Shown here: positions 1 through 64,000 of the stretch, in pieces | Numbering within the stretch: the stretch's first letter is position 1 | Layout: the number at the start of each line of letters is the position of its first letter | Sequence record: NC_134263.1 | Length of the DNA: 64,000 nt | Strand: one strand, 5' to 3' | Source: Escherichia phage T5_ev219 | The notes under the pieces: model-generated | The model's input: the letters and a program-made list of their open reading frames with translations, nothing else | Database searches by the model: none | Told to the model about the DNA's origin: nothing | Program-made: the position numbers and the translations under genes

Positions 1-260
1 GCTTGTTCGGCATCTGAGACATATTGATACGCCCCTTTATTATACGCTGGAGCAGTACACATTTTCTTACGCTCAATCTCTTCTTGAGCTTTTCTTTCGC
101 GTTCAGCTAATTCTTCGTCCAGGTAAACTAAACGTTGTTCTGGGGGAGGTGGAAGACGTGTTTCTGGCTCACCAATATTAGCCTTTCTTATTTGACGAGG
201 TGATTGTGCACGTTTTCTCAATGGTTTAAATCCTAATGAATTTGAGTTATAAATTCGCAT
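1..260 (-). CDS. hypothetical protein (N-terminal part; gene continues beyond window start)
   Basis: Open minus-strand frame from ATG at 258-260 preceded by GAGGAG Shine-Dalgarno; runs off window edge. Confidence 0.35.
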   Translation of the reverse strand, partial: MRIYNSNSLGFKPLRKRAQSPRQIRKANIGEPETRLPPPPEQRLVYLDEELAERERKAQEEIERKKMCTAPAYNKGAYQYVSDAEQ

Positions 261-336
261 AAAGCCCTCCTCACTTTCAATACGAATATTATACTAAATT
301 AGAGGGCTTTAAGCAAGAAAATTTTTAATTTATTTA

Positions 337-813
337 TCACATCTCAGCCATTTCAGCTTCAGTAATAACTGTGTTACACAGTGCATCTACAGCTTCATTA
401 CCACTAATACCAGAATGTCCTTTAACCTTAATAAAGGTAGGATTAGTATTATGAAAGTTGATATACTGCTGTGTTAATTTAAATGCTTCCTGCCAAAGTT
501 CTAGATTAAGAGGAACTTCACCATCTGCTTTCTTCCAGCCTTTCCTTTGCCAAGAAAACATCCAACTTTCCATACCATTTTTGCAATAAGCAGAATCAGT
601 ATAGATAGCAATTGGTCTATTATCTTTTTTAACGGACCAACGTAGAGCTTCTACAATAGCTGTGAGTTCCATCTCATTATTTGTAGTTTTAGGATTATAA
701 CCAGATTTAGAACCTAAACGATCGTCGTTATCATCATAGACAATAAAACCCCAAGCACCTGGACCTGGATTAGATTTACAAGCACCATCTGTGTAAATGT
801 GGAAAACGCTCAC
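337..813 (-). CDS. rnh: ribonuclease H (RNase HI-like)
   Basis: ORF track; motifs YTDGAC, TNNEMEL, GHSG..NE.AD typical of RNase HI. Confidence 0.85.
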   Translation of the reverse strand: MSVFHIYTDGACKSNPGPGAWGFIVYDDNDDRLGSKSGYNPKTTNNEMELTAIVEALRWSVKKDNRPIAIYTDSAYCKNGMESWMFSWQRKGWKKADGEVPLNLELWQEAFKLTQQYINFHNTNPTFIKVKGHSGISGNEAVDALCNTVITEAEMAEM

Positions 814-1358
814 TTATTAAGTTCCTCTATTGGTGGGTAATAGTTGGTATAGAAATCTTCTATAACTGCTTCGCTACCATGAAGTGTTTTTCTTAGTTTA
901 TTAGCCTTTATGACCGCACTTTCTAGGTCTAAGTAGTCAAAAACACCCCCGTAAATATTTTTACCATTATTATCAATCACCTGTACTTGCCATTTCTGTA
1001 GTTGTTTGTTCCAGTGTACACCTAGATATCCAGATTTACTCGATGTGGTACAATTTCTGTTATTAGACTGGCTTGTAGCTTCTCTTAGATTTATCCACCT
1101 ATTATCTGACCTAATTCTATTTTTGTGGTCTATTAAATCAGGTATTGATCCTGTCATATATAGAAAGGCTAACCTATGCGCTAAATAATCTATTTTATCT
1201 ATCTTAATAGTTATATATCCGTCTTTTCTTAGGTATCCAGCTGGCGAACCTGCTTTTCCTCCCCTACCACGACTTACCTTATTAGTAAATATACCAGTAT
1301 CTGGATCATAGATTAGTAGTTCTTTTAATCTTTCTTGGCTAGGTAACTTTTTACTCAT
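810..1358 (-). CDS. HNH homing endonuclease (AP2-like DNA-binding C-terminus)
   Basis: HNH-like DHKNR...DNRWINLR motif; clear paralog of ORF 23411-23941; inserted between core genes. Confidence 0.7.
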   Translation of the reverse strand: MSKKLPSQERLKELLIYDPDTGIFTNKVSRGRGGKAGSPAGYLRKDGYITIKIDKIDYLAHRLAFLYMTGSIPDLIDHKNRIRSDNRWINLREATSQSNNRNCTTSSKSGYLGVHWNKQLQKWQVQVIDNNGKNIYGGVFDYLDLESAVIKANKLRKTLHGSEAVIEDFYTNYYPPIEELNK

Positions 1359-1734
1359 CTAACCATCCTATGTCTATACTAAGTAATGCTTTTATTCCTG
1401 TAATACCTGTACCATAAGTATTATATCGAATAGCACTTCTGCTCTTTACTTCAAGTATATTTTCATGCTCTGTATTTTCTAGAATTTCTGTAGATATACC
1501 TAAATATCCTAATTGATCTTCCTCGTCCCAACCCATATCTTCTAGAAGATTTAGACGTAACTCTACCTTCTCATCTCCATTGCCTACAGAGTAGTAGTCT
1601 TCTAAAGTCCTGAATTTAGAAGTGATAGAGTCTAGTATTAATAATACCTGTTCCTTAGTAACAGTTTCTTTATCACTCTGCAAGTAATTGGAGTAACTCA
1701 GAAGGGCTTGTTCTAATTCAATTTCTTTACTCAT
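1351..1734 (-). CDS. hypothetical acidic protein
   Basis: ORF track 1351-1806 trimmed to ATG (MSKEIELEQ) at 1734 with AAGGAT RBS and own upstream promoter. Confidence 0.5.
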   Translation of the reverse strand: MSKEIELEQALLSYSNYLQSDKETVTKEQVLLILDSITSKFRTLEDYYSVGNGDEKVELRLNLLEDMGWDEEDQLGYLGISTEILENTEHENILEVKSRSAIRYNTYGTGITGIKALLSIDIGWLDE

Positions 1735-1763
1735 TTTATTATCCTTTTTGTACTTATTGAGTA

Positions 1764-1793
1764 TATTATATTTGAAATTGTACTTAATAAGCA
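1764..1793 (-). promoter_or_regulatory. sigma70-type early promoter (TTGCTT-18-TATAAT)
   Basis: Minus-strand TTGCTT at 1788-1793 and TATAAT at 1764-1769, upstream of gene 1351-1734. Confidence 0.5.
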
Positions 1794-1811
1794 AATACAA
1801 TTTCAAATATA

Positions 1812-1829
1812 ATAGCCCCGAAGGGCTAT
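1812..1829 (-). terminator. stem-loop (atagccc cgaa gggctat), weak U tract
   Basis: 7-bp GC-rich hairpin immediately after thymidylate synthase stop. Confidence 0.35.
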
Positions 1830-1834
1830 TTAAG

Positions 1835-2674
1835 TTAAGAGGACATTTTAGCTTTAAGAGCTGGGTGAGGATCGTACCCCTCTAAATGGAATGACCAAGC
1901 TGCCGTATTATTTTCTAGTAAGTCGTAAAGATCTACAAACTCTGGCATTACTAGAGTTGGTAAAGCACGAGGTTTACGTTTTACCTGTTCTTCTACCTGT
2001 TCCATATGGTCATTATAGATATGAGTATCACCACCACTAAAGATAAGATAACGAGGTTTTAATCCTGTCAGTTTTGCTAATATATGCGTTAATAAAGCAT
2101 AACTAGCAATATTGAAAGGTAAACCGAGGAAACAATCTACAGAACGTTGTGTCCATTTAAGATCTAGGTATCCATCGTTACTTACATAACACTGGAAGCC
2201 GTAGTGACAAGGTGGTAATGCCATTTTATCAAGTTCAGCTACGTTCCACGCAGAAACTAGATGTCTGCGGCCATGAGGATTATTCTTGAGTCCTTCAATA
2301 AGTTCTAGAATCTGATCTCGCCCACCAAAGTTACGCCACTGTTTACCATATACCGGTCCTAGATTACCCTTATCATACCCCATACTTATAGCTTGGTCTT
2401 CATAATTTGGAGTCCAGATGGTCCACTGTCCTTCGTCACGCCCAAATGTGAATACACGTAGATCATGAAGATTTGTGGAACCAGACAAGAACCATAAAAG
2501 TTCTCCTACTACTGATTTCCAGGCCAGGCGTTTAGTAGTTACAGCCGGGAACCCTTCACGTAGATCGAACTTAGCATAGGAATCAAAAATTGAAACTGTG
2601 CCTGTTCCTGTACGGTCATTACGGGGTTCACCTAATAAAATTACATCTGTCAAAATTTTTAAGTATTGTTGCAT
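1835..2674 (-). CDS. thyA: thymidylate synthase
   Basis: LPPCH active-site motif and overall ThyA-like sequence; 279 aa. Confidence 0.9.
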   Translation of the reverse strand: MQQYLKILTDVILLGEPRNDRTGTGTVSIFDSYAKFDLREGFPAVTTKRLAWKSVVGELLWFLSGSTNLHDLRVFTFGRDEGQWTIWTPNYEDQAISMGYDKGNLGPVYGKQWRNFGGRDQILELIEGLKNNPHGRRHLVSAWNVAELDKMALPPCHYGFQCYVSNDGYLDLKWTQRSVDCFLGLPFNIASYALLTHILAKLTGLKPRYLIFSGGDTHIYNDHMEQVEEQVKRKPRALPTLVMPEFVDLYDLLENNTAAWSFHLEGYDPHPALKAKMSS

Positions 2675-3207
2675 TAATAAGTAACCAATTCCTGTACAAA
2701 TCGCAGGCTGTTATCACTGTTTGCGCCAACTGCATAGACTAATCGAGTGGATTCATAGTTATAATCCAGTATCATACTATCTAGGTGTATATCTGCCTCT
2801 AGCTTCTGTTCGCTAAAGATTGTAGATACAAAAGCACTTTCTATATGCCCATGTTGGTACATTTCTAGAAGAAGATTAGCTCCACCTAGAACTACTGTTT
2901 GCTGATTTTTTAGAAAGGTAGGTAGTGTATCACCTATCATTGATATGGGAGTGTAAATATCATGTGTAATATCGTCTGGCAATGGACGATCAGCACGAAT
3001 AAATAAGTCAGAAGCTCCAATCATACGTTCCCTAACGGCATATGGAAGAGCTAAATAAGTACCTGCCCCAATAATAATATTATCAGGATTTAGTACATCT
3101 AATTGTGAATAAAAAGCATCTAGTTCTTCTTTAAAAGAACCCCAGGGAAGCTTACCCTGGAGGCCGAACTCCCCATTCGGCCCAACTGCATACATTGCTG
3201 TAATCAT
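2674..3207 (-). CDS. frd: dihydrofolate reductase
   Basis: 177 aa; LPW, IIGAGTY, VLGGANLL motifs resembling DHFR; position between thyA and nrdB. Confidence 0.7.
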   Translation of the reverse strand: MITAMYAVGPNGEFGLQGKLPWGSFKEELDAFYSQLDVLNPDNIIIGAGTYLALPYAVRERMIGASDLFIRADRPLPDDITHDIYTPISMIGDTLPTFLKNQQTVVLGGANLLLEMYQHGHIESAFVSTIFSEQKLEADIHLDSMILDYNYESTRLVYAVGANSDNSLRFVQELVTY

Positions 3208-4349
3208 AGGAAATCTCCAAATTCATTGCCCAGATCTTTCAGAGTATCAGTAGAGGTCTCAGTTACCTGACCTACACGGTAGGCTGCACCAATCTGGATT
3301 TCTTGTGGAGCAGGCTGTAGAGAAGTAGTATCCAACCAGTTCATAATCCACGGAATAGGGTTTTTGGTGATTACTGGTAAATGACCAGGCCATTCTACAC
3401 CGATGTGCATAAATGCATTACGCCCCACAAAGTATAGGTATTCTTCTAGAAGTTCTGCATTCAAGCCAATCAGACTACGACCTTTGAAAATGAAATGACC
3501 CCATTCAATTTCAGTTTTCAGAGTTTTCAAGAGCTGTGCTGGTGCTTTAGCCACTGCTTCATCTACCAGATCTTTGTCAAACTGCTGGAACATGATCTGG
3601 ATGATTGCTTTAGACATCTGGGTGTGTAGAGCTTCATCTTTAGCGATTAATTGCAGATTTTTAGCAATACCTTGCAGAATATCGTTCTCTGCTAATGCAA
3701 AGGTACATGCAAAGGATGCGTAAAACTGCATTGCTTCCAGACCATAGATCGCAAAGTAAGCGTCTAATAGTTTAGCCTGAGTTTCACGTTTAACTTCAGG
3801 GAACTCAGTTTCTGGATATGTATTGTCGCCACGATGATCGCGTACTGCGATGAAATACTGACCTAACTGGTACAGTTCATCGAATAGTTCAACAGAATCA
3901 GCGATGCGCGCGAATGCTTCTTGGTTTTTGGTTACAGAATCAATAAATTCTGCTGGATCAGTCAGCACATTACGAATAATATTACTATATGCACGGCTAT
4001 GCAGATCTTCGAAGTAGCTCCACTGCTTGAGCATACCTTCCAATTCTGGGCGACTTACAAGTGGCATAATAGCTGCTTCAGGAGCACGACTGATAAAGGA
4101 ATCAGTTTGAGTTTGCCATGCTAAGTTCAGGAGTGTAATTTCCTGAATTTCTCGTGGGAGATTAGGCCATTGTTTCTTATCTGCTTCCAGACTGATTTCA
4201 GTTTCAGTCCAAAATTGAGAGCGTTGCAGAAGTGCCAGACGTTCTAGTTCTGGATGTGCTACACGTACATAATCTGCGATACCGAGAGAATCTCCCAGGA
4301 AAAGGTCAGCGTTAGTATGATCCCAATTCAGGTTTAATAAAGTAGTCAT
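3204..4349 (-). CDS. nrdB: ribonucleotide reductase class Ia beta subunit
   Basis: 381 aa; ferritin-like di-iron radical protein pattern; adjacent to nrdA. Confidence 0.85.
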   Translation of the reverse strand: MTTLLNLNWDHTNADLFLGDSLGIADYVRVAHPELERLALLQRSQFWTETEISLEADKKQWPNLPREIQEITLLNLAWQTQTDSFISRAPEAAIMPLVSRPELEGMLKQWSYFEDLHSRAYSNIIRNVLTDPAEFIDSVTKNQEAFARIADSVELFDELYQLGQYFIAVRDHRGDNTYPETEFPEVKRETQAKLLDAYFAIYGLEAMQFYASFACTFALAENDILQGIAKNLQLIAKDEALHTQMSKAIIQIMFQQFDKDLVDEAVAKAPAQLLKTLKTEIEWGHFIFKGRSLIGLNAELLEEYLYFVGRNAFMHIGVEWPGHLPVITKNPIPWIMNWLDTTSLQPAPQEIQIGAAYRVGQVTETSTDTLKDLGNEFGDFL

Positions 4350-4380
4350 TGATTTTCCTCTTTCTCACTATTTCAGGAAT

Positions 4381-4409
4381 ATTATAGCAAATCTGGTAGT
4401 GATTAGCAA
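4381..4409 (-). promoter_or_regulatory. sigma70-type promoter upstream of nrdB (TTGCTA-17-TATAAT)
   Basis: Minus-strand TTGCTA (4404-4409) and TATAAT (4381-4386). Confidence 0.55.
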
Positions 4410-4426
4410 GTAAAATTTCAAAGAAA

Positions 4427-4448
4427 AAGGAGACCCGAAGATCTCCTT
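4427..4448. terminator. hairpin aaggaga...tctcctt flanked by T/A runs (bidirectional-looking, downstream of nrdA)
   Basis: Inverted repeat 4427-4433 / 4442-4448 with T runs on both strands. Confidence 0.55.
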
Positions 4449-4455
4449 GTTTTTA

Positions 4456-6786
4456 TTATAACTGGCAACCACCAGAAGCACAACCCGCTGCTTCTTCACC
4501 AGCTCCTCCACCATTCGCAGTGTTAAAGTTAGCATAATACCAAGTTTTTATACCGTACTTAACAGCAGTCATGAAATCACGAACTACTACTGGGCCAGGG
4601 ATGATTTCATTCTCGAATTTAGAGTAATCATAATACATCTGGAAACTTGATGACTGATTCAAGAATTTTTGGTAAACGGCGTTCCACTTGATCCACTCAG
4701 TGCGATCAATATCATAGGCCAGTTTATAGCTCATGAGAGTATCCCAATCAGTTGCACCTGGAGCAATTGCAATTACTTTATTCACTGCACTACCCTTGAT
4801 AGATACAATCTTACGAGGTGGTTCAATAGAGTTAGTAACCCCTAACAGAACGGAAGAACTTTCTCCTGGCATCTGCGCAGTCAGAACAGAGTTACGCATA
4901 CCGTATTTCAGAATATCTGCACGCAGAGATTCCCAATCCATTTCTAGACCTACGGATACCAGCTCATCAACAGTTTTCTTATACGTGTCGATTACCAGAG
5001 TTCCTTTAGATGGTTTAGTACGATCGAACCATTCACATGCACCTTGCTCTTTGGCTAGACGTACAGAGGCTTTATGCAGGAAGTAAGACAGTTTTTCAGC
5101 TTCACGATGGATCCAGTTACGTGCTTCAATACCTTCGTAAGCCAGACCTTCTGCTGCCATTGCACCTGCTGCGTTCATAAGGCCAATACCAACGTTACGA
5201 CGTTTCTTAGCTGTGTATTCCATAGTTGGGAACGGATAGTCCTGAATTTCAATGATGGTATCAACGAATTTCAGAAGAATATAGCAAGTCTTTTCCCACT
5301 CAGCCAGAGATTCCATGCGTCCAAGTACAACACCACCTAAGTTACACAGAGATACTTCACCAATATCCTCCGGCTTCATTTGATCAAGTTGTTCTTTCGT
5401 TTTATACAGTTCCGTGATATGATGGAACGGGCGTGTAGGCTGAGTAATTTCAACACAAAGGTTTGTCATACGGATCGGATCAAGGAAGTTACCGTGACGA
5501 TTAGATTCCCCGATGTGGTGAGCATACATACGTCCTGTTTCCATTCGGATACGTAGCCAAGTATCTAGGATTTCTTTTGCAGAGACTTTAGGAGCTGCTG
5601 GAACTGTTTTTCCTTCGTGGTCGATCTTTGTAAGAGATGCCACACGTTTCTCCGCTGCCACATAGATTTCTTCAAATTTAGCCTCGTCATCACTATAAAA
5701 CGCTTCATGAACTTCTGGAGCATAGAAGTATGACATTAGCGTAATATCTTCATTTTTCAGATAACGTTTTAACAAAAGATTGTTGAAGCTCAGAGAATAA
5801 TCCATCTTATCGATTTTATTCTCATCTGTAGCACGTTGCTGCTTAACCTGCATCAATTGAATGATTTCAGGGTCAAAGTATGGATAAGACACTGTAGCAG
5901 AACCACCACGAGTTTGCTGAGTATTGGCCTTTACTGAGCGGTCAATGTGTCGATAATATGGCAGTTTTCCGGAATGCGGGAATGCCCCATTTCGCACCGG
6001 ATCAGCAATTGATCGGCTTTCAAGATGATACCCGATTCCCGCTCTGGCTGCGACCATTTTGAAGACGATGTGCTCGGCTGTGTCGATTGAATCCAATGTG
6101 TCAGTGGAATCCACGAGGCAACAACTAGCAAATCCACGATCACTAGAGCGCAAGCCAACCAATGGCGGCGTAGGAATGTTGATTTTGTGTAGCGACATTG
6201 CGTTGTAGAGGTCGATTGCATCTAGAATTGTCCAATTAGGTTGAGATAACATCGCCATTGCCATACCCATATAGGCGAATTGCGGGGTTTCGTAAATTTC
6301 GCCAGTTGCGATATTACGACGGGAATACTTATCAAAGAATTGTTTCAATCCTCCGCTAGTGAAAAGACGGTCGCGATCATGGTCGATAACCTGATTCAGA
6401 GCTTCAAATTGCTCATCGGTAATCCATGCACTCATGTCTTCCCATGCACCTACACTAACCATATGATCGTGGAAGAAGCGTAGAGAAGGTGGTTCGAAGG
6501 AATCATAAAGGCGTTTACGCATTTGCGCAAGACGTAATTCCTTTGCTGGCACGTCGTATGCTGGATTATCTTTGATAAGACTTTCAGCAGCCTTAATTAA
6601 AGCATCCATCAGAGTGTCGGAATCTACAACCCCTTTAGGCAGAGTTTTTTGAGCAGCCATAGTAATGGCAGACCAACTTACATCAACTGTTTTGCAACCA
6701 TACTCTGCCCAACCATTGAGTTTTTCAGGAGCAAAGTCTTCTACAGTACCGTCACGTTTAATTACTTTTTCAATGCGATGGCTCAT
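4456..6786 (-). CDS. nrdA: ribonucleotide reductase class Ia alpha subunit
   Basis: ORF track 4456-6891; likely true start ATG at 6786 (MSHRIEKVIKRDG ATP-cone) with AGGAAA RBS; C-terminal CASGGC redox tail. Confidence 0.9.
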   Translation of the reverse strand: MSHRIEKVIKRDGTVEDFAPEKLNGWAEYGCKTVDVSWSAITMAAQKTLPKGVVDSDTLMDALIKAAESLIKDNPAYDVPAKELRLAQMRKRLYDSFEPPSLRFFHDHMVSVGAWEDMSAWITDEQFEALNQVIDHDRDRLFTSGGLKQFFDKYSRRNIATGEIYETPQFAYMGMAMAMLSQPNWTILDAIDLYNAMSLHKINIPTPPLVGLRSSDRGFASCCLVDSTDTLDSIDTAEHIVFKMVAARAGIGYHLESRSIADPVRNGAFPHSGKLPYYRHIDRSVKANTQQTRGGSATVSYPYFDPEIIQLMQVKQQRATDENKIDKMDYSLSFNNLLLKRYLKNEDITLMSYFYAPEVHEAFYSDDEAKFEEIYVAAEKRVASLTKIDHEGKTVPAAPKVSAKEILDTWLRIRMETGRMYAHHIGESNRHGNFLDPIRMTNLCVEITQPTRPFHHITELYKTKEQLDQMKPEDIGEVSLCNLGGVVLGRMESLAEWEKTCYILLKFVDTIIEIQDYPFPTMEYTAKKRRNVGIGLMNAAGAMAAEGLAYEGIEARNWIHREAEKLSYFLHKASVRLAKEQGACEWFDRTKPSKGTLVIDTYKKTVDELVSVGLEMDWESLRADILKYGMRNSVLTAQMPGESSSVLLGVTNSIEPPRKIVSIKGSAVNKVIAIAPGATDWDTLMSYKLAYDIDRTEWIKWNAVYQKFLNQSSSFQMYYDYSKFENEIIPGPVVVRDFMTAVKYGIKTWYYANFNTANGGGAGEEAAGCASGGCQL

Positions 6787-6824
6787 TTGGCTTTCCTTTT
6801 TATAGTTATCAGGATTTAAGGAAT

Positions 6825-6853
6825 ATTCTACTTTATTATTGGTCATTAGGCAA
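6825..6853 (-). promoter_or_regulatory. sigma70-type promoter upstream of nrdA (TTGCCT-17-TAGAAT)
   Basis: Minus-strand -35 at 6848-6853, -10 at 6825-6830. Confidence 0.45.
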
Positions 6854-6907
6854 ATAAAATTTTCTGATAGAAAAGGCCCGAGTATTTTCATACCCAGGCC
6901 TTATGTA

Positions 6908-7150
6908 TTACCAGTCTAGCTTTTTAGCTTGTTCAATTACTTTAGCTCTAGCTACTTCTTTTAATAGAATATCTATGGAAGTGCTTAACTCATTATAGTT
7001 GAACGGTTTATTTGGATTTGAGGTTATAATTTTCCACGCTAGGGTTGTCTTAGGACTTTCTTCCCCTTCCTTACGTGTAATCATATTAGCAGCACTCAGT
7101 GAAGTACGATGTATTTTAGTTTTACGGTGTAGATGTACGACGTTTCCCAT
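6908..7150 (-). CDS. hypothetical protein
   Basis: ORF track 6908-7219 trimmed to ATG (MGNVVHL) at 7150 with GGAAGG RBS; avoids overlap with phoH. Confidence 0.4.
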   Translation of the reverse strand: MGNVVHLHRKTKIHRTSLSAANMITRKEGEESPKTTLAWKIITSNPNKPFNYNELSTSIDILLKEVARAKVIEQAKKLDW

Positions 7151-7151
7151 A

Positions 7152-7904
7152 TTACACCTTCCCCATGTCTTTAAAAATATCGTAGAATGCTTTAGACTCA
7201 ACAGAACGAACGTTATCAATTAATTCGATCATTGAGAACGGAGCATTTTCATATTTCTCATAGACTTCCATAAGGAGTGCTAGACCTGAGTCACCTTTAA
7301 TGTCTTTCTGAGCTATATCTCCGCAGATAATTAAACGGCAGTCTTGTCCTACACGAGTTAGGAGACAAATCATTGCCTCAACGGAAATATTCTGAGCTTC
7401 ATCGACAATTACATAGGAGTTGTTGAAAGTTCTGCCACGAGCATGTTCTACAGCCAAAAATTTAATTTTCTGACGTTCGACATATCCCTTATAGGCATGA
7501 TCACCGATGGCCCATTTCATACCATCAGCTATTGGCTCTAACCAAGGCTCTAGCTTTTCCGCTAGATCACCAGGAAGCATACCAAGAGACTTACCTAGAG
7601 GTTCATTAGGACGTACGAGGATCACTTGCTCAATATCTGAGTGAATGTCTACGAGTTCCTGAGCTGCAAGAACAGACGGAATAAAGGTTTTACCTGTACC
7701 TGGCTCACCAATACCCACAGTCACTGTGTTGTTCTTGATCATATTGATATATGATTTTTGCTCGCGGTTTTTACCTACTAGGGATTTAGCAACTGGGTTA
7801 GCGTAATCATTAGAAAAATCAGCCTGAATTACGTTATTCTCATACTTGTTGCCACGCTTTCTTGAACCATTGCGGTTCTCTCTTTTTTGACGTGCTTTTC
7901 CCAT
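7152..7904 (-). CDS. phoH: PhoH-like ATPase
   Basis: Walker A GEPGTGKT; ORF track start trimmed to ATG at 7904 with TAGGAG RBS. Confidence 0.85.
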   Translation of the reverse strand: MGKARQKRENRNGSRKRGNKYENNVIQADFSNDYANPVAKSLVGKNREQKSYINMIKNNTVTVGIGEPGTGKTFIPSVLAAQELVDIHSDIEQVILVRPNEPLGKSLGMLPGDLAEKLEPWLEPIADGMKWAIGDHAYKGYVERQKIKFLAVEHARGRTFNNSYVIVDEAQNISVEAMICLLTRVGQDCRLIICGDIAQKDIKGDSGLALLMEVYEKYENAPFSMIELIDNVRSVESKAFYDIFKDMGKV

Positions 7905-7977
7905 AAATAACACTCCTATAGTGTACTTCGCTAACAGAGGATCAACAAAAAGATCTTGTTTATCAACTTACAAATAT

Positions 7978-8006
7978 ATTATACCAATATATACAGTAAA
8001 AAGCAA
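7978..8006 (-). promoter_or_regulatory. sigma70-type early promoter for the minus-strand phoH-nrd operon (TTGCTT-17-TATAAT)
   Basis: Minus-strand TTGCTT (8001-8006), TATAAT (7978-7983). Confidence 0.6.
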
Positions 8007-8198
8007 CTACAATTTTAAATAAGCCTATGATATTGCATTTAAATAAAAAATTTGCTTGCTTTTAACGTGAGATGTGTGATACTAGATAATCATTTTATAT
8101 CGCGTGCACGAGTGCGTGATTATACAATTTTTAATAGAGATTGGCAAATAAAATTTTTTGACTCAGATCATGTTACAGAACTTTATAGTAAAATATTG

Positions 8199-8227
8199 TT
8201 GACATCCGCCCTCGAATGAGTTATAAT
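8199..8227 (+). promoter_or_regulatory. consensus sigma70 promoter for nrdD (TTGACA-17-TATAAT)
   Basis: Perfect -35 and -10 hexamers with 17-bp spacer, 30 nt upstream of nrdD ATG. Confidence 0.7.
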
Positions 8228-8256
8228 AGTAGTCTTAGTTAGAGAAGGAGAGTATA

Positions 8257-10131
8257 ATGAATCGCAATGAAGAACTAAAGTATAAAGAAATGCAGGCGTT
8301 AATTAGAAACTGCAAAGAGATTATCGAAGGGTCAGCAGATGAAGAGCTGCTGTTTAATAATGCCAATAAACCCTCAGAACGTTTCCCTACACAAAGGGAT
8401 ATGCTTGCAGGTGAATTGAGTAAGTATCTGATTCTAGAAGAAATGCCAATTCAGATTCGAAATGCTCATATGATTGGGGATATTCATTTCCATGATGCTG
8501 ATTATGCTGCATTAGGTATGACTAACTGTTGTCTGGTAGCTTTGGAAGATATGTTGAAGAATGGTATGAAGGTTGGTAATGCTGAAATTAGCACTCCAAA
8601 CTCTATCACTACTGCGGCGGCTATTACTGCTCAGATTATCACTCAGGTTAGCTCCCACCAGTATGGTGGTACTTCTGTAGATCGTCTTGATGAAGTATTG
8701 GCTCCTTATGTTCGTAAGTCTTATGATAAGAATCATGCGTTTGCAAAACGTTGGACTAAGGATGAAGCCAAAGCATCAGTAATGGCTACTGAGATGACTG
8801 AAAAAGAAGTCTATGATGCTTGTCAGGGTCTAGAGTATGAAATCAATACGATGTTCAACTCTAATGGTCAGAGTCCATTTATTACCTTTGGTTTTGGTCT
8901 AGGAACTTCTTGGGAAGCACGTCTAGTACAGAAAGCAATACTGAAAGTACGTATGGATGGTTTAGGTATCAATAAACGTACAGCTATCTTTCCGAAACTG
9001 GTGTTTGTTCTGCGTGATGGCGTAAATATGAAGCCAGGAGATGTTAATTATGACGTCAAGAAGTTAGCTATGAAATGTACTGCTGAACGTATGTATCCAG
9101 ATTATATCAGCTATGATAAGGTTGTGGAAGTTACTGGGGACTATAAAGTTTCTATGGGCTGCCGTTCATTCCTAGCTGCTACAGAAGATGGTGAAACTGC
9201 CGGTCGTAATAACTTAGGTGTTGTTTCTGTAAACTTGCCTAGAATTGCTATCGAAGCTGAAGGAAATATTGACCTATTCTTTGATTTGCTTGAGCTACGT
9301 GTAGATACAGCATTAAAAGCGTTGGAGTGGAGAGTTGATCGCTTAAAATACATTCAAGCTAAAGCTGCACCCATCCTCTATATGTCAGGAGCCTTTGGGT
9401 TACGCTTGGAGCCTGATGAATATGTATTCGATCATTTCTATAACCGTGCTTCTGTATCTCTAGGGTATATTGGTTGCCATGAAATGCTACAGTTCATGTT
9501 TGGCAAAGATGTAGACACAATGTCCGAGACCTGCATCAAGTTTGTTCAGCGTGTATTGCAGTACATGCGGGATAGAGTCGATCAGAAGAAGGAAGAAACT
9601 AAGTTAGGTTATAGCCTGTATGCTACACCATCAGAATCCCTATGTGATCGTTTTTGTCGTCTAGACCGTGAATATTTCCCGGAGCATGAAGATATTCTGT
9701 CTAAAGGATACTACACTAACTCGCACCACCTTGATGTAGAACGCAAAGTTGCTCCCAATGTGAAATTTGATTATGAATCTAATTTTACTCCGATTGCTTC
9801 TGGTGGGTGCATTTCCTATGTAGAACTACCAGATATGAAACGATTCCCAGATGCACTGGAATGGGTTATTAATTATGCTGCTAGTAAAGTTCATTACTTC
9901 GGTATTAATACTCCAGTGGATTCTTGTAGTAAATGTGGATTCTTAGGTGAAACAATAGCATCCGAAGATGGATTTAAGTGCCCTATCTGTGGTAATCATG
10001 ACCCCGAAACTCTTGAAGTAACTCGTCGAGTTTGTGGGTATCTTGGAAATCCGGGTGCTCGTCCATTTAACCCCGGCAAACAGCACGAGGTGATGGGCAG
10101 AGTGAAACATCAGGATATTCGAGCTAAATAA
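8257..10131 (+). CDS. nrdD: anaerobic ribonucleoside-triphosphate reductase (class III)
   Basis: 624 aa; C-terminal zinc-ribbon cysteines and glycyl-radical motif RVCGYLG. Confidence 0.9.
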   Translation: MNRNEELKYKEMQALIRNCKEIIEGSADEELLFNNANKPSERFPTQRDMLAGELSKYLILEEMPIQIRNAHMIGDIHFHDADYAALGMTNCCLVALEDMLKNGMKVGNAEISTPNSITTAAAITAQIITQVSSHQYGGTSVDRLDEVLAPYVRKSYDKNHAFAKRWTKDEAKASVMATEMTEKEVYDACQGLEYEINTMFNSNGQSPFITFGFGLGTSWEARLVQKAILKVRMDGLGINKRTAIFPKLVFVLRDGVNMKPGDVNYDVKKLAMKCTAERMYPDYISYDKVVEVTGDYKVSMGCRSFLAATEDGETAGRNNLGVVSVNLPRIAIEAEGNIDLFFDLLELRVDTALKALEWRVDRLKYIQAKAAPILYMSGAFGLRLEPDEYVFDHFYNRASVSLGYIGCHEMLQFMFGKDVDTMSETCIKFVQRVLQYMRDRVDQKKEETKLGYSLYATPSESLCDRFCRLDREYFPEHEDILSKGYYTNSHHLDVERKVAPNVKFDYESNFTPIASGGCISYVELPDMKRFPDALEWVINYAASKVHYFGINTPVDSCSKCGFLGETIASEDGFKCPICGNHDPETLEVTRRVCGYLGNPGARPFNPGKQHEVMGRVKHQDIRAK

Positions 10132-10138
10132 GCTAATC

Positions 10139-10171
10139 AGCCGGGTTGCTAGTCGACCTGGCTTTTATTTT
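10139..10171 (+). terminator. rho-independent terminator after nrdD
   Basis: Hairpin agccgggt / acctggct followed by TTTTATTTT. Confidence 0.6.
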
Positions 10172-10173
10172 AT

Positions 10174-10202
10174 TTGCTTTCAGCCAAAAATTTATATATA
10201 AT
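10174..10202 (+). promoter_or_regulatory. T5-type early promoter (TTGCTT-17-TATAAT) with conserved leader ending in GAGGAG
   Basis: Hexamers at 10174-10179 and 10197-10202. Confidence 0.7.
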
Positions 10203-10230
10203 AGATTTATAAATTTGAGAGGAGAAAGCT

Positions 10231-10512
10231 ATGAGCGAGTTGCTTCCTAAAGTAGATGTCTCCCATCTTGGAGAGCCTAGTGAAGAACGTAAGGCTCTAG
10301 ATTGGTTGGGTGGATTTGATTATCGTCGTGTTGTTGCAACATGGAATGTTAAGAAAGTTAAGAAGTTTCGGGTACATTATGTAGGTAAAGACAAGTGGCT
10401 CTGGATTGATTATGAAGAATCAAAGGGGTCTACTAAGGCTGTGAAAATTTATCGTATGTATGGGTATTATTATGCTCACTGTGACAAGAATGAATTTACA
10501 GTACAGAACTAA
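10231..10512 (+). CDS. hypothetical protein
   Basis: ORF track; strong GAGGAG RBS. Confidence 0.55.
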   Translation: MSELLPKVDVSHLGEPSEERKALDWLGGFDYRRVVATWNVKKVKKFRVHYVGKDKWLWIDYEESKGSTKAVKIYRMYGYYYAHCDKNEFTVQN

Positions 10513-10521
10513 GGAACAAGA

Positions 10522-10725
10522 ATGAAAAACGTAAAACATCTTAAATATCGCTTAATTTACAACGGACGTATGGAAACAGAAGACCTGGCCCAGTTAGCTA
10601 TTAATTCTAATGAGGTTACAGTGCGTGCGCTGGCAATTGAAAAGTTGCGTGCTTCTTATGAAAATCGTGTTATGGAACTAGAGGAGAAACTTTATGGACT
10701 TCTTGAATCAGAATCTAAAAAGTAA
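10522..10725 (+). CDS. hypothetical protein
   Basis: ORF track; AAGGAA RBS. Confidence 0.5.
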   Translation: MKNVKHLKYRLIYNGRMETEDLAQLAINSNEVTVRALAIEKLRASYENRVMELEEKLYGLLESESKK

Positions 10726-10888
10726 TCCAGAAAACATACTTATTGAGCAATGGAACTTTGGTTATAATGCTGGTGTAGCTACTTGTATTGCTAGATTGGA
10801 TATGCTTATTAAGCAAGAAAAGGTGCGTCCGGAGGAAGCAATTTTACTCCGAAATATTATCGAAGGATTTAAGCAAGGAATCGTATAG
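10694..10888 (+). CDS. hypothetical protein
   Basis: ORF track; GAGGAG RBS; stop overlaps next start. Confidence 0.45.
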   Translation: MDFLNQNLKSNPENILIEQWNFGYNAGVATCIARLDMLIKQEKVRPEEAILLRNIIEGFKQGIV

Positions 10889-11712
10889 TGCGTAGATTAA
10901 TTATTATTAGCGGTGCGGGTTTGAGTGTTGAAAGTGGTGTACGAGCTTTTCGTACTGATACTGCTAGTGGTAAAGCATTGTGGGATGATTATGATCTAGA
11001 AGAAGTATGTAATATTCATGCCTTTCGTGGTAATTTTTACCATAAAACCCATATGTTTTACAACAAGCGACGTGAAGAGCTAGAAACTGTTGAACCTAAC
11101 CTTGCGCATCTTCGTATTGGTGAGTGGTATAAGAAATATCCGGGTCAAGTAGTAAATTTGACTACTAATGTTGATGACCTTATTGAGCGTGCTGGTGTTC
11201 CTCATAATGATATTCTCCACATTCATGGATACTTAAAGGAGGTTGTTGTAGCTGATAGCTACAATAGTAGTAATAAACGAATTATTGATGTTGGGTATAA
11301 CTCTATTGACCCAGATGATTATAAATGGGCTAAACCTAATGTAATCTTCTTTGGTGAGCATGCTCCAGCGTACGCAGAAATGTACAATATTTTTGATGGT
11401 ATTACTAGTCAAGATATGATCGTTGTAGTTGGTTGCTCTAATCAAGTAATTAATTTCTACTGGGAATTATTTCCTGTTCTTAATTTGACTGCTGCTAAAC
11501 TTATGGTTGTTAACTACTACGATAGTGCCCTAGCGGCAGAACCAGGCTATCAAGGTATGACTCGTAGTGATATGTACCAGTTGGAAGAACGGGGTATTCC
11601 TTACTGGAGTAAAGGTGCGGTAGATGCTTTCAGTGATCCTGGTTTTATCGCTCGTATAGAAGCTCATCTAGAGGGTAGACCTTATATGCAGGGGGAACAG
11701 ACATGTCCATAG
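10888..11712 (+). CDS. Sir2-like (sirtuin-family) NAD-binding protein lacking the Zn-ribbon module
   Basis: GTG start; sirtuin motifs GAGLSVESGVRAFR, TTNVDDLIERAG, HIHG, VIFFGE, VVVGCSN; no CxxC pairs. Confidence 0.6.
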   Translation: MRRLIIISGAGLSVESGVRAFRTDTASGKALWDDYDLEEVCNIHAFRGNFYHKTHMFYNKRREELETVEPNLAHLRIGEWYKKYPGQVVNLTTNVDDLIERAGVPHNDILHIHGYLKEVVVADSYNSSNKRIIDVGYNSIDPDDYKWAKPNVIFFGEHAPAYAEMYNIFDGITSQDMIVVVGCSNQVINFYWELFPVLNLTAAKLMVVNYYDSALAAEPGYQGMTRSDMYQLEERGIPYWSKGAVDAFSDPGFIARIEAHLEGRPYMQGEQTCP

Positions 11713-11885
11713 TTAAATCTGTGTATACACATCCAGATGATATATTTGTATGGGCGGATGGTAGTTGGTGCTATCGATGTGAGTTATGGGAAATGGACTA
11801 TAAATCTGAGGACTATGGTGTCATATATGTTGATACGGTTGAGTATGATACGTTCTTAGAAAGGGACAAAAATGGAAATAAGTAA
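11703..11885 (+). CDS. hypothetical small acidic protein
   Basis: ORF track; overlaps neighbours in operon-like packing. Confidence 0.4.
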   Translation: MSIVKSVYTHPDDIFVWADGSWCYRCELWEMDYKSEDYGVIYVDTVEYDTFLERDKNGNK

Positions 11886-12378
11886 TACTCCAATTATTTT
11901 TCTAGACATTGATGGGGTGCTTAATTCTAGCATCTCCCACCATCATGCACCTGATGATGAAAAGATTTTCTTTGGAAGTGACTGGGTTTTTAAACCGCTT
12001 CTCAAGGCTTTTCAGGACTTTATTCGTCCTTCTCCAATAATGATTGTTGGGGTATCTTCATGGTTCTCTGTCAGGAATGAGATGGAGAACGTTCAGATTA
12101 TGACCGGATTAGATCTTATCGATCGTTTTCTTGGTACAACGGATTTTACTGGTGGTGGGCTATCTAGGGGTAATTCTGTTCTTCGCTTCGTTGAAAAGCA
12201 TAAGCTCAAACATTGGTGTGTGCTGGATGATGCTGGTGCTATGATGTATCAGTATCCAACGGTTATAGTCAACGGTAGAACCGGAATAAATCTTCAAGAT
12301 TTAAGAGCTGTTAGCTATATGTTAGAATTTAGTCCAGATCTTGAAATGTGTAAAGCCCTACAAAAATTTAAGGTGTAA
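11872..12378 (+). CDS. HAD-superfamily phosphatase (5'-nucleotidase-like)
   Basis: N-terminal HAD motif I FLDIDGVLN. Confidence 0.55.
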   Translation: MEISNTPIIFLDIDGVLNSSISHHHAPDDEKIFFGSDWVFKPLLKAFQDFIRPSPIMIVGVSSWFSVRNEMENVQIMTGLDLIDRFLGTTDFTGGGLSRGNSVLRFVEKHKLKHWCVLDDAGAMMYQYPTVIVNGRTGINLQDLRAVSYMLEFSPDLEMCKALQKFKV

Positions 12379-12380
12379 AT

Positions 12381-12809
12381 ATGTTCAATAATATACTCTC
12401 TAAAGAGGCTAACCCGATATTGGTTAATTTTTGGCGTACTCTTCCAGCCAACCTGTACAATGAGGCTATTAATGATCTGAAAATATGGTGTGAGAATAAT
12501 GAAATCTCCTTTGCTTTTAAGGGTGAGATTGAAGAAGCTCCCTGTATTGGTTTAATTGTGCAGGTAGAGGATGGTCTGGAAGAGATTGTCGGCTGGAAAG
12601 AGTTGGATGAAATGGGGTTGGTTTTTGCATTAAACTATAAGCTATTTATGCCCAATAAACACCGTATTGTTGTTAATTATAAAACCAGTGAATCTCCTGG
12701 TTTTCAAGTTAATGAACACTACGGTTGGTCTTACTCACCGGAAGAAGTAAATGATGGTATCCAAAAACTTCGTCGTTTTGGTTATCAAATTCCCGGTTTA
12801 ACTGCCTAA
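12381..12809 (+). CDS. hypothetical protein, paralog A of tandem pair
   Basis: Shares W.EL..GL..ALN..LF.P ... R.G..IPGL pattern with 12819-13211. Confidence 0.55.
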   Translation: MFNNILSKEANPILVNFWRTLPANLYNEAINDLKIWCENNEISFAFKGEIEEAPCIGLIVQVEDGLEEIVGWKELDEMGLVFALNYKLFMPNKHRIVVNYKTSESPGFQVNEHYGWSYSPEEVNDGIQKLRRFGYQIPGLTA

Positions 12810-12818
12810 GGGGGCACA

Positions 12819-13211
12819 ATGGAACAAGTATATTGGCGTCAGATTGATCCTAGTTTGGTGAAGCGTGCTGAGAAGCTGCTACAACGTTGGTTGGGGGTAA
12901 GACAAGCCTCCTTCACTTTTCCGGAGCAGCAAATAGACGATCCCTGTGTTGGTGTTTTTCTATCAGGCTACGCTGGGGAATGGGAATTGGATTGGAATGA
13001 ATTGTCTGCTATAGGTCTAATTGTTGCCCTAAATTTCTCTTTGTTCCATCCACGTGGTTTGGCCATATGTCGTGTGCCTGATGACGGTTGTTCGCCCTAT
13101 CTTTTACAGGTGGAAGATGATATTTGGGAGTACACTCCAGATATTCTCAAAGAAGCCAAAGAACAATTAAACCGTGTTGGGATCTATGTTCCGGGGCTAA
13201 ATGATAAATGA
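12819..13211 (+). CDS. hypothetical protein, paralog B of tandem pair
   Basis: Paralog of 12381-12809; good RBS AAGGGGG. Confidence 0.55.
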   Translation: MEQVYWRQIDPSLVKRAEKLLQRWLGVRQASFTFPEQQIDDPCVGVFLSGYAGEWELDWNELSAIGLIVALNFSLFHPRGLAICRVPDDGCSPYLLQVEDDIWEYTPDILKEAKEQLNRVGIYVPGLNDK

Positions 13212-13234
13212 TTTTTATTAGTTGACCTCTGATT

Positions 13235-13260
13235 ACCGAGTCATTTTGGCTCGGTTTTCT
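13235..13260 (+). terminator. rho-independent terminator
   Basis: Hairpin accgag...ctcggt followed by TTTTCT. Confidence 0.5.
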
Positions 13261-13302
13261 CTATGCTCAAAGACACTGATAGCACCATCCGGAAAATTTT
13301 AC

Positions 13303-13331
13303 TTGCAGGATGCCCAAAATCTTGATATAAT
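13303..13331 (+). promoter_or_regulatory. sigma70-type promoter (TTGCAG-17-TATAAT)
   Basis: Hexamers at 13303-13308 and 13326-13331; about 500 nt upstream of next ORF. Confidence 0.5.
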
Positions 13332-13828
13332 ATTTATATTGAATTGAGAGACATTAGTAAAAATTGATTTTGCTAATTTTTCTTGTTTACAATCCGCGAT
13401 ACGGAACAGTTAGGCTGCCCCATTAAGGGTTGTTTTAACTATTACTAGTGTTTATATTGCATTAGTTAATCTTCAATTAAGTGATCTGTGTACCCTGAAT
13501 TCGGAAAGGTAAATCCAAACCGTGCATATTTAGCTCGTTATATAGGCAGAGTTTTATATGGGGGTGCGAACGAAAAGAGCAGCGAATGGCGGCACGTACA
13601 GTAGTCACCTACCAATAGGATAGTGAGGACAAATAGAATCGGCTTAGCGGCCAATGACCTAGGTTCTATTCTGTATATGAGCGAAGAGAGCACAGCACTG
13701 AGATATGATAACTTATTCATATTGTTTGATGATAATTGATGTTTACGTAAATAGTAGTAATAGTTGTTCTATTCTTTCTGAATAGTCCTAAAGAAAAGAT
13801 TTCGATTAACCAACACAGGAGTATTGTT

Positions 13829-16618
13829 GTGTTTTCTATCCTCCAAGGTCACGCCGGATTTTCTCGTGATTTAGCAACAGGTATTTGGCGAGAAATCAAA
13901 GCGGAAGATTATACCTTTGCCAAGCGATTCTCGAAAGAGCATCCAGAAGGTAAACCAGCTTCTATGCCCTTCAAATTTGATGTAATAGAAGAGCACGACC
14001 CACAAAGCCTTGCCGAAATGTTACCCCTTATGAGACGTTTAACGTCTGACCCTCATATCGTTGCGGTACGAGGTCGATGTCTTGCACCTAAAAATAATGT
14101 GCGACGTAAGAAAGGTAACTTTAATGTATCTAATCCTAGTAATATTATTGCTATGGACGTGGATGGTATCCTAGATACCGGTGGGTATGACAAATTTAAT
14201 CTTGTTGGTATGGCCCGCCACATTATTAAGATGTTGAATAGTATTAGTGAGGACATGTTCCCTCTTGATGCAGGCTTTATAGCTCATGCATCGTCTTCGG
14301 CTGGGCTTAAACCAGGTATCCGAATGCACTTAATGCTAGAATCTAACGTCAAGGTAACTCAGGGTCAGCTAAAGTTCTTATTTACATCTATCAACGATAG
14401 TAGTAAGCAAAAATTTGGTTTTGATATTGCCGACCTAGCTTATTATTCATCTGTCCAGCTCCACTATTTTGCCGACCCCTTATTTAGCGATGGTATTGTT
14501 GATCCGTTTAAAGCGGAGAGTAAGCCACGTCTGGTGTATGTTAAAGGTTCGAAAGTAAATTTGCCCAATAATCTAGTTGACTATGAAACAACTAGAGGGG
14601 AGTTTAAGGAAGAGTTTTATTCTTTACTTGATCAAATTAAAGGCAAAAAGATTGCTTCTGATAAAGTAGAAGAAACCATCAGCGAGTTAGAAGAGGCTGA
14701 TGATGGAGTGTATTTGCGTATTATCCCCAAACTATACCATAGAGCATTAGAGGATGGTGTTGATTTTGCATGGCTAGAACGTGAGATTAAACCAGCTTTA
14801 TCCGAATATATTGCAACTAAAGATAACAGTCGTAATATTCAAGATTACTTTAATAACGGTCGTAAGCAGGCTCTCAAAGCGTTTGTTAATAATTCTAAAC
14901 GTGAGATTCCATTAAATCTGAAAGGTGTTCCACTTAAGAAATTAGAAGTGGATTCTCCACCAGAAGTTCCATACCTGAAGATTAACATTGTGCCCCCAAA
15001 AGGCCATATAACATTTGTTAAGGCAAGTCTTGGTACGGGTAAAACTACGGCAGTAACTAAATGGCTGGACGCAGGTGTTCTTCCGGGCAACTTTTTAGCA
15101 GTTACAAATACTAGAGCACTGGTATCTTCAAATGCCAAGAAATTTAGTGCAGGACAATACGATAAGTCTGTAGATATGCTCAACTTTAAACGTGGGGCTA
15201 TTGATCGTATGTCCACAACTATTCACTCTTTGCATAAGTTCAAAAGTTTTATTGGTCAAATAGACACCATTTTTATTGACGAATGTGACGCTGTAATGAA
15301 TGACCTATTATTCGCCCCTGTTGTTAAACAACGTCGCGAGTGTATTCAAGTTCTACGTGACATCCTCATGACAGCTAAAACTGTAATCTTATCCGATGGT
15401 GATATTAGTGCTGAGACTATTGAAGCATATGGTTCTCTAATTGATTTTGATAAACCGGTTGCATTTTATAATCATCATCGTAAGATGCTGTCAAAAGCTC
15501 ATGCTTATGAGTTCCCTGATGAGTCCAGTATTTGGGTTGCACTTCAAACATCTCTAGAGATGGGTGAAAAATCTATTCTAGTATCTGATTGTGGCCCTGA
15601 TGAGCTGAATGAGAAGGGTATGGCACTACGTCGTAATACTGGTGCATTAGTTAAGGAAATCCATTCAAACTCCACATCTGATGTGGATATTAGACGTATT
15701 CTGGATTACACAACTAATGAGCTAATTGATCAACAAATTGATTGCTTATTATGTAGTCCATCCGTAACGAGTGGAGTTGACTTCAACTACTTCGATAACG
15801 TATTTGTTATTACGAGAACTAGTAATCAAGCGCCAAACATGCGTTTTCAAGCAATCAGGCGCGACCGTGGTGCTCAGAATATCTATTATTTTATTGATAA
15901 ATCCACTAGTGGGTTCTCCGCAGGTTCTGAACAATATAATATTGATGAAGGTTGGCTGGAGTTAGCACAGCAATTATACGCACGTCGCAGGGAGCTGGAA
16001 TCTAGGAACTATACTAGTACTTTACGTTATTACTTGCTTGATCAAGGTGCAACTATTGATATTTTCAGCGAAAGCTGGGGAACTATTGAAGGTGCTGGTA
16101 AAGAGTACACAGAAGAGCGAATCAAAGCTATTCTACATTCAACTCCTGATTATTGTGCCCCACGTCATGCGGATGCGTATGAAGCTAAGCTACTTCTTGT
16201 TCGCTATTATCATCTTGAGTCTATTAAAGATGTAACAGTTGAGCATGTTGAACAATATATCAAAGATAAGCCAAATGATCGAGCTGCATTCTTCCATAAG
16301 ATGCACGAGATGTTCTGGGAGGATATTAAGAAGTGTTCAAATGTGACCATTAAACCATTCATAGAGGCTCTGAAAGGTAAGAAAAAGGACTTCTTCCTTA
16401 AAACAGGCCAGAGTGCGAACCCAAAATATGCAAGAATGTACCTCGGTATGATGGGTATTGGTAAGGATATGAACACTGAAAATATCGTAGACTGGTATAG
16501 AACCTATTGTAAAATCGAGTGTATGCCAATTCCTTATAAGTTTATGACTGATGAGGAGAAACATATGCATGATGAAGCAATGTCAGAACTAGGTGCTAGA
16601 AATGACAGTGAAGAATAA
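13829..16618 (+). CDS. replication-initiator-type helicase (origin-binding-protein-like SF2 ATPase with primase-like N-terminal domain)
   Basis: GTG start with AGGAG RBS; Walker A GTGKT, Walker B IFIDECD; N-terminal IAMDVDG acidic motif; 929 aa. Confidence 0.65.
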   Translation: MFSILQGHAGFSRDLATGIWREIKAEDYTFAKRFSKEHPEGKPASMPFKFDVIEEHDPQSLAEMLPLMRRLTSDPHIVAVRGRCLAPKNNVRRKKGNFNVSNPSNIIAMDVDGILDTGGYDKFNLVGMARHIIKMLNSISEDMFPLDAGFIAHASSSAGLKPGIRMHLMLESNVKVTQGQLKFLFTSINDSSKQKFGFDIADLAYYSSVQLHYFADPLFSDGIVDPFKAESKPRLVYVKGSKVNLPNNLVDYETTRGEFKEEFYSLLDQIKGKKIASDKVEETISELEEADDGVYLRIIPKLYHRALEDGVDFAWLEREIKPALSEYIATKDNSRNIQDYFNNGRKQALKAFVNNSKREIPLNLKGVPLKKLEVDSPPEVPYLKINIVPPKGHITFVKASLGTGKTTAVTKWLDAGVLPGNFLAVTNTRALVSSNAKKFSAGQYDKSVDMLNFKRGAIDRMSTTIHSLHKFKSFIGQIDTIFIDECDAVMNDLLFAPVVKQRRECIQVLRDILMTAKTVILSDGDISAETIEAYGSLIDFDKPVAFYNHHRKMLSKAHAYEFPDESSIWVALQTSLEMGEKSILVSDCGPDELNEKGMALRRNTGALVKEIHSNSTSDVDIRRILDYTTNELIDQQIDCLLCSPSVTSGVDFNYFDNVFVITRTSNQAPNMRFQAIRRDRGAQNIYYFIDKSTSGFSAGSEQYNIDEGWLELAQQLYARRRELESRNYTSTLRYYLLDQGATIDIFSESWGTIEGAGKEYTEERIKAILHSTPDYCAPRHADAYEAKLLLVRYYHLESIKDVTVEHVEQYIKDKPNDRAAFFHKMHEMFWEDIKKCSNVTIKPFIEALKGKKKDFFLKTGQSANPKYARMYLGMMGIGKDMNTENIVDWYRTYCKIECMPIPYKFMTDEEKHMHDEAMSELGARNDSEE

Positions 16619-16835
16619 AAAATGGGAAACAAGGAAGTTTCCAGTAAAAGAACGTAAAGTTCCTGTTTATGATACTTCGGAAAAGCTATGTAGGGTGGTT
16701 CCGCACAGATTAGCTGGCATCCCTAACATATCCGAGTGGTTACTTAAACAACGGAGGACTAACGTATCTCTTCGCATAGGGTTTGAGTTAGATAAAGTAT
16801 ATGCTGAACTTTCTTCTTTGCTCAAGGAATCGTAA
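16602..16835 (+). CDS. hypothetical protein
   Basis: ORF track 16593-16835 (GTG); ATG at 16602 more likely; weak RBS. Confidence 0.35.
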   Translation: MTVKNKKWETRKFPVKERKVPVYDTSEKLCRVVPHRLAGIPNISEWLLKQRRTNVSLRIGFELDKVYAELSSLLKES

Positions 16836-16843
16836 AAATTTAT

Positions 16844-16872
16844 TTGCTTTCAGGAAAATTTTTCTGTATAAT
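16844..16872 (+). promoter_or_regulatory. T5-type early promoter (TTGCTT-17-TATAAT) with conserved leader
   Basis: Near-identical to the promoter at 10174-10202, leader included. Confidence 0.7.
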
Positions 16873-16903
16873 AGATTCATAAATTTGAGAGAGGAGTTTA
16901 AAT

Positions 16904-17608
16904 ATGGCTGGTTCTCGCAGAAAGAAACATATCCATGAAATCCCTGATGAAGTCTTTAAAAAAGTTATAGAGCATCTGGAGAACGGTGGTACTAAGAAAG
17001 CAGCATGTGAGATGCTCGGCGTATCATCCAATCCGACTATGGAAAGGATGATAGAAGAGTGGCAAGATCGCCAAATTCAGGTTGCCGAGATGAAGAAAAA
17101 GAAACGTGGTACACTCATTGAAGGTATTGAGTTGGCCAACGTTATTGAACAGTATCTATCTGGTGATTCTTTTGAAGAGATTGCCGATCGTAACTACCGC
17201 TCTGTAGCAATGGTTAAATCTGTTCTAGAACGATATGGTGCTCTACTTCGTTTGAACGATATTGTAGACCCCTTGAATCCTCCAATTATTCCTGACGATG
17301 CTGTAGCAGAAGAATTTGAGGTTGGAGAACTTGTTTGGGTTCCTGGATACCAGTGTATCGGTGAAATCAAAAAAGCAATGGATAACCCTGTTGGTTGTTA
17401 TCGAGTCTGGTTACTATCGGAAGGCAAACAACAGAACGTTCATTATATGAATTACGAGCTGGCTTCTGTTAAACATCTGGAAAAGTTAGGGGTTGACGTA
17501 AAATCTCTGGGGTACAAGTGGACTCGTGAAGAAGTTATTACGTTGATTAACGAAGCTGTTAAGGCTGCCTTGAAACTTGATAAAGAAAAAGGAAAACGCC
17601 GTGAGTAG
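16904..17608 (+). CDS. putative DNA-binding protein with two HTH motifs
   Basis: N-terminal HTH (GGTKKAACEMLGVSSNPTMERMI) and second HTH-like segment; GAGGAG RBS. Confidence 0.55.
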   Translation: MAGSRRKKHIHEIPDEVFKKVIEHLENGGTKKAACEMLGVSSNPTMERMIEEWQDRQIQVAEMKKKKRGTLIEGIELANVIEQYLSGDSFEEIADRNYRSVAMVKSVLERYGALLRLNDIVDPLNPPIIPDDAVAEEFEVGELVWVPGYQCIGEIKKAMDNPVGCYRVWLLSEGKQQNVHYMNYELASVKHLEKLGVDVKSLGYKWTREEVITLINEAVKAALKLDKEKGKRRE

Positions 17609-17852
17609 ACTAACTGATTTACTTAAAGATGGGGAAGTAAAAACACTATATCGCAGAAGCTGGGATAACGATAATAACGGCTTAGTGTTACTAACTTTAG
17701 ATGCTGACTCGGATGTAGTTACTCAGCATACTTGGATAGCCGGTAACTATCCATATAGCGAGGTTGTTTCATTAACAGTATGCGAAGCTATTGCGGACGA
17801 TTGGGAGGTTGCCAGCATTGATGATATGCTCGCTGTTGGCCTGGTGGAGTAA
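17601..17852 (+). CDS. hypothetical acidic protein
   Basis: ORF track 17577 (TTG) trimmed to GTG at 17601 with AAGGAAA RBS. Confidence 0.4.
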   Translation: MSRLTDLLKDGEVKTLYRRSWDNDNNGLVLLTLDADSDVVTQHTWIAGNYPYSEVVSLTVCEAIADDWEVASIDDMLAVGLVE

Positions 17853-17869
17853 CTACTTAAAAATTTCAG

Positions 17870-17898
17870 TTGCTTAATCCTACAATTCTTGATATAAT
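17870..17898 (+). promoter_or_regulatory. sigma70-type promoter (TTGCTT-17-TATAAT)
   Basis: Hexamers at 17870-17875 and 17893-17898. Confidence 0.65.
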
Positions 17899-17955
17899 AT
17901 TCTCATAGTTTGAAAGAACTATTCTGTTTAATTCTTAATTAAGGAAATATAAAAT

Positions 17956-18366
17956 ATGACTACTCCAACTCAGTGGACTGATGAACTGTTCGAAAAAATG
18001 TCTTCCGAATACGTTGCTCGTATGGAGCAATTCCCAGAGGATGAACGTCCGGGTGTTAGCATGGAAATTGTTAGCGAAATTGCCCAGGAAAATGGTGTAA
18101 CTCCGAACGGTTTTCGTATGAAGCTGACTAAAGCAGGTGTGTATATCAAGAAAGCTGCTGGCTCTGCTTCTAAATCTAGCGCATCTACTGGAGAAAAAGC
18201 TTCCGGTGGTTCTCGTACCTCCAAAGCCCAGGCTCATGCTGACCTTCGTTCAGCGTTCTCTGATGCTGGCTTAGCACCAGATTTTCTGGATGATGCAATT
18301 ATCGACAAACTGACCGGTAAAGCGGCTGCTCATCTGGCAGAAGCAATCCGAGCTATCACTAAGTAA
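17956..18366 (+). CDS. hypothetical early protein with host-optimised codon usage and Ser/Ala-rich linker
   Basis: ORF track; strong RBS; GC-richer codon choice than neighbours. Confidence 0.6.
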   Translation: MTTPTQWTDELFEKMSSEYVARMEQFPEDERPGVSMEIVSEIAQENGVTPNGFRMKLTKAGVYIKKAAGSASKSSASTGEKASGGSRTSKAQAHADLRSAFSDAGLAPDFLDDAIIDKLTGKAAAHLAEAIRAITK

Positions 18367-18402
18367 TTTTAGATAAATCCACCAACAAAAGGAACTATAG
18401 CT

Positions 18403-18699
18403 ATGACTAAAGCTGAAATTATTGCACAGTGCGAAAAATTTGGTGAGTTTTATCTTCATTACGAGAAACTTCGTCAGAAAGGAACCACGTACCTTCAGGG
18501 TACAATGGAATTTGATCCGGCCCAAGATAAATATCTGGCTGAGCGTATTAAACGCGAACGTATTCGTAAAGCGAAAGATGATGAAATCCTTGTCTTCTCT
18601 CGTACTAATGATAGCTTCCGTTTTATTCCTGTCGAGAAAGTTCGTCGTGTGACTAGCCTCCAATCAGAGTTAGATCGTGCTTCTCCAGTAGGCCGATAA
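18403..18699 (+). CDS. hypothetical protein
   Basis: ORF track; AAAGGAA RBS. Confidence 0.55.
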   Translation: MTKAEIIAQCEKFGEFYLHYEKLRQKGTTYLQGTMEFDPAQDKYLAERIKRERIRKAKDDEILVFSRTNDSFRFIPVEKVRRVTSLQSELDRASPVGR

Positions 18700-18707
18700 G
18701 AAAACAA

Positions 18708-18731
18708 TTAGCCCCTATATGGGGCTTTTTG
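18708..18731 (+). terminator. rho-independent terminator
   Basis: agcccc tatat ggggct hairpin followed by TTTTT. Confidence 0.7.
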
Positions 18732-18749
18732 TGTATTTGGGATATGTAA

Positions 18750-19058
18750 ATGAGCGAACAGGTAAATCAAAACTATGAAGGACACGTTGATGATCAGTCC
18801 ATCATACTTTGGGAGAAGGAGGGGGAACAAGTAAGATTAACAGTATCTGAATTTCGTGGGAATCTATACATGGGTATTCGTTACTGGCTTCTTGATATTA
18901 ATGATGAATGGTTTCCAACGAAATCTGGCTTCTCTTTTCCTTACACCCTAGAAACAACATCACAGCTTTTCTATGCGTTTACACAGATTCTTAGCGAATC
19001 TGAGGTTTTACATGAAGTACAGAAACGAGCTGAAGAACTCAAAGCCAAGAATGCCTAG
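18750..19058 (+). CDS. PC4-like ssDNA-binding / transcriptional coactivator p15-like protein
   Basis: Resembles PC4 C-terminal domain pattern (VRLTVSEFRGNLYMGIRYW...KSGFSF). Confidence 0.45.
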   Translation: MSEQVNQNYEGHVDDQSIILWEKEGEQVRLTVSEFRGNLYMGIRYWLLDINDEWFPTKSGFSFPYTLETTSQLFYAFTQILSESEVLHEVQKRAEELKAKNA

Positions 19059-19072
19059 TTCTTGGCTTTTTC
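19044..19072 (+). terminator. rho-independent terminator
   Basis: gccaagaa tgcctag ttcttggc hairpin then TTTTT. Confidence 0.65.
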
Positions 19073-19085
19073 TTTATAAATGTAT

Positions 19086-19114
19086 TTGCTTTCAACTCAG
19101 TTTTGTTATATAAT
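19086..19114 (+). promoter_or_regulatory. sigma70-type promoter (TTGCTT-17-TATAAT) for the ligase gene
   Basis: Hexamers at 19086-19091 and 19109-19114. Confidence 0.65.
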
Positions 19115-19145
19115 ATTTATATAAATTAATGAGAGATATAAATAA

Positions 19146-20117
19146 ATGACTAATGTAAAAGAATTTATTAAACGCTGTCAAGAAGCATATTATCAGGGTA
19201 TGTCTTTAATCTCTGATGAGGAGTATGATTGCCTGGTAAAACGCTTCCCGTTAGAAGAAGAGATCGGGCCTAGGGGTGATATTCCACATCTGTATCGTAT
19301 GTATTCTTTACAGAAAGTTTACTATAACCGTGGAGATAAATCACCATTCAATCCTTTAGGTCAGGTGGAAACCGATAAGTTAGATGGTTGTGCAATTTCT
19401 CTGCTATATATTAATGGCGAATTTGTTCAAGCATTAACCCGTGGTAATGGTATTCTGGGGAATGATGTCACAAGCAACGTAAGATTGCTGAACATTCCTA
19501 AAAAGATTTCCCAAAAAGTACCTACTCAAATCACTGGTGAAGTTCTAATTACAAAAGAAGTAGAAAATAAACGTAACTTTGCCTCTGGTGCTATTAACCT
19601 CAAAGATAGTGATGCTTTCGTACAACGTATTGGAGAAGGTGGTTTAATCTTCGTTGCATACGGTATCCAGTGTTCTGCTGAATCTGTAGGTATTACAGAA
19701 GCATATTTAAAAGATATGCTTTGGCTGGAGAATGAGAACTTCTTAACAGTTGTTAATGTGCGTTCCTTCTTTAAATGGATTCCGACGGACGGTAAAGTTG
19801 TTCGTATTAATGACAACAACAAATTCTTCCGTGAAGGCTGGACTAATAAATTCCCTCGTGGAGCATTCGCCATTAAAGAGGATGAAGAAGGCGAGATTAC
19901 AACTCTTACTAAAGTTGAATGGCAGGTAGGGGCTTCTGGTAAAGTAACTCCAGTCGGTTATTTTGAACCAGTAATTATTGATGATGCTACAATTGTTAAA
20001 GCGACTCTTAATAACGTTGATTATATTAACTCTCTTGATCTAGAGATCGGTTGCCAGATTCGAGTGATTCGTGCTGGTGGTGTAATCCCGTGCATAGTAG
20101 AGCGAGTATACGATTAA
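19146..20117 (+). CDS. ligA: NAD-dependent DNA ligase, N-terminal subunit (adenylation + OB domains)
   Basis: KxDG adenylation motif (ETDKLDGCAIS); 323 aa. Confidence 0.8.
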   Translation: MTNVKEFIKRCQEAYYQGMSLISDEEYDCLVKRFPLEEEIGPRGDIPHLYRMYSLQKVYYNRGDKSPFNPLGQVETDKLDGCAISLLYINGEFVQALTRGNGILGNDVTSNVRLLNIPKKISQKVPTQITGEVLITKEVENKRNFASGAINLKDSDAFVQRIGEGGLIFVAYGIQCSAESVGITEAYLKDMLWLENENFLTVVNVRSFFKWIPTDGKVVRINDNNKFFREGWTNKFPRGAFAIKEDEEGEITTLTKVEWQVGASGKVTPVGYFEPVIIDDATIVKATLNNVDYINSLDLEIGCQIRVIRAGGVIPCIVERVYD

Positions 20118-20167
20118 TACATAACCCTTTGCTACCCATCTACCATATCGGAATTATAAAGTGGTTA

Positions 20168-20196
20168 TTGACATTTTCGCCGCTTAGGTATATACT
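20168..20196 (+). promoter_or_regulatory. sigma70-type promoter (TTGACA-17-TATACT) inside the ligase inter-ORF spacer
   Basis: Hexamers at 20168-20173 and 20191-20196. Confidence 0.5.
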
Positions 20197-20260
20197 ATTA
20201 TCATTCAGTTGAGGGATAGAAAGTTATGGCGAGGGTAAGCAAAGTTAGTTAAAATTGTAG

Positions 20261-20289
20261 TTGCTAAATGCTTAAATACTTGCTATAAT
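20261..20289 (+). promoter_or_regulatory. sigma70-type promoter (TTGCTA-17-TATAAT) preceding the second ligase ORF
   Basis: Hexamers at 20261-20266 and 20284-20289. Confidence 0.6.
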
Positions 20290-20319
20290 ATTTATATAAA
20301 TTGATAAGGAAGAAATTTG

Positions 20320-21099
20320 ATGAAAATCGAAATTCCAACACAATGTCCCTCTTGTGGTTCTAAGCTAGATCTTGTCAACGGACAATTATTCTGTCGTAAT
20401 AAGTCCAACTGTCCAGCGCAATCAAGTAAGTTAATTGAGAACTTCTGTTCAAAAATGAAGTTAAAGGGTTTTGGCCCAAAAACTATTGAGAAGCTGGAGC
20501 TGACGAAGATTTCAGAACTATTTTACCTAACCGAAGAAGATTTGGTTAGAGCCGTGGGTAGCAAGGTTGCCGCTAAGTTAATTAGCGAATTAAATACTAA
20601 AGTTCGCGGAGACATTGACTTTGGTTCAGTTCTCGGTTCTTTAGGAATCCCTCTAATCGGAGAGGTTGCAGCAAAGAAATTATCCCAAAATTGCACTAGC
20701 TTCCACGATGTGAAGGCTGACGGCAAGGCTGGAGAAAACTATAAAGCCTGGCTAAATTCCCCACAGGGCAAGGATGTTATCGAATTACCGTGGAAATTCA
20801 CAACTGGTATTAAAGGTGCTAAAGCTGAGGTCATCATCACTGATGGTCTAGTAGCCCAACCAAACGGAATAACGGTATGTATTACCGGATCTTTGCAAGA
20901 TTTTGCAAATAGAACGGATGCAACAAACTATTTAGAAGGTCTAGGATATACGGTTAAGAAATCCGTTACCAAAGACGTCAAATACCTAATCTGTGAGGAT
21001 GAATCTAAGCGTTCTTCCTCATCTTATAAGAAAGCCGAAACGAATGGGATAGAAATCCTGTCGATTAAAGAACTATTGGAGAAAAATAATAATGTCTAA
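20320..21099 (+). CDS. ligB: NAD-dependent DNA ligase, C-terminal subunit (Zn-finger, HhH, BRCT-like)
   Basis: Four-Cys zinc finger CPSCG...CRNKSNC; ORF track TTG 20317 adjusted to ATG 20320 with AAGGAAG RBS. Confidence 0.8.
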   Translation: MKIEIPTQCPSCGSKLDLVNGQLFCRNKSNCPAQSSKLIENFCSKMKLKGFGPKTIEKLELTKISELFYLTEEDLVRAVGSKVAAKLISELNTKVRGDIDFGSVLGSLGIPLIGEVAAKKLSQNCTSFHDVKADGKAGENYKAWLNSPQGKDVIELPWKFTTGIKGAKAEVIITDGLVAQPNGITVCITGSLQDFANRTDATNYLEGLGYTVKKSVTKDVKYLICEDESKRSSSSYKKAETNGIEILSIKELLEKNNNV

Positions 21100-21859
21100 A
21101 CTGAACTGGAACGTAGAAGGTGTAACCGAGTCTCTGAAAGCAAAAGCCACTGCTCTGGGTGTTGCTGTAATCTCTCAAGAACAAGTAGCGGCTATCGCTG
21201 CTGAACTGGCTGCTGAAACTGGCAAAGACGTTACCGCTCGCTCTGTTGGCTCTAAGCTGCGCAAAGAAGGTTTCGAAGTACAGAAAGCTAACGAAGTACA
21301 GAAATCCCCGTGGACTCCTGAGCAGGAAGCTGAACTGGTTGATTTCCTGAACGCTCATGCTGGTCAGTATACTTATGCTGAAATCGCTGCTGCTGTAGCT
21401 GGTGGTCAGTTTGGTGCTAAGCAGGTACAGGGTAAGATCCTGAGTCTGGAAATGACAGCATCTGTTAAGCCGACCGAAAAAGCTGCTGCTGTTCGTTCCT
21501 TCACTCCTGATGAAGAAACTGATTTTGTTAATCAGGTTGTTGCTGGTGCTACTATTGAAGCTATCGCTGCTCACTTCGGTCGTAATATCAAGCAGATCCG
21601 TGGTAAAGCTCTGAGTCTGCTTCGCGAAGGTCGTATCGCTGCTATGCCGGTACAGGAAACTTCAAGTGCTAAAACTCGTGAAGATCTGTTAGAAGGTCTG
21701 GATCTGGCTAACATGACTGTTGCTGAGATCGCTGAGAAAACTGGTAAGTCTGAGCGCGGTGTTAAATCTATGCTGTCTCGTCGTGGTCTGGTTGCTAAGG
21801 ACTATGATGGTGCCGCTAAGCGTGCTAAATTGGATGCAAAAGCTGCGGCTGCTGAATAA
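21092..21859 (+). CDS. DNA-binding protein built of four HTH repeats (sigma70 region-4-like); position suggests a D5-type early DNA-binding protein
   Basis: Four approx 40-aa repeats with T.EEIA..G.....IRGKAL.LLR pattern; strongly host-optimised codon usage. Confidence 0.55.
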   Translation: MSKLNWNVEGVTESLKAKATALGVAVISQEQVAAIAAELAAETGKDVTARSVGSKLRKEGFEVQKANEVQKSPWTPEQEAELVDFLNAHAGQYTYAEIAAAVAGGQFGAKQVQGKILSLEMTASVKPTEKAAAVRSFTPDEETDFVNQVVAGATIEAIAAHFGRNIKQIRGKALSLLREGRIAAMPVQETSSAKTREDLLEGLDLANMTVAEIAEKTGKSERGVKSMLSRRGLVAKDYDGAAKRAKLDAKAAAAE

Positions 21860-21876
21860 TCTGGTAAATTAAACCT

Positions 21877-21909
21877 AAGGGGAGGGGGCTATGCTCCTTC
21901 CCCTTTTTG
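21877..21909 (+). terminator. rho-independent terminator
   Basis: ggggagg...ccttcccc hairpin followed by TTTTT. Confidence 0.6.
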
Positions 21910-21941
21910 CATTTAGAAGGCACGAAAGCGTGCAAAGGAGA

Positions 21942-23414
21942 ATGACCTTGTTTAACGTGCAAGCTGTAGTGTTGAAGATGCTTCTAGCTTCAGAACAGAA
22001 GCAAATAGCATTGGAAACATTCTCAAAACTGCATAAAGATCATTTTAATGACGCTTTCTCCTCAATTTACCAAGCCGTCCAGAATTATTATAAAAAATAT
22101 AACACAATGCCGTCCATTGACGCACTGATGCTTGAGGCTAATAGGAACGCCCGCCTTTCTCAAGCTCTAGTCGTTTTAGCTAACACTCAAATTCCAGAAG
22201 TTAGCATGGAACAGGCACTTGAAGTCCTAGAGGCCGAGTATACACAGGATTTATTCCTGAAGCTTCTAGAAACAGACGTGCTTCAAGATTTAACAATGCT
22301 GGATCAGGGAGAAATTCTTAACCGAGTTGCCTCCCTTCACTTAAAATTAGAAGAGAAAGTAACGAATACTGGAAAAGTATTCAACGCAGATAACATGCGT
22401 ATTTTCCAGAGAGAAGAAGATACCAAACTGAACTTAATCGCTCTTGGTATTTGTAATGAGTTCGACGCTCAAATTGGTTTAGCTCGCACAGAAACGTTAC
22501 TGCTTGGTGGTTGGCGTGGTACTGGTAAATCCATTATCTGTTCAAACATACAGGTTCAGCAATATTTGAATGGAGATATTGCTCCATACTTCTCAATTGA
22601 GATGAAAGAACATGAAGTATTTAGACGTAATCTAGCCATGTTAGCTGGTGTATCAGCACTAGCAATGCGTAATAATACTCTAGAAGGTGCAGCTCTGTTG
22701 AGATTAGCCAGAACTAGAGCTAGGATGTTTAACGGTGGTGAAGAGCTTTTCGATAACTTCGTTAAACAGTACACAATGGCTAAGATGAGTGATTTCTACG
22801 ATATGGAAAGTAAGCTAATAGAAGGGTATGAACTACATACTCCTATGATTATTGTTTATGATCCTGAGCTGTCTATTACAACAGTTGACGTAGAATTAAA
22901 TAAATTAGTTGCTAGATATGGTGATAAAGTTACAGTAGCTTTACTTGACTATATTAACCAAACCCGACTTCCAGATTCTAAAACCATTGATATGTATGAC
23001 TGGAAAGAACAGATGGTTGTTAGCTCGTCTTTCAAATCTATCTGCCAGAAACATAACGTGGCTGGTGTAGCTCCTTACCAGATTGATCAAGATGGTAGAA
23101 CACGTATGTCAAAGGGGATTCTTGATTCCGCAGACATGGCTGCTAATCTTAATGCTGCAAAAGCTGATAATGGTCAAGGTGCTATTATGTTTGACTTCGT
23201 TAAGACTCGTTCTTCTGATAGTGTGAAGTTTATGCCTAAAATGAACTGGGAAACCCTACGGATGGATAACACTACCAACCTAGCAATGGAAGATATATCT
23301 CAAATGGAAGCTGAGTTCGTTATCCCTATTGAGAAGGATAAGCCGGCTCAATCTAAACGTGCTAAGAAAGACAAAGCTGAAAATTCAACAGGTGAACAGG
23401 CCAGCGATATATGA
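21942..23414 (+). CDS. DnaB-like replicative helicase
   Basis: Walker A GGWRGTGKS, RecA-like core; ORF track start 21891 lies inside the terminator hairpin, so ATG 21942 with AAGGAG RBS preferred. Confidence 0.7.
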   Translation: MTLFNVQAVVLKMLLASEQKQIALETFSKLHKDHFNDAFSSIYQAVQNYYKKYNTMPSIDALMLEANRNARLSQALVVLANTQIPEVSMEQALEVLEAEYTQDLFLKLLETDVLQDLTMLDQGEILNRVASLHLKLEEKVTNTGKVFNADNMRIFQREEDTKLNLIALGICNEFDAQIGLARTETLLLGGWRGTGKSIICSNIQVQQYLNGDIAPYFSIEMKEHEVFRRNLAMLAGVSALAMRNNTLEGAALLRLARTRARMFNGGEELFDNFVKQYTMAKMSDFYDMESKLIEGYELHTPMIIVYDPELSITTVDVELNKLVARYGDKVTVALLDYINQTRLPDSKTIDMYDWKEQMVVSSSFKSICQKHNVAGVAPYQIDQDGRTRMSKGILDSADMAANLNAAKADNGQGAIMFDFVKTRSSDSVKFMPKMNWETLRMDNTTNLAMEDISQMEAEFVIPIEKDKPAQSKRAKKDKAENSTGEQASDI

Positions 23415-23941
23415 TAACACAGGAACGACTAAAAGAACTGTTTGACTACTCCCCAGAGACTGGGGAGTTTACTAGAAAAGTATCTAGAGGCAATCAGAAA
23501 GCTGGTAGTATTGCGGGTACTCTAGATAGTGGATACATACGGATAAAGGTAGATAGAAAATTATACTTTGCACACCAACTAGCCTTCCTATATATGGAAG
23601 GATATATGCCAGAGGAAGTAGACCATATTAATCGAATTACTTGGGATAATAGATGGATTAATATTAGGCCATCCACCCGGCAAGAAAATAGCAGAAATAA
23701 AACAGCTAGAAGTAAATCTGGATACTTGGGAGTTTTCTGGTTTAAGCGGGATCACAAATGGCATGTAAGAGTAGTAAATTCTATGGGAGAAAAAGTTCAC
23801 GGTGGGCTCTTTAATTACGCAGATCTAAAGCTTGCAGTCACTAAAGCCAATGAACTACGTCTACAATTACATGGAGAAAATGCTGTTCAAGAGATCTTTG
23901 ATCCAACTAAGTATCCTTCACTGGAGGAGTTAAATTCATGA
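23411..23941 (+). CDS. HNH homing endonuclease (paralog of 810-1358)
   Basis: Colinear similarity with 810-1358 protein (FT.KVSRG...AH.LAFLYM...DH.NRI..DNRWINIR); sits between helicase and primase. Confidence 0.7.
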   Translation: MITQERLKELFDYSPETGEFTRKVSRGNQKAGSIAGTLDSGYIRIKVDRKLYFAHQLAFLYMEGYMPEEVDHINRITWDNRWINIRPSTRQENSRNKTARSKSGYLGVFWFKRDHKWHVRVVNSMGEKVHGGLFNYADLKLAVTKANELRLQLHGENAVQEIFDPTKYPSLEELNS

Positions 23942-24828
23942 GTAGAATAACAGAATTACTTGATCTTAAGGGAATTGAGTATAAAGATACTGGTGGAGAT
24001 ATTTTAATCTGTTGCTTAAATCCAGATCATGACGATAAACACCCAAGTTTGCGTATTGACCCTGAAACAGGTATTATGCACTGCTTGAGTTGTGGCTTCG
24101 GTAAAGGTATACCGAGCATTTACCATTATTTTAATGAGACTCAGTACCGACAGTCCCCAAGGCTATCGCAAGTACGTAAAAAGATTTCAGAGATTAGGAA
24201 TGGATCAACGAATCTTGCAATTCCTGAATCTGCTTGCCTTTTCGAAGGTGATTTCCGAGGTATAAGTTCTAAGACCTTGAAGAAATATTTTGCTTTCCAA
24301 CACCAAGCAGACTGGGAAGGCAGAATTGTATTCCCAATCACAGATGCTGTTGGACGCAATATCCTATTTTTGGGTCGTTCTATAAACAGTTCTGCCCCTC
24401 CTAAATACTTAGTAAAACCAAAACAAGTTTCACCGCCAATTTTTCCTGTACGATATAATACTCCAGTTCTTATTCTAGTTGAAGGCATCTTTGATATGCT
24501 GAACCTAGAGGATAATGGTATAGACTATACTTCTTGCTGCTTTGGTACACACCAGTTTACTTCGGATAACATTGCAGATAAGTTCAGTCCTTATATTATT
24601 GCCGGTGTAAAAGTTGTTGTTATCTTACTAGATAATGATGCTTCTGGTAATAAAGCTGCCCAGGCGCTAGCAAAATTAATTAGTACAAAAACGCGTTTAA
24701 CACCTGTAGTTGCTAACTTTCTTCTGCCTGAAGGTAAAGACCCTGGTGACTTAAATAAAGAAGAGATTGATATGTTAGCAAAACGTATTGAAATTTTAGT
24801 TGCTGAATCGCTTAAAGATTTGGTATAA
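23938..24828 (+). CDS. DNA primase (DnaG-like, Zn-finger + TOPRIM)
   Basis: Zn finger CLNPDHDDKHP...CLSCG; TOPRIM-like LVEG...DNDASG. Confidence 0.75.
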   Translation: MSRITELLDLKGIEYKDTGGDILICCLNPDHDDKHPSLRIDPETGIMHCLSCGFGKGIPSIYHYFNETQYRQSPRLSQVRKKISEIRNGSTNLAIPESACLFEGDFRGISSKTLKKYFAFQHQADWEGRIVFPITDAVGRNILFLGRSINSSAPPKYLVKPKQVSPPIFPVRYNTPVLILVEGIFDMLNLEDNGIDYTSCCFGTHQFTSDNIADKFSPYIIAGVKVVVILLDNDASGNKAAQALAKLISTKTRLTPVVANFLLPEGKDPGDLNKEEIDMLAKRIEILVAESLKDLV

Positions 24829-24829
24829 T
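24800..24829 (+). promoter_or_regulatory. sigma70-type promoter (TTGCTG-18-TATAAT) for the DNA polymerase gene
   Basis: Located in the 3' end of the primase gene; precedes a 9-bp stem leader hairpin. Confidence 0.5.
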
Positions 24830-24890
24830 ATATTGGTAAGTTAGAGAAGAAACACTGAAGTTATACTTACTTACCAAGAGGAGATTAAAT

Positions 24891-27458
24891 TTGAAAATCG
24901 CAGTAGTTGATAAAGCTCTAAATAACACTCGTTATGATAAACATTTCCAGCTATACGGCGAGGAAGTTGATGTATTCCATATGTGTAACGAGAAGTTATC
25001 CGGTCGTTTGCTCAAAAAGCATATTACTATCGGGACTCCGGAAAACCCATTTGACCCGAATGATTATGATTTTGTTATACTGGTAGGTGCCGAACCTTTT
25101 CTGTACTTCGCAGGTAAGAAAGGCATTGGTGACTATACTGGTAAACGCGTAGAGCATAATGGATATGCTAACTGGATTGCTAGTATCAGCCCAGCCCAGT
25201 TACACTTTAAGCCTGAAATGAAACCAGTTTTTGATGCAACAGTAGAGAGTATCCACGATATTATCAATGGTCGTGAGAAGGTTGCAAAAGCTGGTGATTA
25301 CCGTCCTATTACTGACCCTGACGAGGCGGAAGAATATATCAAGATGGTGTATAATATGGTTATCGGACCTGTCGCATTTGACTCCGAAACCTCAGCACTA
25401 TACTGTCGAGATGGTTATCTGCTTGGTGTTTCTATGTCTCACCAAGAGTATCAGGGTGTATATATCGATTCTGATTGTCTCACAGAAGTTGCAGTATATT
25501 ATCTCCAGAAAATTCTGGATAGTGAAAACCACACTATTGTTTTTCACAACTTGAAGTTTGATATGCACTTTTATAAGTACCATCTGGGACTTACTTTTGA
25601 TAAAGCACATAAAGAACGCAGGCTCCATGATACCATGTTGCAGCACTATGTTCTAGATGAACGTCGTGGTACTCATGGCTTGAAATCTCTAGCAATGAAG
25701 TATACCGATATGGGTGACTATGACTTCGAACTAGATAAGTTCAAAGATGATTACTGCAAAGCACATAAAATCAAGAAAGAAGATTTCACCTATGATTTAA
25801 TTCCGTTTGATATTATGTGGCCTTACGCTGCGAAAGATACAGATGCTACCATACGTTTACACAACTTCTTCTTACCAAAAATTGAGAAGAATGAAAAACT
25901 TTGTAGTCTGTACTATGATGTTTTGATGCCTGGTTGCGTATTCTTGCAACGTGTTGAGGATCGTGGAGTACCTATCTCTATTGATCGTTTGAAAGAAGCT
26001 CAGTATCAGTTAACTCATAACCTGAATAAAGCCCGTGAGAAACTGTATACTTATCCAGAAGTTAAACAGCTAGAACAAGATCAGAATGAAGCATTTAACC
26101 CGAACTCTGTTAAACAACTTCGTGTTCTTCTGTTCGATTATGTTGGTTTGACTCCAACTGGTAAGTTAACGGATACTGGTGCAGATTCTACAAACGCAGA
26201 AGCTCTGAATGAACTGGCTACGCAGCATCCAATTGCTAAAACTCTGCTAGAGATTCGTAAGCTGACTAAGCTAATCTCTACTTATGTTGAGAAGATTCTT
26301 CTGAGTATTGATGCGGATGGTTGCATTCGTACTGGTTTTCATGAACATATGACTACTTCTGGTCGTCTGAGTTCTTCTGGTAAACTGAACCTGCAACAGT
26401 TACCTCGTGATGAATCTATCATTAAGGGTTGTGTAGTTGCACCACCTGGATACCGTGTAATCGCATGGGACTTAACAACTGCGGAAGTTTATTATGCTGC
26501 TGTTCTATCTGGTGATAGAAATATGCAACAAGTATTTATCAACATGAGAAATGAACCTGATAAATACCCTGACTTCCACTCTAACATCGCCCACATGGTA
26601 TTTAAATTGCAATGTGAACCTCGTGATGTTAAGAAGCTGTTCCCAGCTCTACGTCAGGCAGCTAAGGCAATTACCTTTGGTATTTTGTATGGTTCTGGCC
26701 CGGCTAAAGTAGCACATTCTGTTAACGAAGCATTGCTCGAACAAGCATCCAAAACTGGTGAACCGTTTGTTGAATGTACTGTTGCAGATGCTAAAGAGTA
26801 CATTGAGACTTACTTTAGTCAATTCCCACAGCTTAAGCGTTGGATTGATAAGTGCCACGATCAGATCAAGAATCATGGATTTATCTATAGTCACTTTGGT
26901 CGCAAACGTCGTCTACATAATATCCACTCCGAGGACCGTGGCGTTCAGGGTGAAGAAATTCGTTCTGGATTTAACGCAATCATTCAGTCTGCTTCTTCTG
27001 ATAGTCTCCTTTTAGGTGCTGTAGATGCAGATAATGAGATCATTTCTCTTGGCCTAGAACAAGAGATGAAGATTGTTATGCTGGTTCATGACTCCGTAGT
27101 TGCTATTGTTCGTGAGGATTTGATCGACCAATACAATGAAATTCTGATTCGTAATATTCAGAAAGACCGTGGTATCAGTATTCCTGGCTGTCCAATTGGT
27201 ATTGATTCAGATTCTGAAGCTGGAGGTTCTCGTGACTATTCTTGTGGTAAGATGAAGAAACAGCACCCATCAATCGCTTGTATTGATGATGACGAATATA
27301 CTCGTTACGTTAAAGAAATGCTACTTGACGCAGAGTTCGAGTATAAGAAACTAGCTGCAATGGATAAAGAGCATCCAGATCATAGCAAATACAAGGATGA
27401 TAAGTTTATTGCTGTATGCAAAGATCTGGATAACGTGAAAAGGATTCTCGGTGCTTAA
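24891..27458 (+). CDS. DNA polymerase, family A with 3'-5' exonuclease domain
   Basis: 855 aa; exo motif FDSET; pol motifs RQAAKAITFGILYG and VHDS; TTG start with AAGAGGAG RBS. Confidence 0.95.
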   Translation: MKIAVVDKALNNTRYDKHFQLYGEEVDVFHMCNEKLSGRLLKKHITIGTPENPFDPNDYDFVILVGAEPFLYFAGKKGIGDYTGKRVEHNGYANWIASISPAQLHFKPEMKPVFDATVESIHDIINGREKVAKAGDYRPITDPDEAEEYIKMVYNMVIGPVAFDSETSALYCRDGYLLGVSMSHQEYQGVYIDSDCLTEVAVYYLQKILDSENHTIVFHNLKFDMHFYKYHLGLTFDKAHKERRLHDTMLQHYVLDERRGTHGLKSLAMKYTDMGDYDFELDKFKDDYCKAHKIKKEDFTYDLIPFDIMWPYAAKDTDATIRLHNFFLPKIEKNEKLCSLYYDVLMPGCVFLQRVEDRGVPISIDRLKEAQYQLTHNLNKAREKLYTYPEVKQLEQDQNEAFNPNSVKQLRVLLFDYVGLTPTGKLTDTGADSTNAEALNELATQHPIAKTLLEIRKLTKLISTYVEKILLSIDADGCIRTGFHEHMTTSGRLSSSGKLNLQQLPRDESIIKGCVVAPPGYRVIAWDLTTAEVYYAAVLSGDRNMQQVFINMRNEPDKYPDFHSNIAHMVFKLQCEPRDVKKLFPALRQAAKAITFGILYGSGPAKVAHSVNEALLEQASKTGEPFVECTVADAKEYIETYFSQFPQLKRWIDKCHDQIKNHGFIYSHFGRKRRLHNIHSEDRGVQGEEIRSGFNAIIQSASSDSLLLGAVDADNEIISLGLEQEMKIVMLVHDSVVAIVREDLIDQYNEILIRNIQKDRGISIPGCPIGIDSDSEAGGSRDYSCGKMKKQHPSIACIDDDEYTRYVKEMLLDAEFEYKKLAAMDKEHPDHSKYKDDKFIAVCKDLDNVKRILGA

Positions 27459-27948
27459 TTTCAAATTGCCCGTCTATGCGTTACGGGCGTTTGTATCAAT
27501 TGAGCAAGAAGGTGATTATTCCGTAATTACAACAAGATATAATAAATATGTGCTAGATAACAGGAAGTTGCCTGGCACGTTTTCTCAACGTAGGCTTATT
27601 CTATTTGAGAAACGGAAAGAATTACCATACAAGCTTTATCCTATTAGGGGTAGAATATCAATGTTGTCTCAATTAGTTGGGTCAAAGCGTAACCAATTTA
27701 TAGATTCTGATGGAAATCTTATTAATTGGAAGAAAACTACGTTCTATGATGTTGTCACCTCTAAAGTTTTGCATTCAGCTAGAATTTATAATGGAAAATA
27801 CCAATGCTATGTGGCTAAAGTTCCTTATCCATTTGTATTATCCTATGTTCCAGCTTATATAAGCTATATTCTGGTAAATAATAGCCCTGTTATTTATCAA
27901 GTCCATCAAGAGGAGCCTGAAATTCCTAGACTTAGAATAAAATTATGA
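27451..27948 (+). CDS. hypothetical protein
   Basis: ORF track; GTG start overlapping pol stop. Confidence 0.45.
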   Translation: MLNFKLPVYALRAFVSIEQEGDYSVITTRYNKYVLDNRKLPGTFSQRRLILFEKRKELPYKLYPIRGRISMLSQLVGSKRNQFIDSDGNLINWKKTTFYDVVTSKVLHSARIYNGKYQCYVAKVPYPFVLSYVPAYISYILVNNSPVIYQVHQEEPEIPRLRIKL

Positions 27949-29297
27949 AGGTTGTTATATCTAATAAAGCCTATTTCAAGCCAGATGATGAACTTTGGGA
28001 TTATTGTAGTAAGCAAACCACTTATCACATAGAGACAATGACTAGTAAATACCCTATTATGTATAAGAATAGTGGTGTTGTTGCCAAAGAGATTAAGTGG
28101 ATTCCTATTACGCGTCTGGACTTACTAGATGCTAAAGGAGTAAAATACGAATTAGTCGATAAACGCACATTAGCACCGGTAGATATACCAAAACCGTCGT
28201 TTAAACTGCGTGAAGAAGATCAGCTTCCAATATATGAAGAATGCGATGATACCTGTATTATTAATGGTAAGCCTGGGTTTGGTAAAACTATCCTAGCACT
28301 TGCACTTGCGTATAAATTTGGTCAGAAAACTTTGGTAATCTGTACGAATACATCCATTCGTGAAATGTGGGCGGCAGAAGTTCGTAAATGGTTTGGGTTT
28401 GAACCAGGCATCATAGGTTCTGGGAAATACAATATTGATCCACCAATTGTAGTCAGTAATATTCAAACAGTGAATAAACATGCGAATAATCTTTCTAAAG
28501 TATTCGGTACTGTTATAGTTGATGAAGTTCACCATTGTGTGGCTACAACTTTCACTAACTTCCTAGAAATATCATGTGCTCGCTATAAAATTGGACTATC
28601 TGGTACACTAAAACGAAAAGATGGTTTACAAGTTATGTTCAAAGATTTCTTTGGATATAAGATATTTAGCCCACCGGTTAATAATACTGTTGCACCTACA
28701 ATCCATAGGTACTCCGTGCCTGTTGAGCTATCAGGAAACCAAAACGTACCGTGGGCATTACGTGCTAATGATGTGTATAACCATCCTGAATATCGAGAGA
28801 CTATTATAAACCTAGCACATTTATATGTGAATATGGGACATAAGGTAATCATTGTAAGTGATAGAACAGAGTTAATCCAAACAGTACTAGAAGCTCTTAC
28901 ACAGCGTGGTGTTACAACCTATGAAATTATAGGAGCAACCCACTTAGATGACCGATTAAAAATTCAGGAAGATATAGCAAAAGGTGGACCTTGTGTACTT
29001 GCAGCAGCTCAAAGTATCTTCTCTGAAGGTATTTCCCTTAATGAGCTGTCTTGTTTAATAATGGGAAGCCTCATTAATAATGAATCTCTCATTGAACAGC
29101 TTGCAGGCCGTGTTCAACGTATTGTCGAGGGCAAACTCGACCCTATTGTTGTAGATCTAATCATGAAAGGTGGCACTGGACTAAGACAGGCTTCTGGACG
29201 TATGGCAGTATATCGTAACAACGGGTGGAAAACTATTACTATGACTCCGGAGAAAGCAGTTCAATTAGCTAAAATTGCATTTGGCAACAGCTCATAA
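27945..29297 (+). CDS. SF2 DNA helicase (T5 D10-like)
   Basis: Walker A GKPGFGKT, DEVH box (VDEVHH). Confidence 0.8.
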   Translation: MKVVISNKAYFKPDDELWDYCSKQTTYHIETMTSKYPIMYKNSGVVAKEIKWIPITRLDLLDAKGVKYELVDKRTLAPVDIPKPSFKLREEDQLPIYEECDDTCIINGKPGFGKTILALALAYKFGQKTLVICTNTSIREMWAAEVRKWFGFEPGIIGSGKYNIDPPIVVSNIQTVNKHANNLSKVFGTVIVDEVHHCVATTFTNFLEISCARYKIGLSGTLKRKDGLQVMFKDFFGYKIFSPPVNNTVAPTIHRYSVPVELSGNQNVPWALRANDVYNHPEYRETIINLAHLYVNMGHKVIIVSDRTELIQTVLEALTQRGVTTYEIIGATHLDDRLKIQEDIAKGGPCVLAAAQSIFSEGISLNELSCLIMGSLINNESLIEQLAGRVQRIVEGKLDPIVVDLIMKGGTGLRQASGRMAVYRNNGWKTITMTPEKAVQLAKIAFGNSS

Positions 29298-29309
29298 ATG
29301 ATGTATAAT
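29281..29309 (+). promoter_or_regulatory. sigma70-type promoter (TTGGCA-17-TATAAT) with conserved leader
   Basis: Hexamers at 29281-29286 and 29304-29309. Confidence 0.55.
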
Positions 29310-29380
29310 ATATACATAAATTTGAGAGAGAAAGTTTCGGATTGATAAGAAAGTCCGAAGCAGAAAAATAAAAATTTTAG

Positions 29381-29410
29381 TTGCTAAATTCTCTCGAAAT
29401 CTAGTATAAT
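29381..29410 (+). promoter_or_regulatory. sigma70-type promoter (TTGCTA-18-TATAAT)
   Basis: Hexamers at 29381-29386 and 29405-29410. Confidence 0.6.
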
Positions 29411-29517
29411 ATATACATAAATTCGAGGAGAAAACAAAAATTAAATTCTTCGATTATGAAAAGCTATACTTACTAGCTAGAGGAAATTCCGACCTAATTA
29501 TTAAGCTATTCAAAAGA

Positions 29518-29802
29518 ATGCTTACAGAGCCTGATGCTCACCAATTATTGGTCGGTTCCTCATTCATTTTGAATGAATCAACAATAGTTGATAATCCAAA
29601 TAAATTGTCTAATAGACAACTGGCAGAATATCTAGGAATTTTAAGTCTACGAAATTATGCCGAATACAAGTTTACAAACGATCCTAGTTTGGACATACAA
29701 TATGTTCCAGTATGGATACCACGTTTAGTAATCGACACTAACCCACTAATCGCAATTAACAAATCGAAATTAATCTTTAAAGAGGAAATAAAATATGGCT
29801 AA
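29518..29802 (+). CDS. hypothetical protein
   Basis: ORF track. Confidence 0.5.
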   Translation: MLTEPDAHQLLVGSSFILNESTIVDNPNKLSNRQLAEYLGILSLRNYAEYKFTNDPSLDIQYVPVWIPRLVIDTNPLIAINKSKLIFKEEIKYG

Positions 29803-30568
29803 GTCTTGGGGCGAAACTACTGGCGGTTCTAACGATAAAATCGAATTCCTGAAGTTCAACAACGGTATCACTCGTGTTCGTATCGTTTCTGGTGTTCTTC
29901 CACGTTATGTCTATTGGCTGACTAATAAAGAGGGTAGCGTAGCTCCTTTCGAATGTCTCCGTTTTAACCGCGACAAAGAGAGCTTTGTTCGTGGTAAAGC
30001 TGACCCGGTTCATGAGATGGGCTTCTTTGAGAAAGAGCTGGATAAAGATGGCAATCGTGTTCCGCTGAAACCGAAGAAAAACTATATCGCTTTTGTTATC
30101 GACCGTTCTGATAACAAACTGAAAGTAATGGAAGTCAAAGCTACTATTCTGAAAGGCATCCAGTCTATCATGAAGCAGTTGAATCTGGCAACTCCGTTTG
30201 ATATTGATATTTCTATCGAGAAAAAAGGCAAAGGTTTCGATACTGAGTATGATGTACAGCAGATTGCTGCTATGCAGTTCCAGATTAAGCTGCAAGATCC
30301 TAACAGTGCGGAATCTAAGCAATATGCTGCGGATGTAGATCTGATTGGTGAAGCTATGTGTGACGAAGATGGCGACATCATTAAGTTCGAGAAAGTTCCT
30401 TCTCTGGAACAAACCTATCCAGTTCCTACCTATGAAGAGCAGAAAGAAGCAATTCAAGCCTTCATGGAAGGTCGTGAGAATAAAGATGATGATGCCAAAT
30501 CTGGTAACAGCAATGCTGGTTCCCAGAAAGGTATTGACTCAGAAGCTGCAAGCGATCTGGACGACTAA
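29795..30568 (+). CDS. abundant early protein with acidic C-terminal tail (possible SSB-like)
   Basis: Host-optimised codon usage; C-terminus EAASDLDD; AAGAGGAAA RBS. Confidence 0.5.
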   Translation: MAKSWGETTGGSNDKIEFLKFNNGITRVRIVSGVLPRYVYWLTNKEGSVAPFECLRFNRDKESFVRGKADPVHEMGFFEKELDKDGNRVPLKPKKNYIAFVIDRSDNKLKVMEVKATILKGIQSIMKQLNLATPFDIDISIEKKGKGFDTEYDVQQIAAMQFQIKLQDPNSAESKQYAADVDLIGEAMCDEDGDIIKFEKVPSLEQTYPVPTYEEQKEAIQAFMEGRENKDDDAKSGNSNAGSQKGIDSEAASDLDD

Positions 30569-30574
30569 TAAATA

Positions 30575-30599
30575 GAGGGGCTTCGGCCCCTTTCTTTTT
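30575..30599 (+). terminator. rho-independent terminator
   Basis: ggggc ttcg gcccc hairpin then TTTCTTTTT. Confidence 0.75.
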
Positions 30600-30604
30600 A
30601 ACCA

Positions 30605-30916
30605 ATGAGAATATTATTTAGTGCTGATCATCATATCAAACTAGGACAAGATAAAGTTCCAAAGGAATGGCAGAAGCGTCGTTTCCTGATGCTAGGAGAA
30701 CGGTTAAATGATATATTCCATAATCATAACTGTGATCTTCATATTGCTGGTGGTGATATTCTTGATGTTGCCGACCCGTCGTCAGAAGAAATAGAACTGC
30801 TTGAACAGTTCATGTCAAGACTTGACCACCCAGGTAAAATCTTTACTGGAAATCATGAAATGTTAACTAAAACGATTTCATGTCTATATCATTATGCAGG
30901 AGTTATAATAAGGTAA
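30605..30916 (+). CDS. SbcD/Mre11-like nuclease, N-terminal part (frame-disrupted)
   Basis: Phosphoesterase motifs DHH, GDILD, GNHE; ORF ends at 30916 while homology continues in the -1 frame. Confidence 0.6.
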   Translation: MRILFSADHHIKLGQDKVPKEWQKRRFLMLGERLNDIFHNHNCDLHIAGGDILDVADPSSEEIELLEQFMSRLDHPGKIFTGNHEMLTKTISCLYHYAGVIIR

Positions 30917-31581
30917 CGAGTGGTAAGTGGGAAGTAATTACCAAACCATATCGTTCCCCTGAATTTGATATTGTTCCGTATGATGAGATCCATAAATCCA
31001 AATGGAAACCGTCTGAATCAAAACTATGTTTCACGCATGTTCGTGGTGAAATCCCTCCACATGTAAAACCAGAAATTGATCTAACTAAGTATAACTGTTA
31101 TGATACTGTAATTGCTGGCGATTTACATTCTTATACTAATAGCCAGACTATCGGATCTACTAGACTTCTCTACCCAGGGTCTCCATTAACTACAACGTTC
31201 CATAGAGAACGCACAAAAGGTACAAATGGTTGCTTTATCGTTGATACCGACACATTAAAAGTAGAATGGATTGAACTAGGTGATTTACCACAACTGATTC
31301 GTAAAACAATCGGAGCCGGTGAAGAGATGGAACCTAGTGATTATGATCGTGTAGTCTATGAAGTTACTGGTGACGTTGTTCAATTAAAGTCTATCAAAGA
31401 CTCTGATTTATTAGATAAGAAGATTAACCATCGAGTTACTAAAGACGCTAAGTTAAATCTTGTTGATCTTGATATGTTAGGTGAACTTGAACTTTACTTC
31501 CGTGAAGTCGAGAAGCTATCTCAAGGCGACATTGATAGAATCTTGGCTAGAGCTGCGAAATATGTCAAAGATTACAATTAA
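30880..31581 (+). CDS. SbcD/Mre11-like nuclease, C-terminal part (frame-disrupted)
   Basis: Continues nuclease motifs (VIAGDLH, PGSPL); frame open only from 30871. Confidence 0.6.
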   Translation: MSISLCRSYNKVTSGKWEVITKPYRSPEFDIVPYDEIHKSKWKPSESKLCFTHVRGEIPPHVKPEIDLTKYNCYDTVIAGDLHSYTNSQTIGSTRLLYPGSPLTTTFHRERTKGTNGCFIVDTDTLKVEWIELGDLPQLIRKTIGAGEEMEPSDYDRVVYEVTGDVVQLKSIKDSDLLDKKINHRVTKDAKLNLVDLDMLGELELYFREVEKLSQGDIDRILARAAKYVKDYN

Positions 31582-33400
31582 GACACTAAAATTTAGTAAC
31601 GTTATGTCTTACGGTAAGGACATCGTAATTCATTTCGATAAGAATCCAGTTACTCAACTAATTGGTGGCAATGGGCTGGGGAAATCCACCATCGCTACGG
31701 TTATCGAGGAATTGTTTTATAACAAGAACTCACGTGGTATTAAGAAGGATGCTCTGTTCTCCTGGTCTACTCCGAAAAAAGAGTATGATATGCACGCTTA
31801 CTTCTCAAAAGATGAAGATGAGTATGAATTGCATAAAGTAGTTAAATCCACTGCTAAAGTAACCCTTATTAAGAATGGAGAGGATATTAGTGGACACACG
31901 GCAACCCAAACATACAAGATGATTGAAGAGATTATGGGTGGTGACTTCCAAACATTCACCAAACTGATTTATCAATCGGTGGGTTCCAATCTAGATTTTC
32001 TAAAGGCAACGGATGCAACACGTAAGGCTTTTCTTGTTAACTTGTTCAATCAAGAACAGTACAAAGAAATGTCAGAAACTATTAAGGCTGATCGTAAAGA
32101 AATAGCAAATACCTTAAATAATTTGCAGGGCCAAATGGCTGTAATTACGAAAATCCTTAATGGAAAGAATAATCTGGGAACTTTGCAGGAACCTGTAGAA
32201 GTACCGGAGTTTGATGAAGAGCCATTAGCACAAGAACTTACTGAATCGAAAATTAAGGCGGCATTAGCCAAGTCTCAAGAGGCTAATATTACTAAATTGC
32301 GTAATTTGGACAAAGCTGTACAAGTTGCCGAACAATCTTTCGAACCTTTCAAAAATTTACCCGCGCCCACCGACCAAAATGAAGAGATCTCGAGTGTTAC
32401 GCGTGACCTAACGATTGTGACCTCACGTGCGGGCGAAGTTAAGAAACGTTATCAGAAGTTCAAGCAAGAGGCTTCAAATACTGAATGCCCTACTTGTGGT
32501 ACTCATCTAGATACAACTGCTGCTCAAAAAGCAATGGATATGGCTAGAATAGAATATGATCCTTTGTTCAACGAGAAGCAATCTCTTGAAGCTAAGCTAG
32601 AACAGTTGAAGAAAGAACAACTTGAGTACGTTGCGTATACTAGAGCAAAGGATGCTTTGGATAAAGCAGTGGTAGCTAGAGACGAGTTCAAAAATTCAAT
32701 GAGTGATGCTTCTTTTGAAGAACTCAATGTGCAAATCCTACAGGTGCAAATCCGACAATTAGAACAGGAAATCGCTGATGGCCGCTCTAAGGTTGCAATT
32801 GCTAAAGAGCATAATGCAAATGTCGAATTAGCCAATGCAAAATATAAAGCGAAACTAGAACAGATTGAGAAAGCTGAGGCAGAAATGTCTGAGATTACTT
32901 CCAAACTGGATGAGGTATCAGAAGCTGTTGCTGATCTCGATATTCTGATTGCTGCTTTGAAAAATCTGGTGGGATATAAACTAGAGCATAGTGTGAAAGT
33001 ATTTGAAGAACTAATTAATAAATACCTTTCTATTATGACTGGTGGTAAATTTGCACTTGGATTTGAACTTGATGAAACAAAATTACAAGTAGTAATCTTC
33101 AATGATGGAAACCGTACCAGTATGGAGAATTGCTCTACTGGTCAGCAAAGTCGAATCAACCTAGCAACTCTGTTAGCTATTCGAATGCTACTAACATCTA
33201 TTAGTAAAGTTAATATTAATCTTCTATTCCTTGATGAAGTAATTAGCTTTATTGATACAAAAGGACTTGATACTCTAGTTGAATTATTAAATGAGGAAGA
33301 AAGCCTAAATTCTATCATTGTTTCTCACGGGCATACGCATCCATTAGCCCATAAGATTACTGTTAAAAAAGATGCAGAAGGATTTTCCTACTTAGAATAA
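31562..33400 (+). CDS. SbcC/Rad50-like ATPase
   Basis: Walker A GGNGLGKST, central coiled coil with CPTCG zinc hook, signature SGQQSR, Walker B LLFLDEV; start trimmed to MSKITIKTLKF. Confidence 0.85.
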   Translation: MSKITIKTLKFSNVMSYGKDIVIHFDKNPVTQLIGGNGLGKSTIATVIEELFYNKNSRGIKKDALFSWSTPKKEYDMHAYFSKDEDEYELHKVVKSTAKVTLIKNGEDISGHTATQTYKMIEEIMGGDFQTFTKLIYQSVGSNLDFLKATDATRKAFLVNLFNQEQYKEMSETIKADRKEIANTLNNLQGQMAVITKILNGKNNLGTLQEPVEVPEFDEEPLAQELTESKIKAALAKSQEANITKLRNLDKAVQVAEQSFEPFKNLPAPTDQNEEISSVTRDLTIVTSRAGEVKKRYQKFKQEASNTECPTCGTHLDTTAAQKAMDMARIEYDPLFNEKQSLEAKLEQLKKEQLEYVAYTRAKDALDKAVVARDEFKNSMSDASFEELNVQILQVQIRQLEQEIADGRSKVAIAKEHNANVELANAKYKAKLEQIEKAEAEMSEITSKLDEVSEAVADLDILIAALKNLVGYKLEHSVKVFEELINKYLSIMTGGKFALGFELDETKLQVVIFNDGNRTSMENCSTGQQSRINLATLLAIRMLLTSISKVNINLLFLDEVISFIDTKGLDTLVELLNEEESLNSIIVSHGHTHPLAHKITVKKDAEGFSYLE

Positions 33401-33403
33401 AAC

Positions 33404-33886
33404 ATGGCTGTAGATAGTAGAGAGAAAGGTAAACGTGGTGAATATCAGGTAAGAGATATTCTACGTGAGCGCACAGGTCTTGAGTGGGAACGTGTTCCTG
33501 GCTCTGGTGCTTTTGGCCAGAGCCATGGACTAAAGGGTGACATTTACCTTCCCCCACAAAGTGGACATATTAGTAAATACTGCTTCGAAGTTAAGTGGTA
33601 TAAAGATGATAATATATCAAGTAATTTATTTAATGTTGGTGAATCCACTCTAGAGAAATGGTGGCAGCAGTGCTCACGTGAAGGTGAGCAGATGAACTCC
33701 AAACCTGCATTAATATTCAAAAAAGACAGAGGACAGTGGTTAATAGCTTTGGATAGCTCAGACCCGATGGTTGACAACTTAATGAGTCGTACCCATATGG
33801 TGTTAAATAAGAAAGGCATGGAAATCGTAATCGGTTTATTTGAGCCGTGGCTACATAATGCATCTGTTGAGGACTTAATTAAATAA
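33404..33886 (+). CDS. PD-(D/E)xK nuclease, Holliday-junction-resolvase-like
   Basis: E...GSG...D.Y...EVK pattern reminiscent of Hjc/RecU-type resolvases. Confidence 0.4.
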   Translation: MAVDSREKGKRGEYQVRDILRERTGLEWERVPGSGAFGQSHGLKGDIYLPPQSGHISKYCFEVKWYKDDNISSNLFNVGESTLEKWWQQCSREGEQMNSKPALIFKKDRGQWLIALDSSDPMVDNLMSRTHMVLNKKGMEIVIGLFEPWLHNASVEDLIK

Positions 33887-34761
33887 TGAGTAAATCCTGG
33901 GGAAAATTTATTGAAGAAGAGGAAGCTGAAATGGCTTCCCGTCGTAACCTAATGATTGTTGATGGAACTAACTTAGGTTTTCGATTTAAGCATAACAACA
34001 GTAAAAAACCATTTGCCTCAAGTTATGTTTCAACTATTCAATCTCTGGCAAAATCCTACTCTGCAAGAACTACGATTGTTCTAGGTGATAAGGGGAAATC
34101 TGTATTTCGCCTAGAACATCTACCAGAGTATAAAGGCAATCGTGATGAAAAGTATGCACAACGTACAGAAGAAGAGAAAGCACTGGACGAACAGTTCTTT
34201 GAGTATTTGAAAGATGCTTTCGAGTTGTGTGAAACTACATTCCCAACTTTTACCATTCGTGGCGTAGAAGCAGATGATATGGCGGCTTATATTGTTAAAC
34301 TCATTGGGCATCTATATGATCATGTTTGGTTGATTTCTACCGATGGTGACTGGGATACGTTATTAACGGATAAAGTTTCTAGATTTTCTTTTACTACACG
34401 TCGTGAGTATCATCTTCGTGATATGTATGAACATCATAATGTTGATGATGTTGAGCAGTTTATCTCCCTGAAAGCAATTATGGGTGATCTAGGGGATAAT
34501 ATTCGTGGCGTTGAAGGTATTGGGGCAAAACGCGGATATAATATTATTCGTGAGTTTGGTAACGTACTAGATATTATTGATCAGCTTCCACTGCCTGGAA
34601 AACAGAAATATATACAGAATCTGAATGCATCGGAAGAACTGCTTTTCCGAAACTTGATTCTGGTTGACTTACCGACGTATTGTGTAGATGCTATTGCTGC
34701 CGCAGGGCAAGATGTATTAGATAAATTTACAAAAGATATTTTGGAGATTGCAGGACAATGA
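33886..34761 (+). CDS. D15: 5'-3' exonuclease / flap endonuclease (T5 D15-like)
   Basis: 291 aa; N-terminus MSKSWGKFIEEEEAEMASRRNLMIVDGTNLGFRF matches my recollection of T5 exonuclease; FEN fold motifs. Confidence 0.9.
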   Translation: MSKSWGKFIEEEEAEMASRRNLMIVDGTNLGFRFKHNNSKKPFASSYVSTIQSLAKSYSARTTIVLGDKGKSVFRLEHLPEYKGNRDEKYAQRTEEEKALDEQFFEYLKDAFELCETTFPTFTIRGVEADDMAAYIVKLIGHLYDHVWLISTDGDWDTLLTDKVSRFSFTTRREYHLRDMYEHHNVDDVEQFISLKAIMGDLGDNIRGVEGIGAKRGYNIIREFGNVLDIIDQLPLPGKQKYIQNLNASEELLFRNLILVDLPTYCVDAIAAAGQDVLDKFTKDILEIAGQ

Positions 34762-35204
34762 TTAAAATTAAATTAACTCACCCAGATTGTATGCCTAAGA
34801 TTGGTTCCGAAGATGCCGCAGGTATGGATCTGCGAGCATTCTTTGGTACGAACCCTGCCGCAGATTTACGTGCTATTGCACCGGGCAAATCCTTAATGAT
34901 TGACACCGGTGTCGCGGTGGAAATTCCGCGAGGTTGGTTCGGTTTGGTAGTTCCGCGTAGTTCTTTAGGAAAGCGCCATTTGATGATTGCAAACACCGCA
35001 GGTGTGATCGACTCAGATTATCGTGGGACTATTAAGATGAACCTGTTTAACTACGGTTCTGAAATTCAAACATTAGAAAATTTCGAGAGACTTTGTCAGC
35101 TAGTGGTACTACCACACTATTCAACTCGTAATTTTGAAATAGTTGACGAACTAGAGGAGACTATTCGTGGAGAAGGTGGATTTGGAAGCTCAGGAAGCAA
35201 GTAA
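34758..35204 (+). CDS. dut: dUTP diphosphatase
   Basis: dUTPase motifs AGMDLRA, PRSS, GVIDSDYRG, RGEGGFGSSG. Confidence 0.9.
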   Translation: MIKIKLTHPDCMPKIGSEDAAGMDLRAFFGTNPAADLRAIAPGKSLMIDTGVAVEIPRGWFGLVVPRSSLGKRHLMIANTAGVIDSDYRGTIKMNLFNYGSEIQTLENFERLCQLVVLPHYSTRNFEIVDELEETIRGEGGFGSSGSK

Positions 35205-35226
35205 TCTACATATAAAATAAATAATA

Positions 35227-35255
35227 AACCCCAGTGGATTTTGTCCACTGGGGTT
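35227..35255. terminator. bidirectional rho-independent terminator between convergent early and late genes
   Basis: aaccccagtgg...ccactggggtt hairpin with A run upstream and T run downstream. Confidence 0.8.
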
Positions 35256-35260
35256 TTCTT

Positions 35261-36982
35261 TTATTGTGATACTAATTGTACCTTTAATTGCTCAAGCTCT
35301 TTCTCTAGATCTTCAATCCGTTTAATAAGATCTTGCACAACATGCATAGTGTCAAGAAGCATTGGAGTTGTATCTAATTCCTTTTGCTCCTGCTCTATTC
35401 CGTCATCATTATAAAATTTTCTAGTTTTTACATAAAGTGGTTCTATAGTCTCTACTTGCTGAGCAATAACCCCACGTCGAACACGAGATTTTTCATCGTT
35501 ATTATATACAAAGGATTGGAATTCTAATCCTTTTAATACCTCGATGGACTTAGTTGCGTCTATAGCCTTAATATCATGCTTTAAGCGAGAATCAGATACA
35601 GCATTTAATTGCAAAGTATAGGTTGCTGAAGCACCAGGCCACCAAGAATAAAAATAAATACTATTATTATTCGGCTGAATTTTTAAACGCACACCAAATT
35701 TATTATCATCATCTCCCGCTACCTGCCAACAAGAATCTGCAAATGAGCCTAAGTCATTATGAATTAATCCAAAATGTGCAGATGTCTTATACCCTGCGGA
35801 AGAAGACTGGGAACCGCTCAATATACTATTAAAGTTAAATGTACTACCTATATTGACCTCGTTCTGAGAAAGAGTACCTTGTACACAGCCAGTCTGAGAC
35901 CACGCCATGCCAGTAACTAATCTAGCTTTAAAACGATCCGTTACAAAATCCCCATTATCTACAAGCTGGGCGGAATTCGATTTACCGGTAGATTTATTGT
36001 CTATTAGTAGTTCAGTAGAGTAGGTGCCACCAATAGTAGCTTTAGCTCGTAGTGTACTTACAGCCTCACTACTAGTACCTACTTTATACTCAGATAGTAC
36101 ACTCCCGCCATAAACAGTAGTACCAGTATTAGGTTTGACAGCATCACCACTAATAACACTCCACGATGTATTCGCAGCAACGAACCCGCCTGATGCGCGG
36201 ATTACCCAGACGCCGACGAAGTTGCGCCCCATAATTTCATCAGCGCATCTTCCGTATACCGCACTACTTCCCGCAGCATTTAACGAAAGGCGTTGCGTAC
36301 CTAAGTTTGTGCCAGGCTGCGCACCCACAACGGCATCTCCTTGACTCGAATAGCTAAATGCGCCATTAGCGCCGTAAGCTATAATGCCACCTGCATCACC
36401 CGTGATGTTGGGAGCGCCTGAATCGAACACTAGACCATCAGCATTTGAGTTTGCCGTGCCACTTCCTGCACCGTCGCCACGCCCATAAAGAGCGGCTAAT
36501 GAACCGACTTGAACGCCGTTACGGTCTGGAACGCGGAATGTAGTTGATCCGTCACCCTTAGAATACTTGCCGCGCTGAAATTTATCAGCCAGCCATTTAG
36601 AATCATCTATAGCACCCACCATTTGAGCGTAAGCCCAAAGCTCCGGCCAGTCAGCCCTGTTAAGAAGCTGCCCATCAGAAACTACCTCATAAGGTTGAAT
36701 ATACGCACGGCTATCGCGAAGGTGGAAATCACCTACACCGTAATTCATAACACCATTCATAGTGGGACCGACTGTACCGGTGTTAATCTTATTCTCTACC
36801 CAACGTTTAGTTGCGGCATCATAGTCCCCAACAGGATCTCCCGCAAGAGGGGTGGACCCAATAGGACGCACATTTAACCATGCTGCTGCACGGTCTGCTA
36901 AGTCACTTAAATTATTATTCTTGTTAAGTGACTCATTTTTAAGTTTTGTAATATCCGTAGGAATTACTGTTTTAGTTACCAT
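35261..36982 (-). CDS. L-shaped tail fibre distal protein with C-terminal S74 intramolecular chaperone (LtfB-like)
   Basis: C-terminal SDSRLKHDI...coiled-coil chaperone signature; Gly-rich beta-rich body. Confidence 0.7.
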   Translation of the reverse strand: MVTKTVIPTDITKLKNESLNKNNNLSDLADRAAAWLNVRPIGSTPLAGDPVGDYDAATKRWVENKINTGTVGPTMNGVMNYGVGDFHLRDSRAYIQPYEVVSDGQLLNRADWPELWAYAQMVGAIDDSKWLADKFQRGKYSKGDGSTTFRVPDRNGVQVGSLAALYGRGDGAGSGTANSNADGLVFDSGAPNITGDAGGIIAYGANGAFSYSSQGDAVVGAQPGTNLGTQRLSLNAAGSSAVYGRCADEIMGRNFVGVWVIRASGGFVAANTSWSVISGDAVKPNTGTTVYGGSVLSEYKVGTSSEAVSTLRAKATIGGTYSTELLIDNKSTGKSNSAQLVDNGDFVTDRFKARLVTGMAWSQTGCVQGTLSQNEVNIGSTFNFNSILSGSQSSSAGYKTSAHFGLIHNDLGSFADSCWQVAGDDDNKFGVRLKIQPNNNSIYFYSWWPGASATYTLQLNAVSDSRLKHDIKAIDATKSIEVLKGLEFQSFVYNNDEKSRVRRGVIAQQVETIEPLYVKTRKFYNDDGIEQEQKELDTTPMLLDTMHVVQDLIKRIEDLEKELEQLKVQLVSQ

Positions 36983-36991
36983 TATAAAACC

Positions 36992-37270
36992 TTACGCCCA
37001 CTCTCTAAGAGGCTGTTCCAACTGAACTATAAAAGGCTCAAAGTATTCATAAGTAAAGGATTCACCAAGAATCCTTACATTAACATAGTATCCTTCATTA
37101 CGGGTGTATCTAGGTTCCTCATCGCCTGGTGCGGAGATTTCAGTATAAGTATAGCCAATCTCGTCCAGGATAAACATATCTCGTAACTCTTCATTTTCTT
37201 GCCAGTTTATTCCAACTAAGAAATTTTTATATTCGTTCTTGTCTTTAAATTTTAATATTATATCTTTCAT
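36992..37270 (-). CDS. hypothetical protein between tail-fibre genes
   Basis: ORF track; overlaps neighbours in operon. Confidence 0.45.
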   Translation of the reverse strand: MKDIILKFKDKNEYKNFLVGINWQENEELRDMFILDEIGYTYTEISAPGDEEPRYTRNEGYYVNVRILGESFTYEYFEPFIVQLEQPLREWA

Positions 37271-39693
37271 ACAGACTCCCTCATTTGACGATCCGTTAAT
37301 TCTTTATGCCAGATTCTAAAATTTCTGACATGCCCGAAAAGATGTTTCCCACCATCTGCACTTATGCCGCCGATACGAAGATTTTTAGAAAAACCAGCTT
37401 TCCATGTTGTTTTCACAGGCGTACCGAACACAGCGTTTGTTACGCATCTTAATTCTGAGCTTTTGTTGCAAACAAAACCCGTCACCATTTTCCCGCTTGT
37501 TTTTGTTGATACTGGCGTAAATGACTGACTGACCCCCAACTGAGAATAAGGCAGCGGCTCTACTGTATCGCTTGATGGAACCCTGAAAGCAACTAATAAC
37601 TGGTCTTCTGGTGCATTTGCTACATGTACTATCCTTGGTGCTGAGTTTGGGGCTATATCCCAATTTCTATTTACCTCAACAAGTAGACTTAACGGTATAG
37701 AGGATGGTTGATTGCAATCAGTTGGTATTAGGACCATGTCACTAGCTCTTGTGGCGGGCGTACTGCTTGTAATTATGAACGATGAAGCGCATGACCCTTT
37801 TTCAATTTGCGGAGTAGTCACCTCAACAAAACTAGAATCATCATAAGTGGCATCGGCTTTTTGCACAATCTGAATTCCACCGTTAATATATGCTGAGTTA
37901 TCTGTAACTTTATAAACAACCTCTATAGCAACCCATTCACCATCCTGAACAACATTTTTCACAGTGATGTTAGACGCATCCTGCCCGGACGTGAATGTAG
38001 CTAGCGTGTCGCTGTCAATAAAAAGAACAGCAACAGTAGCAGGTGTTTCTCCTTTGCTAAATCTAGCAACAAATCTTAGATTATGTCCTCTTGCCCTAAA
38101 CGATAGTGTAACTGCGTCATCTTTAACTACAGATATATTGTTTTGCGAGTTACCTGATATAATCCCATATGTACCAGTAGAGCCAGAGTAAACACCAGGG
38201 CCGAACGTTGCATATTTAAAACCACGATCATCGGTTTTTGTTTCACTTTTGCTTAGCCCTGAATTCGAGTTCCATAATTCTGGCGCGTTTGAATTCGCAA
38301 AATAGTTAGTTCTCTGACCTTCAATAAGCAGACCTTCTTTTTCAAAACGTGGCTCATTAATTTCTGCAATGGTAAGAGCGCCGGACTTATTGATATAGGT
38401 CGCAGTTGATGCACGAGTAAAGCTAACAATCTTGTCGCTAGGCAGTGTTATTTCCTCATCACCAACTGTTATTTTTTTATAGCCTGGTGCAAAGCCGGTG
38501 ATCATATCTAGAGAATCGTTAAACGGTATCCATACATCTGGAAGAGGTTGAATGTCGGGGGTAGAATTAGCAGCAGCTTCTGATCTATCAGCCTCAGTTT
38601 TTGAACGATCGGCTTCAGTTTTAGCAGTATTAGCACTATTAGCAGCAGCAGTAGCCTGTTCCCCCGCTTCTGCTGCAGAATTAGCAGCATTAGTTGCAGA
38701 AGTTGCAGCTTGGTTTTTTAAAGTTGTTGTCTCAGATACCGCGCTATTCTTAATACCTTGTGTATCTGTTTTTAGTTGCTCAACATCCGCTTTTAAAGCT
38801 GTTGTCTCTGTTACAGCACTATTTTTAATGGCCTGGGTATCAGATTTTAACTGTTCTACATCCGCTTTTAAAGCTGTTGTCTCTGTTACAGCACTATTTT
38901 TAATGGCTTGGGTATCAGATTTTAACTGTTCAACATCTGATTTAAGTACTTGAATAGCAGCTACAGATTGGCTGGCAGAAGTTGCAGATCCCGCAGCATT
39001 AGTTTCACTAGCCTTAGCTTTTGTTTCCGAGGTTTTTGCATTGGTTTCAGAGATTTTTGCCGCAGATGCCGATGCAGCAGCTTGCTCAGAGAATATTTCC
39101 GCCTCATTCCTAAAACCGTTAGAAGCAGCAGCTGATTGAGCTGCATTAGTCTCACTGACCTTTGCATTATCCTCACTAAGTTTTGCCGCTGCAGTCGAAG
39201 CAGCAGCATTAGTTTCACTAGCCTTTGCCTTATCCTCACTAGCTTTTGCATTAGTTTCGCTAGTTTTAGCTTTTGTTTCACTAGCTTTTGCATTAGTTTC
39301 GCTAGTTTTAGCTTTTGTTTCACTAGACTTAGCATTAGTTTCAGAGGTTTTTGCAGCTGCAGCTGATTCTGCAGATTTAGTAGCAGAAGTGGCAGACTGA
39401 GTAGCAGAGGTAGCAGATTGAGTAGCAGAAGCTTCAGAAGCTCCAGCAGAAATAGCAGCTTCCTGTTCAGAGTTCTTAGCATTAAGCTCTGAAGTCTTAG
39501 CTGCTATTTCAGAATCTTTTGCAGCCGCAGCAGATTTAGCAGCAGCCTCTATAGAAGATACTAACTCATTAGCAGTAATAGAGCTAATAGAATTTCCAAA
39601 AGTTACTGTGTATCTAGGAAATTTACTAGCAGTAGCTTTAGTATCATCAATATTTAATATTTGTTGTACAATAATCTTAGTAGTTATTGCCAT
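37267..39693 (-). CDS. L-shaped tail fibre proximal protein (LtfA-like) with Ala/Ser/Thr-rich repeat shaft
   Basis: 808 aa; tandem 25-aa and 14-aa repeats; synteny with collar and baseplate genes. Confidence 0.65.
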   Translation of the reverse strand: MAITTKIIVQQILNIDDTKATASKFPRYTVTFGNSISSITANELVSSIEAAAKSAAAAKDSEIAAKTSELNAKNSEQEAAISAGASEASATQSATSATQSATSATKSAESAAAAKTSETNAKSSETKAKTSETNAKASETKAKTSETNAKASEDKAKASETNAAASTAAAKLSEDNAKVSETNAAQSAAASNGFRNEAEIFSEQAAASASAAKISETNAKTSETKAKASETNAAGSATSASQSVAAIQVLKSDVEQLKSDTQAIKNSAVTETTALKADVEQLKSDTQAIKNSAVTETTALKADVEQLKTDTQGIKNSAVSETTTLKNQAATSATNAANSAAEAGEQATAAANSANTAKTEADRSKTEADRSEAAANSTPDIQPLPDVWIPFNDSLDMITGFAPGYKKITVGDEEITLPSDKIVSFTRASTATYINKSGALTIAEINEPRFEKEGLLIEGQRTNYFANSNAPELWNSNSGLSKSETKTDDRGFKYATFGPGVYSGSTGTYGIISGNSQNNISVVKDDAVTLSFRARGHNLRFVARFSKGETPATVAVLFIDSDTLATFTSGQDASNITVKNVVQDGEWVAIEVVYKVTDNSAYINGGIQIVQKADATYDDSSFVEVTTPQIEKGSCASSFIITSSTPATRASDMVLIPTDCNQPSSIPLSLLVEVNRNWDIAPNSAPRIVHVANAPEDQLLVAFRVPSSDTVEPLPYSQLGVSQSFTPVSTKTSGKMVTGFVCNKSSELRCVTNAVFGTPVKTTWKAGFSKNLRIGGISADGGKHLFGHVRNFRIWHKELTDRQMRESV
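38712..38940. repeat. tandem 75-bp repeat, about 3 copies, inside LtfA gene
   Basis: Copies starting near 38712, 38787, 38862; encode LKADVEQLKSDTQAIKNSAVTETTA units. Confidence 0.8.
39241..39324. repeat. tandem 42-bp repeat, 2 perfect copies with degenerate flanking copies, inside LtfA gene
   Basis: 39241-39282 identical to 39283-39324; encodes TSETNAKASETKAK units. Confidence 0.8.
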
Positions 39694-40115
39694 TATCTAG
39701 TTACCCCATCACTGATAAATACTTTACCCTCCATTATACGAAAAGAGCTAATAGCGGATCCTATGACATCTCGTGTCATAATTATATCATAATATCCTGC
39801 AAAACGTTGGCGAGGATTATATTTATCTCTCTCTTTGGTAGCTTTTTCACCAATATTATCTACCGCCTCTACAGGTAAACTTATAGCTATAGCACCTTGA
39901 GCAGCATCAATAATTTTAGTAGTAAAAGATGCCAAAGTTTCCGCGTTCTCATCAAGCCCGGCCTTTATAGTACCCCTTAGGGAATACCCTGTTAAGTTAA
40001 CAGGGGTATTTGTAGGTGGGTAAGTACTATCATCAACATCTAAGAATTGCATCATTAGACCATAAGGTACTTTCTCATCTATCACTAGGTCTATAACTCT
40101 ATTTTCAGTACTCAT
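39693..40115 (-). CDS. tail collar protein (p132-like)
   Basis: 140 aa; position between LtfA and baseplate genes as in T5. Confidence 0.5.
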
Positions 40116-40121
40116 TATTTA

Positions 40122-42194
40122 TTACCTTATATGGATATACCCACTATTTAGGTCTATCTTCATCTTGTAGTATGCCTCAGGGTTTCCTGATAACGCAGCG
40201 TTCCTATCATAAATGATGTTAACACCGATCTGAGATAAGAAAGCATTTCCTGCTACAATTTTATCTGCCGTCACCGTTCCGTTAACAATCATGTTTCCGT
40301 GGAGAACCATTGCAGGGTTAACCCAACCAGACCCATTCCATTGCCTTGTAAATGCTGATTGTGGGGCATTACTATTAAATTCAGTTAATACATCATATTT
40401 AACTGGAGGAGAACCGAAGTTACTTTGAAAGAAGGAATTAGCTTGTCCATCGTCCCAACCACCTAAACCTGCTATACCTACAGAGTACATCCCAGGACCA
40501 CGTTGTCCATCATGCCCTATAGTACCTTCAGTACCACTCCACTGAACCACATCTGACCAACTAGTACCCTCTAATAACCTATTAGTAACTGGATCAAGCG
40601 TACCCGTAGTCGCATAGATATTTTGTGTCATATCTGTACGGTTAGGTGGAGTTTTTGACCAACCAGGAGGTGGATAATCTTGTTCTAGTGGTTTAGCAGG
40701 TAGAGATGTTGCTAACTTATAAACAAATACTGTCTGTTTACCTTGTAAACCAGTCTCAATATCTACGTCACCATTTGGTGTCCCAATTACTACACCACTA
40801 GAGATGCGCAAGGTAGTACCATCATAACGTATCCATTGTGTAGCGTTACCAATGTCTAATTTAGCTTTGGCAGAGGTATTATCCATACCCATCCAAATAC
40901 CAGAGTTATTATCCCCCCAAGATTTACCTTGAGTGTAAATTGCTGGATTATCCTTACCAGATAAGTTAGTCATGATAAAGTTCGCAGCATTAATATCTCT
41001 AGTAATTACTTTACCGTCAACGTTAACAACACGGTTTATAGGGTCAAAAGAAATAGGTGCTTTTCCTTCTTCATCTAGCAGACCAATGTTAATAGCACCA
41101 GTAGCTGCGTCGATTAAGAATGTCTGTCTCCAGATTTCTCCATCTTTCATGCTGCCCTTAATAAAGGCATAATTAACATCAATACCCGTCTCATTGACAA
41201 AGCTGTTGTCTAGAGGAGTATCTTCATTAAGTATAAACGTTACAGGAGCTGATTCTGTTATATCTTGCTTATTTGGTCCCCAGGCAATTGATGATACCTT
41301 AAAAGTATGCTCAACTTTCCATGGGAATGATATAATCGTTGCAGCTCTAGCAGCTCCAACGTTTATCTTTTGAGCTTTAGCCCAGCCAGTCTTGGCATAT
41401 TCTTCAGAGTTTATATAAGTAACCAGAAATTCACGGACATTAGCACCAGCACCACGTTCCCAGTCCCATTCTACTCTAACATCATATCGTTCCTTACCAT
41501 CTGCAATTCGTGCAGCTTTAAAGGCAATGTTAGTAGGTGCAGTAGGAGGTACGAAATTATAAGCTACAGTGAAAACGCTAGGATACTCATAATAACCAGA
41601 TGAGTCAACTGTAACACCATCTGGCATCGTAACTTGACCAGATATTCTGATCTTATAGTCGCCAACAGGAACACCACCAAATTTGATAGTAGGTCCCAGC
41701 GCGCCTATATAATATTTAACCCATTCACTATCTTCTGATATAGCACTTTTTAATTCAATAGTGCAGTAACTAGCTTCACCAGCAGTCTCTACAACAACTA
41801 TTGGAGCACCAACACCAACGTCAACGGGTTCTGATTCAGATCTTGCTGCAGTAATTATTGGCTTTTCCTTTGTTCTAAAGTTAGTTTCATTAGAGAGGTT
41901 GATACCAATCTTAGCTTCTAGTAACTCTGAGTCAATAATTGAGTCATAGAAAGCCCCCTGAATCTCATAGGAGGTAGAGGGGGTTAAATTATTAATCATT
42001 ACGAAGAAAGTATCTATACCGGTGTAATCACGTCTATCTATACTTTCTCCTATTTTTAACCAAAAAGATCTACCAATAACATCATAATCAGTATAAATGG
42101 AGTGCTGGACATAAGCCAAAGTATATCCAGTCATTATACTATTTAAGACCATTTTGGCTGGTGCATTATTTGAAATCATTAAATGGATGCCCAC
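40122..42194 (-). CDS. baseplate tube/central fibre protein (pb4-like)
   Basis: 690 aa; synteny downstream of pb3-like gene. Confidence 0.55.
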   Translation of the reverse strand: MGIHLMISNNAPAKMVLNSIMTGYTLAYVQHSIYTDYDVIGRSFWLKIGESIDRRDYTGIDTFFVMINNLTPSTSYEIQGAFYDSIIDSELLEAKIGINLSNETNFRTKEKPIITAARSESEPVDVGVGAPIVVVETAGEASYCTIELKSAISEDSEWVKYYIGALGPTIKFGGVPVGDYKIRISGQVTMPDGVTVDSSGYYEYPSVFTVAYNFVPPTAPTNIAFKAARIADGKERYDVRVEWDWERGAGANVREFLVTYINSEEYAKTGWAKAQKINVGAARAATIISFPWKVEHTFKVSSIAWGPNKQDITESAPVTFILNEDTPLDNSFVNETGIDVNYAFIKGSMKDGEIWRQTFLIDAATGAINIGLLDEEGKAPISFDPINRVVNVDGKVITRDINAANFIMTNLSGKDNPAIYTQGKSWGDNNSGIWMGMDNTSAKAKLDIGNATQWIRYDGTTLRISSGVVIGTPNGDVDIETGLQGKQTVFVYKLATSLPAKPLEQDYPPPGWSKTPPNRTDMTQNIYATTGTLDPVTNRLLEGTSWSDVVQWSGTEGTIGHDGQRGPGMYSVGIAGLGGWDDGQANSFFQSNFGSPPVKYDVLTEFNSNAPQSAFTRQWNGSGWVNPAMVLHGNMIVNGTVTADKIVAGNAFLSQIGVNIIYDRNAALSGNPEAYYKMKIDLNSGYIHIR

Positions 42195-45028
42195 TCCACA
42201 GACTGTTCTCCATCATCCCCTTCAGCCCTAATACGAAAATACAATTTTCTATTTATACCTAGAGCACCGCTGTTCTGGAGAGCAAAGTCTGCCTTATTAT
42301 ATGTTAATAAATAGTCATAAGTATACTGATTTTCAATACGTACACTTCTTAACATCCTATTTTGCGAATCGTGTATTTCAAGTGTATAAAATATACTCTC
42401 TATTATATCTTCTTCAGGTATTCTATCCCAAGCTAGTTTTACATCTGGGCCAACAAACTCAGTTACATCTCCAGAAGCAGTATTAGTTACCCTAAAATTA
42501 GATACTACACTAAGGTTTTTAGCAGAGTTAAGTTCTATAGACAGAGTCACCGGGGAACTTCTTCTACCATTAATATCTACTGCTCTTATCTCAAATATAG
42601 CCAGACCTGCTGGTTCCCCAATTATTTCTTGGATCATACGTTCGTTAGGATTGGTCTCTAACTGTTGTACTATGTAAGGTTCGGCATGGCCTGAGTGCAC
42701 AATAGAGTAATAAACTACATTATTGGTTAGACTCGGAAGCCAGGATAACTCACCATTTTTACCTATAGAGCCTACTAAACCGCCAGGAGTAGGGGTATAC
42801 TTAAAGTCCCTAGGAGGAAGGACATTATTACTAATATCGGGAATATCATTACCGCTATTATCAACCTGCTCAGAGTTGATGAATACATCTTCTCCATACT
42901 CCTGTAAGGTAACATTTATCTTACCCTCTCTAGAGTTTTCAACCTCATCAACTAGGAAATACTTTTTGTTCCACCCGTAACGGTCATACGTGAATGCAAT
43001 AGCATCATTGGGTTCAATCCCTATGAACTGGTATGGTAATGAGAATGAAAGTGTTCTTGAGTATCTGGATTTCTTAAGTTCTCTATCCGCAAAACTTCTT
43101 GCAGTATAGTAGTTAGTAATATTAGCAAAAGATAGTTGTAATTTTTTATCTAGGTTCTTGTCCTGTTCCTTATACTTGGAATTATAGAATGTAATAGAAT
43201 TAGTTTTCCAGCTAAGGGCGGGATCTACGATAGATGCTTGAACTGAGTTGAATTTATTTCTACCAGTAGTATCTGATAGCTCCAAATCACCGTAAGTATC
43301 TAGAAAATTAATCTCTAATGGAGTATTAGAGTATTTTTCTACAGTAACCCTATACTGGCCAGATAAATTGTTAATAGCCCCACCATAGGACTCTAACAAA
43401 CCTTGCACATTTTTAAATACTGATTCAGATGTATCCAGAATAGTATTCATTTGTACTATTTGTCTATTTTCTGCTAGTGGATCAGTCCACCCAACGTATC
43501 TCCAGTATGGCTGCCAAGATACTTGGTAGGATTCATCTATAATATCTAAGATAGCTGCTTCTTGTATCAGTTGCTGAAGCGGGAACTGATCAATAGTAAT
43601 GTTAGCGCCGTATCTATCTGAAGTTAGATAATCAAGCGTTTGCCAGATACCATTTAAACTAGTACTATCAGCAGTTACTCTACCATCAGAATGATAGACT
43701 TTTACTTTTTTACCTTGAATTTCAGCACTAACTTCAGGAATCTCAGTCCTATTTTCATTAATAGTGAAGCGCACCACTGCGTACGCAGTATCTAGTAGTT
43801 TATACCTAGCATCCCAGTACTCCGGCCCATTGCCATTCATATTCTGAAGGTAAAACCCACGTTCTTTAGCTATATCTACTAGTACTTCAGAAGCCGTTTG
43901 GTCAGGTTTTCCATGATACGTCCAAATCCTTATATCACCATTACCATCATTATACTTATATTCCTGACCATGCACAGAAGGACTACTAGAAGATATTCCT
44001 GATGCTATTCTTTGCATGGTGTCTCCGGCTACTTTTTTAACACCGAAACAGGTTCTAGCAGAGCTATCATTAGAGTCCATACAAATCATAGGGTTATCCC
44101 CAAAGGAAAAGTCAAGAAAACCGTCTATCTCTCCTTCAGCAAAAGCATATACTACGTAAACTATATTAGGATTGTGTAATTCCGTATCCGCAAAAATAGG
44201 TATTCCCGGTATTTTCTGTACACCATAAACTACTGGTATATACTTAGCAGCAAGGTTAAAATCTATATCTACTTCTTTAGTAACAGTCTCATAATACTTT
44301 TTAAGACTATAACTTCTAGATAGTCCAAATAGCTTTTTCTTAGACTTTAGCTTGTATCTTTCTTCCTGTACCTGATACTTTGCTAGAATAGAGATACTTT
44401 TATTGGCATGAAAGAAACCGTAGTCTTCTTGGTACTCAAGTCTTTTAGCCCCGTTAGATGGAACTAACTGCCCTGCTACAACCTCAAGCCCTCTATGAGA
44501 AGCATCATCAGTAAATCTACCATTAACCCTATCAAAATCATAGAATTGATTAGAACAATTCCAAGTAATTGTGGAGGTTCCAACCCCAGAAGTACTAATG
44601 TTGTCCTTAATACCCCCGCCGGTAATTCTCCCTCTAAAGTATAATAAAGGCCCGTTTGTGTCTGGGTCTACAGGTAAAATAGAACCATCCTCTGTAATAA
44701 TTGCTTGGTGGATTGATACTATTCTATCTAAAAAGGACACACCATTCTGCACTAATTTCAGTACTTCATCCTGCGCTGTACCTGTAATAGTAAAAGATAG
44801 ACTGCCAATAGATAAATCTCTATTTTGTTTATGTGTGCTAATAGATTTAACTTTACCGGCCTGGTACAAAATACCATTATATAGTACATCTCTAAAATAA
44901 TCAGTTAAATAGATAAAAGCAGTACTAGTACCAGTAGAGCCAGGTAATTCTAGGGAAATTAGACTAGCAGTTTTTATTCTGCTATTATTTTTTAAGTAGT
45001 TTCTAGCACTATCTAGTATTTTCTTCAT
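42179..45028 (-). CDS. baseplate hub protein (pb3-like)
   Basis: 949 aa, same length I recall for T5 pb3; synteny after tape measure and pb9. Confidence 0.6.
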   Translation of the reverse strand: MKKILDSARNYLKNNSRIKTASLISLELPGSTGTSTAFIYLTDYFRDVLYNGILYQAGKVKSISTHKQNRDLSIGSLSFTITGTAQDEVLKLVQNGVSFLDRIVSIHQAIITEDGSILPVDPDTNGPLLYFRGRITGGGIKDNISTSGVGTSTITWNCSNQFYDFDRVNGRFTDDASHRGLEVVAGQLVPSNGAKRLEYQEDYGFFHANKSISILAKYQVQEERYKLKSKKKLFGLSRSYSLKKYYETVTKEVDIDFNLAAKYIPVVYGVQKIPGIPIFADTELHNPNIVYVVYAFAEGEIDGFLDFSFGDNPMICMDSNDSSARTCFGVKKVAGDTMQRIASGISSSSPSVHGQEYKYNDGNGDIRIWTYHGKPDQTASEVLVDIAKERGFYLQNMNGNGPEYWDARYKLLDTAYAVVRFTINENRTEIPEVSAEIQGKKVKVYHSDGRVTADSTSLNGIWQTLDYLTSDRYGANITIDQFPLQQLIQEAAILDIIDESYQVSWQPYWRYVGWTDPLAENRQIVQMNTILDTSESVFKNVQGLLESYGGAINNLSGQYRVTVEKYSNTPLEINFLDTYGDLELSDTTGRNKFNSVQASIVDPALSWKTNSITFYNSKYKEQDKNLDKKLQLSFANITNYYTARSFADRELKKSRYSRTLSFSLPYQFIGIEPNDAIAFTYDRYGWNKKYFLVDEVENSREGKINVTLQEYGEDVFINSEQVDNSGNDIPDISNNVLPPRDFKYTPTPGGLVGSIGKNGELSWLPSLTNNVVYYSIVHSGHAEPYIVQQLETNPNERMIQEIIGEPAGLAIFEIRAVDINGRRSSPVTLSIELNSAKNLSVVSNFRVTNTASGDVTEFVGPDVKLAWDRIPEEDIIESIFYTLEIHDSQNRMLRSVRIENQYTYDYLLTYNKADFALQNSGALGINRKLYFRIRAEGDDGEQSVEWASI

Positions 45029-45639
45029 AAACTTTCCCGTAAATTTAATGAGATGCCGGAATATGTTCCGTTATTATTTAGTGTAGATCCGAAAGCATCA
45101 CCATTCATGAGTTTTGTTCTAAATAGTATTCCGTTAAACACTGGTTTCTCAGCCCCAGTAGTAGTTATAAATAAATCAGGATATAAGTTTATAGACCACG
45201 TATTGCCTGATTTATTGAATGATGTTATTTTATATACTTTTGGGTGGTTAGATAGCTTAAATAGATCCCCAGGTTTTGGAGTACCTGTTAGGAGCCCTTT
45301 TGTATCCATAGTTATAGTAGAACCCTTCTGCCCCGCAGGTATGTTTACTAGACTAGTATTACCTCTAACCCTGAAGGCCTCATATTGTGGTAGTATAACA
45401 TCTATATAACCACCGGTCCTTTTGTACTCTAGAATAAAAGCATCTAGAACACTATATTCATCTGGAAATAATTCTGGGTAGGAAATATTTATACCCCAGT
45501 ATTGAGCAGATACCTTAACTTCGTTAACTTTACCATTAGGTAACTCATCACGAATTACTGGGTCATTATCAATCAGGTTAACACTTTCGAATCCTAATCC
45601 TGAAAGTTCTGGATTCGTGTATGGGTCTGGTAGTCTCAT
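45025..45639 (-). CDS. distal tail protein (pb9-like)
   Basis: 204 aa; immediately downstream of tape-measure gene. Confidence 0.6.
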   Translation of the reverse strand: MRLPDPYTNPELSGLGFESVNLIDNDPVIRDELPNGKVNEVKVSAQYWGINISYPELFPDEYSVLDAFILEYKRTGGYIDVILPQYEAFRVRGNTSLVNIPAGQKGSTITMDTKGLLTGTPKPGDLFKLSNHPKVYKITSFNKSGNTWSINLYPDLFITTTGAEKPVFNGILFRTKLMNGDAFGSTLNNNGTYSGISLNLRESL

Positions 45640-45721
45640 AGTTAATTTCTCCTCTTAGATACAATTATTATAATAGTATTAGAAAATTTTATCAAGAAAT
45701 TTTTATTTTTCCATAAAGAAA

Positions 45722-45742
45722 AGGAGGACTCAAAGTCCTCCT
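45722..45742 (-). terminator. rho-independent terminator after tape-measure gene
   Basis: aggaggact caa agtcctcct hairpin with minus-strand T-rich tract. Confidence 0.6.
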
Positions 45743-45748
45743 CCAGTT

Positions 45749-48700
45749 TTAAGAATTTCCTAGTGTTTTTAGGCTAGCACCATTCTCATTCAGAGCTAAT
45801 TCTACTGCATCCCTCAGAGCACCGCTATTACTAGAGGCGAATTCCCTAAAACTAGCAGCATCCATAGCACTAATATTCAGGATGATAGGCCTTCCTGAGG
45901 TTGAGTTAGATGAGGTTTTTAGCTCATCATTAGGCGTAGCTTTCATAGGAACCATAGGGGTAACTACTTCTGTACCATGCTCACCCATTTGATAGCTAAC
46001 CCCAGGGTACATATTACCACCCTCAGCACGAGGAACGAAAGAGTTAGCACCGCCTATGCCTTTATCGCCACGGATATAAGATAATTCACCAGCATTAGCA
46101 GACATAGACACATCTATATTCTTCTGACGCTCTCCAAGAGTTAAATAACTAGTAGTATCCGCTCCAGAATCTGCAATACTTGACATACTAGAGGCAGAGG
46201 ATGCCTGTGCTAATGCCAGAGCACCTGCTAATCCTGCCGCTACCATCAGAGGGATAGAGAACGGGTATGGTACAGCTGTTGCTGCCTGCATAACTGCTAC
46301 TGCAGTTTGGATGATAATCTGCTTCTTAGCTGCATCTTGTTGAATCTTCAGCTTTTCAGCTTCTAGCTTCTTCAATTTAGCTTTAGATGCTTCTGATTTA
46401 CCATCACGTTTCTGCTCCGCTGCGATAGCTGCATCAATAGCACTAACCTGTTGACTAGTACTATACTGAATCATAGAAGATACAGTTTGCATGCCAGAAG
46501 CAATCAAGGAGGTAGTATCTAGGGATCCCTGAGAGAACTGAATCATGGCGTTAGTTAAGTTACCCATACTTTGAGCCACAGCGGTTGCTTCAGAATTTAA
46601 TTCAGATAGCTTAGAGATTGCCTGATCATAAGAAGCCATTCTATTTTGCATATCTGCAAAATCTTTGTCTTCCCCAGATAGTCCAGTTGTAGGAGTGTAT
46701 ACAGCACCCACAGAAGATCCTACCTGTTGCTGCATTTGGCCTTCTCTCTGCTTTCTAAGTTGCTCTAGAGTAGCAGCAGTTTTATAGATCTCATTACGAT
46801 ATTTGATCTCTTCTTCGGTATTGCCCTTAGATAGTTCTAGCTGTTCTTGCAAAACAGATAATCTTTCTGTAAGAATCTGGGCTTGGCCAGTAACATTTCT
46901 TTGTGTTTGGCTGACTTCTAGTGCATCCATAAGAGATGATACATGTGATGCAGTTGCCTGCTTCTCAGCCTCCCATAACTCCCGGCTTATTTGTGCTTGC
47001 GCACGTCTAGACTGTTCCGCCTCTTTCTGTTTGTCCGCTTGTTTTGTATACCATTCGTACTTCTCTTTCTCTACAGTTAGTTCTAGTTTTAGCTGAGCTA
47101 ATCTATATTGAGTAGTAGTCATAGTACGGTCATTCAGAAGAGCTATCTCACGATCTACACCAAGAATTTTATCTGTGTAATCCTTGACCTTCTTCTGAGC
47201 TTCCATACCCTGATTGGTAAGTTTAAGTTTCTCCAGCTGAATTTTTTCAATTTCTTTCTCAACAGCTTTATTCCCCTGGTTTGTTTGAAGAACACGGCGT
47301 AAAGCAGCTTCTTGCTCTTCTAACTGTTGCAACTCTAAACGTCTACCAGCTTCCTGAGCCTTTTCCTTATCCTTAGTTTGATTATACACATCAGCTATTT
47401 TCTGTTGAACTGCTAATTGATTTTTAGTTTCATTACCAGTTAGTTTAACATACTCAGATAGAGCCTGAGATGCAGTTTTCATTTCAGACAGGGTGTTATA
47501 GCCCAGGTTAAGGTTTTTAACATACTCATCTGCACTCTTACCAGTGCCTAAGGATAGAGATTCTATGTTTTTTATAGCATCTGCTAAAGTAGCACTAGTT
47601 TTAGCAGCAGTATCTGTATTCTGAGCAACGTTCTGTATGTCATTAGCTAAGTCACTAGCAGTTTTCTTAGTTTGATTATATGCTTTCTGTTGTTCAGTTA
47701 GTCCTTTTAATACTGTGGAGTTAAAGTCATATACAGCACCAGGATCAGTAGTATCCCTCTGTAGATTAATCTGTTTTTGGAATTCTGGATTAGCTTTTGC
47801 AGCAGCAGCACCCGCAGCTTGATAGGCTGACTTCCAAGCATTAAGGTTTTCAGTAGAATCTTCTACTTCCTTACCTAGTCTGGTTACTTGTAGACCCATA
47901 GCCGCAGTTTCTTCTACGAACTTTTTATTAGCTTCGGAAGCACCAGCAGCAGCAAGACCAACAGGAATACCTTCACCAACTTGACGTATGGCTAATCTTG
48001 TATAGAAATCCGCTTGCTCCATTCGTTTATCGAATTCTGATTTTAGCTTATTACGCTTATCAAGAGATTCCTTATACATATCTAGAGCTTTATTATAGCC
48101 TTCTTCAGAAGCTGCCAAACTTAAAGCAACAGCACCAACGTTGGTAGGATCTATCTGTCTATTAGTTTTTTCTTGAGCTCTAGCTGCTTCAGCAGATACA
48201 GAAGCCTGAGAAGTATAAAATACTGTGTTGATAGCATCAATTACCGGCCCTAAATACTTAGCAGCAGCCTGCTGAATCTTTCTCAGCGCGGCATCAGCAT
48301 TAGCGGCAAATTGCTCCCATGGAGTAGCACGTAAAACTTCATCTAAGTAACCAAAACGTTTAGTAGACTCTGCTATAACAGCATTAGCATACGCTTGCTG
48401 TTTCTGGAAGGTAGTAAGGCTATTAATATTATATGTTATACCTGTGTTTGCAGCATTTAACTGTTTAACGTAATCAGCATAAGCATCATTAAGACGAATA
48501 GTAACACCAAGTTCATCCAGAAGTTCGATTTCCTGTTTAGATACACCCTTAATTACACGGTTAAGTGCATCAGTCATATCAACGCCAAGAACAGCAGCAG
48601 CACGACGAGCTACTAGACCAAATTTATTAAGTTGTTCAGCATCAAAACCGTATGCAGAAGCAGAGGATGCTTGTCTCATAGCTTCTTCAAAGGAAATAGC

Positions 48701-49429
48701 GTACCCGGCTGCTTCTTGTAGGGATCTAGCAAGGGACTGAACAGGAGTACCTGTCTGAGTACCTACTATAACACCAAATTTTTCTAGACGATTTAGCTGA
48801 TCACCTAACTTAAGTTGTTCGAATGCAGATTGCAAAACGAAGATGTTGGAAGCAAGAGCTGCATACATAATAGGTAAACTACCACCTATCTTAGCCATTG
48901 CCGCAAAATCACGAGTTGCACCACGTGCTGAACCAGAAGTATTACCAATAGCTCTAGAAGCTCTACCAGCAGCACCAGTAGTATCATTAAAGCCCTTAGT
49001 TGTACCACCTAAAGCTCTATTAGTATCGTATAACCTATCTTGAACTTTCTCTGTTGCAGCTGCAACATCATTGCCCATTGTTTTAACAGATCTAGAAACT
49101 CCATCAAATCCAACTTCTAGTTTATCTGCTACTTCAATCATTGTAATAGCTAGGTCATCCAGCTTAGTCCCTATATCATTAATAGATTTAGTAATACCAA
49201 GCATGCCCCTACTAGCCTGCATTTTAGTAAGACTTTTTGCTGCTCTATCTGCTGCCCTCTCAATGGAGTATAGAGTTTTGGGCATTTTACCTAACTGCTC
49301 ATTCGTTAGCTCAGAAGCCGCAGCAGCATTCTCTAATGCATCAGATACGTTTTCAATAGACTTTGCAGTACGAGTTGCCCCCTTCTGTTTAACGTCTATC
49401 AGTAATTCTCGTATTAGCTTATCAGTCAT
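45749..49429 (-). CDS. tail tape measure protein (pb2-like)
   Basis: 1226 aa, long coiled-coil-rich protein with Gly/Ala hydrophobic segment; position. Confidence 0.8.
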   Translation of the reverse strand: MTDKLIRELLIDVKQKGATRTAKSIENVSDALENAAAASELTNEQLGKMPKTLYSIERAADRAAKSLTKMQASRGMLGITKSINDIGTKLDDLAITMIEVADKLEVGFDGVSRSVKTMGNDVAAATEKVQDRLYDTNRALGGTTKGFNDTTGAAGRASRAIGNTSGSARGATRDFAAMAKIGGSLPIMYAALASNIFVLQSAFEQLKLGDQLNRLEKFGVIVGTQTGTPVQSLARSLQEAAGYAISFEEAMRQASSASAYGFDAEQLNKFGLVARRAAAVLGVDMTDALNRVIKGVSKQEIELLDELGVTIRLNDAYADYVKQLNAANTGITYNINSLTTFQKQQAYANAVIAESTKRFGYLDEVLRATPWEQFAANADAALRKIQQAAAKYLGPVIDAINTVFYTSQASVSAEAARAQEKTNRQIDPTNVGAVALSLAASEEGYNKALDMYKESLDKRNKLKSEFDKRMEQADFYTRLAIRQVGEGIPVGLAAAGASEANKKFVEETAAMGLQVTRLGKEVEDSTENLNAWKSAYQAAGAAAAKANPEFQKQINLQRDTTDPGAVYDFNSTVLKGLTEQQKAYNQTKKTASDLANDIQNVAQNTDTAAKTSATLADAIKNIESLSLGTGKSADEYVKNLNLGYNTLSEMKTASQALSEYVKLTGNETKNQLAVQQKIADVYNQTKDKEKAQEAGRRLELQQLEEQEAALRRVLQTNQGNKAVEKEIEKIQLEKLKLTNQGMEAQKKVKDYTDKILGVDREIALLNDRTMTTTQYRLAQLKLELTVEKEKYEWYTKQADKQKEAEQSRRAQAQISRELWEAEKQATASHVSSLMDALEVSQTQRNVTGQAQILTERLSVLQEQLELSKGNTEEEIKYRNEIYKTAATLEQLRKQREGQMQQQVGSSVGAVYTPTTGLSGEDKDFADMQNRMASYDQAISKLSELNSEATAVAQSMGNLTNAMIQFSQGSLDTTSLIASGMQTVSSMIQYSTSQQVSAIDAAIAAEQKRDGKSEASKAKLKKLEAEKLKIQQDAAKKQIIIQTAVAVMQAATAVPYPFSIPLMVAAGLAGALALAQASSASSMSSIADSGADTTSYLTLGERQKNIDVSMSANAGELSYIRGDKGIGGANSFVPRAEGGNMYPGVSYQMGEHGTEVVTPMVPMKATPNDELKTSSNSTSGRPIILNISAMDAASFREFASSNSGALRDAVELALNENGASLKTLGNS

Positions 49430-49452
49430 ATTTTATTTTTCCCAATAAAAAA

Positions 49453-49477
49453 GGCTCTGGGCAAATCACCCAGAGCC
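49453..49477 (-). terminator. hairpin plus U tract directly upstream of the tape-measure start (attenuator-like)
   Basis: ggctctggg caaatca cccagagcc with minus-strand TTTTTT; part of a duplicated cassette (see 54468-54487). Confidence 0.55.
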
Positions 49478-49512
49478 AAGCCTCATCGTGGAACGCCCAT
49501 TGGAGGAAACTT

Positions 49513-49881
49513 TTATCGCGCCCGAGATCTAGCATGTGGCTTAACGTTAGGTATTCTTCCGTTTTGCGGTTTATGCTTCTCGGCGCGTTTACGTGCAGCA
49601 TCTACAGCTTTAGCATCAAATATATTGATAATGTGTAGAACAAATTCTTTTTCTATAGGATCGGTAATCCCATAAATATCAAATAAAACACCTAGAGCAG
49701 CTTTATCTTTACCTATAAAGATAGGAAAGTCACCAGGTATGAAACAGTCAACTAGACTATTATAAATATTCATACTAATAGCTACAATAGGTGGAAAATC
49801 TTCAAGCTCAACAGGCATAGCCTTAGGATCAGGTTCTATACCCATTGACTCACAAAGTATTAAATATTGTTGTTTAGTCAT
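49513..49881 (-). CDS. tail assembly chaperone, downstream ORF (possible frameshift extension)
   Basis: No convincing RBS; frame open upstream to 49968, overlapping the end of ORF 49943-50347. Confidence 0.45.
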   Translation of the reverse strand: MTKQQYLILCESMGIEPDPKAMPVELEDFPPIVAISMNIYNSLVDCFIPGDFPIFIGKDKAALGVLFDIYGITDPIEKEFVLHIINIFDAKAVDAARKRAEKHKPQNGRIPNVKPHARSRAR

Positions 49882-49942
49882 TTTAGATGCTGAGCTTTTA
49901 ATACATTTATCAGCAAAGTCGGCAACAGCATCTAGTAGTTCT

Positions 49943-50347
49943 TTACGCTTTTGGGCTACGAAAAGTGTCTAAATGGAACACTGTTTGGTTGATCCAAGAA
50001 TCAAACGCAGCAGAGTTCTGCATAAGCATTACAGCATTGTCACGACTAAATGGAACTTCAGTATCAGGATCCGCATCTGTTTCAATCAGCATCAGTTTCT
50101 CAACATCACCAACTGTTAGACCAGTCCAACCTTTAATAGCTGCATCAACAAATGCTTCAATGAACTTGTCATCATCCTGTACTTGAATTAGAGTACCGTT
50201 AACCCATTCATCACGTTTAGCAGAAGAAATAACACGTTTAGAAGTAGCGCGAGACATATAATTGAGTTCTAATTTAAAGTTCGGCATACCTGGGTAGGAA
50301 AGAGTAATAGTACGGGTATCAAGAGTAATATCTTTTAAGTTAATCAT
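49943..50347 (-). CDS. tail assembly chaperone-like protein
   Basis: ORF track 49943-50362 trimmed to ATG (MINLKD) with GGAGA RBS; immediately upstream of tape-measure region. Confidence 0.45.
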   Translation of the reverse strand: MINLKDITLDTRTITLSYPGMPNFKLELNYMSRATSKRVISSAKRDEWVNGTLIQVQDDDKFIEAFVDAAIKGWTGLTVGDVEKLMLIETDADPDTEVPFSRDNAVMLMQNSAAFDSWINQTVFHLDTFRSPKA

Positions 50348-51242
50348 TTTTAATTTCTCCAAAGAAATCTATTCTCACTGGGTCTGAAGAAGCAGTAGGT
50401 ATAATATCCCACTCAACTTTATACACATCTGAGAAATCTAGGCGTTTTGTAATACGTGCTAAAGGAAAATCTATAGAAATATTATTATTTCTTATATTTA
50501 AAGGTACATCGGTTTCTGGTTCGATATTGTAAACCATATCTCCAGCAAAACGTTTTAAGTAATATAGAGAAATGGTTGCTGAAGCATTCATCTCATTTAC
50601 ATAGGCTCTTTTATTATTATATATTTTATTTATATCAAAAACACTCTTATCTTCTCTCCAAGAGCATTGCTGTTGAAAAGATAAAGAGGCGGAAATAAGA
50701 CCAGGTAAGATGCTACCGTTAGTAGAAACTATTACTGGGCTATAAGACATTGCTTCACCCTGTATAATAGAAGCTGCTTCTCTATATGTAGATACTTCGG
50801 AAAATTTCCCTGATTCGATACCAACGTTAAGAATTGGTATATTCTTATCTAAAGAAAAATCTACAGTAGATACATAGCAGTTCTCAAAGTATACACAGTT
50901 ATTATCTTTATTTACTATATAGATATTAAACATAATAGGTTCAATATTGTTACTATATAGTGGTAGTAAGAAAGTATTACCTTTCCTATCAAAACCTAGC
51001 CATTCGAAAAAATTAGCTTCAGTAAGCGTATTACTAAAATTTACTGCTAGAGAGATGGAAGAAGGAGTTTGAGCATTTATAATAGAGTCTGCATAGTTAG
51101 TTCTACGATGAATAGTCCTACGAAGGGTCTTAAATTCTTCGTAGGAGGTTTGTACATCATAGTTTGATAGGGCATCAAAATGAAATGCCCTACCATCATA
51201 CTCAACTATAACTTTTGACTCTCGCATTAGAGAGTAGTACAT
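50340..51242 (-). CDS. minor tail protein (p140-like)
   Basis: 300 aa; synteny after tail tube gene. Confidence 0.5.
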   Translation of the reverse strand: MYYSLMRESKVIVEYDGRAFHFDALSNYDVQTSYEEFKTLRRTIHRRTNYADSIINAQTPSSISLAVNFSNTLTEANFFEWLGFDRKGNTFLLPLYSNNIEPIMFNIYIVNKDNNCVYFENCYVSTVDFSLDKNIPILNVGIESGKFSEVSTYREAASIIQGEAMSYSPVIVSTNGSILPGLISASLSFQQQCSWREDKSVFDINKIYNNKRAYVNEMNASATISLYYLKRFAGDMVYNIEPETDVPLNIRNNNISIDFPLARITKRLDFSDVYKVEWDIIPTASSDPVRIDFFGEIKND

Positions 51243-51246
51243 TTAT

Positions 51247-52653
51247 TTAACCACCAGCACTAACTGTGATAGTTTTAGTACCTTCTACACCAGAACCGTC
51301 TTTAGCTACAGCCTTCACAGTAACTGCACCAGTTTTAGAAGCATCAGCTGTTAATAACCCAGATTCTGCATCAATCGTAGCTGCGTTACCACTAGAAATA
51401 GACCAAGTCACAGCCTTATTAGTAGCTTCTGGAGGTGTTACCTCAACAGACATCTGTAAAGTATTACTATTTGTTACAGAAGTAGCCTCACCAGCCGATT
51501 TAACTGTGATTGATTCGACTAGTTTTGGTGGAGTTTTAGCACCATCCCCCGTAGCAATTAGATTCGCTATTGTAGTTTTGGTATACTTGTTAGAGAAGCC
51601 TAAGTATCCTTCGTCACCAGTATCCAAATCAGTAGGAATAGCTTTAAACTCTACTGAAGTACCAAGTACATCATCAGTCTCAATAGTAGGGATGTTAACG
51701 TGCGCCTGTTTAGCAACTAACACAGCTGCCGGTCGCTCATCATCGTATTCACCACCCAAAATAAGTGCAATTTCAAAACGGTTAACTACCTTAAGGGTTT
51801 TGACAAGATCTTTGTACAGTTCCATGGAACCAAGAGACTTATCATTAAGGTATGCTGTCAAAGAACCCGTTAACTCAAACGCACCCGTAAATGAGCCGAT
51901 TGGAATATTTACACGTGACATAATATTCGGGGTTAGGTACGTGATGTTGTTATTAATGGTAAAAGTACCACCAGTAATAGGAATATCATATGCCTTATCA
52001 GAATCCATATCCTTAATTTTTAGGATAGTTAACTTGTTCTTTATATAAGAACTCTGAATAGTCATATAGGTTTCATCATCAATACCTAATGCATCTGGAT
52101 CAAATGGTTGGCTATCTAACGGGATGAGCTGATTACCATTACCAGACCAGGTTACACGACCAATATCCTCAATATCAACGTTAACTTCTGCCTGGTTGAT
52201 CTGGCAGGAGTCAATATAGCTCCATGCTTTATCAGTAAGAATGTAGATGTGCAGCATAGCCAACTCATGATAAGAGTTATCTTTAAAGTTAACCATGAAG
52301 TTAGCTTCATTATTATGCGCACCTGTGTCTCCCTCAAGGTTTAATGCTTTACCACTAGAAAGAGCGTGCCACAACATATAGTCGGGAACAATCTGTTTAT
52401 TAGAGGTTTTATCCTTGTATGGCAGGATATATGTGGAGAAGCTCCACTCAGCTGCATTCAAGGAATCATTAAAACGTTTAGAACCACGAGTAGGACGCGG
52501 ACCAGCTTCGTTAACAGTAATATCTGTTGAGTTACTGTCCTGACCCCAAGAAATATCATCCTGAACTAGAATCTCTTGCGTGTTGGTCTTATCGTGACCA
52601 GTCTTAACCGTAGACACGAAGATTCGAGTATTACGTAATAGTTGTAAAGACAT
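51247..52653 (-). CDS. major tail tube protein (pb6-like) with C-terminal Ig-like domain
   Basis: 468 aa; C-terminal Ig-like (BIG2-type) segment VTVKAVAKDGSGVEGTKTITVSAGG. Confidence 0.7.
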   Translation of the reverse strand: MSLQLLRNTRIFVSTVKTGHDKTNTQEILVQDDISWGQDSNSTDITVNEAGPRPTRGSKRFNDSLNAAEWSFSTYILPYKDKTSNKQIVPDYMLWHALSSGKALNLEGDTGAHNNEANFMVNFKDNSYHELAMLHIYILTDKAWSYIDSCQINQAEVNVDIEDIGRVTWSGNGNQLIPLDSQPFDPDALGIDDETYMTIQSSYIKNKLTILKIKDMDSDKAYDIPITGGTFTINNNITYLTPNIMSRVNIPIGSFTGAFELTGSLTAYLNDKSLGSMELYKDLVKTLKVVNRFEIALILGGEYDDERPAAVLVAKQAHVNIPTIETDDVLGTSVEFKAIPTDLDTGDEGYLGFSNKYTKTTIANLIATGDGAKTPPKLVESITVKSAGEATSVTNSNTLQMSVEVTPPEATNKAVTWSISSGNAATIDAESGLLTADASKTGAVTVKAVAKDGSGVEGTKTITVSAGG

Positions 52654-52679
52654 TTAATTATTTTCTCCTAATCTGTAAC

Positions 52680-53165
52680 TTATCTGCGAAGTGACCTACG
52701 TGGAGGCTGATACCTCACTGTTACATTTATTTCTGCTAAACCATATGGGGCCAGTAGACCCTCATCTGTACTAACTGATGTAATGCTCATATCAGTCGCC
52801 TCACATGGGAAGGTCGATCCATTAGGTTTACTAACAGTATATTCTAAATTTCCACCTGTGTCAATAACGGTTTTTATATCCGCTACGAGTTTTTCAAGTT
52901 GCTCTTGAATGTCTGTTTTCTCTTTATCGTACACCAGGATTGGAAGTTCTAAAAACATCCACTGTTGGCCTGAAGGAAGATACTGCCCAGTTTCAGTTCC
53001 GATATGAACTGCAACATAAGGAAACTCTCGTATCTCCTCAAACTTATAAGTTTGACGTGAGACGTTTCCATACAAGTTATTAAAATATTCATCTGGTTGA
53101 GAGCCATCCATTTGTTTGGCTATTCGGTCAACCAGAGCTTGTGCTATACTTGTTCTGTGATCCAT
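52680..53165 (-). CDS. tail terminator / tail completion protein
   Basis: 161 aa; position between neck and tail tube genes. Confidence 0.45.
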   Translation of the reverse strand: MDHRTSIAQALVDRIAKQMDGSQPDEYFNNLYGNVSRQTYKFEEIREFPYVAVHIGTETGQYLPSGQQWMFLELPILVYDKEKTDIQEQLEKLVADIKTVIDTGGNLEYTVSKPNGSTFPCEATDMSITSVSTDEGLLAPYGLAEINVTVRYQPPRRSLRR

Positions 53166-53168
53166 TTA

Positions 53169-53936
53169 TTAGGTTCCTTGATTAACCTTAATTTTGTATC
53201 TGGAGTGAATTAAGTCTCTTGCAGCTTTAGCTATCGCCTCTCCAATTAGTCTTTGAGGGTTTCTAGCACCTGGGTAGGGTCGTAATGACAATCTTCGATA
53301 TGTAGATACTGCAGGATTAAATACTGAATATGGGCGTACCATATAATTATATGTAACATTTAATTCAGGAGCACCTTTGCTAGTTCCAGCATCTCTAAGC
53401 ATAACATCTTTAACTTTTAGAGAATTTGCAAAACGACCTGTTCTAAATTTAAGTGGAGCTCCTGCTTTTTTCATATCCTTTATTAAGTATTCTTTAGCAA
53501 CCAACTCCAGAATAACCTTCATATTACTATTTGATACAAAACGACCAGAAGCACCTGTTACCGCACCAGAATATCCATCTTCTACGTCTCTAGGATCCCC
53601 GAAGTTTACCTGCACCCTACCAGTAGAACGTTTTTTACCTACAGAGGATTTTTTACCGGCAGTTGCTTGTATTAAATTCTCTAAAGCACCTAAGTCTCCT
53701 GTTAGATCTAAGCTAGAAGAAACTGCTTTTAGAATAGAAGCGGTCCTAACATTAAGGAGATCTTGGGATACAGGTTTTGAGAACTTAAAAGATACCTGAG
53801 CAACAGTACCGTCCCTAGTAGGATCTTTTAATCCTGTTTCAACAGAGTATACAACAGTATTCTTATTGTTCTCGGAACGTCCGACAGTATCTAGTTGCTC
53901 CTTAATAATTTGTGTAGCTAAATCAGAAAGAGACAT
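53169..53936 (-). CDS. neck / head-to-tail joining protein
   Basis: 255 aa; synteny. Confidence 0.45.
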   Translation of the reverse strand: MSLSDLATQIIKEQLDTVGRSENNKNTVVYSVETGLKDPTRDGTVAQVSFKFSKPVSQDLLNVRTASILKAVSSSLDLTGDLGALENLIQATAGKKSSVGKKRSTGRVQVNFGDPRDVEDGYSGAVTGASGRFVSNSNMKVILELVAKEYLIKDMKKAGAPLKFRTGRFANSLKVKDVMLRDAGTSKGAPELNVTYNYMVRPYSVFNPAVSTYRRLSLRPYPGARNPQRLIGEAIAKAARDLIHSRYKIKVNQGT

Positions 53937-54448
53937 TATACTCTCCTGTAAACTTCAATAATAGTACGAATATGCTCTGGAATACCAGACTTAGTATTAT
54001 TAAAAGTAACTGTTTCTCCACCAATTGTTTTAGCTTGACGGTAATCCTGTTTATGCCAATGATCTACTAGCATACATGCTGCAAGTTTGAGATCCTCAGG
54101 TATTGGATTAAATCCACCTTGTGTGTATTCTACATCCATATAACCTTCTGGGGGATTAAATTTAAGAAGTATAACCCCATCAGAATACAACTTATATTGT
54201 TCTGGATCTATCTCCTTGTCGTTAATAGTCATTTTGGTTACTGAAGTAGCCGAGGGAGAACTTAAGAAGTATTTTTTACGAGTAGGTTTTGTATTGATTA
54301 ACTGGTCTACCGCATCAGCATCATCCATACCTAAAAGGCTAGTAATCAGCGCATTGGCAGCAGTAATCATCATCTCTACTCCAGATTCTAGTTCAGGTCG
54401 TTTTAACCCACCATATAATCTATAGTCTTCAGCTGTGATTATTTGCAT
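53936..54448 (-). CDS. head completion protein
   Basis: 170 aa; immediately downstream of major capsid gene. Confidence 0.45.
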   Translation of the reverse strand: MQIITAEDYRLYGGLKRPELESGVEMMITAANALITSLLGMDDADAVDQLINTKPTRKKYFLSSPSATSVTKMTINDKEIDPEQYKLYSDGVILLKFNPPEGYMDVEYTQGGFNPIPEDLKLAACMLVDHWHKQDYRQAKTIGGETVTFNNTKSGIPEHIRTIIEVYRRV

Positions 54449-54467
54449 TTATTTTTCCCAATAAAAA

Positions 54468-54487
54468 AGGAGAGCCGAAGCTCTCCT
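54468..54487 (-). terminator. rho-independent terminator after major capsid gene
   Basis: aggagagc cgaa gctctcct hairpin followed on minus strand by TTTTTT. Confidence 0.7.
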
Positions 54488-54507
54488 TATCGGCTGAAAA
54501 GCCTGTA

Positions 54508-55884
54508 TTAAGATGCAGCGTAAGCACCAGATACAACGCCATTTGCAAAGTAACGTTGCAGGTTAACACGCTGAGTAACGTAGTATGCGTCACGCTGTTT
54601 ACCAGCTTGGCGCTCACGTTCAACAGTAACAGCACGCTGGCGTGGCATTACGAAGTTATCTTTATAAACAATAACTGCGAACTCTGCGGAAGTAGCTTTA
54701 GCTGGGAAGTACTCAGAAACTACAACCGGCAGACCATAAATACGACCAACCTGACCCTGCAGTTTAACAGCATCATTACCAACTTGGGCAACATCCTGCC
54801 ATTCTTCATCTTCCAGCAGATCATAGTAAGCATCCATAGATACAATCAGTACCAGTTTGCTCAGTTTCAGACCATGACGGCCCAGTTTACGACGCAATTT
54901 AGAGATAGTTTTAGCAGTTACCAGTACGGAACCATCAGCTTTAGCTTCAGTAATAACTTTAGCACTATCTTCACTAGCAAGAGTCAGCAGACCTTTCGGT
55001 TTACCGGAACCATCACCAGTCATGAAGGCTTCTTCAATAGAAACAGCGTGTGCTTCGATCAGACGCTTACGAAGCAGTGGCAGCAGGGAGAAGATTGCAT
55101 CTTCTTCAGTTTCATCAGTAATGAAGGACTTAGCAGCCAGTTTGTAAGTACTGAAGTGGATTTCTTTAAGAGCACCTTTAACTTCATCACCAGTAGTTGC
55201 ATCAGTACCATAAGTAGAAGCAGCAACCCAAGTAGCTTTACCAGCATCCGGTTCAACCAGCATAGTAAGAATCTTACTGGACATCGGCAGTTCTTCGAAC
55301 AGTGCGCCAACTACAAGCTCTTTCTGCAGGTCACGGATAATACGCTGAGAGAAAATAGTTTCATAGCTTTCACTAGAAACTTCTACAGAAGAAGACTGAT
55401 TCACTGCTTTCAGGTGTTTTTGACCGTGTTCGGTCTCGAATACGCCCTTTTCCATTACATAAGATAACAGAACCAGTTTTTCAACTTCATCTTCAAAGTT
55501 TTCCTGAGTACCGTACAGTGCTTTAGCAACACTATCACCAACGAAGGAACGACCTTCACGAGCTGTCAGCAGAGATTTAATTTCATCCTGAAGACCAACA
55601 ATAGTTTCCTGTTGTTTTTCTACAGTTTGTGCAAACAGTTCTGCGCTCTTCTTAGATTTCTCATCCAGAGACTTAACCAGATCCAGAGCCTCTTCCAGAC
55701 GCTTACGATCTTCGCCAACTGCTTTAGAAACCAGGTCATTCATACGAGCCAGTTCTTTTTCTTCCTGCTCTTTACGCATACGTTCAGCTTCCTGAGCTTT
55801 CTGAGCAGCGGTCAGACCTTCCAGAGATTTAGCCAGATCACCCAGACCAAGTTCTTCTTTCAGCTTATTAATATCAATAGTCAT
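54508..55884 (-). CDS. major capsid protein precursor (HK97-fold with N-terminal scaffolding delta domain)
   Basis: 458 aa; N-terminal coiled-coil scaffold-like region then capsid core; follows protease gene. Confidence 0.85.
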   Translation of the reverse strand: MTIDINKLKEELGLGDLAKSLEGLTAAQKAQEAERMRKEQEEKELARMNDLVSKAVGEDRKRLEEALDLVKSLDEKSKKSAELFAQTVEKQQETIVGLQDEIKSLLTAREGRSFVGDSVAKALYGTQENFEDEVEKLVLLSYVMEKGVFETEHGQKHLKAVNQSSSVEVSSESYETIFSQRIIRDLQKELVVGALFEELPMSSKILTMLVEPDAGKATWVAASTYGTDATTGDEVKGALKEIHFSTYKLAAKSFITDETEEDAIFSLLPLLRKRLIEAHAVSIEEAFMTGDGSGKPKGLLTLASEDSAKVITEAKADGSVLVTAKTISKLRRKLGRHGLKLSKLVLIVSMDAYYDLLEDEEWQDVAQVGNDAVKLQGQVGRIYGLPVVVSEYFPAKATSAEFAVIVYKDNFVMPRQRAVTVERERQAGKQRDAYYVTQRVNLQRYFANGVVSGAYAAS

Positions 55885-55901
55885 TTTTAAATAATTCTCC
55901 G

Positions 55902-56534
55902 TTATTCTTTAACGTAGCCTAAAGCTATCGCAAGTTTTTCTAGTTCAGAAAGATTACGTTCTTGAGCTGGGACAGCTTTAGAACTTATTGCAGTAAAAGA
56001 TTTACGCCATTCAGTATAATCATGACCATTCATGCTCTTAGCGAGATTGAACGTTGAGTCCTGATTACAAGGTACAGAAACTACCGAAACTTCGTATAGT
56101 TCTAAATCTTTAATAATAAATATATCAGTAGCTTCATCCCACTCTGCATCTAGGCAGCGGAATCCGATACTAAAAGTTTTCAGTACACCGTTTTTAATTA
56201 GTGAAAAGATAGCCGGGTCAGAACTTTCATAGATCTCGCATTCGATTTCGAGACCCATTTCAGTAGGGTTAAGATCAATACACTTACCGATTGGACGACG
56301 ATGATCGTGTCCGAAAAGAATAATCGGGTTTTTCATATAGTTAGTAAGTGCATTAGATGTTTTCCATGCGGAAGCAGGGATTACATCGCCAGCGCGATCT
56401 TTACTAATTGTATTAGCGAATCCACGTATTTTTACAACGCCCTCTTTGGATTCACTATCAATAGATTTAATATAAGCATCTAAATGAACGGGTGCTGATT
56501 TTAACTTGTTATAGTCAATAGCAGCTTGTGTCAT
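55902..56534 (-). CDS. prohead maturation protease
   Basis: 210 aa; prohead protease-like pattern; between portal/decoration and capsid genes. Confidence 0.75.
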   Translation of the reverse strand: MTQAAIDYNKLKSAPVHLDAYIKSIDSESKEGVVKIRGFANTISKDRAGDVIPASAWKTSNALTNYMKNPIILFGHDHRRPIGKCIDLNPTEMGLEIECEIYESSDPAIFSLIKNGVLKTFSIGFRCLDAEWDEATDIFIIKDLELYEVSVVSVPCNQDSTFNLAKSMNGHDYTEWRKSFTAISSKAVPAQERNLSELEKLAIALGYVKE

Positions 56535-56537
56535 TTA

Positions 56538-57032
56538 TTAGCCTCCAGGAACAGTAGGATTAACTGTCACAGCACATGCAGTAGAATCCTTACTTACTTG
56601 CTTACTATCTGTTACAGTTACTTTATAGGCTCCAGAATCCTCCGTAGCTGCTGCAGGCTTAGTATAGGTAGCTCCTGAAGCTTCCGGAATAGGAGAACCA
56701 TCTTTAGTCCATGCATAAGTATATGGACTAGTACCACCAGTTACAGTAACAGAAAGTGTTAATGCTGCTCCCTCTTCAACCGACATGCTAGCAGTTAAAT
56801 CTTTAGAAAGAGTTAACGGTGGGGCCGGTGGAGCAGGAGGAACTGCTTTACCATAAGCCTCTACAAATTTCTTCCATACTTTACGGTTAGTATGCGCAGA
56901 TGAAAGCCCTAGTTCTCTACGCAGAAAAGCATAGCTAGGAACATATTTATGCGCAGCAACCGTAGCAAAGAAGATATGAGATTCTGGTAGTTTTTCACCA
57001 AAAATGGTCTTTAGACCATTATAATCAATCAT
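56538..57032 (-). CDS. capsid decoration protein with Ig-like domain (pb10-like)
   Basis: 164 aa; Ig-like segment TVTGGTSPYTYAWTKDGS. Confidence 0.6.
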   Translation of the reverse strand: MIDYNGLKTIFGEKLPESHIFFATVAAHKYVPSYAFLRRELGLSSAHTNRKVWKKFVEAYGKAVPPAPPAPPLTLSKDLTASMSVEEGAALTLSVTVTGGTSPYTYAWTKDGSPIPEASGATYTKPAAATEDSGAYKVTVTDSKQVSKDSTACAVTVNPTVPGG

Positions 57033-58246
57033 TCTTTATCTCCCTCGGTGGAACCTTGAGGTCTACCACCTTCTTGACCAGATACACCTGTTGCAGAACC
57101 AGCAACGTTAGCAGGAATACGAATCTTATCCATCTGCTCATCATCTAAAGGTTCAAGGTTCAGCTCTAAACGAGCTTCGTTACCAGTCATAATACCATTA
57201 TTAACCAATGAGGTTAAATGTTTAGCCTCAGCTTCTTTATCTGGTGTTAATGCAGCTACTTCCTTAGTATTAGGAGTAATCTTATAACCAAAAAAGAAAG
57301 TAAGAGAACTAGTCAGTTTGTTCAGCATAGGAATGATAGTCATATAATAGAACAATTCGATGTTTGGTCGAATATTCGCATTATTACCACCATCAAGCAG
57401 TACTTGCGGAACTCCAAAGGCTAGACAAATAGATTTATTAAATCCTTCGATGTCTTCCTTAAAGTCTAGATCTTTAAAAGAGGATATTTGGGAGTACGGT
57501 TTAGCTTTCATACCACCATCTAGAATCAGGACAGAAGACTGACCCGTACTAGGATTATAATCGAGTTGTAATTCTTCTTGTTTACGCTCACGCAATTTCT
57601 TGTTCAGGATTTCATCCGTCTCAAGAATAAGACCAATCACGGTTCCGTTATCGAGGAATTTCTCTTTAAAGTTAAGCATCTTAGAACGCTTCTCAAGAGA
57701 ATCAATAACAGTAGCAACACGAGATTGTCCAGAAATTTGAGAATTTGTGCCGCACACGTAACTGTTATCCTTTATAAAGATAATCTCATCTACGCGATAG
57801 TTTATCTGATTATTAAATATAAATTTTTTGATAAACTTATTGGCATCTGCCTCGACCTGCATAAGAGCAGCCGGGACATGGTAAAGCGATGTGCCATCCC
57901 AATAGATGTATGCACAACCTTCAAAAAGTAGGTCAGTGACTACAAGTCTACGGAATGTGCTTATATCCATGAATGGATTAGGTCGTACATTTAAGAGAGT
58001 GTCTAGAGTCTTTGTTTTGACGCCATTAGCGTACGTAACAATATTATATTTATCTCCGACAGTATAAGAACACTCCGCCGCACTATCTATAACCATATTA
58101 GCAGTTCTATTGAGAATCTCAATTTTACTGTAGGCTTGTCCAGTGGTAAAAGGCTTACGGTTAGTGCGATGACTAACTGGTTCCATGTCTCTTATAATAC
58201 GTTGACCCGGATTTAACTTTTCAGTAATCCAGCTTTTTAAACCCAT
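57029..58246 (-). CDS. portal protein
   Basis: 405 aa; position between terminase/endonucleases and head genes. Confidence 0.75.
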   Translation of the reverse strand: MGLKSWITEKLNPGQRIIRDMEPVSHRTNRKPFTTGQAYSKIEILNRTANMVIDSAAECSYTVGDKYNIVTYANGVKTKTLDTLLNVRPNPFMDISTFRRLVVTDLLFEGCAYIYWDGTSLYHVPAALMQVEADANKFIKKFIFNNQINYRVDEIIFIKDNSYVCGTNSQISGQSRVATVIDSLEKRSKMLNFKEKFLDNGTVIGLILETDEILNKKLRERKQEELQLDYNPSTGQSSVLILDGGMKAKPYSQISSFKDLDFKEDIEGFNKSICLAFGVPQVLLDGGNNANIRPNIELFYYMTIIPMLNKLTSSLTFFFGYKITPNTKEVAALTPDKEAEAKHLTSLVNNGIMTGNEARLELNLEPLDDEQMDKIRIPANVAGSATGVSGQEGGRPQGSTEGDKE

Positions 58247-58698
58247 TATAAGAACCTTGCGAATCCTGATTTTATTTCAGTCTTGACTTGTGTCTTTTCT
58301 TGAGGATTCTGTAATTTGTCTTTCTGCTTTTGAACCCACACTTTTTGCTTATTAGCAGAAAATAAAGGAGGTTCTTTCGTGTAAACCTTATGTAATAGTT
58401 GGTGATGGTGCTGGCACAATGTTACCACGTCCCTAACTAACTCATGCTCATATTTCTTGTAGAATGCTTCCCTATTTGAAAGGACGATATTCTCATCAGT
58501 GAAATCCAGCTGGAGTTCTTTAGCAAATTTTTTTATTAGCTGAGATATAGTATGATAGTGATGAAGTTCTAGGTCTTCACTACTACCACATATAGCACAG
58601 CAACCATCCTTACTATACCTAGATTTTATACCATCCCTCATTATGGAAATGGCATCACGTTTGTACTTAGTATTAGTGGCCATACTCCTCCAATCCAA
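58246..58698 (-). CDS. HNH endonuclease
   Basis: Cys/His-rich HNH motif CAICGSSEDLELHHYH...CQHHHQLLH. Confidence 0.65.
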   Translation of the reverse strand: MDWRSMATNTKYKRDAISIMRDGIKSRYSKDGCCAICGSSEDLELHHYHTISQLIKKFAKELQLDFTDENIVLSNREAFYKKYEHELVRDVVTLCQHHHQLLHKVYTKEPPLFSANKQKVWVQKQKDKLQNPQEKTQVKTEIKSGFARFL

Positions 58699-59347
58699 AG
58701 CTACTTAGAAAGATTACTATATCCTCAGGAGCAACATTAAAAAATTCCGTGCTTCCTGTAAAATTAGAAAACCCACAGTTTTTATTATAATATTCTCTGT
58801 GAACTTCCTTTTCTAAATCTAAAGCAGTCTCTCTATCTGGCAGATGATACATGGTGAACAAGTATAGGTCAGAAAATCCAGATTCTCTTTTAACTTCATT
58901 CAACCGTTTCTCAGGGTATAAGCTTATGCCTACTTTAGTACCACTAGAGGAGGACATGATATAGAGGAATCCGCCATTCTCCCATTTAAGAGAACAATAA
59001 GGACATCTCTTACCTTGAGTCAATCCATCTAAGGTAATGAAACAGTCATGCCCATTATTGCAGCGTAGATGTAGTTTTGTTTTAGCATTAGTATAGCTGC
59101 TTAACAGAGTATACCCTATATTAGATATTCTGTTACTAACTTCATCTAACGATATTGTATTATTGGAGCAGTGTGGACAACCTCTCCTCATATGGAGTAT
59201 AGAATGTGGTGTTGCTTCCCAAACGTGTGCTCTCTGGCATTTAAATACTGTTTTTGTACGTTGGTTTACATATTCACCGACAATTTGGATTCCACGATCA
59301 GCTAATCTAATATTTATATCTTTTATTGTTAGCTTTTGTCGACCCAT
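58673..59347 (-). CDS. putative homing endonuclease (zinc-ribbon N-terminus, GIY-YIG-like core)
   Basis: CxxC...CPHCS and CPYCS ribbons; GFLYIM...KVGIS...RLNEVKR resembling GIY-YIG; TAGGAG RBS. Confidence 0.45.
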   Translation of the reverse strand: MGRQKLTIKDINIRLADRGIQIVGEYVNQRTKTVFKCQRAHVWEATPHSILHMRRGCPHCSNNTISLDEVSNRISNIGYTLLSSYTNAKTKLHLRCNNGHDCFITLDGLTQGKRCPYCSLKWENGGFLYIMSSSSGTKVGISLYPEKRLNEVKRESGFSDLYLFTMYHLPDRETALDLEKEVHREYYNKNCGFSNFTGSTEFFNVAPEDIVIFLSSFGLEEYGH

Positions 59348-59518
59348 AGAATCTCCTACACCCCATGTAGAGCATTAATTTTTCTTGTTTACGTTCTATT
59401 ATGGGAGAAGTTCTCCCGATCAATGAATATAGTATACATAATCGTATCGAATTTGTAAAGGGGATTTTAAAATACAGGAATGGGATACCAACTGAGTAGT
59501 ATCCCATCCTATACTTAC

Positions 59519-60835
59519 TTATTTACCACGGGAAATAGAGTAAATTCCATAGCGTAGTGCATCACAAAGGTGAGAGTTAGCATCATGACGTGGTTTTTCA
59601 CGCGATAATTTCTCTTCGCCTTCTTGGAAGTCCCACTTATAGTTCTGCAATGCATGGATTAATGAAGAGCATGAAGCATCTACAATAATCTTACCCTGCT
59701 GGAATAGCGCTTGCAAGCATGCTAGACCATCTAGGACAGATTTTTTAGCTGGAGCTGATGCAATTTCATGTTCATAAGCTAAGTCCTGGCGGAACTGGGC
59801 AGCCGCGGAGTCAACGAAGATACGATCTACGTTATAACGATCTATACAGTGCTGAATATACGCAGCATGCTGAGCTGTGGTTTTCTCCGCCTGCTGGTAC
59901 TCTTCTAATACGTAGTAAGTATCCGTATCGTAATGATACTTAATAGTAAGAACTGCTGTAGGATCACGATAACCAACGTCAATACCAAGCAACGTTTCGA
60001 ATGCTTCATCATCTTTAAAGAAGTGACGCATACCTTTGAGGTCTTTAACATGATCGATAGCGTTAAAGGTATCAAAGATCTGACCTTCGAATACAGAGAA
60101 ATCAGCCTCATATTCCTGACGGAAGTAGTTTTTACTAACTGTACGACGTGCTTCTTCGATATCATTCAGATCAGCACGTGGGTTATCACGATATGTACCA
60201 TGAATAGATACCCAGTTAGGTAACGTATCATCAAATCCATAAGCGTAAAACTCTTTAAACCAGTTACCACCACGAGGGGTGGAAATAAATAGAGCCTTAG
60301 AATTAGGTTTATCTAGAGTAGGACGTAACTGAACCCTAAAGGCATCACCACCTACATCGGAAATTGCAGCCTCATCAAAGATGATAAAATCATATGAACG
60401 TCCAACTGCGGAGTCAGCCTGAGCAGCAGAAGCTAGTTTAAACAGAGAACCATTAGCCAACTCTATTTCTTTATCTTTAGCGTTTTCACGTTCGGTTTGT
60501 AGGCCATACTTCTTAATAAGACCACGAATCTGTGACCATCCAATATTAGCCAGTGAATAGTTAGGTGCAACAACAAGCACTTTTACATTAGGTTCCAGCA
60601 ACTTTAGGAACCCAAGTGTATATGCTATAAAGGACTTGCCTACACGGCGTGATACACACGCCGTTACAAAACGATGTCTAGGGTCTTCTAGGGCATTGAT
60701 AATTGCTATTTGAGGGCCGTTAGGTGTAATACCTTCTTGTGCTAGTATTCCTGAAACAGGTAGACGAAAGAAACGTTTATCTATTCCGAAATCAATAACA
60801 TCTACTGTGTTAACGTAGGGTCTTGATACTTCCAT
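59519..60835 (-). CDS. terL: terminase large subunit
   Basis: 438 aa; Walker A-like VSRRVGKS, ATPase + RNase H-like nuclease fold. Confidence 0.9.
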   Translation of the reverse strand: MEVSRPYVNTVDVIDFGIDKRFFRLPVSGILAQEGITPNGPQIAIINALEDPRHRFVTACVSRRVGKSFIAYTLGFLKLLEPNVKVLVVAPNYSLANIGWSQIRGLIKKYGLQTERENAKDKEIELANGSLFKLASAAQADSAVGRSYDFIIFDEAAISDVGGDAFRVQLRPTLDKPNSKALFISTPRGGNWFKEFYAYGFDDTLPNWVSIHGTYRDNPRADLNDIEEARRTVSKNYFRQEYEADFSVFEGQIFDTFNAIDHVKDLKGMRHFFKDDEAFETLLGIDVGYRDPTAVLTIKYHYDTDTYYVLEEYQQAEKTTAQHAAYIQHCIDRYNVDRIFVDSAAAQFRQDLAYEHEIASAPAKKSVLDGLACLQALFQQGKIIVDASCSSLIHALQNYKWDFQEGEEKLSREKPRHDANSHLCDALRYGIYSISRGK

Positions 60836-61317
60836 TATTTCTTACCTCCAGTAGCCAGGGAAGTAATTAAGTCCATGTAGTTTTGATCCCCAGCTCCAGC
60901 AATAATATTATTCTGGATATTGGTCTGATTAGCAGGAGCACGGACGGCAGCTTTAGCTTTTTCTAGCTCCACCATCATTTTCATCTCTTCCATCTTCATT
61001 TTATGTGCCTTCCAGAGAATGTCCATAATATCCTGGTCAGAACCCATGCCAGTTTCTTCTAGCTCTTCTAGCTTACGCTTAATAACTTCATCTAGAACAC
61101 CAAATAAACGATCTCTATTACGGAATCCACTCTCCATAAAAATATCATTTAAGTAGTTTTTAACTTCGCTACGATTCATAATATCTCGGAAAGCAATTTC
61201 AGACATTCCAAGACTACGTGCGGCAGAAGGCACATCACTGCCACACTGTAAATAGGCTTCAATCACATCCATCCCTTCAGGGGACATAAGATCTGGTACT
61301 AATACATCATTTGCCAT
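60835..61317 (-). CDS. terS: terminase small subunit
   Basis: 160 aa with N-terminal HTH; directly upstream of terL. Confidence 0.6.
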
Positions 61318-61327
61318 ATTTCCTCCT

Positions 61328-63085
61328 TTAGGTAAGGCGTTGAACTGTTACTCTTAATCTAGGTAGGAAAACTGCACTACCCAAACTCACGTGCATAACT
61401 ACCCCTAACTCTACATTTCCATTTCCTAAATTTTTAACAGTGTATATAAAACTGTTTCTACTTAGAGCATTGTTAGGTGTATATCTAAAAGCAGATGTAG
61501 TATGAAACGGTACTAGATAGCCCACAGGTAGCGTTAAAATCTGGTGGAATATTGCATCCCCGCCGCTATAGCTATATGCTCTTCTTCCTTGCACTTGAAA
61601 CACACCATTATTCCATGTATTAGCTGGAACACCCGCACAATTAAGATTACCTGATATAACTTCAGTAGTAAGAATTACTGTAGCATTTCCGCCTGGTATA
61701 CCCAGCCCAATAGTTGATAAACCAACGTATCTATCACCCGTTCCTGGGTAGCTGGGAGTAATATCATCTCCCATATAAGAGCTACCTACATTTCCACCAA
61801 AAAGTCGCAGTGGAACTGCTGAGGGTCCCCAAACAACTCCATGCTCGTTACCAATAGTATTATCGTTAGAGTTTACATACCACTGTTTACCTACTCCGAA
61901 CTTATAAATGCTAATCTGTGATTTAGCTCCACCATAGTCTACAGGAGACCACAACCCTCCATTACTAGACCCTACAAGTTCACATCTTGCCGTGGTATCA
62001 CCAAAAACCCCGGTATACGCTGCGTTATTTCCGATGAATTCCATATCTGGCCTATAGCCTAAGTTACCAAAAGCATTCTGGTTAATAAACTTATACCCGG
62101 TATTAGGGAGATTCACCCCTTTAATTATGAAATTAGAAGGAGATATAAGAATATCAGAACCAGTAAAGGGGTTGCCGGAAATACTCATACCACCATTCGA
62201 GTACCTTAAATTAAGAACATACCAAATAACCTTAGTAGGAGTTATATTATACCAATCCTGTATTACTGTAGGGTTGCCAGACTGATTGGCCAGATTAGTA
62301 GTAGATCCCCTACAAACAAATCTGTTCCCGCCGTCGTGGTACATAGTATTTACATTACCTGGGAGCCCTTGCCTAACCCCACCATACCCACGTATATTAG
62401 AATTGCAAACATAAAACCAATCATGCCCTCTATGTGCTGCTCCTAGAGGCGACATCCATCCAGGATCCCAATAGTACGGGTTATTGCCATCTACAGGTAC
62501 TGTGCTACTATTAGTAGGAAAACCTAATTGTGCAAAGGCTTCTGCAACAGTAACACCTACAGGAGCTCCCGCACCGGGCCTAACTATACCGTGGTAGGTA
62601 CTATGTAACGTAGTACCACCTGTGCCACTCCTAGAGATAGATTCTTCGTGCCCTATCGAGGGGTTATAATTATAAGTTCCAGATGCGAGGCTGTTACCAA
62701 ATGCAAATCCACTGGTTTGAGAAACACTAGCAAAAGATCTAAAGGGATCTGCCTGAGTGGCAACTATAGTTTGACCAACTTTACTCTGAGTACCGTTAAG
62801 AAAAGCTCTGTGAGTACCATTAATTTCAATAGCAGTTAGTATAACTCTACCAGGATCATTAGATTTAATATTTATTATATCAGGAGGCATCTGACATACG
62901 AAAAACCCATTCCCGGCATCACCTAATCCTGCCTCATAAGTACCATCAACTAGAACAAATGGCATATCACTATGAAAAATACTATTATTATTTGGACTAT
63001 AGTGACGATTAATGTCACCCCCAGATTCAGTATTTAAAGATAGTACGGTCTTACCATCGCTATACTTTCCAGCGAAAAAACCCAT
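61328..63085 (-). CDS. receptor-binding tail protein (pb5-like)
   Basis: 585 aa Gly-rich beta protein; divergently paired with lipoprotein gene as in T5 oad/llp. Confidence 0.55.
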
Positions 63086-63110
63086 ATAATCTCCTATTAT
63101 AAAAATGTAT

Positions 63111-63139
63111 TTGCTTTCATCTCTCTATTTTGCTATAAT
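63111..63139 (+). promoter_or_regulatory. T5-type early promoter (TTGCTT-17-TATAAT) driving the lipoprotein gene
   Basis: Hexamers at 63111-63116 and 63134-63139 plus conserved leader. Confidence 0.7.
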
Positions 63140-63170
63140 AGATTCATAAATTAGAAATGGAGAGATAAAT

Positions 63171-63437
63171 ATGAAAAAGTTTGTAATTGCACTAGTTGCC
63201 ACAGTTATGTTATCTGGTTGTGCACCTGCTCCCAAACCATTTTGTACGGGATTTGTAAAATCTTTTGGTGGTGCGGGAGAAGAACATTACGGTCTCAAGG
63301 TTCAAAAAGTTCGTATTAAGGGAGATCGCTTTCCAGTAGTACAGCTCCGTACTAAGTTTGGGTGGTGGGATCTCAGTCAGTTTGACCTTAAATATGGTGA
63401 TTGTAAATTTAAACTAGAGCAATCTAATTACTTGTAA
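63171..63437 (+). CDS. llp: lipoprotein, likely lytic-conversion/superinfection-exclusion lipoprotein
   Basis: Signal peptide with lipobox LSGC; 88 aa; divergent from receptor-binding gene. Confidence 0.65.
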   Translation: MKKFVIALVATVMLSGCAPAPKPFCTGFVKSFGGAGEEHYGLKVQKVRIKGDRFPVVQLRTKFGWWDLSQFDLKYGDCKFKLEQSNYL

Positions 63438-63550
63438 TTAGTATAAAGCAAAAAGACATCCAAGTAAACTAAATTTTTTATTTCTTGGACGGTATACTGG
63501 CAGAAAACACTATATAAGAAAAGTAGAAGTCCTTCTAGGAGTTCACAGGC

Positions 63551-63742
63551 ATGTTTGGTTATGCCCAAATTATAAAATATTTCAAAAATCACATTTATAG
63601 GAGCATGAAAGATATGTCAAACAAAAGAAAGAGCAGGCGTGGAGAGGTGTATGATAGCTGGATTAATAGTTTTGGGTTCGGAACTATCCTATTCTTTATT
63701 TTCGTAGGTTTTTGGTTAGCAGCTATGGCGGGGTGGATTTAA
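63551..63742 (+). CDS. small membrane protein (C-terminal TM helix)
   Basis: ORF track; hydrophobic C-terminus ILFFIFVGFWLAAMAGWI. Confidence 0.35.
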   Translation: MFGYAQIIKYFKNHIYRSMKDMSNKRKSRRGEVYDSWINSFGFGTILFFIFVGFWLAAMAGWI

Positions 63743-63849
63743 TGGAATGGGTAATTATTGCATTGCTAGGGGTTGTTGTTATCGGACAATGTATTTTAGA
63801 TAATCACTTAGCTAGAATTGAAACTTTATTACTGGAGAAACGTAAATGA
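63742..63849 (+). CDS. small hydrophobic peptide (35 aa)
   Basis: Self-translated MEWVIIALLGVVVIGQCIL...; TAATG overlap with previous ORF. Confidence 0.3.
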   Translation: MEWVIIALLGVVVIGQCILDNHLARIETLLLEKRK

Positions 63850-64000
63850 TGGAAGTGGCAGCTACATTAACAGTAATATTAGTCTGGGCAACTTTCATTG
63901 TTTCTTATAACGCGTATGTTCGCCTAAAAACTCTAGAAGCTCAAGTAAAACAACAACAATTCGCGCTAGAAAAATTGGTAGAACTCCAACGTTGTGATAG
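63846..64000 (+). CDS. small membrane protein, partial (runs off window end)
   Basis: Self-translated MMEVAATLTVILVWATFIVSYNAYV...; ATGA overlap with previous ORF. Confidence 0.3.
   Translation, partial: MMEVAATLTVILVWATFIVSYNAYVRLKTLEAQVKQQQFALEKLVELQRCD

Follow-up and report, generated by a model that had tools for sequence, protein, structure and literature searches.

Probable three-gene lateral tail-fibre operon of the T5-like Escherichia phage T5_ev219, with in-frame tandem repeats in its shaft gene

The window analysed here, a 64,000-nucleotide stretch of Escherichia phage T5_ev219 (NC_134263.1), most probably carries a three-gene version of the operon for the lateral (L-shaped) tail fibres of T5-like phages (Tequintavirus), which would work part by part as proposed below. 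The cassette encodes side fibres of a known host-recognition type, here in a T5-like E. coli/Salmonella phage, and its homologue in phage Bas32 has already been described in the literature. The proximal fibre gene contains tandem DNA repeats with units that are multiples of 3 bp and match coiled-coil periodicity (7, 14 and 7+7+11 residues), and their number differs among related phages.

Gene content and fibre proteins

The fibre genes (Table 1) lie between LtfC (PF23926) and pb4 at one end and dut and a flap endonuclease at the other, with the ltfC gene in the position it occupies in DT57C, JLBYU40, Bas32 and mar004NP2. The ltfC stop overlaps the ltfA start (TAATG) and the ltfA stop overlaps the p92 start (ATGA); p92 would be translationally coupled to LtfA. 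The terminator beyond the distal fibre gene has a 14-bp stem with seven G-C pairs and T-runs on either strand. A sequence-only reading of this DNA had proposed a T5-type lateral fibre split into two proteins of 808 and 573 aa. Both open reading frames are present as claimed and the neighbouring genes bear out a multi-protein fibre of T5 type, however the cassette comprises three genes, not two, because a conserved 92-aa ORF lies between them. This ORF falls within the stretch covered by that reading, which left it unmentioned. In virions of phage SIA3lw both large fibre proteins were detected by MS, and the LtfA homologue of mar004NP2 is annotated in its record as an MS-confirmed structural protein.

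Table 1. Features of the fibre locus in the window
Feature	Position	Strand	Basis or remark
LtfC collar protein, 140 aa	39693..40115	-	PF23926 LtfC, E 8.4e-15
LtfA-type proximal fibre protein, 808 aa, 84.7 kDa	37267..39693	-	homology
LtfA aa 1-39, putative N-terminal anchor for LtfC collar	39577..39693	-	near-invariant, 20 homologues
LtfA aa 40-378, Ser/Ala-cored heptad region	38560..39576	-	putative three-helix coiled-coil shaft
21-bp x3 repeat, SATQSAT SATQSAT SATKSAE, aa 89-109	39367..39429	-	TRF period 21, 2.9 copies
Exact 2 x 42-bp tandem repeat, aa 124-151, SETKAKTSETNAKA x2	39241..39324	-	within 21-bp heptad array 39199-39345
3 x 75-bp tandem array, aa 254-328, 25-aa unit VEQLKSDTQAIKNSAVTETTALKAD (7+7+11)	38710..38934	-	TRF, codon register
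KTEADRS x2 heptad doublet, aa 358-371	38581..38622	-	
LtfA aa 379-464, conserved stem (PDIQPLPDVWIPFNDSLDM...EGQRTNY)	38302..38559	-	invariant columns
LtfA aa 465-635, first ConA/LamG-like beta-sandwich, variable module	37789..38301	-	
LtfA aa 664-808, second beta-sandwich, conserved end HLFGHVRNFRIWHKELTDRQ	37270..37704	-	AF2 model residues 290-434
p92, conserved 92-aa protein	36992..37270	-	between both fibre genes
Distal fibre protein, 573 aa, 61.7 kDa	35261..36982	-	homology
Distal protein aa 1-15, MVTKTVIPTDITKLK, candidate docking motif	36938..36982	-	conserved start
Distal protein aa 125-260, hypervariable, Gp12-like RBD1 counterpart (Bas32 Gp24)	36203..36610	-	identity drop
Distal protein aa 261-463, conserved distal body up to putative catalytic Ser463	35594..36202	-	T5-like RBD2 of Bas32 model
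Peptidase_S74 intramolecular chaperone, aa 463-573 (Ser463, Lys468)	35264..35596	-	PF13884
Bidirectional intrinsic terminator	35226..35256	both	separates convergent dut and distal fibre gene

LtfA belongs to phrog_1419 (tail protein, E 7.6e-207), and its residues 1-212 align to residues 1-226 of DT57C LtfA (PDB 8hqz_d, E 6.4e-35). The DT57C counterpart of aa 1-39 is a beta-strand 'lasso' within the LtfC ring, with a helix from T40 (PMC10713586). By analogy, LtfC would be a tail-tip ring gripping the fibre N-termini, with the first ~39 residues of LtfA anchored in this collar. An S-x-x-x-A-x-x register runs without a break from aa 40 to 250, and aa 269-372 align to the coiled-coil part of T7 gp17 (7boz_a, E 4e-4), suggesting that the anchor would be followed, also past the part solved in DT57C, by a trimeric alpha-helical coil of ~340 residues with a Ser/Ala core, estimated at about 50 nm if helical throughout. 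The description of the 808-aa protein as the shaft is thus apt for the coil but not for the last ~430 aa, which are modelled as including two ConA/LamG-like beta-sandwiches, also present in prophage side fibres; together with the conserved stem these would form the LtfA end. Of the columns invariant in 37 homologues (four phage groups), most fall in the stem, which has 71-100% identity to the window over the cassette; its pLDDT is low (below 50) in the structure predictions, all of monomers. Structure comparison shows that the C-terminal fold resembles carbohydrate-binding modules and lectins, the second module being modelled with moderate confidence, and in a profile scan the LamG match of the window LtfA falls under the Pfam cut-off. 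Both modules are exchanged independently among close relatives; the second is variable apart from its final ~30 aa, and side-fibre genes of E. coli prophages match it with nucleotide identities reaching 88-89%.

In T5-like, T1-like, Seuratvirus and lambdoid genomes alike, p92 is encoded after a fibre gene whose product has a LamG end, and structure comparison of p92 gave no informative relative. Its role would be either to help the LamG-ended protein assemble or to act as a connector; since p92 is retained in phage 21, which has no third gene with the motif, acting as adaptor for the distal protein cannot be its sole function. Its strong co-variation with the distal N-terminus (Spearman 0.87) may be plain linkage, as the genes are 9 bp apart. 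The third-gene products encoded after p92 (about 220-589 aa) have only the motif M-x-T-x-T-x-I-P-x-D-I-x-x-L-K in common and are unrelated elsewhere; of 89 loci examined, counting the window, 86 have it. Genes starting with it downstream of p92 occur in many phage families, and PF13884 reaches at least its cut-off in the products of four out of five representative third genes scanned.

The distal protein (phrog_6921, tail fibre) aligns over aa 14-566 to DT57C LtfA 526-1072 (E 6.4e-129) and is 98-100% identical to Bas32 Gp24 except at aa ~125-260, the counterpart of the Gp12-like RBD1 defined for Gp24 (PMC11990801). This hypervariable region has 22-48% identity to the closest relatives between flanks of 98-100%, and its nearest allele is in phages AZ21 and AZ23 (95%). 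The S74 signature SDSRLKHDI reported earlier for this protein is confirmed at aa 463-471 by PF13884 (aa 463-515, E 3.3e-12, 46.9 bits where the cut-off is 22) and by the Ser/Lys(+5) pair (PMC4690869), and the C-terminus aligns to the chaperone domains of 6f45_A and DT57C LtfA. In T5, cleavage occurs between Thr1263 and Ser1264, with Lys1269 activating the serine (PMC4690869); in the distal protein it is predicted between V462 and S463. The protein would dock on the LtfA end through its N-terminal 15-residue motif and present the Gp12-like receptor-binding region together with a tip of T5 type; the S74 chaperone would assist folding and, once the trimer has folded, be cut off by Ser463/Lys468 to unmask the tip.

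Related fibres and alternative architectures

The nearest described system is that of Bas32 (IrisVonRoten; bas32_0022, 0023, 0024; PMC8594841, PMC11990801), with LtfC, an ~800-aa LtfA, a 92-aa ORF and a 574-aa S74 protein in the same order and the same LtfA anchor and coil. Bas32 has two 25-aa units plus one additional heptad where the window has three units, and other alleles of both LamG-like modules (20-60% identity) and of RBD1 (22-48%). Bas32 forms plaques on K-12 whose O16 antigen has been restored (PMC8594841, PMC11990801), and given these differing alleles the glycan specificity in the window is probably not the O16 of Bas32. The closest isolate, JLBYU40 (OK272480), shares 93% nucleotide identity across 94% of the locus, with an LtfA C-terminus about 97-100% and a p92 99% identical; its LtfA (790 aa) has two units and one extra heptad, and its 589-aa distal protein carries another RBD1 allele. 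T5 pb1 (PMC4690869) shares the attachment module and the locus, and its C-terminal S74 chaperone, also with a Ser/Lys(+5) pair, is removed after folding; however, it is one 1396-aa polypeptide with another tip. The side-fibre cassettes of lambdoid prophages and phage 21, T1-like phages (Bas06) and Seuratvirus (Bas22) likewise encode a LamG-ended protein with an SExxAxx coil and a p92 homologue (35-65% identical), followed, except in phage 21, by a third gene that begins with the same motif. They differ in their N-terminal anchor (lambda Stf-type PF08400 or T1-type), in a much shorter coil and in third proteins of about 220-350 aa with unrelated bodies.

DT57C (PMC4728585; PDB 8HQZ) resembles the window in its LtfC-anchored N-terminus, coiled coil, S74 chaperone and changeable number of tandem amino-acid repeats in LtfA (a 19-aa motif), and the window distal protein is homologous to both DT57C LtfA 526-1072 and LtfB 206-528. 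Two large fibre genes between ltfC and dut, with an LtfA N-terminus and a distal middle homologous to DT57C proteins, could suggest a strict DT57C-type LtfA/LtfB branched fibre, but this identity is highly improbable, being contradicted by three defining features tested. DT57C LtfA has its own tip, an S74 domain and a phiEco32 gp14-like docking region, whereas the 808-aa protein lacks the S74 domain and gp14-like region and matches DT57C LtfA only at its N-terminus (about aa 1-202) and in coil segments; the distal protein starts with another motif than the gp15-like N-terminus by which DT57C LtfB docks; and DT57C has neither a LamG end nor p92 between ltfA and ltfB. A looser version of this logic, at somewhat less than an even chance, is a branched or bifunctional fibre in which the LtfA modules are a glycan-binding receptor domain and the distal protein a second adhesin attached laterally rather than end-on. 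It is consistent with the lectin-like fold, with independent module swapping, which is usual for receptor-binding domains, with an identity to prophage genes that indicates recent exchange, and with phage 21, whose LamG-ended fibre and p92 occur without a motif-bearing distal protein. However, no ligand-binding site was identified when looked for in the LtfA modules, the second of which is of moderate confidence; their variation equally fits a socket matching p92 or the distal protein; and the published Bas32 model shows Gp24 as a T-shaped fibre with two RBDs that is attached to a long proximal fibre (PMC11990801).

Shaft repeats and their copy number

TRF reports the 75-bp array at 38716-38937 (period 75, 3.0 copies, score 332), which in codon register gives units at 38860-38934, 38785-38859 and 38710-38784. 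The earlier description of these units as near-perfect holds for the first two, with 2/75 bases different, both synonymous, but not for the third, which differs at 19-21/75 bases (about 73% identical). With up to 3 mismatches the 75-mer has two sites against 0.00 expected (100 shuffles), and near-identity of the units at synonymous sites shows recent duplication or gene conversion at the DNA level, beyond protein periodicity. The 42-bp units are two exact copies as claimed (0/42 differences; TRF period 42, 2.5 copies, 95% matches, 39236-39342). Three further repeats in Table 1, the SATQSAT triplet, the 21-bp heptad array and the KTEADRS doublet, were absent from that account.

One check named by the sequence-only reading was copy number among relatives, and this varies. 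The 25-aa unit occurs in 0, 1, 2 or 3 copies in 7, 19, 27 and 8, respectively, of 61 LtfA homologues, in which the coil ends anywhere from residue 128 to 385, the window belonging to the longest shaft class seen. In an alignment of 20 homologues all coil indels are adjacent repeat units gained or lost, including one heptad fewer in the SATQSAT array of homologue P0011 and an extra KTEADRS heptad in P0010, P0011 and P0015; the pattern K[TNA][ED]ADR[SA] occurs three times in 14 of the 61. Two loci from the same metagenome, L008 and L009, are 99.6-99.7% identical over 10 kb and exactly one 75-bp unit apart. The 42-bp doublet is the same sequence in the window, L008, L009 and mar004NP2, and of equal length with diverged sequence in JLBYU40 and Bas32; a change in its copy number was absent in all relatives examined. 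Copy-number variation is thus upheld for the 75-bp and heptad units and not for the 42-bp doublet. 'Hot spot' would apply in a relative sense; only a handful of independent copy-number events are visible in the sequences.

It is possible, if rather doubtful, that the repeats are neutral by-products of coil periodicity rather than a functional 'hot spot', with the odd duplication persisting, rare copy changes and a length of no consequence for infection within the range seen. The few events inferable from the 61 homologues, a copy number that mostly tracks two sequence groups, the constant heptad count of the 42-bp doublet and the dispensability of lateral fibres on rough hosts (PMC4728585, PMC8594841) would agree with this, however the near-identity at synonymous sites, the confinement of coil indels to repeat arrays, the wide range of shaft ends in close homologues and the one-unit difference between nearly identical genomes do not. 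A DT571/2 mutant also gained an extra 19-aa unit in LtfA (PMC4728585), the gain in DT571/2-ABF being selected in the laboratory. Short-read assemblers collapse or break tandem units, and so the recent event between very close relatives could be unreal; L008 and L009 are metagenome contigs whose difference could be assembly collapse, and public assemblies do break in the repeats (phC17, phC11 and phA11 at the first 75-bp unit, AZ21 in the heptad array). Such an artefact is unlikely: the array is just 225 bp with distinguishing bases in its units, and isolates from independent laboratories show two copies (JLBYU40, Bas32, mar004NP2, L6jm) or three (FFH_1, ESCO40), which are unambiguous because their units have diverged.

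In the proposed three-gene fibre every DNA repeat would sit in the coiled-coil shaft, with units of 21, 42 and 75 bp corresponding to 7, 14 and 25 residues. Slippage during replication, or unequal recombination of units that are almost identical, would add or remove about 1.0, 2.1 or 3.7 nm of shaft while keeping the reading frame and the helical core register. As the units are multiples of 3 and coil-periodic, shaft length would change and the gene would never be switched off. Comparison of the genes thus indicates that differing in-frame repeat numbers make fibre length vary among related phages, a variation that may be of adaptive value.

Organisation of the lateral fibre locus

The window derives from a T5-like phage. 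Its region 35261-39693 shares 93% identity over 94% of its length with Escherichia phage JLBYU40, the closest isolate, and gives patchier matches to approximately 100 further records from Tequintavirus and related phages. The anchor of the proximal fibre protein LtfA, the collar protein LtfC and synteny all place the locus among the T5-type lateral fibres. The N-terminal anchor of LtfA (aa 1-212) aligns to residues 1-226 of DT57C LtfA (8hqz_d; E 6.4e-35), with 54% identity over aa 1-188 by blastp, the LtfC collar gene adjoins ltfA, and the locus lies between pb4 and the dut and flap endonuclease genes. Gene junctions touch or overlap (TAATG at ltfC/ltfA, ATGA at ltfA/p92, and a 9-nt spacer between p92 and the distal fibre gene), and a strong terminator parts the fibre operon from the convergent dut gene. 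Gene order is identical in JLBYU40, IrisVonRoten (Bas32) and mar004NP2. Virion evidence comes from homologues; LtfA of mar004NP2 is annotated as MS-confirmed and both fibre proteins of SIA3lw were found in gel bands.

Features of the lateral fibre locus and its flanks (window positions)
Feature	Position	Strand	Basis or content
pb4, straight fibre	40122-42194	-	pb4 domains
LtfC, collar	39693-40115	-	PF23926
LtfA, 808 aa	37267-39693	-	ORF
p92, 92 aa	36992-37270	-	ORF
Distal protein, 573 aa	35261-36982	-	PF13884 Peptidase_S74 at aa 463-515
Bidirectional intrinsic terminator	35226-35256	both	14-bp stem (AAACCCCAGTGGA...TCCACTGGGGTTT), T-runs on both strands
dut and flap endonuclease genes	33886-35204		flank the fibre locus

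The sequence-only reading had described a two-protein fibre, in which LtfA served as the shaft and its gene carried tandem repeats, with an S74-type signature in the distal protein. The ORFs, the signature and the repeats all exist in the sequence, and the interpretation holds in that copy number varies; however, the gene count is three owing to the conserved 92-aa ORF, and LtfA is not merely a shaft, since its C-terminal ~430 residues are a stem plus ConA/LamG-like modules.

A branched LtfA/LtfB fibre of the DT57C type was considered and rejected on three features. DT57C LtfA has its own receptor tip and S74 domain, whereas a Pfam scan found no PF13884 in the 808-aa LtfA. The phiEco32 gp14-like docking region is likewise absent from LtfA, in which only aa 1-202 and coil segments match DT57C LtfA, and the distal protein begins with a sequence that bears no relation to the gp15-like N-terminus of DT57C LtfB. 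DT57C also does not encode p92, which the window has. Bas32, JLBYU40, mar004NP2 and many other phages already in databases instead share the architecture of the window; what sets them apart is the number of repeats and which alleles they carry at three variable modules. The locus is an ordinary, if nicely modular, representative of a known fibre type.

Tandem repeats and the proposed coiled-coil shaft

In codon register, the 75-bp array of ltfA spans 38710-38934. Its description as near-perfect applies to units 1 and 2, which differ at 2 of 75 positions, both synonymous, but not to unit 3, which differs at 19-21 of 75; allowing up to three mismatches, the 75-mer occurs twice against zero occurrences expected by chance. 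Two exact copies of the 42-bp unit (39241-39324) are surrounded by a 21-bp array, and other periodic DNA in the gene encodes three copies of SATQSAT and two of KTEADRS.

We infer a trimeric coiled-coil shaft starting near residue 40, on the basis of heptad register, coil-compatible 25-mers and homology to solved coil segments. The heptad register runs without a break from residue 40 to approximately residue 250, and in each heptad Ser occupies position 1 and Ala position 5. The 25-residue unit places core-type residues at positions 1, 4, 8, 11, 15, 18/19 and 22, a 7+7+11 pattern, and an alignment to T7 gp17 matches residues 269-372 with its coiled-coil part. In the DT57C structure, LtfA beta-strands insert into the LtfC ring and a three-helix coiled coil extends from T40 (PMC10713586). 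Units of 7, 14 and 25 residues are whole coiled-coil periods, so their gain or loss spares both the reading frame and the helical core; if fully helical, one unit would alter the shaft by about 1.0, 2.1 or 3.7 nm of roughly 50 nm, figures derived from the standard helix rise.

Copy-number change had been predicted for these repeats, and shaft repeat number does differ among relatives rather than being invariant. Across 20 aligned full-length homologues, each shaft indel corresponds to an adjacent repeat unit gained or lost, involving the 25-aa unit (3, 2 or 1 copies), the KTEADRS heptad (2 or 3 copies), the AAKTSET and SATQSAT heptads, and a 3-aa SAA unit. Among 61 homologues with a T5-type N-terminus, the 25-aa unit is present in 0, 1, 2 or 3 copies in 7, 19, 27 and 8 proteins, respectively, and the shaft end ranges from residue 128 to 385, placing the window among the longest class. 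For the exact 42-bp doublet, none of the relatives examined differs in length: four genomes have it in identical form, and in others diverged heptads of equal length take its place.

Two contigs from JGI metagenome 3300045988 share 99.6-99.7% identity over 10 kb and differ in length by exactly one 75-bp unit, with identical flanks. This difference could reflect assembly collapse; isolate genomes show 2-copy and 3-copy states alike, and a DT571/2 mutant whose LtfA acquired one more copy of a tandem 19-aa motif provides a laboratory precedent (PMC4728585). Copy number largely tracks two sequence groups, indicating few independent events. Repeat-number variation is real but modest. A contingency locus built on phase-variable simple repeats was rejected, as the units are 9, 21, 42 or 75 bp and all observed indels are in frame; with every unit a multiple of three, no on/off switching is expected. 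Searches of the literature collection available for studies of repeat number and fibre length returned nothing relevant.

Several public phage records (OQ680481, OQ680480, OQ680478 and LC788708) start or end within the ltfA repeats, at sites corresponding to window ~38906-38934. Those of phC17 and phC11 begin, and that of phA11 ends, at the first 75-bp unit, and the AZ21 record begins inside its own array of SETNAK heptads. Short-read assembly probably fails at the repeats, or else the lysates are mixed; such breaks in public assemblies give the repeats technical importance as well.

The C-terminal end of LtfA and the distal protein

From QPLPDVWIPFNDSLDM onwards (aa ~383), LtfA shares homology with the last ~430 residues of other side tail fibre proteins, found in lambdoid prophages and phage 21, in T1-like phages (Bas06) and in Seuratvirus (Bas22), each group having its own N-terminal anchor. 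The two beta-sandwich modules are swapped independently among close relatives; conservation persists in the stem (aa 379-464) and over the final ~30 residues. The sequence match to Laminin_G_3 (PF13385) falls below the Pfam cut-off (23.5 bits vs 27.6, E 6.6e-5), PF13385 is on record for several homologues, and fold testing assigns a beta-sandwich jelly-roll to this end of LtfA. No carbohydrate ligand site was identified in the ConA/LamG-like modules, and searches of the literature collection available found nothing relevant on a LamG-ended Tequintavirus fibre.

At the DNA level, the region encoding the LamG end (37270-38559) shares 76-89% identity with prophage side-fibre genes. Of 5426 complete E. 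coli genomes, 171 have prophages with this region, with nucleotide identity reaching 88-89%, and there it occupies the J-lom-stf position (as in prophage locus L098). Such similarity suggests that virulent and temperate phages have exchanged the region recently. Similarity to LtfA also occurs in some chromosomal genes of E. coli annotated as 'phage tail length tape measure family protein' (PF06791; P0074, L098 and hits H106 and H109), which cover 82% of LtfA with 57% identity or include its C-terminal region with a nucleotide identity of 88%. Gene fusion, misannotation or disruption of prophage fibre genes by IS elements may account for them.

The S74-type chaperone assigned to the distal protein is upheld by a C-terminal PF13884 match of 46.9 bits against a gathering score of 22. 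The catalytic pair, Ser463 and Lys468, lies within SDSRLK with the lysine five residues on, a spacing equal to that of Ser1264 and Lys1269 in T5 pb1. In pb1, the chaperone is released by cleavage between Thr1263 and Ser1264, Lys1269 activates the serine, and the cleaved protein alone blocks infection by competition (PMC4690869). By analogy, autocleavage is predicted at V462/S463, yielding a 48.7-kDa mature protein (aa 1-462) plus a fragment of about 13 kDa.

Residues 14-566 of the distal protein align to DT57C LtfA 526-1072, and residues 30-346 to DT57C LtfB 206-528. Compared with JLBYU40, Bas32, mar004NP2 and two metagenome contigs, it is 98-100% identical outside residues ~125-260 and 22-48% identical within them, where the closest alleles are those of phages AZ21 and AZ23 (95%), followed by a myovirus (67%) and podoviruses (~57%). 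Homology to Bas32 Gp24 extends over the full length, in keeping with a Gp24-type dual-RBD fibre, and the insert is a different allele. In the 2025 BASEL paper (PMC11990801), Gp24 is modelled as a T-shaped fibre on a long proximal fibre and comprises an intramolecular chaperone and two receptor-binding domains, of which RBD1 is Gp12-like and RBD2 T5-like. Bas32 can plate on K-12 in which O16 antigen has been restored (PMC8594841, PMC11990801). A T-shaped dual-RBD trimer is likewise proposed for the distal protein on the strength of the published Bas32 model (PMC11990801). Since the variable insert corresponds to RBD1, the window phage probably recognises a different glycan from Bas32.

A candidate three-gene fibre cassette

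The 92-aa protein, p92, corresponds to phrog_1361, a conserved group with the function label 'unknown'. Its gene is present in 169 phage records, where it invariably follows a gene for a LamG-ended fibre with nothing in between, and a profile search of 1.84 billion representatives recovered only 69 clusters, making this a small family. Its model (pLDDT 79.7) has a small alpha/beta fold, for which structural comparison found no informative relative. The p92 profile also gives multi-stretch matches (E 1e-12 to 1e-5) in a few PKD-repeat proteins of 1300-1800 aa, outside their PKD domains (database entries P0193, P0197, P0210, P0228 and P0233). With a profile-profile (hhalign) probability of only 53%, this relation is unconfirmed and the matches are probably repeat-inflated; they reflect either a genuine distant repeat domain or an artefact caused by repetitive sequence.

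In 86 of 89 examined loci holding a p92 gene, the window included, the next gene begins with an N-terminal motif of ~15 residues, M-(V/A/T)-T-x-T-x-(I/V)-P-x-D-I-x-x-L-K. The remaining sequence of these third-gene products is completely different between phage groups and their length varies from about 220 to 589 aa; PF13884 scores at or above its cut-off in four of five representatives scanned. We infer that the distal protein attaches to the LamG-ended proximal protein through this motif. When viral contigs were scanned with the motif alignment as an independent test of its association with p92, only seven loci were confirmed, all of them known already, because confirmation is made against the first sequence; they lend the association no further weight. 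Identity in p92 correlates with identity in the motif (Spearman 0.87), the distal N-terminus giving a better correlation than the LtfA segments compared; this co-variation was not used as evidence of contact, as the genes lie 9 bp apart and linkage explains it equally well. At least part of the role of p92 is tied to the proximal protein, since phage 21 keeps p92 without a motif-bearing third gene.

In phage 21 (locus L004, 5292-5585; also locus L018), the slot after p92 holds the gene for a predicted membrane protein of 97 aa, with the sitABCD transporter genes next to it, and the cassette appears to have been truncated by moron insertion. The third-gene product of the Seuratvirus KurtStettler (bas22_0024; locus L006, 5289-6821; 510 aa) combines the motif with an S74 domain (aa 208-259), after which, unusually, comes a Gly-rich and Cys-rich tail of ~250 aa; its annotation is 'putative lateral tail fiber chaperone'.

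Beyond what the sequence-only reading claimed, comparative evidence gives a lead to a cassette of three genes that spans phage families and includes a conserved small protein and a conserved N-terminal motif. Tentatively, and with confidence falling a little short of even, we propose a widespread, previously undescribed 'plug-and-socket' cassette in T5-like, T1-like, Seuratvirus/Nonagvirus and lambdoid phages. The socket would be a proximal fibre ending in the conserved stem and tandem ConA/LamG-like domains, the second part the dedicated phrog_1361 protein with its fold without known relative, and the plugs interchangeable distal receptor-binding proteins, most carrying an S74 chaperone, that would join through the shared motif.

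Lateral fibres decide which O-antigen types a T5-like phage can pass, and the modular layout therefore matters for host-range prediction and therapeutic phage engineering. Differences from the closest relatives are confined to distal residues ~125-260 and the two LamG-like modules of LtfA, and shaft length can change by whole coiled-coil units, which offers a natural means of testing the importance of fibre reach. The motif and p92 mark the likely attachment site of the distal tips, which would be the junction for tip swaps. If the proposed cassette is real, distal tips could move between virulent and temperate phages on the strength of the motif alone, with the repeat-encoded shaft as an independent and rapidly adjustable length setting.

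Follow-up and report, generated by a model that had tools for sequence, protein, structure and literature searches.

The 64,000-nt stretch of DNA analyzed here (the window) comes from a T5-like phage (Demerecviridae). Two intergenic regions within its late gene cluster are considered below, and the genes, hairpins, leaders, promoters and conserved elements described are all encoded on the minus strand. In the first region the tail-assembly-chaperone gene (T5.142 homologue, 49513-49881) is followed by the gene of the tape-measure/pore-forming tail tip protein (pb2 homologue, 1226 aa, 45749-49429). In the second, the major capsid protein gene (pb8 homologue, 458 aa, 54508-55884) is followed by the head-completion protein gene (170 aa, 53936-54448). 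These genes were assigned from the ORF list and the annotation of relatives, with which the tape-measure and head-completion genes named in the original prediction agree. The head-completion protein was additionally identified by its Pfam match (PF24163 HCP, E = 2e-80).

A hairpin is located between the genes in each region, here named T1 and T2, the chaperone gene and the capsid gene being the last ones before T1 and T2, respectively. T1 (GGCTCTGGGTGATTTGCCCAGAGCC, 49453-49477) begins 35 nt past the chaperone stop codon and was predicted to form a 10-bp stem with a 5-nt loop (-19.1 kcal/mol). T2 (GGAGAGC-UUCG-GCUCUCC, 54469-54486) begins 21 nt past the capsid stop codon, with a predicted 7-9-bp stem, a UUCG loop and a folding energy of -12 to -14.5 kcal/mol; including two extra A-U pairs it spans 54467-54488. 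Both are co-oriented with transcription. An accessory hairpin (GGCU-UUUC-AGCC, 54492-54503) was predicted between the capsid stop codon and T2, of which GGC-N5/6-GCC is kept in relatives while the loop and stem bases differ. Each terminator hairpin is followed by the U-tract TTTTTTATT, at 49444-49452 for T1, where it was read directly and where most relatives examined carry the same string or a near variant, and at 54460-54468 for T2, where it is conserved in most relatives examined. The U-tracts lead into short leaders consisting of a weak Shine-Dalgarno (SD) sequence, GGGA, and an A-rich spacer. The tape-measure leader (spacer GGGAAAAATAAAAT, 49430-49443; SD assigned from the anti-SD duplex) ends at ATG 49429, and the head-completion leader (54449-54459) runs into ATG 54448. 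The original prediction had described the same order of terminator hairpin, U-tract, leader and ATG, which is correct on the minus strand at both sites.

T1 and T2 passed the terminator scan and both ranked as strong Rho-independent terminators. Using a re-implemented d'Aubenton-Carafa-type formula, in which a score above 0 denotes a terminator, they reached +43 and +34, respectively. Both stems are adjoined on the 3' side by UUUUUUAUU, in line with the U-rich tract of 7-9 nt expected of such terminators. A bidirectional terminator was rejected, since the plus strand has no T-run after either hairpin. Both elements are already known. In phage T5 (AY543070) the same elements are recorded as putative rho-independent terminators at 96553-96587 (after T5.142) and 101563-101586 (after pb8), and in phage HdH2 (MK373796) the orthologous T1 and T2, together with a third terminator T3 treated below, are likewise annotated as terminators. 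They are an ordinary kind of feature. T2 and its tail are sequence-identical between T5 and the window, and the T1 hairpin differs by one loop base. The shared tail described below is not mentioned in the T5 and HdH2 records.

A GC hairpin with U-tract was kept at both orthologous positions in phages of Escherichia, Salmonella, Klebsiella, Enterobacter, Proteus and Vibrio, and TTTTTTATTGG was retained in most lineages, the exceptions being Vibrio PVo5 and a few others. For T1, double compensatory changes were found in 7 of the 13 predicted pairs, all of them in the terminator stem (9 Demerecviridae sequences). Among enterobacterial Demerecviridae the T2 sequence does not change, even where protein identity falls to 39-58%; Vibrio phages carry a different GC hairpin instead, with double changes in 2 pairs. 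Furthermore, comparison of 26-27 unique close relatives showed hardly any variation in the intergenic regions, whereas the flanking third codon positions vary freely. A metagenome scan added one 32%-identity relative without the terminator and almost nothing else. Based on sequence and conservation, T1 and T2 are very probably Rho-independent terminators within the late cluster of virion genes in a T5-like phage. Measurements of RNA 3' ends or read-through for T5-like late transcripts were not found in the searchable literature.

The two sites share an exact 23-mer, CCTTTTTTATTGGGAAAAATAAA, at 49454-49432 and 54470-54448. It comprises the last two stem bases CC, the U-tract U6AUU, the weak SD GGGA and the A-rich spacer, and the copies lie 3' of two different GC hairpins and extend to the tape-measure and head-completion ATG, respectively. 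These were the only two matches in the window when up to 3 mismatches were tolerated, with 0 expected from 100 shuffles. An independent repeat search of the window returned the same pair and a third copy with 83% identity at 45702-45724. Thus, the window contains two exact copies and one related copy; the whole T5 genome contains one exact copy (at T2) and the related one at T3. The T1 and T2 hairpins themselves are unrelated in sequence, which refutes the earlier claim of a duplicated hairpin: the duplication extends no further than the last two stem bases, the U-tract and the leader. A restriction to two sites without conservation, which the original prediction had taken as an argument against itself, was not found either, as orthologous sites are present across the Demerecviridae in addition to the third related copy. 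A REP-/MITE-like dispersed repeat or a mobile element was rejected because of the low number of copies and their fixed orthologous positions in every relative, and concerted evolution or gene conversion between the T1 and T2 sites because variants arise independently at each.

The third copy belongs to a third late terminator, T3 (45702-45744, hairpin 45744-45720), found by the terminator scan and annotated in T5 and HdH2. Its tail TTTTCTTTATGGAAAAATAAA is identical to the T1/T2 tail at 17 of 21 positions in the same register. This includes an exact 11-mer, GGAAAAATAAA, which at T3 is not followed by a start codon. In the window and in T5 the 11-mer is confined to the three late terminators, always 12-13 nt past the stem. 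The tails of T1 and T3 are 75% identical over 36 nt, and the first codons of the tape-measure gene align with the -35 region of the promoter P-G25, whose homologue (TTGATA-17-TATAAT, 45667-45695, sigma-70 type, 11/12 in the scan and annotated in T5) is located directly after T3. An UP element of this promoter would fall on the A-rich block of the T3 tail. At the T5 junction of T3 and P-G25 (AY543070, 92087-92113 and 92013-92087), which belongs to the same late cluster, the tail GGAAAAATAAA is likewise found, spaced from the stem as at the other sites. Downstream of its A-rich block this junction carries the -35 and -10 hexamers of a strong sigma-70 promoter, with approximately 80 nt to the next ATG; T1 and T2 lack a promoter and lead straight into the ATG.

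T5 late promoters are of the sigma-70 type (PMC7472727). The promoter scan detected no promoter-like site with a -10 hexamer between the hairpins and ATG 49429 or ATG 54448, and with approximately 20 nt between stem and ATG no sigma-70 promoter would fit. A sigma-70 promoter with UP element at T1 or T2 was also rejected by inspection, since the counterparts of the P-G25 hexamers fall in coding sequence and match poorly. According to the scan and the T5 annotation, the sigma-70 promoters nearest to T1 and T2 are the homologues of P-G25 and P-J5, the latter a promoter-like site (TTGACA-17-TATACT, 52836-52864, 11/12) upstream of the tail tube gene. In the T5 annotation promoter P-J 5 is placed inside T5.146. 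Since no promoter lies between hairpin and ATG, the downstream genes would depend on read-through. Several other T5 terminators adjoin downstream start codons as well, so this layout appears to be a general habit of the genome.

For both downstream genes the anti-SD duplex of GGGA was calculated at -4.2 kcal/mol, which places both towards the weak end of the late region. The stronger late SDs lie at -7 to -10.6 kcal/mol; those of terminase, protease, DTP, a 164-aa gene, a 255-aa gene and tube ranged from -7.3 to -10.6 kcal/mol, and the capsid gene had -6.6 kcal/mol. The spacer of the tape-measure leader differs in length among relatives (AAAATATG, AAAACATG, AAATG). In phages of Klebsiella, Enterobacter, Proteus and Vibrio the T1 and T2 leaders are site-specific and carry ordinary SDs, while the terminator is retained. 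A special translation-initiation module, as originally suggested, did not hold up against these data, the leader being a short weak SD with an A-rich spacer for which distant relatives use ordinary SDs. The identity of the two leaders in Tequintavirus and Epseptimavirus most probably goes back to an old common design or to a duplication of the terminator tail, which T3 has as well, maintained under purifying selection, and does not indicate a dedicated regulatory module. A weak SD within an A/U-rich, S1-friendly leader need not imply weak translation.

The common descent suggested by the alignment of the T1 and T3 tails (36 nt, 75%) would also suit a reading in which the identity is a functionless relic of duplication and the hairpins act mainly post-transcriptionally, in RNA stability or processing, where they would block 3' exonucleases once an RNase has cut within the A/U-rich tail, or as sites at the DNA level. 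An A/U-rich single strand beside a stable hairpin would be in keeping with an RNase E-type context, and the site just past the T1 U-tract has gained extra genes repeatedly. We regard this reading as very improbable. A perfect GC stem that runs straight into U6AUU behind a gene, in the direction of its transcription, is the canonical signature of an intrinsic terminator. A relic devoid of function, in turn, would be expected to vary as the nearby synonymous sites do. Moreover, stabilization and termination are not mutually exclusive.

Directly 5' of T1 we found a non-coding element of 35 nt (AAAGTTTCCTCCAATGGGCGTTCCACGATGAGGCTT, 49478-49512), present in one copy in the genome. It is invariant in 26 unique Tequintavirus/Epseptimavirus sequences whose flanking third codon positions vary, and it is recognizable in phages of Klebsiella, Enterobacter, Proteus and Vibrio. 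Indels of 1 nt among relatives rule out that the element is coding. For the same reason, and because of tandem stops in Klebsiella phages, a coding sequence, uORF, frameshift or read-through extension across the T1 intergenic region (59-aa ORF, 49422-49601) was rejected. The element may fold into a small two-tier stem-loop (CCUC/GAGG and UGG/CCA), as modelled; the proposed pairs scarcely vary in the sequences at hand. A degenerate pattern scan of IMG/VR returned mostly chance matches, and the element followed by hairpin and T-run was found in T5-like contigs only, apart from one chance match (L155).

A strongly conserved element in this position, containing the anti-SD-like CCUCC, could point to T1 as a regulated attenuator, in which the element would form an antiterminator or sequester the tape-measure SD in response to a signal. 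Inspection of the sequences showed possible pairing of UUUCC(U) with the leader's GG(G)AAA for Escherichia and Klebsiella phages as well as a 106-kb relative; for Proteus, AAUUUC and GAAAUU would be the partners. However, the MFE structure kept the terminator hairpin intact in all eight lineages folded, the upstream element of the enteric lineages pairs internally, and the pairing with the SD is lost in Enterobacter and Vibrio phages. There is also no leader peptide, coding being excluded by the 1-nt indels. Folds of the eight lineages, including truncated transcripts, gave no conserved pairing with the 5' arm of T1. Antiterminator formation or SD sequestration by the CCUCC element was rejected, as no pairing is kept across lineages. 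Rfam yielded no match for the whole window at the gathering threshold, and at E <= 10 only sub-threshold sRNA or terminator look-alikes for both sites. The conserved attenuator of the original prediction was therefore without an Rfam match and without a conserved alternative pairing to the terminator 5' arm, and we consider a regulated attenuator at T1 distinctly unlikely.

A terminator and a ribosome binding site alone leave two features unaccounted for, namely the GGAAAAATAAA tail of T3 and the conservation of the 35-nt element. In an alternative reading the shared tail (U-tract and GG(G)AAAAAUAAA), possibly with the 35-nt stem-loop, would serve as the operator of a trans-acting phage or host factor co-regulating read-through or translation of the genes for low-copy virion proteins. 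Candidates would be a protein that represses translation, one that suppresses or enhances termination, a CsrA-like binder of GGA, or an sRNA. The confinement of GGAAAAATAAA to the late terminators at a fixed distance from the stem and a tail almost invariant in 26-27 relatives are consistent with such an operator. The tail is predicted to form a small A-U hairpin, with GGGAAA exposed in the loop, and the 35-nt element has kept its sequence and shows little covariation, a pattern expected of a protein-binding site. Against this, the leaders in Klebsiella, Enterobacter, Proteus and Vibrio phages differ between the sites and have ordinary SDs although the terminator stays, and in close relatives the two sites vary independently without concerted change. 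The A-U hairpin amounts to merely -1.5 to -2.4 kcal/mol, and any U-tract with an A-tract would form one. We know of no candidate factor, and such an operator seems unlikely to us. Equally unlikely is the broader proposal that the tail of the three late terminators and the 35-nt stem-loop form a factor recognition site tuning termination, read-through or translation, or that transcripts terminated at T1 yield a 3'-UTR-derived sRNA with the anti-SD-like CCUCC as seed.

If T1 and T2 are taken as constitutive terminators, a role in stoichiometry is in keeping with their position, with genes of high-copy virion proteins on one side and of low-copy ones on the other. The upstream genes include those of the high-copy capsid and tube, the tail tube consisting of 40 trimers (120 copies) (PMC5717097). 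The downstream genes encode low-copy proteins: the head-completion protein is a dodecamer and TCP a hexamer (PMC10713586), the former making up a 12-copy ring, and the tape measure is a trimer (PMC10038345), present in 3 copies. Having started at sigma-70 late promoters further upstream, host RNA polymerase would terminate at T1 or T2 in most rounds, leaving an abundant mRNA with a protective 3' hairpin for the upstream genes (the capsid operon; the tube and chaperone genes). Only the read-through fraction would reach the head-completion/neck genes and the tape-measure gene, where the weak SD in an unstructured A/U-rich leader would then set the level of translation. Termination and weak SD together would match the fall in required copy number, and would be an ordinary means of reducing expression from high-copy to low-copy virion proteins. 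Both the termination efficiency and the stoichiometric role are inferred. T1 follows the low-abundance chaperone genes and not the tube gene directly, and the high-to-low-copy logic is less clean there.

Comparable partial terminators are known from E. coli and its phages, such as the rplL-rpoB attenuator, the T1 terminator of rpsU-dnaG with its poor dnaG ribosome binding site, and the terminator after coat gene VIII of f1/M13. These are likewise constitutive intercistronic terminators, sometimes with a weak ribosome binding site, giving differential expression within one transcription unit; there this was shown experimentally, whereas here it is deduced from sequence, conservation and virion copy numbers. 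In phage T7 the intrinsic terminator T-phi lies just downstream of the major capsid gene 10 and is incomplete, read-through resulting in lower expression of downstream virion genes. T2 resembles T-phi, as read from its sequence, in lying directly past the gene of the most abundant virion protein. The two differ in that T-phi acts on T7 RNA polymerase while T5-like late genes use host sigma-70 RNA polymerase (PMC7472727).

Conserved intrinsic terminators thus divide the T5-like late region, a finding of small importance by itself. Two classes of late terminators can be separated, those combined with a promoter (T3/P-G25; after the terminase gene) and those without (T1 and T2). In the latter class, the genes of the low-copy head-completion ring and tape measure would be reached only after a drop in transcription and translated from a weak SD. 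This may be useful for the annotation and engineering of T5-like phages, since indels at the T1 and T2 junctions would be expected to change virion protein ratios.

The T1 junction of T5 differs from that of the window. Right after the T1 U-tract T5 carries an inserted gene, T5.141, encoding 250 aa with CapR homology and a treble-clef (homing-endonuclease-like) domain; no homology was found to the ORF of Vibrio phages at the same spot. The repeated leader survives in T5 at T2 only.

Segment 49000-55000 of phage T5_ev219 matched 548 phage records, all of them T5-like (Demerecviridae: Tequintavirus, Epseptimavirus and others), with Salmonella phage VSe12 as the best match (96.8% identity). The minus strand carries the late (virion) genes in the order terminase, portal, protease, major capsid (54508-55884), head-completion (53936-54448), two neck genes, tail tube, minor tail, two chaperone ORFs (the last at 49513-49881), tape measure (45749-49429) and distal tail protein (DTP). 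The 122-aa second chaperone ORF has virtually no Shine-Dalgarno (SD) sequence (-0.1 kcal/mol) and is located 61 nt past the first one (49943-50362, minus strand) and in the +1 frame with respect to that ORF, an arrangement that would fit expression as a frameshift fusion resembling lambda G/GT.

Within the window, CCTTTTTTATTGGGAAAAATAAA was found only at 49454-49432 and 54470-54448 of the minus strand, even when 3 mismatches were allowed, and shuffled sequences gave an expectation of 0. A repeat search independently identified the same pair. In the 5' to 3' direction of the minus strand, the site of hairpin T1 (49453-49477), between the last chaperone gene and the tape-measure gene, consists of GGCTCTGGGT-GATTT-GCCCAGAGCC followed by TTTTTTATT, GGGAAAAATAAA, AT and the ATG of the tape-measure gene. 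The site of hairpin T2 (54469-54486, minus strand), between the major capsid and head-completion genes, is composed of GGAGAGC-TTCG-GCTCTCC, TTTTTTATT, GGGAAAAATAA and the ATG of the head-completion gene. The sequences of the two hairpins are unrelated.

The original prediction had proposed a duplicated hairpin-plus-leader cassette, possibly an attenuator or translation-initiation module. The two exact copies were correctly observed and the interpretation is largely right; however, only the U-tract and leader are duplicated, the hairpin sequences being different, and a regulated attenuator found no support. In MFE folds of 8 lineages the terminator hairpin stayed intact in all, and folds of truncated transcripts from 8 lineages revealed no conserved pairing with the 5' arm of the terminator. 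A leader pairing of UUUCC(U) with GG(G)AAA is possible in several enteric lineages, though not in Enterobacter or Vibrio phages, and a small U-tract/A-tract hairpin with GGGAAA in its loop reached only -1.5 to -2.4 kcal/mol.

Both T1 and T2 passed a terminator scan. The predicted folding energies were -19.1 kcal/mol for T1 and -12 to -14.5 kcal/mol for T2, which has a UUCG loop, and U6AUU directly follows both stems on the 3' side. A d'Aubenton-Carafa-type score, calculated with a re-implemented formula, was +43 for T1 and +34 for T2 (values above 0 indicating a terminator). In the T5 record AY543070 both counterparts are labelled 'putative rho-independent transcription terminator', and they are likewise annotated as terminators in the record of phage HdH2; Rfam contained no family for either region. 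T1 and T2 are the elements already on record for T5 and relatives. In kind they are ordinary operon-internal intrinsic terminators, comparable to T-phi of T7, located after capsid gene 10, and the rplL-rpoB and rpsU-dnaG terminators of E. coli. Early regions of T5 contain further annotated terminators with the next start codon close downstream (AY543070: 13864-13898, 64929-64948 and 76783-76805), the second with a GGGA-type SD at the next gene. Since several other T5 terminators are located close upstream of a start codon, terminator-only junctions are a general feature of the genome, and the layout is a genome habit rather than a special module.

The motif was present at both sites in 29 IMG/VR relatives with only scattered single changes, independent at each site. 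Both intergenic regions were almost invariant in 26-27 unique Tequintavirus/Epseptimavirus sequences, and the flanking third codon positions varied freely. Among relatives reaching down to 29% head-completion protein identity, a GC hairpin with U-tract was found at both orthologous positions in Klebsiella, Enterobacter, Proteus and Vibrio phages, most of those examined still having TTTTTTATTGG. These distant relatives have other leaders 3' of the U-tract (for example GGGTAAAATATG and GGAAAAAATCATG in Klebsiella phages, GGAGGTAATAAAATG and AGGAGAAAACTCATAATG in Vibrio phage phi3). Only in Tequintavirus/Epseptimavirus are the leaders of the two sites exactly identical; what is kept across the wider family is just a U-tract, then GG and an A/T-rich spacer. 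Double compensatory changes were present at 7 predicted pairs of the T1 stem. T2 was identical in sequence in the enteric phages, and Vibrio phages have another GC hairpin instead. With both sites kept in relatives, the outcome that would have refuted the original prediction (a motif at these two sites only, without conservation) is not what was found.

A third late terminator, T3 (45702-45744, minus strand), has its hairpin at 45744-45720, just past the tape-measure gene. Its tail TTTTCTTTATGGAAAAATAAA is identical to the T1/T2 tail at 17 of 21 positions in the same register, including the exact 11-mer GGAAAAATAAA, and T1 and T3 tails share 75% identity across a 36-nt alignment. The 11-mer did not occur in the T5 genome or the window beyond the three late terminators, and all 14 other annotated T5 terminators lack the shared tail. 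T3 is followed by a strong sigma-70 promoter, the homologue of T5 P-G25 (45667-45695, minus strand), and the A-rich block of the T3 tail would be at the position of this promoter's UP element. We read the tail as an old duplication or a shared design held by selection, which would serve as translation start region at T1 and T2 and as upstream promoter element at T3. A common trans-acting factor would be a much less likely alternative.

The gap from the chaperone stop codon to T1 is filled by a 35-nt element (49512-49478, minus strand; AAAGTTTCCTCCAATGGGCGTTCCACGATGAGGCTT) containing CCUCC and GGGCGUUCCACGA. This single-copy element is invariant in close relatives and traceable out to Vibrio phages, there as GAGTCCTCAAGGGCATTTCCACGAG; 1-nt indels among relatives indicate that it is non-coding. 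In IMG/VR, the element followed by a hairpin and T-run was found only in T5-like contigs, with the exception of one chance match. It can, as modelled, form a small two-tier stem-loop, the proposed pairs of which hardly vary among sequences. Together with the tail common to three late terminators, it represents a small new detail. T2, too, is preceded by a small hairpin (GGCU-UUUC-AGCC, 54492-54503, minus strand), which follows the capsid stop codon. In relatives a GGC-N5/6-GCC hairpin is kept at this place, its loop and stem bases being different; a small hairpin thus stands before the main one at both terminator-only sites.

Transcription of the T5 late genes starts at sigma-70 promoters and relies on the sigma-70 RNA polymerase of the host (PMC7472727). 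In the T5 record, P-J5 lies within T5.146, ahead of the tube gene, and P-G25 follows the tape-measure terminator; the window has a strong counterpart of each (52864-52836 and 45695-45667, respectively). The distance from hairpin to ATG is only about 20 nt at both T1 and T2, so no promoter fits in between, and the head-completion and neck genes as well as the tape-measure gene must depend on read-through. Polymerase would terminate at T1 and T2, with partial read-through reaching the downstream genes. The head-completion and tape-measure genes both have a GGGA SD (-4.2 kcal/mol), which ranks with the weaker SDs of the late region. Higher scores were obtained for most of the well-expressed genes (terminase -10.6, protease -9.3, DTP -9.1, tube -7.3 and capsid -6.6 kcal/mol). 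Capsid protein is required in hundreds of copies. The head-completion protein forms a dodecamer, the tail-completion protein a hexamer (PMC10713586) and the tape measure a trimer (PMC10038345), and the tail tube is built from 40 trimers (PMC5717097). These copy numbers fit a step-down across T1 and T2, and termination with read-through may in this way contribute to virion protein stoichiometry.

Past the terminase gene we found a long hairpin (59478-59509, minus strand) with a poor T-tail and a score below 0, followed by a promoter-like site (TTTACA-17-TATACT, 59431-59459, minus strand). The two may form a further terminator-plus-promoter junction at the head of the capsid operon.

Two short records labelled Listeria phage LM 4-14-1 contain sequence of T5 type: OR848485.1 matches the head-completion protein at 85% protein identity, and OR848532.1 the T1 intergenic region at 96% DNA identity. 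Both are probably mislabelled or contaminated. In Salmonella phage SP_Thor (MW411578/NC_103484) the chaperone/tape-measure junction bears the annotation of nucleotide-metabolism genes, which probably reflects an offset in the annotation.

Extra genes were repeatedly gained right after the T1 U-tract. T5 (T5.141, L031:12520-13272) and phage IrisVonRoten carry here a 250-aa homing-endonuclease-like ORF with CapR homology and a treble clef, and in T5 this insertion took the place of the repeated leader. In the Vibrio phages phi3 and PVo5 this spot is occupied by an ORF about 251 aa long (L034:12548-13303 and L071:6562-7320), that of phi3 being unrelated to T5.141.

Follow-up and report, generated by a model that had tools for sequence, protein, structure and literature searches.

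A putative +1 ribosomal frameshift at a conserved TTT_CGN site joining the two tail-assembly-chaperone-like ORFs of T5-like phages

One of the questions posed by the tail gene cluster of T5-like phages concerns two small open reading frames (ORFs) that lie next to the tape measure gene and whose open frames overlap out of register. How is the second of these frames, which has no recognisable ribosome binding site of its own, translated, and are the two products really separate proteins? T5 is a classical model phage, the structure and assembly of whose tail are actively studied, and its annotation presents the chaperone genes as encoding two small proteins unrelated to each other. The DNA analysed here, referred to as the window, is a stretch of 64,000 nucleotides from Escherichia phage T5_ev219 (NC_134263.1), a Tequintavirus that is 97.5% identical to Tequintavirus chee24. 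The features that matter to the argument, given in the order in which they begin along the transcript, are as follows.

50340..51242, minus strand: p140-type baseplate tube protein gene, the upstream neighbour (Pfam PF23779, E 4.1e-140; phrog_3889)
49943..50347, minus strand: ORF1, G-like tail assembly chaperone gene, 134 aa, equivalent to T5.143
49946..49968, minus strand: overlap of the two open frames, 23 nt, inside which the frame change must occur
49958..49966, minus strand: proposed +1 shift cassette ACT_TTT_CGT, with E-site ACT (49966-49964), P-site TTT (49963-49961) and A-site CGT (49960-49958)
49513..49959, minus strand: T-like part in the +1 frame, 148 codons and a stop, which includes the annotated ORF2 (49513-49881, equivalent to T5.142)
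49882..49942, minus strand: linker, treated as intergenic by public records, 61 nt, coding in the +1 frame (KELLDAVADFADKCIKSSASK) and with no ATG, GTG or TTG
45749..49429, minus strand: pb2-type tape measure protein gene, 1226 aa, the downstream neighbour, named tail length tape measure protein in 97%-identical records

Direct reading of the strand and translation give ORF1 a start at the ATG at 50347-50345, which is preceded by a GGAG 9 nt upstream and lies within an 8-nt overlap with the end of the p140-type gene. The frame finishes with the codons ...ACT TTT CGT AGC CCA AAA GCG TAA, the stop being at 49945-49943. The frame of ORF2 is +1 with respect to that of ORF1 (equivalently -2), each codon starting one base further 3', and it is closed by a TAG at 49971-49969 but open from 49968 to its stop at 49515-49513. 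An earlier sequence-only reading had given these same limits and an overlap of about 23 nt, and had suggested a +1 rather than a -1 shift; both points are borne out, as the +1 frame is open, with its linker coding, and the -1 frame relative to ORF1 closes after 5 codons. The same two-ORF arrangement is present in 60 of 60 records sampled from the 908 phage records with a match to the fused protein, and since it is identical in all of these, and the frame relation and motif are conserved at every +1 locus analysed, the arrangement is not a matter of chance.

In position and profile, and possibly in fold, ORF1 and ORF2 are tail-assembly-chaperone-like, in agreement with the earlier suggestion that this is where a G/GT pair would be expected. 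The pair lies between the p140-type gene and the tape measure gene, in the order pb6-type tube (51247-52653), p140-type baseplate tube, ORF1, ORF2 and tape measure, and this order is repeated in the homologous loci, where the tape measure proteins carry the PF24164/PF24165 TMP_N/TMP_C domains. A single profile of 258 positions, phrog_313 'tail assembly chaperone', spans both ORFs, with ORF1 matching positions 12-139 (E 2.9e-34) and ORF2 positions 170-258, and the extended ORF2 frame matches phrog_3914 (E 1.3e-56) as well as phrog_313 (E 2.1e-17), the PHROG names being annotations rather than tested functions. Searches of NCBIfam and Pfam returned no family for either ORF; PF27119 Phage_YdaY appears as a precomputed match only on homologues with 48-96% identity, ORF1 itself being without a Pfam match, and a sequence search of the PDB gave no significant match. 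The client of the chaperone pair is presumed to be the pb2-type tape measure protein.

Very probably, judging from the comparisons set out below, ORF1 and ORF2 represent the G and T parts of a lambda-type tail chaperone pair that are joined by a +1 shift at UUU_C. We infer that the shift is ribosomal, that it takes place by P-site slippage on UUU_C and is infrequent, and that the two products have the roles described here. Most ribosomes would read ORF1 to its stop and generate the 134-aa G-like chaperone. A minority would pause with the peptidyl-tRNA-Phe on UUU (49963-49961) and CGU in the A site, allowing the tRNA-Phe (anticodon 3'-AAG-5') to slip one base forward from UUU to UUC (49962-49960), with decoding resuming at GUA (49959-49957) in the +1 frame and continuing through the linker and ORF2. 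The predicted GT-like fusion would contain 277 aa (129 + 148), reading ...HLDTF up to the junction and VAQKRKELL... after it. By analogy with lambda, the N-terminal part shared by the two products would coat the pb2-type tape measure protein, the T part would recruit the pb6-type tail tube protein, and the low frequency of slippage would set the G:GT ratio.

Is a fusion needed at all? The best placed of the alternatives, albeit a very unlikely one, is that ORF1 and ORF2 are independent genes, with ORF2 translated from the ATG at 49881 by re-initiation or weak de novo initiation and with an overlap that has no function. This is how the locus appears in the databases: all of the roughly 20 public records inspected give two separate genes and none annotates a joined product. 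The ATG is present in the T5-likes, the stop of ORF1 lies 62 nt upstream of it, and the ORF2 part has 146 representative homologues among 1.84 billion proteins, for all of which gene callers yield short T-only proteins. None of the 146 is a natural single-ORF fusion, the only two long matches (P0006 and P0132) being repetitive and spurious. The ATG itself (49881-49879), however, has no Shine-Dalgarno sequence, as the sequence-only reading had noted, the upstream AAAAGCTCAGCATCTAAA containing no GGAG-like element on reading. In other genera the corresponding methionine is replaced by I, L, F or V and the annotated starts are scattered, and amino-acid similarity to those genera runs unbroken from the shift site through the linker, which argues against a separate start for ORF2.

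The linker that precedes this ATG is, moreover, under coding selection in the +1 frame. Among 27 unique T5-like sequences its 21 variable sites fall 5/1/15 over +1-frame codon positions 1/2/3, a pattern like that of ORF2 proper (5/0/15), and 15 of its 18 variable codons are purely synonymous in that frame. Between 49968 and 49881 the +1 frame holds no ATG, GTG or TTG, so that the linker can be reached only from ORF1. A functionless overlap is likewise difficult to reconcile with the retention of the overlapping open frames and of TTT_CGN at about 30% identity, and two independent genes with the canonical -1 heptamers that a sister clade keeps near the same place. Independent initiation at the ATG at 49881 may nevertheless serve as an additional route beside the proposed frameshift.

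If the two frames are joined by a +1 shift, where in the overlap does it take place? Every +1 lineage checked, about 16 deep lineages in addition to the T5-likes, carries TTT_CGT or TTT_CGA within the overlap and in frame with ORF1. The +1 lineages comprise the T5-likes, Epseptimavirus, Sugarlandvirus, Pantoea phage AAS21, Novosibvirus, Pogseptimavirus, Thalassavirus and the Vibrio phages D51 and D28, together with three IMG/VR contigs and five Logan/NCBI lineages. The +1 relation and the motif are thus kept across the Demerecviridae and their metagenomic relatives, and a comparison with orthologs, which the sequence-only reading had put forward as a check, found overlapping open frames throughout and no ortholog without them. 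With the codon usage of the window, in which TTT accounts for 59% of Phe codons and CGN for 66% of Arg codons, the chance of finding both TTT and CGN in 16 of 16 lineages is about 3e-7 when the lineages are treated as independent. Within the long ORFs of the window in-frame TTT_CGN is depleted (4 observed against 11.3 expected), and in-frame TTC_CGN is not (11 observed against 7.9 expected). The ORF1 product keeps F129 and R130 throughout and varies in the tail beyond them; this conservation could in part reflect protein constraint on the G product together with the overlapping +1 codon. In the window ACT_TTT_CGT (49966-49958) lies 5 nt past the point where the +1 frame opens, which places it at the 5' end of the overlap.

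A programmed +1 shift at another point of the overlap, which is about as unlikely as independent initiation, would involve either tRNA-Lys on AAA_G (49951-49948) or GCG with the TAA stop in the A site. Both lie inside the 23 nt, AAA_G is a second +1-compatible tetranucleotide in the T5-like overlap as it would let the Lys tRNA re-pair onto AAG, and A-site stop codons stimulate +1 shifts in prfB-type cases. Re-pairing from GCG to CGU is poor, however, and both AAA_G and GCG-TAA are absent outside the T5-likes, in Sugarlandvirus, in Pantoea, Proteus and Vibrio phages and in the metagenomic lineages, where TTT_CGN is kept. The shortest overlaps, of 11 nt in Vibrio phage D28 (ACAACTTTCGT) and of 14 nt in the lineages L143 and L146, leave no space for any site other than TTT_CGN. 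Substitutions downstream of TTT_C also follow the +1 frame and not that of ORF1, the two variable sites that come after TTT_C in the overlap of the T5-likes being synonymous in the former and non-synonymous in the latter. The comparative data therefore support placing the putative shift at TTT_C (49963-49960) rather than at AAA_G or at the stop nearer the 3' end of the overlap.

Productive slippage by polymerase usually needs much longer homopolymer runs. The least probable explanation, that the frame changes through slippage during transcription of the T run or through a -2 shift of the ribosome such as that documented for Mu gpGT, can draw on the formal equivalence of -2 and +1 raised in the sequence-only reading and on the four T at the site in T5-likes, but this run is only 3-4 nt long (three in most lineages; AACTTTCG), and a -2 step would take tRNA-Phe from UUU onto CUU here (ACUUUU) or ACU in the AACUUU lineages, and tRNA-Arg from CGU onto UUC, all of them poor pairings against the perfect +1 exchange of UUU for UUC. 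A -1 shift on the canonical heptamer C_CCA_AAA (49955-49949) was also considered and rejected as a chance occurrence, T5 itself having TCA there. Because the -1 frame closes so soon and the heptamer is not conserved, the classical -1 version of the system does not apply in the window.

Heptamers of that kind are found among relatives. In a monophyletic sister clade of uncultured phages (IMG/VR L042-L066 and L089-L141), with 33-39% identity, the T part lies in the -1 frame, and nearly all of its members have a canonical G_GGA_AAC or A_AAT_TTT heptamer; one lineage, L125, has only the non-canonical T_TCT_TTT. The heptamers end on the conserved Phe codon or one codon before it, which puts the start of the -1 slip one to three codons ahead of the +1 site, around a conserved Asn-Phe. 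The G and T parts of the two clades are homologous, and their fused proteins can be aligned with no gap where the two parts meet and have the same length and order, with the tape measure gene coming next in both; what differs is the direction of the predicted shift, -1 in the sister clade and +1 here, at sites no more than three codons apart. The two clades, one with a -1 heptamer and the other with +1 UUU_CGN, represent a natural experiment in which the direction of recoding changes and the product is kept.

How does the locus compare with established systems? In lambda, as summarised in PMC5009743, G and GT arise by -1 programmed frameshifting (Levin 1993, Xu 2004), with a G:GT ratio of 30:1. 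As in lambda, an overlapping ORF pair lies directly upstream of the tape measure gene and the downstream ORF lacks its own start, and the sizes are close, at 134 and a predicted 277 aa against 140 aa for G and 279 aa for GT. There are, though, clear differences: (i) lambda slips -1 on G_GGA_AAG and the shift proposed here is +1 on UUU_C, (ii) a p140-type baseplate-tube gene stands between the tube gene and the chaperones, (iii) hhalign detects no sequence similarity to lambda GT (probability 0.1%), and (iv) the T5-like fusion is a prediction from sequence. Pairs of the lambda type make both products in a fixed ratio, require both for tail assembly and leave both out of the virion; a search of the literature for proteomic or genetic results of this sort found none for the present pair.

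The motif itself is familiar from eukaryotic viruses. In influenza PA-X peptide mapping has placed the +1 site at UUU_CGU, where tRNA-Phe favours UUC (Firth 2012, PMC3498833), and UUU_CGN is the +1 motif of the amalgaviruses (Nibert 2016, PMC5052127); the efficiency measured at the influenza site is about 1-2% (PMC5052127), and a similarly low value would be expected here. The two systems share the hexanucleotide (UUU_CGU here, UUU_CGA in Vibrio phages), its position at the 5' end of the +1 overlap and the lack of any evident RNA structure or further stimulator. In the E site ACU, AAC and AAU predominate in place of the UCC of the viral cassettes, although Pectobacterium phage DU_PP_V has the full UCC_UUU_CGU, and a eukaryotic ribosome with its tRNAs is replaced by a bacterial one, the product being a phage assembly chaperone.

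A rare or slow Arg codon in the A site is the usual stimulator, and the UUU_CGN papers (PMC3498833, PMC5052127) call the role of the A-site codon uncertain. CGU is not rare here: it is the commonest Arg codon in the long ORFs of the window (47% of Arg codons) and is common in E. coli (20.2 per 1000 codons), so that a slow A-site codon is not evident as a stimulator. The CGA of the Vibrio phages, by comparison, may be slowly decoded. On reading, no Shine-Dalgarno-like stimulator is apparent within about 25 nt upstream of TTT, the fold of the 141 nt downstream is not significant as a stimulatory structure (z -0.82), and the window contains no tRNA genes that might bear on decoding.

Among bacterial systems, UUU_Y is known as shift-prone in +1 cases such as Yersinia YopN-TyeA (cited in PMC5009743), but these are adventitious or confined to one genus, whereas the site described here is family-wide and always falls at the same codon of the same gene. 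The prfB type of +1 shift differs in that, on reading, nothing resembling GGAGG is present in the sequence upstream of the present site, CAGTGTTCCATTTAGACACT, CGT occupies the A site and the stop comes five codons later. Extension of a tail chaperone through a shift other than -1 is also represented by Mu gpGT (-2), by HSTV-2 (probably +1) and by the 'forward' shifts that annotations of SEA-PHAGES genomes record, all of which belong to other phage groups and hosts.

The Sugarland genome announcement lists T5 and Sugarland as being without a predicted frameshift signal, and it is through this announcement that the position taken in the T5 morphogenesis paper (Zivanovic et al. 2014) is represented here. 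On balance we lean, if only slightly, towards the broader view that the Demerecviridae all use an unrecognised UUU_CGN +1 shift, which would be the first family-wide natural use in bacteria, and that the chaperone family has switched between -1 and +1 within three codons. Were this so, UUU_CGN would be intrinsically shift-prone on bacterial and eukaryotic ribosomes alike, however rare or common the A-site codon. The predicted 277-aa fusion would correct the annotation in phages that carry the pair (908 records match, of which a sample was inspected) and would supply the missing GT-type component for work on T5 tail assembly. The locus also makes the motif, so far studied in eukaryotic viruses, accessible to genetics in E. 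coli. A minor observation concerns a 9-bp stem that pairs 49934-49926 with 49892-49884, in which one compensatory and one G-U change are seen among 21 variants; its start, about 27 nt beyond the site, is too distant for it to influence a ribosome there, and it is treated as a side matter.

The phage of the window is T5-like: over the 1.1 kb that surrounds the ORF pair it shares 97.5% identity with Escherichia phage chee24 (Tequintavirus), and 442 phage records match this region at the megablast level. The pair, the G-like ORF1 (134 aa) and the T-like ORF2, lies between the tail tube genes and the tape measure gene; the sequence-only reading had noted this place upstream of the tape measure gene as usual for a tail-assembly-chaperone G/GT pair, with a short product (G) and a longer fusion (GT). 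The genes follow one another as listed.

51247-52653, minus strand, pb6-type major tail protein gene (Big_2 domain, phrog_3575)
50340-51242, minus strand, p140-type baseplate tube protein gene (Pfam PF23779, E 4e-140)
49943-50347, minus strand, ORF1, after the p140-type gene
49513-49881, minus strand, ORF2, after ORF1
45749-49429, minus strand, tape measure protein gene (1226 aa), after ORF2

The ORF1 start at ATG 50347 has a GGAG 9 nt upstream and is the start used in all annotated homologues; a mechanical ORF list places it at TTG 50362 (139 aa, with the extra 50348-50362, minus strand). The reference records of T5 name the pair T5.143 and T5.142 and label each separately as 'tail assembly chaperone' or 'hypothetical'. 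After ORF2 and ahead of the tape measure gene comes a strong terminator-like hairpin (49453-49477, minus strand; 11-bp stem with 7 G-C pairs, T run), the equivalent of which is annotated in T5 records as a putative rho-independent terminator. T5 has an additional endonuclease gene, T5.141, between this hairpin and pb2, a gene absent from the window.

Read on the minus strand, ORF1 ends in ...GAC ACT TTT CGT AGC CCA AAA GCG TAA, its stop codon occupying 49945-49943, and the ORF2 frame is closed upstream by a TAG at 49971-49969 and is open from 49968. This reading returns the proposed 23-nt overlap of open frames (49946-49968), and since ORF2 codons start one base 3' of those of ORF1, the relation between the frames is +1 (or -2), as had been claimed. 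The reported lack of a Shine-Dalgarno sequence for ORF2 also holds, none being present in AAAAGCTCAGCATCTAAA, the stretch before ATG 49881. A canonical -1 heptamer, C_CCA_AAA, does occur in the ORF1 frame (49949-49955, minus strand); as a shift site it is probably due to chance, since a stop ends the -1 frame within five codons and CCA is replaced by TCA in T5.

Junctions for comparison were taken from 12 annotated loci, from more than 130 IMG/VR locus entries (a figure that includes many contigs twice) and from five further lineages reached through ORF1 homologues. This comparison with orthologous T5-like regions, which had been put forward as a check, bears the reading out: in every lineage examined that has a +1 downstream ORF, TTT_CGT or TTT_CGA is found in the ORF1 frame within the overlap. 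In the window the cassette is ACT_TTT_CGT, at 49966-49958.

Cassettes containing the proposed TTT_CGN shift motif, by lineage
T5-likes, Epseptimavirus: ACT_TTT_CGT
Sugarlandvirus: ACT_TTT_CGT
Pantoea AAS21: ACC_TTT_CGT
Proteus RP7: AAC_TTT_CGT
Vibrio X1, Gary: AAC_TTT_CGA
Vibrio D51: TTG_TTT_CGA
Vibrio D28: AAC_TTT_CGT
IMG/VR L114, L115, L124: AAC/AAT_TTT_CGT
Logan/NCBI L143-L147: ACG, ACT, ACT, ACT and TCC respectively, then TTT_CGT

The last of these, L147, is Pectobacterium phage DU_PP_V (MF979564.1; overlap ACTCCTTTCGTTCAAAAACAGAA), whose TCC_TTT_CGT is the complete influenza PA-X motif UCC_UUU_CGU. Depending on the lineage, the motif precedes the ORF1 stop by anything from 0 to about 22 codons, and the point at which the +1 frame opens upstream differs as well, so that the stretch common to both frames falls to 11 nt in D28 (ACAACTTTCGT); it is 14 nt in L143 and L146. 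Within these three minimal stretches TTT_C is the sole option for re-pairing. When ORF1 homologues are aligned, F129 and R130 prove invariant, and the tail beyond them is variable in both length and sequence. TTT makes up 59% of Phe codons in the window and CGN 66% of Arg codons, and the exclusive use of TTT and CGN in about 16 deep lineages has a P of ~3e-7, a rough value from a star phylogeny in which lineages are taken as independent.

Other routes into the ORF2 frame fare poorly. Transcriptional slippage is implausible on a T run of 3-4 nt, and a -2 ribosomal shift, which would reach the same frame, is implausible because re-pairing would be poor. The other genera speak against AAA_G or the stop codon as the place of the +1 shift. 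On the sequence evidence, a +1 frameshift yielding a GT-like fusion is very probable, and slippage in the P site at UUU_C is somewhat less securely identified as the exact event.

Such P-site slippage is the most economical model. Peptidyl-tRNA-Phe, with its anticodon 3'-AAG-5', would move from UUU to UUC in the P site, after which decoding would restart at GUA (GAR or GUN in other lineages). For influenza A PA-X a P-site slip at UCC_UUU_CGU has been established through peptide sequencing, tRNA-Phe binds UUC better than UUU, and conversion of UUU_CGU to UUC_AGA abolishes shifting (PMC3498833). For plant amalgaviruses, too, UUU_CGN has been proposed as the +1 motif, and the influenza site has a measured efficiency of ~1-2% (PMC5052127). 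The G:GT ratio of lambda is ~30:1, and by analogy shifting at a few per cent would be appropriate for such a pair. The 43 window ORFs that reach 150 aa or more contain fewer in-frame TTT_CGN dicodons than expected (4 observed vs 11.3 expected, Poisson P ~0.012) and TTC_CGN is not depleted (11 vs 7.9), a pattern consistent with avoidance of a shift-prone dicodon. Another in-frame TTT_CGT, at 42233-42238 (minus strand), lies at codon 931 of the 949-aa ORF 42182-45028, late in this large tail gene, and the +1 frame is open there for 17 codons.

Three features depart from the textbook picture of +1 shifting: the codon use, the upstream sequence and the downstream RNA. CGU is the commonest Arg codon both in the window and in E. 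coli; the role of CGN is likewise unexplained for the eukaryotic-virus sites (PMC3498833, PMC5052127). No SD-like element was seen by reading upstream of TTT_CGT, and downstream RNA structure at the site is not significant (z -0.82). A 9-bp stem of UAGAUGCUG with CAGCAUCUA (49884-49892 and 49926-49934, minus strand) ends 2 nt 5' of the ORF2 AUG, and among 21 T5-like variants L034 has a compensatory change from U-A to C-G and L015 has U-G for U-A. At its distance from the site the stem is no obvious stimulator, and the fold as a whole lacks significance.

Four lines of evidence argue that ORF1 and ORF2 form one protein. Of the 258 positions of phrog_313 ('tail assembly chaperone'), 12-139 are matched by ORF1 (E 2.9e-34) and 170-258 by the extended ORF2 frame (E 2.1e-17). 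The conceptually fused protein matched 908 phage records by tblastn; in all 60 sampled rows, bar a truncated Bf23 fragment, two-piece matches cover 80-100% of the query, with identity down to ~31% in Vibrio, Proteus, Klebsiella and Pantoea phages. In a set of 27 distinct T5-like sequences, the 61-nt linker that separates the stop of ORF1 from the ATG of ORF2 (49942-49882) has 21 variable sites, distributed 5/1/15 over +1-frame codon positions 1/2/3, a pattern like that of ORF2 proper (5/0/15). Purely synonymous change accounts for 15 of the 18 variable linker codons, and the linker peptide KELLDAVADFADKCIKSSASK is thus nearly invariant. Two variable sites in the overlap 3' of TTT_C are silent in the +1 frame and change the ORF1 frame (P/S, A/T).

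Independent initiation of ORF2 is contradicted by this coding linker, which has no ATG, GTG or TTG in the +1 frame and so can be translated only by ribosomes coming from ORF1, and by the Met of ATG 49881, in whose place other genera have I, L, F or V. This unconserved Met is the fourth line, along with the scattered starts that annotators chose for ORF2 homologues. Taken with the shared phrog_313 match and the conserved TTT_CGN, the start-less linker favours the programmed +1 frameshift that the sequence-only reading had suggested. Among 146 representatives homologous to the ORF2 part, from 1.84 billion proteins searched, none joins the two parts naturally in a single ORF; the T part, the C-terminal extension, is a short separately called ORF in all of them, two long matches being repetitive artefacts.

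In a clade from uncultured phages (IMG/VR loci L042-L066 and L089-L141; some contigs, such as L117 and L123, are ~100 kb), with ORF1 at 33-39% identity, it is the -1 frame that holds the T part. A canonical heptamer, either G_GGA_AAC or A_AAT_TTT, is present in nearly every member, and L125 has only the non-canonical T_TCT_TTT. These heptamers lie at conserved Asn and Phe codons and end at the Phe codon of the +1 shift or one codon earlier. Fused proteins built at these sites are 255-290 aa and align without gaps across the junction, and a tape measure homologue comes next in both clades. Neighbour-joining groups the -1 loci as one monophyletic clade, and the other deep branches of the tree are +1 lineages. 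That a fused product is kept despite opposite shift directions is hard to explain unless the fusion is the selected product.

The pair resembles lambda G/GT in position, architecture and size (134/277 aa here vs 140/279 aa), and the fused protein has no sequence similarity to lambda GT. Xu et al. 2004 reportedly found chaperone pairs to be conserved in arrangement, not in sequence. From this likeness we infer a role in T5 tail assembly. None of the ~20 public records inspected has a joined CDS, and a passage of one article, citing 2014 work, describes T5 and Sugarland as without a predicted frameshift signal (PMC6256483). Chaperone frameshifts other than -1 are already known, being -2 in Mu and probably +1 in HSTV-2, and the SEA-PHAGES training set has 350 'forward' positive slippery-site cases. 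Notable for the study of recoding are a PA-X-type UUU_CGN that apparently works on bacterial ribosomes throughout a phage family and a -1/+1 switch inside one protein family. Among the records, T5-like phage vB_EcoS_I14 (L148, PP892525.1) bears a Felixounavirus taxonomy line, and an ORF1 homologue of 96% identity (P0147), on a 776-nt contig labelled Enterococcus faecalis, is probably contamination.

Follow-up and report, generated by a model that had tools for sequence, protein, structure and literature searches.

Two minus-strand open reading frames that overlap each other, at 58246-58698 (150 amino acids when read from a TTG) and 58673-59347 (224 amino acids), lie between the portal protein gene and the gene for the terminase large subunit (TerL) in Escherichia phage T5_ev219 (NC_134263.1), of which a stretch of 64,000 nucleotides was analyzed (the window). 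The features of this region, together with two free-standing HNH_3 endonuclease genes found elsewhere in the window, are listed in Table 1. The stop codon of the first frame (ORF1) overlaps the start of the portal gene, and the second frame (ORF2) is inserted between a promoter-like site and the ribosome-binding site of ORF1. The promoter-like site is conserved in all of the aligned genomes, with or without ORF2, and in the T5 record AY692264 an annotated promoter feature lies under the match to this region. No further paralogs of ORF1 or ORF2 were found within the window. The region is an ordinary and largely described one, and it fits published descriptions of T5-like phages. The preliminary description was right to place two overlapping nuclease genes between terminase and portal and, as detailed below, partly right that they interrupt a conserved junction.

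Table 1. Positions of the terminase-portal features and of the HNH_3 genes in the window
Feature	Coordinates	Strand	Basis
Portal protein gene, flanking core gene	57029..58246	-	Pfam Phage_portal 1e-50
ORF1, T5-type nicking endonuclease (SciA / T5.153), 145-aa HNH/His-Me enzyme, core gene	58246..58683	-	PDB match, phrog_3497 3e-68, synteny
Diverged nickase allele linked to ORF2, first ~95 codons, co-conversion-like tract	58401..58690	-	Identity contrast with flanks
ORF2, free-standing homing-type endonuclease gene, T5.154 homolog	58673..59347	-	Pfam, phrog_681 "endonuclease"
Presence/absence segment, 732 bp	58691..59422	-	Nucleotide alignment with saus111K, Sepoy, T5 and DT57C
Promoter-like site TTTACA-17-TATACT	59431..59459	-	Consensus scan, 10/12 matches
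Terminator-like hairpin, directly past the TerL stop codon	59478..59509	-	Consensus scan, 13-pair stem followed by a T-run
Terminase large subunit gene (TerL), flanking core gene	59519..60835	-	Pfam Terminase_6N and Terminase_6C
HNH_3 free-standing endonuclease gene, between the RNase H and thymidylate synthase genes	810..1358	-	Pfam HNH_3 8e-14, phrog_99
HNH_3 free-standing endonuclease gene, in the helicase/primase ATGA overlap	23411..23941	+	Pfam HNH_3 3e-12

ORF1 is nearly identical to the protein deposited as "Nicking endonuclease" in PDB entries 9qgv and 9qgx (E=1e-94), its residues 5-150 aligning with residues 3-148 of those chains with a handful of substitutions, one of which falls at the first His of LELHH, the residue engineered in the PDB mutants. 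Compared with the T5 homolog, which is known as T5.153, T5p149, ORF142 or sciA, ORF1 is 100% identical over codons 1-95 and differs by three amino acids in the remainder; its homologs in DT57C and Sepoy are annotated as sciA or nicking endonuclease. The protein carries the Cys/His pattern of an HNH enzyme (CxxC...ELHHYH...C.HHHQLLH), and an HNH/His-Me motif with putative zinc ligands (CxxCG...ELHHYH...C..HH..LHK) is conserved from Escherichia coli phages to Vibrio phages. A Pfam search of ORF1 returned no match at E<=0.01 (the best was HNH_2, E=0.51), its match to the HNH PHROG was weak (2e-7), and an NCBIfam search of five proteins gave nothing useful. The start codon is most likely the ATG at 58683 (145 amino acids, as in T5.153) and not the TTG at 58698, because the alignment with ORF2-less genomes and T5.153 indicate the same start; the mechanically called frame from the TTG is 5 codons longer upstream, and this TTG is probably not used. 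With the ATG start, the overlap between ORF1 and ORF2 is 11 nucleotides.

The biochemical role of ORF1 as a nickase is assigned from database names, the PDB molecule name and secondary citations. Two late genes, sciA and sciB, have been reported as responsible for nicking in T5, and nick-less T5 mutants are viable (PMC3517423); phage Key retains the nickase while lacking the extra endonuclease of T5 (PMC10194208). ORF1 occupies the same position upstream of the portal gene as the T5 nicking endonuclease and shows no difference of substance from it. The T5 major-nick consensus RGCGCRGG has 2 matches in the window against 1.92 expected, an uninformative result.

Homologs of ORF1 were found by tblastn in 898 phage records at 901 places, so that the gene is single-copy, and the T5-type portal gene was found in 903 records with the same taxon breakdown. 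The identity of ORF1 declines gradually across phages of Escherichia, Salmonella, Klebsiella, Proteus and Vibrio, as expected of a vertically inherited gene. In all five lineages sampled (Tequintavirus, Epseptimavirus, Sugarlandvirus, Novosibvirus and Vibrio phages; checked in Sepoy, DT57C, Sugarland, Vibrio D115 and Stubb), ORF1 adjoins the portal gene, and this adjacency is kept even in Proteus phage Stubb, where a receptor-binding gene stands between the ORF1 homolog and TerL. ORF1 is, in short, a single-copy gene immediately upstream of portal in the Demerecviridae. Judged by these sequence relationships, it is the conserved T5 nicking endonuclease, a core gene and not a homing insertion, and the proposal that it is an inserted free-standing homing endonuclease fails on the record counts, the five-lineage synteny and the PDB match. 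The conserved order at the junction is TerL-nickase-portal, to which ORF1 belongs, and ORF2 alone interrupts the TerL-nickase part of it. The preliminary description had itself named conservation in all relatives with an essential function as evidence against homing; the conservation holds for ORF1, but essentiality does not, given the viable nick-less mutants.

ORF2 encodes zinc finger modules at residues ~29-62 and ~78-119, corresponding to a DUF4379 treble clef and CapR, followed by a C-terminal T5orf172/MUG113 nuclease domain at ~126-211. The Pfam matches (T5orf172, 1.5e-8; MUG113, 8.6e-9; CapR, 1.5e-8; DUF4379, 1.4e-7) all pass the Pfam cut-offs, so that ORF2 combines a nuclease domain of a recognized family of homing endonuclease genes (HEGs) with a DNA-binding module. 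T5orf172 has been described as a GIY-YIG subfamily (PMC10448857), and although ORF2 has no direct Pfam match to GIY-YIG, its earlier characterization as zinc-ribbon and GIY-YIG-like agrees with these domains. Catalytic competence is predicted from the Pfam matches. A PDB search with the ORF2 sequence found no relative of solved structure, returning chance ankyrin-like matches only, and a single-sequence AlphaFold model had a mean pLDDT of 37.7 and was unusable. ORF2 is 100% identical to a "putative homing endonuclease" of IrisVonRoten. Its homologs occur in 403 records at 555 places, multi-copy and bimodal in identity, with distant homologs in unrelated phages of Bacillus, Listeria, Campylobacter and Dickeya. 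The T5 counterpart, T5.154, is annotated at 277 amino acids in the reference, with an N-terminal extension that is unsupported in the window. Barth, Dunham and Seed (2023) reported that T5orf172 HEGs with CapR/DUF zinc fingers are enriched in T5-like phages, that 35% of them neighbor a terminase gene and that nuclease activity has been demonstrated for at least one family member (PMC10448857). ORF2 resembles the T5orf172 HEGs of T5-like and ICP1 phages in joining CapR/DUF4379 zinc fingers to a C-terminal T5orf172 domain, in being free-standing and terminase adjacent and in marking a boundary of genetic exchange. RNA structures that hide the ribosome-binding site occur for some T4 endonuclease genes; the 104-nucleotide leader over the ORF2 ribosome-binding site gave a z score of -1.7, with 17 of 200 shuffles folding as well, which is not significant.

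The distribution of ORF2 is sporadic. About 72-80 of ~440 close relatives carry it (72/440 by direct count) and about 80% lack it, and the insertion boundary is the same in all of the aligned genomes, with a sharp upstream edge. In genomes that lack ORF2, the 732-bp segment is replaced by 11 nucleotides (ACAGTTGAGGA) bearing the nickase ribosome-binding site. The copy in DT57C is decayed, its ATG having become ACG and internal deletions having accumulated, and decayed copies are also found in two IMG/VR contigs. In Epseptimavirus S124, a cassette of ~1.1 kb (about 59500-58401) is 97 to 100% identical to the window, versus 80 to 88% for its flanks; ORF2 has been laterally transferred across a genus boundary as this cassette, together with the 5' allele of the nickase gene. 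The identities, distributions, cassette boundaries, lateral transfer and decay are direct observations. Absence from most relatives, decay and recent transfer together point to a cycle of gain, decay and loss of ORF2 and to no maintained function. ORF2 is accordingly best described as behaving as a mobile free-standing homing-type endonuclease gene, the status first proposed for it, on the grounds of its sporadic presence at a fixed site, its lateral transfer, the linked flank allele and the decayed copies.

The nickase tract at 58401..58690 is 98 to 100% identical among genomes with ORF2 or a remnant of it versus ~74% in all ORF2-less genomes, whereas the flanks of the tract are 91 to 100% identical. 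The breakpoint is sharp, at ~58400, and falls at the HHHQLLH codons. Over codons 1-95 the two alleles differ by 30 synonymous and 22 nonsynonymous changes, compared with 2 and 2 over codons 96-145, and across the whole collection the first ~95 codons are bimodal, with 81 records at >=90% identity and 437 at 60 to 80%. Among the carriers of ORF2 or a remnant, 10 have the allele of the window (allele A) and 1 has another, versus none and 19, respectively, among the noncarriers. This linkage is not universal: in Sugarland the ORF2 homolog occupying this site is 53% identical and yet the nickase allele is B-like, and in L016 a variant of ORF2 occurs together with a third nickase allele. An old polymorphism, moved by recombination simply as a unit, could also account for the dimorphism.

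The two HNH_3 genes elsewhere in the window are 57% identical (E=3e-69) and are the only such copies in it. The full-length region of the gene at 810-1358 was found in 31 of 438 relatives; it is absent from T5, and the indel was mapped against T5 and Spc35. The gene at 23411-23941 is present in 70 of 443 relatives and forms a seamless insertion of 527 bp where the stop and start codons of the helicase and primase genes overlap (ATGA), with exact junctions relative to chee24; VEc33 and Shivani carry a 66%-identical alternative allele at this site, where homologs are annotated as "HNH and AP2/ERF" (Shivani) and "hegJ_2 ... P-TflX" (mar003J3). Both genes thus have an HNH_3 domain, a sporadic distribution and a precise intergenic insertion, and the view that they are paralogs inserted between core genes is well founded. 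They are taken to be mobile endonuclease genes of the same lifestyle as ORF2, at other core-gene junctions. A known system, described in a 2004 reference cited in PMC5714182, shares their HNH_3 domain and lies in the tRNA region, whereas the genes described here lie at rnh/thy and helicase/primase.

Several other readings of the locus were weighed. Very little credence can be given to the idea that ORF1 and ORF2 are both free-standing homing endonucleases inserted in tandem at the terminase-portal junction. Both are of nuclease type, they overlap and ORF2 does take the 5' part of ORF1 along when it moves; however, ORF1 is single-copy, nearly matches portal in its number of records, adjoins portal in the five lineages sampled, falls in identity with host taxonomy and corresponds to the crystallized T5 nicking endonuclease, and its distribution refutes it as a homing endonuclease. 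ORF1 could instead be a terminase-associated HNH protein of the HK97 gp74 type whose main role is to assist the terminase in cutting DNA for packaging and whose nicking is secondary. Its conserved place within the TerS-TerL-portal block accords with such a role, as does the annotation of TerS in DT57C as "probable sciB protein," a tie between the genetics of nicking and the terminase. HK97 gp74-type proteins (Kala et al. 2014, as cited in PMC10448857) are, like ORF1, small HNH proteins in the packaging/head gene block. ORF1 differs from that type in being tied to portal rather than to TerL, as in Stubb, where the receptor-binding gene parts the nickase from TerL, and in having nicking as its attributed role, with nick-less mutants viable (PMC3517423). 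Since ORF1 also lacks a significant Pfam HNH-family match, and T5 has long terminal repeats and not cos ends (PMC10644984), this role is considered unlikely.

For ORF2, domestication is improbable, be it into a regulator that binds DNA in the manner of the satellite protein CapR or into a nuclease directed against satellites or competitors in the manner of ICP1 Odn. The CapR homology domain, the position of ORF2 just downstream of the operon promoter and the documented co-option of T5orf172/CapR modules (PMC10448857, PMC8096241, PMC8263062) would suit a retained function, but the gene is missing from about four-fifths of close relatives, is decayed in DT57C and the two IMG/VR contigs and has recently moved between genera at 98 to 100% identity with the flank allele included. 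It is likewise unlikely that a passive indel, moved by ordinary homologous recombination without any homing driven by an endonuclease, accounts for the presence/absence pattern and for the nickase allele linked to it. The breakpoints do coincide with the promoter region and the HHHQLLH codons, both of them highly conserved, and any recombination would be resolved in such stretches; against this, the inserted gene encodes a nuclease domain from a family with activity demonstrated in at least one member (PMC10448857), the pattern recurs at three sites in the window with a nuclease gene each time, and substitutions are clustered beside the insertion sites.

The preferred explanation, to which a probability of roughly 85% is assigned, is that ORF1 is the conserved nickase of the TerL-nickase-portal order, that ORF2 is a selfish free-standing endonuclease gene inserted into it and that the HNH_3 genes are mobile as well. 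ORF1 would be a small zinc-binding HNH enzyme, part of the ancestral TerL-nickase-portal arrangement, that is expressed late, along with the genes for the head and for packaging, and whose product probably makes site-specific interruptions in one strand of T5-type virion DNA. ORF2, which occupies the 5' leader of the nickase-portal operon, with the operon promoter upstream of it and the nickase ribosome-binding site downstream, would be expressed from the host operon. In a mixed infection, we infer, the ORF2 product would cleave the allele that lacks ORF2, at the start of the nickase gene or close to it, and repair templated by the genome that carries ORF2 would copy ORF2 along with the first ~300 nucleotides of the nickase gene. 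The diverged nickase 5' allele of carriers is presumably uncleavable, and cutting followed by repair would yield the ~1.1-kb cassette seen here.

The seg and mob genes of T4, such as mobE (PMC2790892), provide a close parallel, being intergenic and sporadic and having a linked tract of polymorphism in an adjacent gene, as at the ORF2 locus. ORF2 belongs to another nuclease subfamily and has other DNA-binding modules, and its co-converted tract covers the catalytic, N-terminal two-thirds of a different nuclease gene. Moreover, crosses and cleavage mapping support the T4 cases, whereas that of ORF2 is known from sequence comparison. A further suggestion is offered very tentatively, as something that is probably not the case: each ORF2 homing event might replace the catalytic, DNA-contacting N-terminal two-thirds of the nickase with a derived allele (22 to 25 amino acid differences per 95 residues), giving endonuclease-defined nickase classes (A, B and C) that perhaps differ in nick-site specificity or pattern, or the ORF2 target might lie inside the nickase gene, with two nucleases coevolving at one locus.

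These results correct the assumption that a conserved nuclease beside packaging genes is a homing endonuclease merely for being HNH. The modestly useful outcome is a map of a ~1.1-kb mobile cassette, in which the nickase is sharply dimorphic in its first ~95 codons according to whether ORF2 is, or formerly was, present. T5 itself carries the minority, derived nickase allele (~81 of ~440 close relatives), a caveat for comparisons of nick patterns and for generalizing from the T5 nickase structure.

The window comes from a T5-like phage (subfamily Markadamsvirinae), with the minus-strand order TerS, TerL, ORF2, ORF1, portal. Across the TerS-portal region T5 is 98.5% identical to the window, T5.153 corresponding to ORF1 and T5.154 to ORF2. 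Elsewhere in the window, adjoining the receptor-binding protein gene (61328-63085), a plus-strand ORF of 88 aa (63171-63437) carries a lipoprotein-type signal (MKKFVIALVATVMLSGC) and probably encodes Llp, the lytic conversion lipoprotein of the T5 type.

Features of the TerS-portal region and the two HNH_3 endonuclease genes in the window
Feature	Position	Strand	Basis or remark
TerS	60835-61317	minus	PHROG phrog_3802
TerL	59519-60835	minus	Pfam
Terminator-like hairpin	59509-59478	minus	after TerL
Promoter-like TTTACA-17-TATACT	59459-59431	minus	downstream of hairpin; common to genomes with and without ORF2
ORF2	58673-59347	minus	
ORF1	58246-58698	minus	counted from TTG
Portal	57029-58246	minus	Pfam
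HNH_3 gene, rnh/thy copy	810-1358	minus	
HNH_3 gene, helicase/primase copy	23411-23941	plus	

The preliminary description took both ORFs between TerL and portal to be inserted homing endonucleases. For ORF1 the comparisons argue otherwise: tblastn found it at 901 places in 898 phage records, indicating a single-copy gene, against 903 records for the portal protein, with the same taxon breakdown. Its identity declines gradually, being followed from the Escherichia and Salmonella phages to those of Klebsiella and Proteus and on to the Vibrio phages. The gene lies immediately 5' of portal in Sepoy (Epseptimavirus; annotated SciA), DT57C (annotated sciA, nicking site-specific endonuclease), Sugarland (Sugarlandvirus), Vibrio phage D115, and Proteus phage Stubb, the last with a receptor-binding gene between TerL and the nickase gene; it is likewise 5' of portal in Erwinia phage Key, which lacks the endonuclease gene found in T5 between TerL and the nickase (PMC10194208). 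A Pfam search with ORF1 gave no match at E<=0.01, and two PDB chains, 9qgv_A and 9qgx_A, each named "Nicking endonuclease", match it at E=1e-94; in these chains the first His of ELHH is changed (H to Q, H to A), the pattern expected of catalytic mutants. The CxxC, ELHHYH, and C..HH..LHK motifs are kept in every genus compared. Alignment with genomes that lack ORF2 indicates ATG 58683 as the start codon; the product is then 145 aa long, and the ORF1/ORF2 overlap is 11 nt. By homology and synteny, ORF1 is a conserved core gene, that of the T5 nicking endonuclease (nickase).

The nicks in T5 DNA are due to two late genes, sciA and sciB; mutants without nicks are viable, and four of the T5 major nicks have the consensus R/GCGCRGG (PMC3517423). 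Going by this literature, the ORF1 product would make strand-specific nicks in phage DNA late in infection. Exact matches to RGCGCRGG occur in the window only at 32360-32367 and 44770-44777, both on the minus strand, a count of 2 against 1.92 expected and thus at chance level. The former lies roughly at what we take to be the map position of the T5 "64.8%" nick.

For ORF2 the homing reading holds. It combines DUF4379 and CapR zinc fingers with a C-terminal T5orf172/MUG113 domain; T5orf172 is described as a GIY-YIG subfamily in which one member or more has demonstrated nuclease activity (PMC10448857). Of 440 related records, only 72 covered 80% or more of 58100-59600, the remainder lacking ORF2. 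A tblastn search located 555 places in 403 records (maximum five per genome), with identity of >=80% in ~80 records and <60% in 321; distant homologs were found in Bacillus, Listeria, Staphylococcus, Campylobacter, and Dickeya phages and at other sites in T5-like genomes. Nucleotide alignment placed an abrupt upstream edge of the insertion at 59423/59422, directly past the shared promoter-like site, and where the window has 58691-59422, genomes lacking ORF2 have 11 nt (ACAGTTGAGGA). Only decayed ORF2 is left in DT57C, where the ATG has become ACG and there are internal deletions, and in two IMG/VR contigs. The DT57C remnant (L004, 2326-2843) is unannotated and lies between terL and sciA; in it, as in L014 and L033, the middle is deleted and scrambled, the 3' end is kept, and the ORF2-linked nickase allele is retained. 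These comparisons mark ORF2 as a free-standing endonuclease gene that is mobile.

The true start of ORF2 is probably ATG 59347, which is preceded by a GGAG ribosome-binding site, since GGGG at ~59363 (minus strand, 5' of the ATG) in the window, DT57C, and others, against GGG in T5, puts 53 upstream codons out of frame. The N-terminal extension of T5.154 in T5 is probably an annotation artefact; the T5 reference (L001, 3074-3907) annotates this protein as 277 aa "with a single transmembrane domain".

Identity between the window and S124 (Epseptimavirus), scored in 100-nt windows, is 78 to 94% (mostly 80 to 88%) over TerS and TerL, 97 to 100% from ~59500 to 58401, and down to 82% beyond, which is direct evidence that a block of ~1.1 kb moved laterally and recently. 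The transferred block takes in the first ~300 nt of the nickase gene. This 5' segment is 94 to 100% identical to the window in 10 of the 11 fetched genomes with ORF2 or a remnant and ~74% identical in all 19 without; the 3' ends of TerL and nickase and the 5' end of portal are 91 to 100% identical in both groups (Tequintavirus-type backbones). The exception among the 11 carriers, L016, has an ORF2 variant 87% identical and a third nickase allele. Collection-wide, the segment is bimodal, at >=90% in 81 records (about the number of close ORF2 copies), 80 to 90% in 2, and 60 to 80% in 437. Alleles A (window and T5) and B (ORF2-less genomes) differ in 52 of the first 95 codons (30 synonymous, 22 nonsynonymous) and in only 4 of the last 50, and the catalytic motifs are intact in every allele. 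Outgroups are closer to B than to the ORF2-linked alleles A and C (that of L016), so that by this comparison A and C are derived forms. A second ORF2 lineage, at ~87% nucleotide identity, was seen in IMG/VR contigs L016 and L012, linked to the third 5' allele in the former (78% to the window) and to a recombinant allele in the latter (94%).

The Klebsiella phage Sugarland (L005, 2501-3181) has an ORF2 homolog, 53% identical, at the same TerL/nickase site and with the same short overlap, next to a B-like nickase allele of the ORF2-less type. This arrangement could mean either that the association is old and has since been lost many times or that homing to this one site has occurred repeatedly.

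The description of the two HNH genes as mobile paralogs agrees with our comparisons: they share 57% identity (E=3e-69), with no further HNH_3 copies within the window, and occur in 31 of 438 relatives (rnh/thy copy, full-length) and in 70 of 443 (helicase/primase copy). T5 lacks the rnh/thy copy and the adjacent 151-aa ORF (1351-1806, minus strand), which had no match in NCBIfam. The rnh/thy spacer of Spc35 contains a different, unrelated small ORF (93 aa), marking this spacer as a hypervariable spot. In chee24 the start codon of primase overlaps the stop codon of helicase in an ATGA, and in the window a 527-bp gene is set seamlessly into it, the overlap being recreated at both ends; substitutions in the primase gene are concentrated in its first ~70 nt. 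In VEc33 and Shivani this site is occupied by an alternative HNH_3 gene, 66 to 67% identical with conserved termini. Different phages thus have at least two HNH_3 variants at the helicase/primase junction (23411-23941 in the window; 1212-1745 in L040 and L041), with 66 to 67% protein identity. The variants are near-identical at their two ends (~34 N-terminal and ~10 C-terminal residues) and the middle has diverged, which suggests recombination inside this endonuclease gene.

Everything agrees with published accounts: the nickase of T5 is already annotated and its structure deposited, T5 was already known to have about nine HNH genes, and T5-like phages are enriched for T5orf172 endonuclease genes, 35% of which adjoin terminase genes, marking genetic-exchange boundaries (PMC10448857). 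What is new is a small point, the dimorphism of the nickase allele. Beyond the identities, distributions, boundaries, transfer, and decay, which are observed directly, we infer a cleavage step by ORF2. Expressed off the nickase-portal promoter, ORF2 would in a mixed infection cut the ORF2-less allele near the nickase gene start, and recombinational repair would copy ORF2 together with the neighbouring resistant nickase allele. The exchange would resolve at the conserved promoter region at one end and at the HHHQLLH codons at the other. Each HNH_3 gene would act likewise at its own junction.
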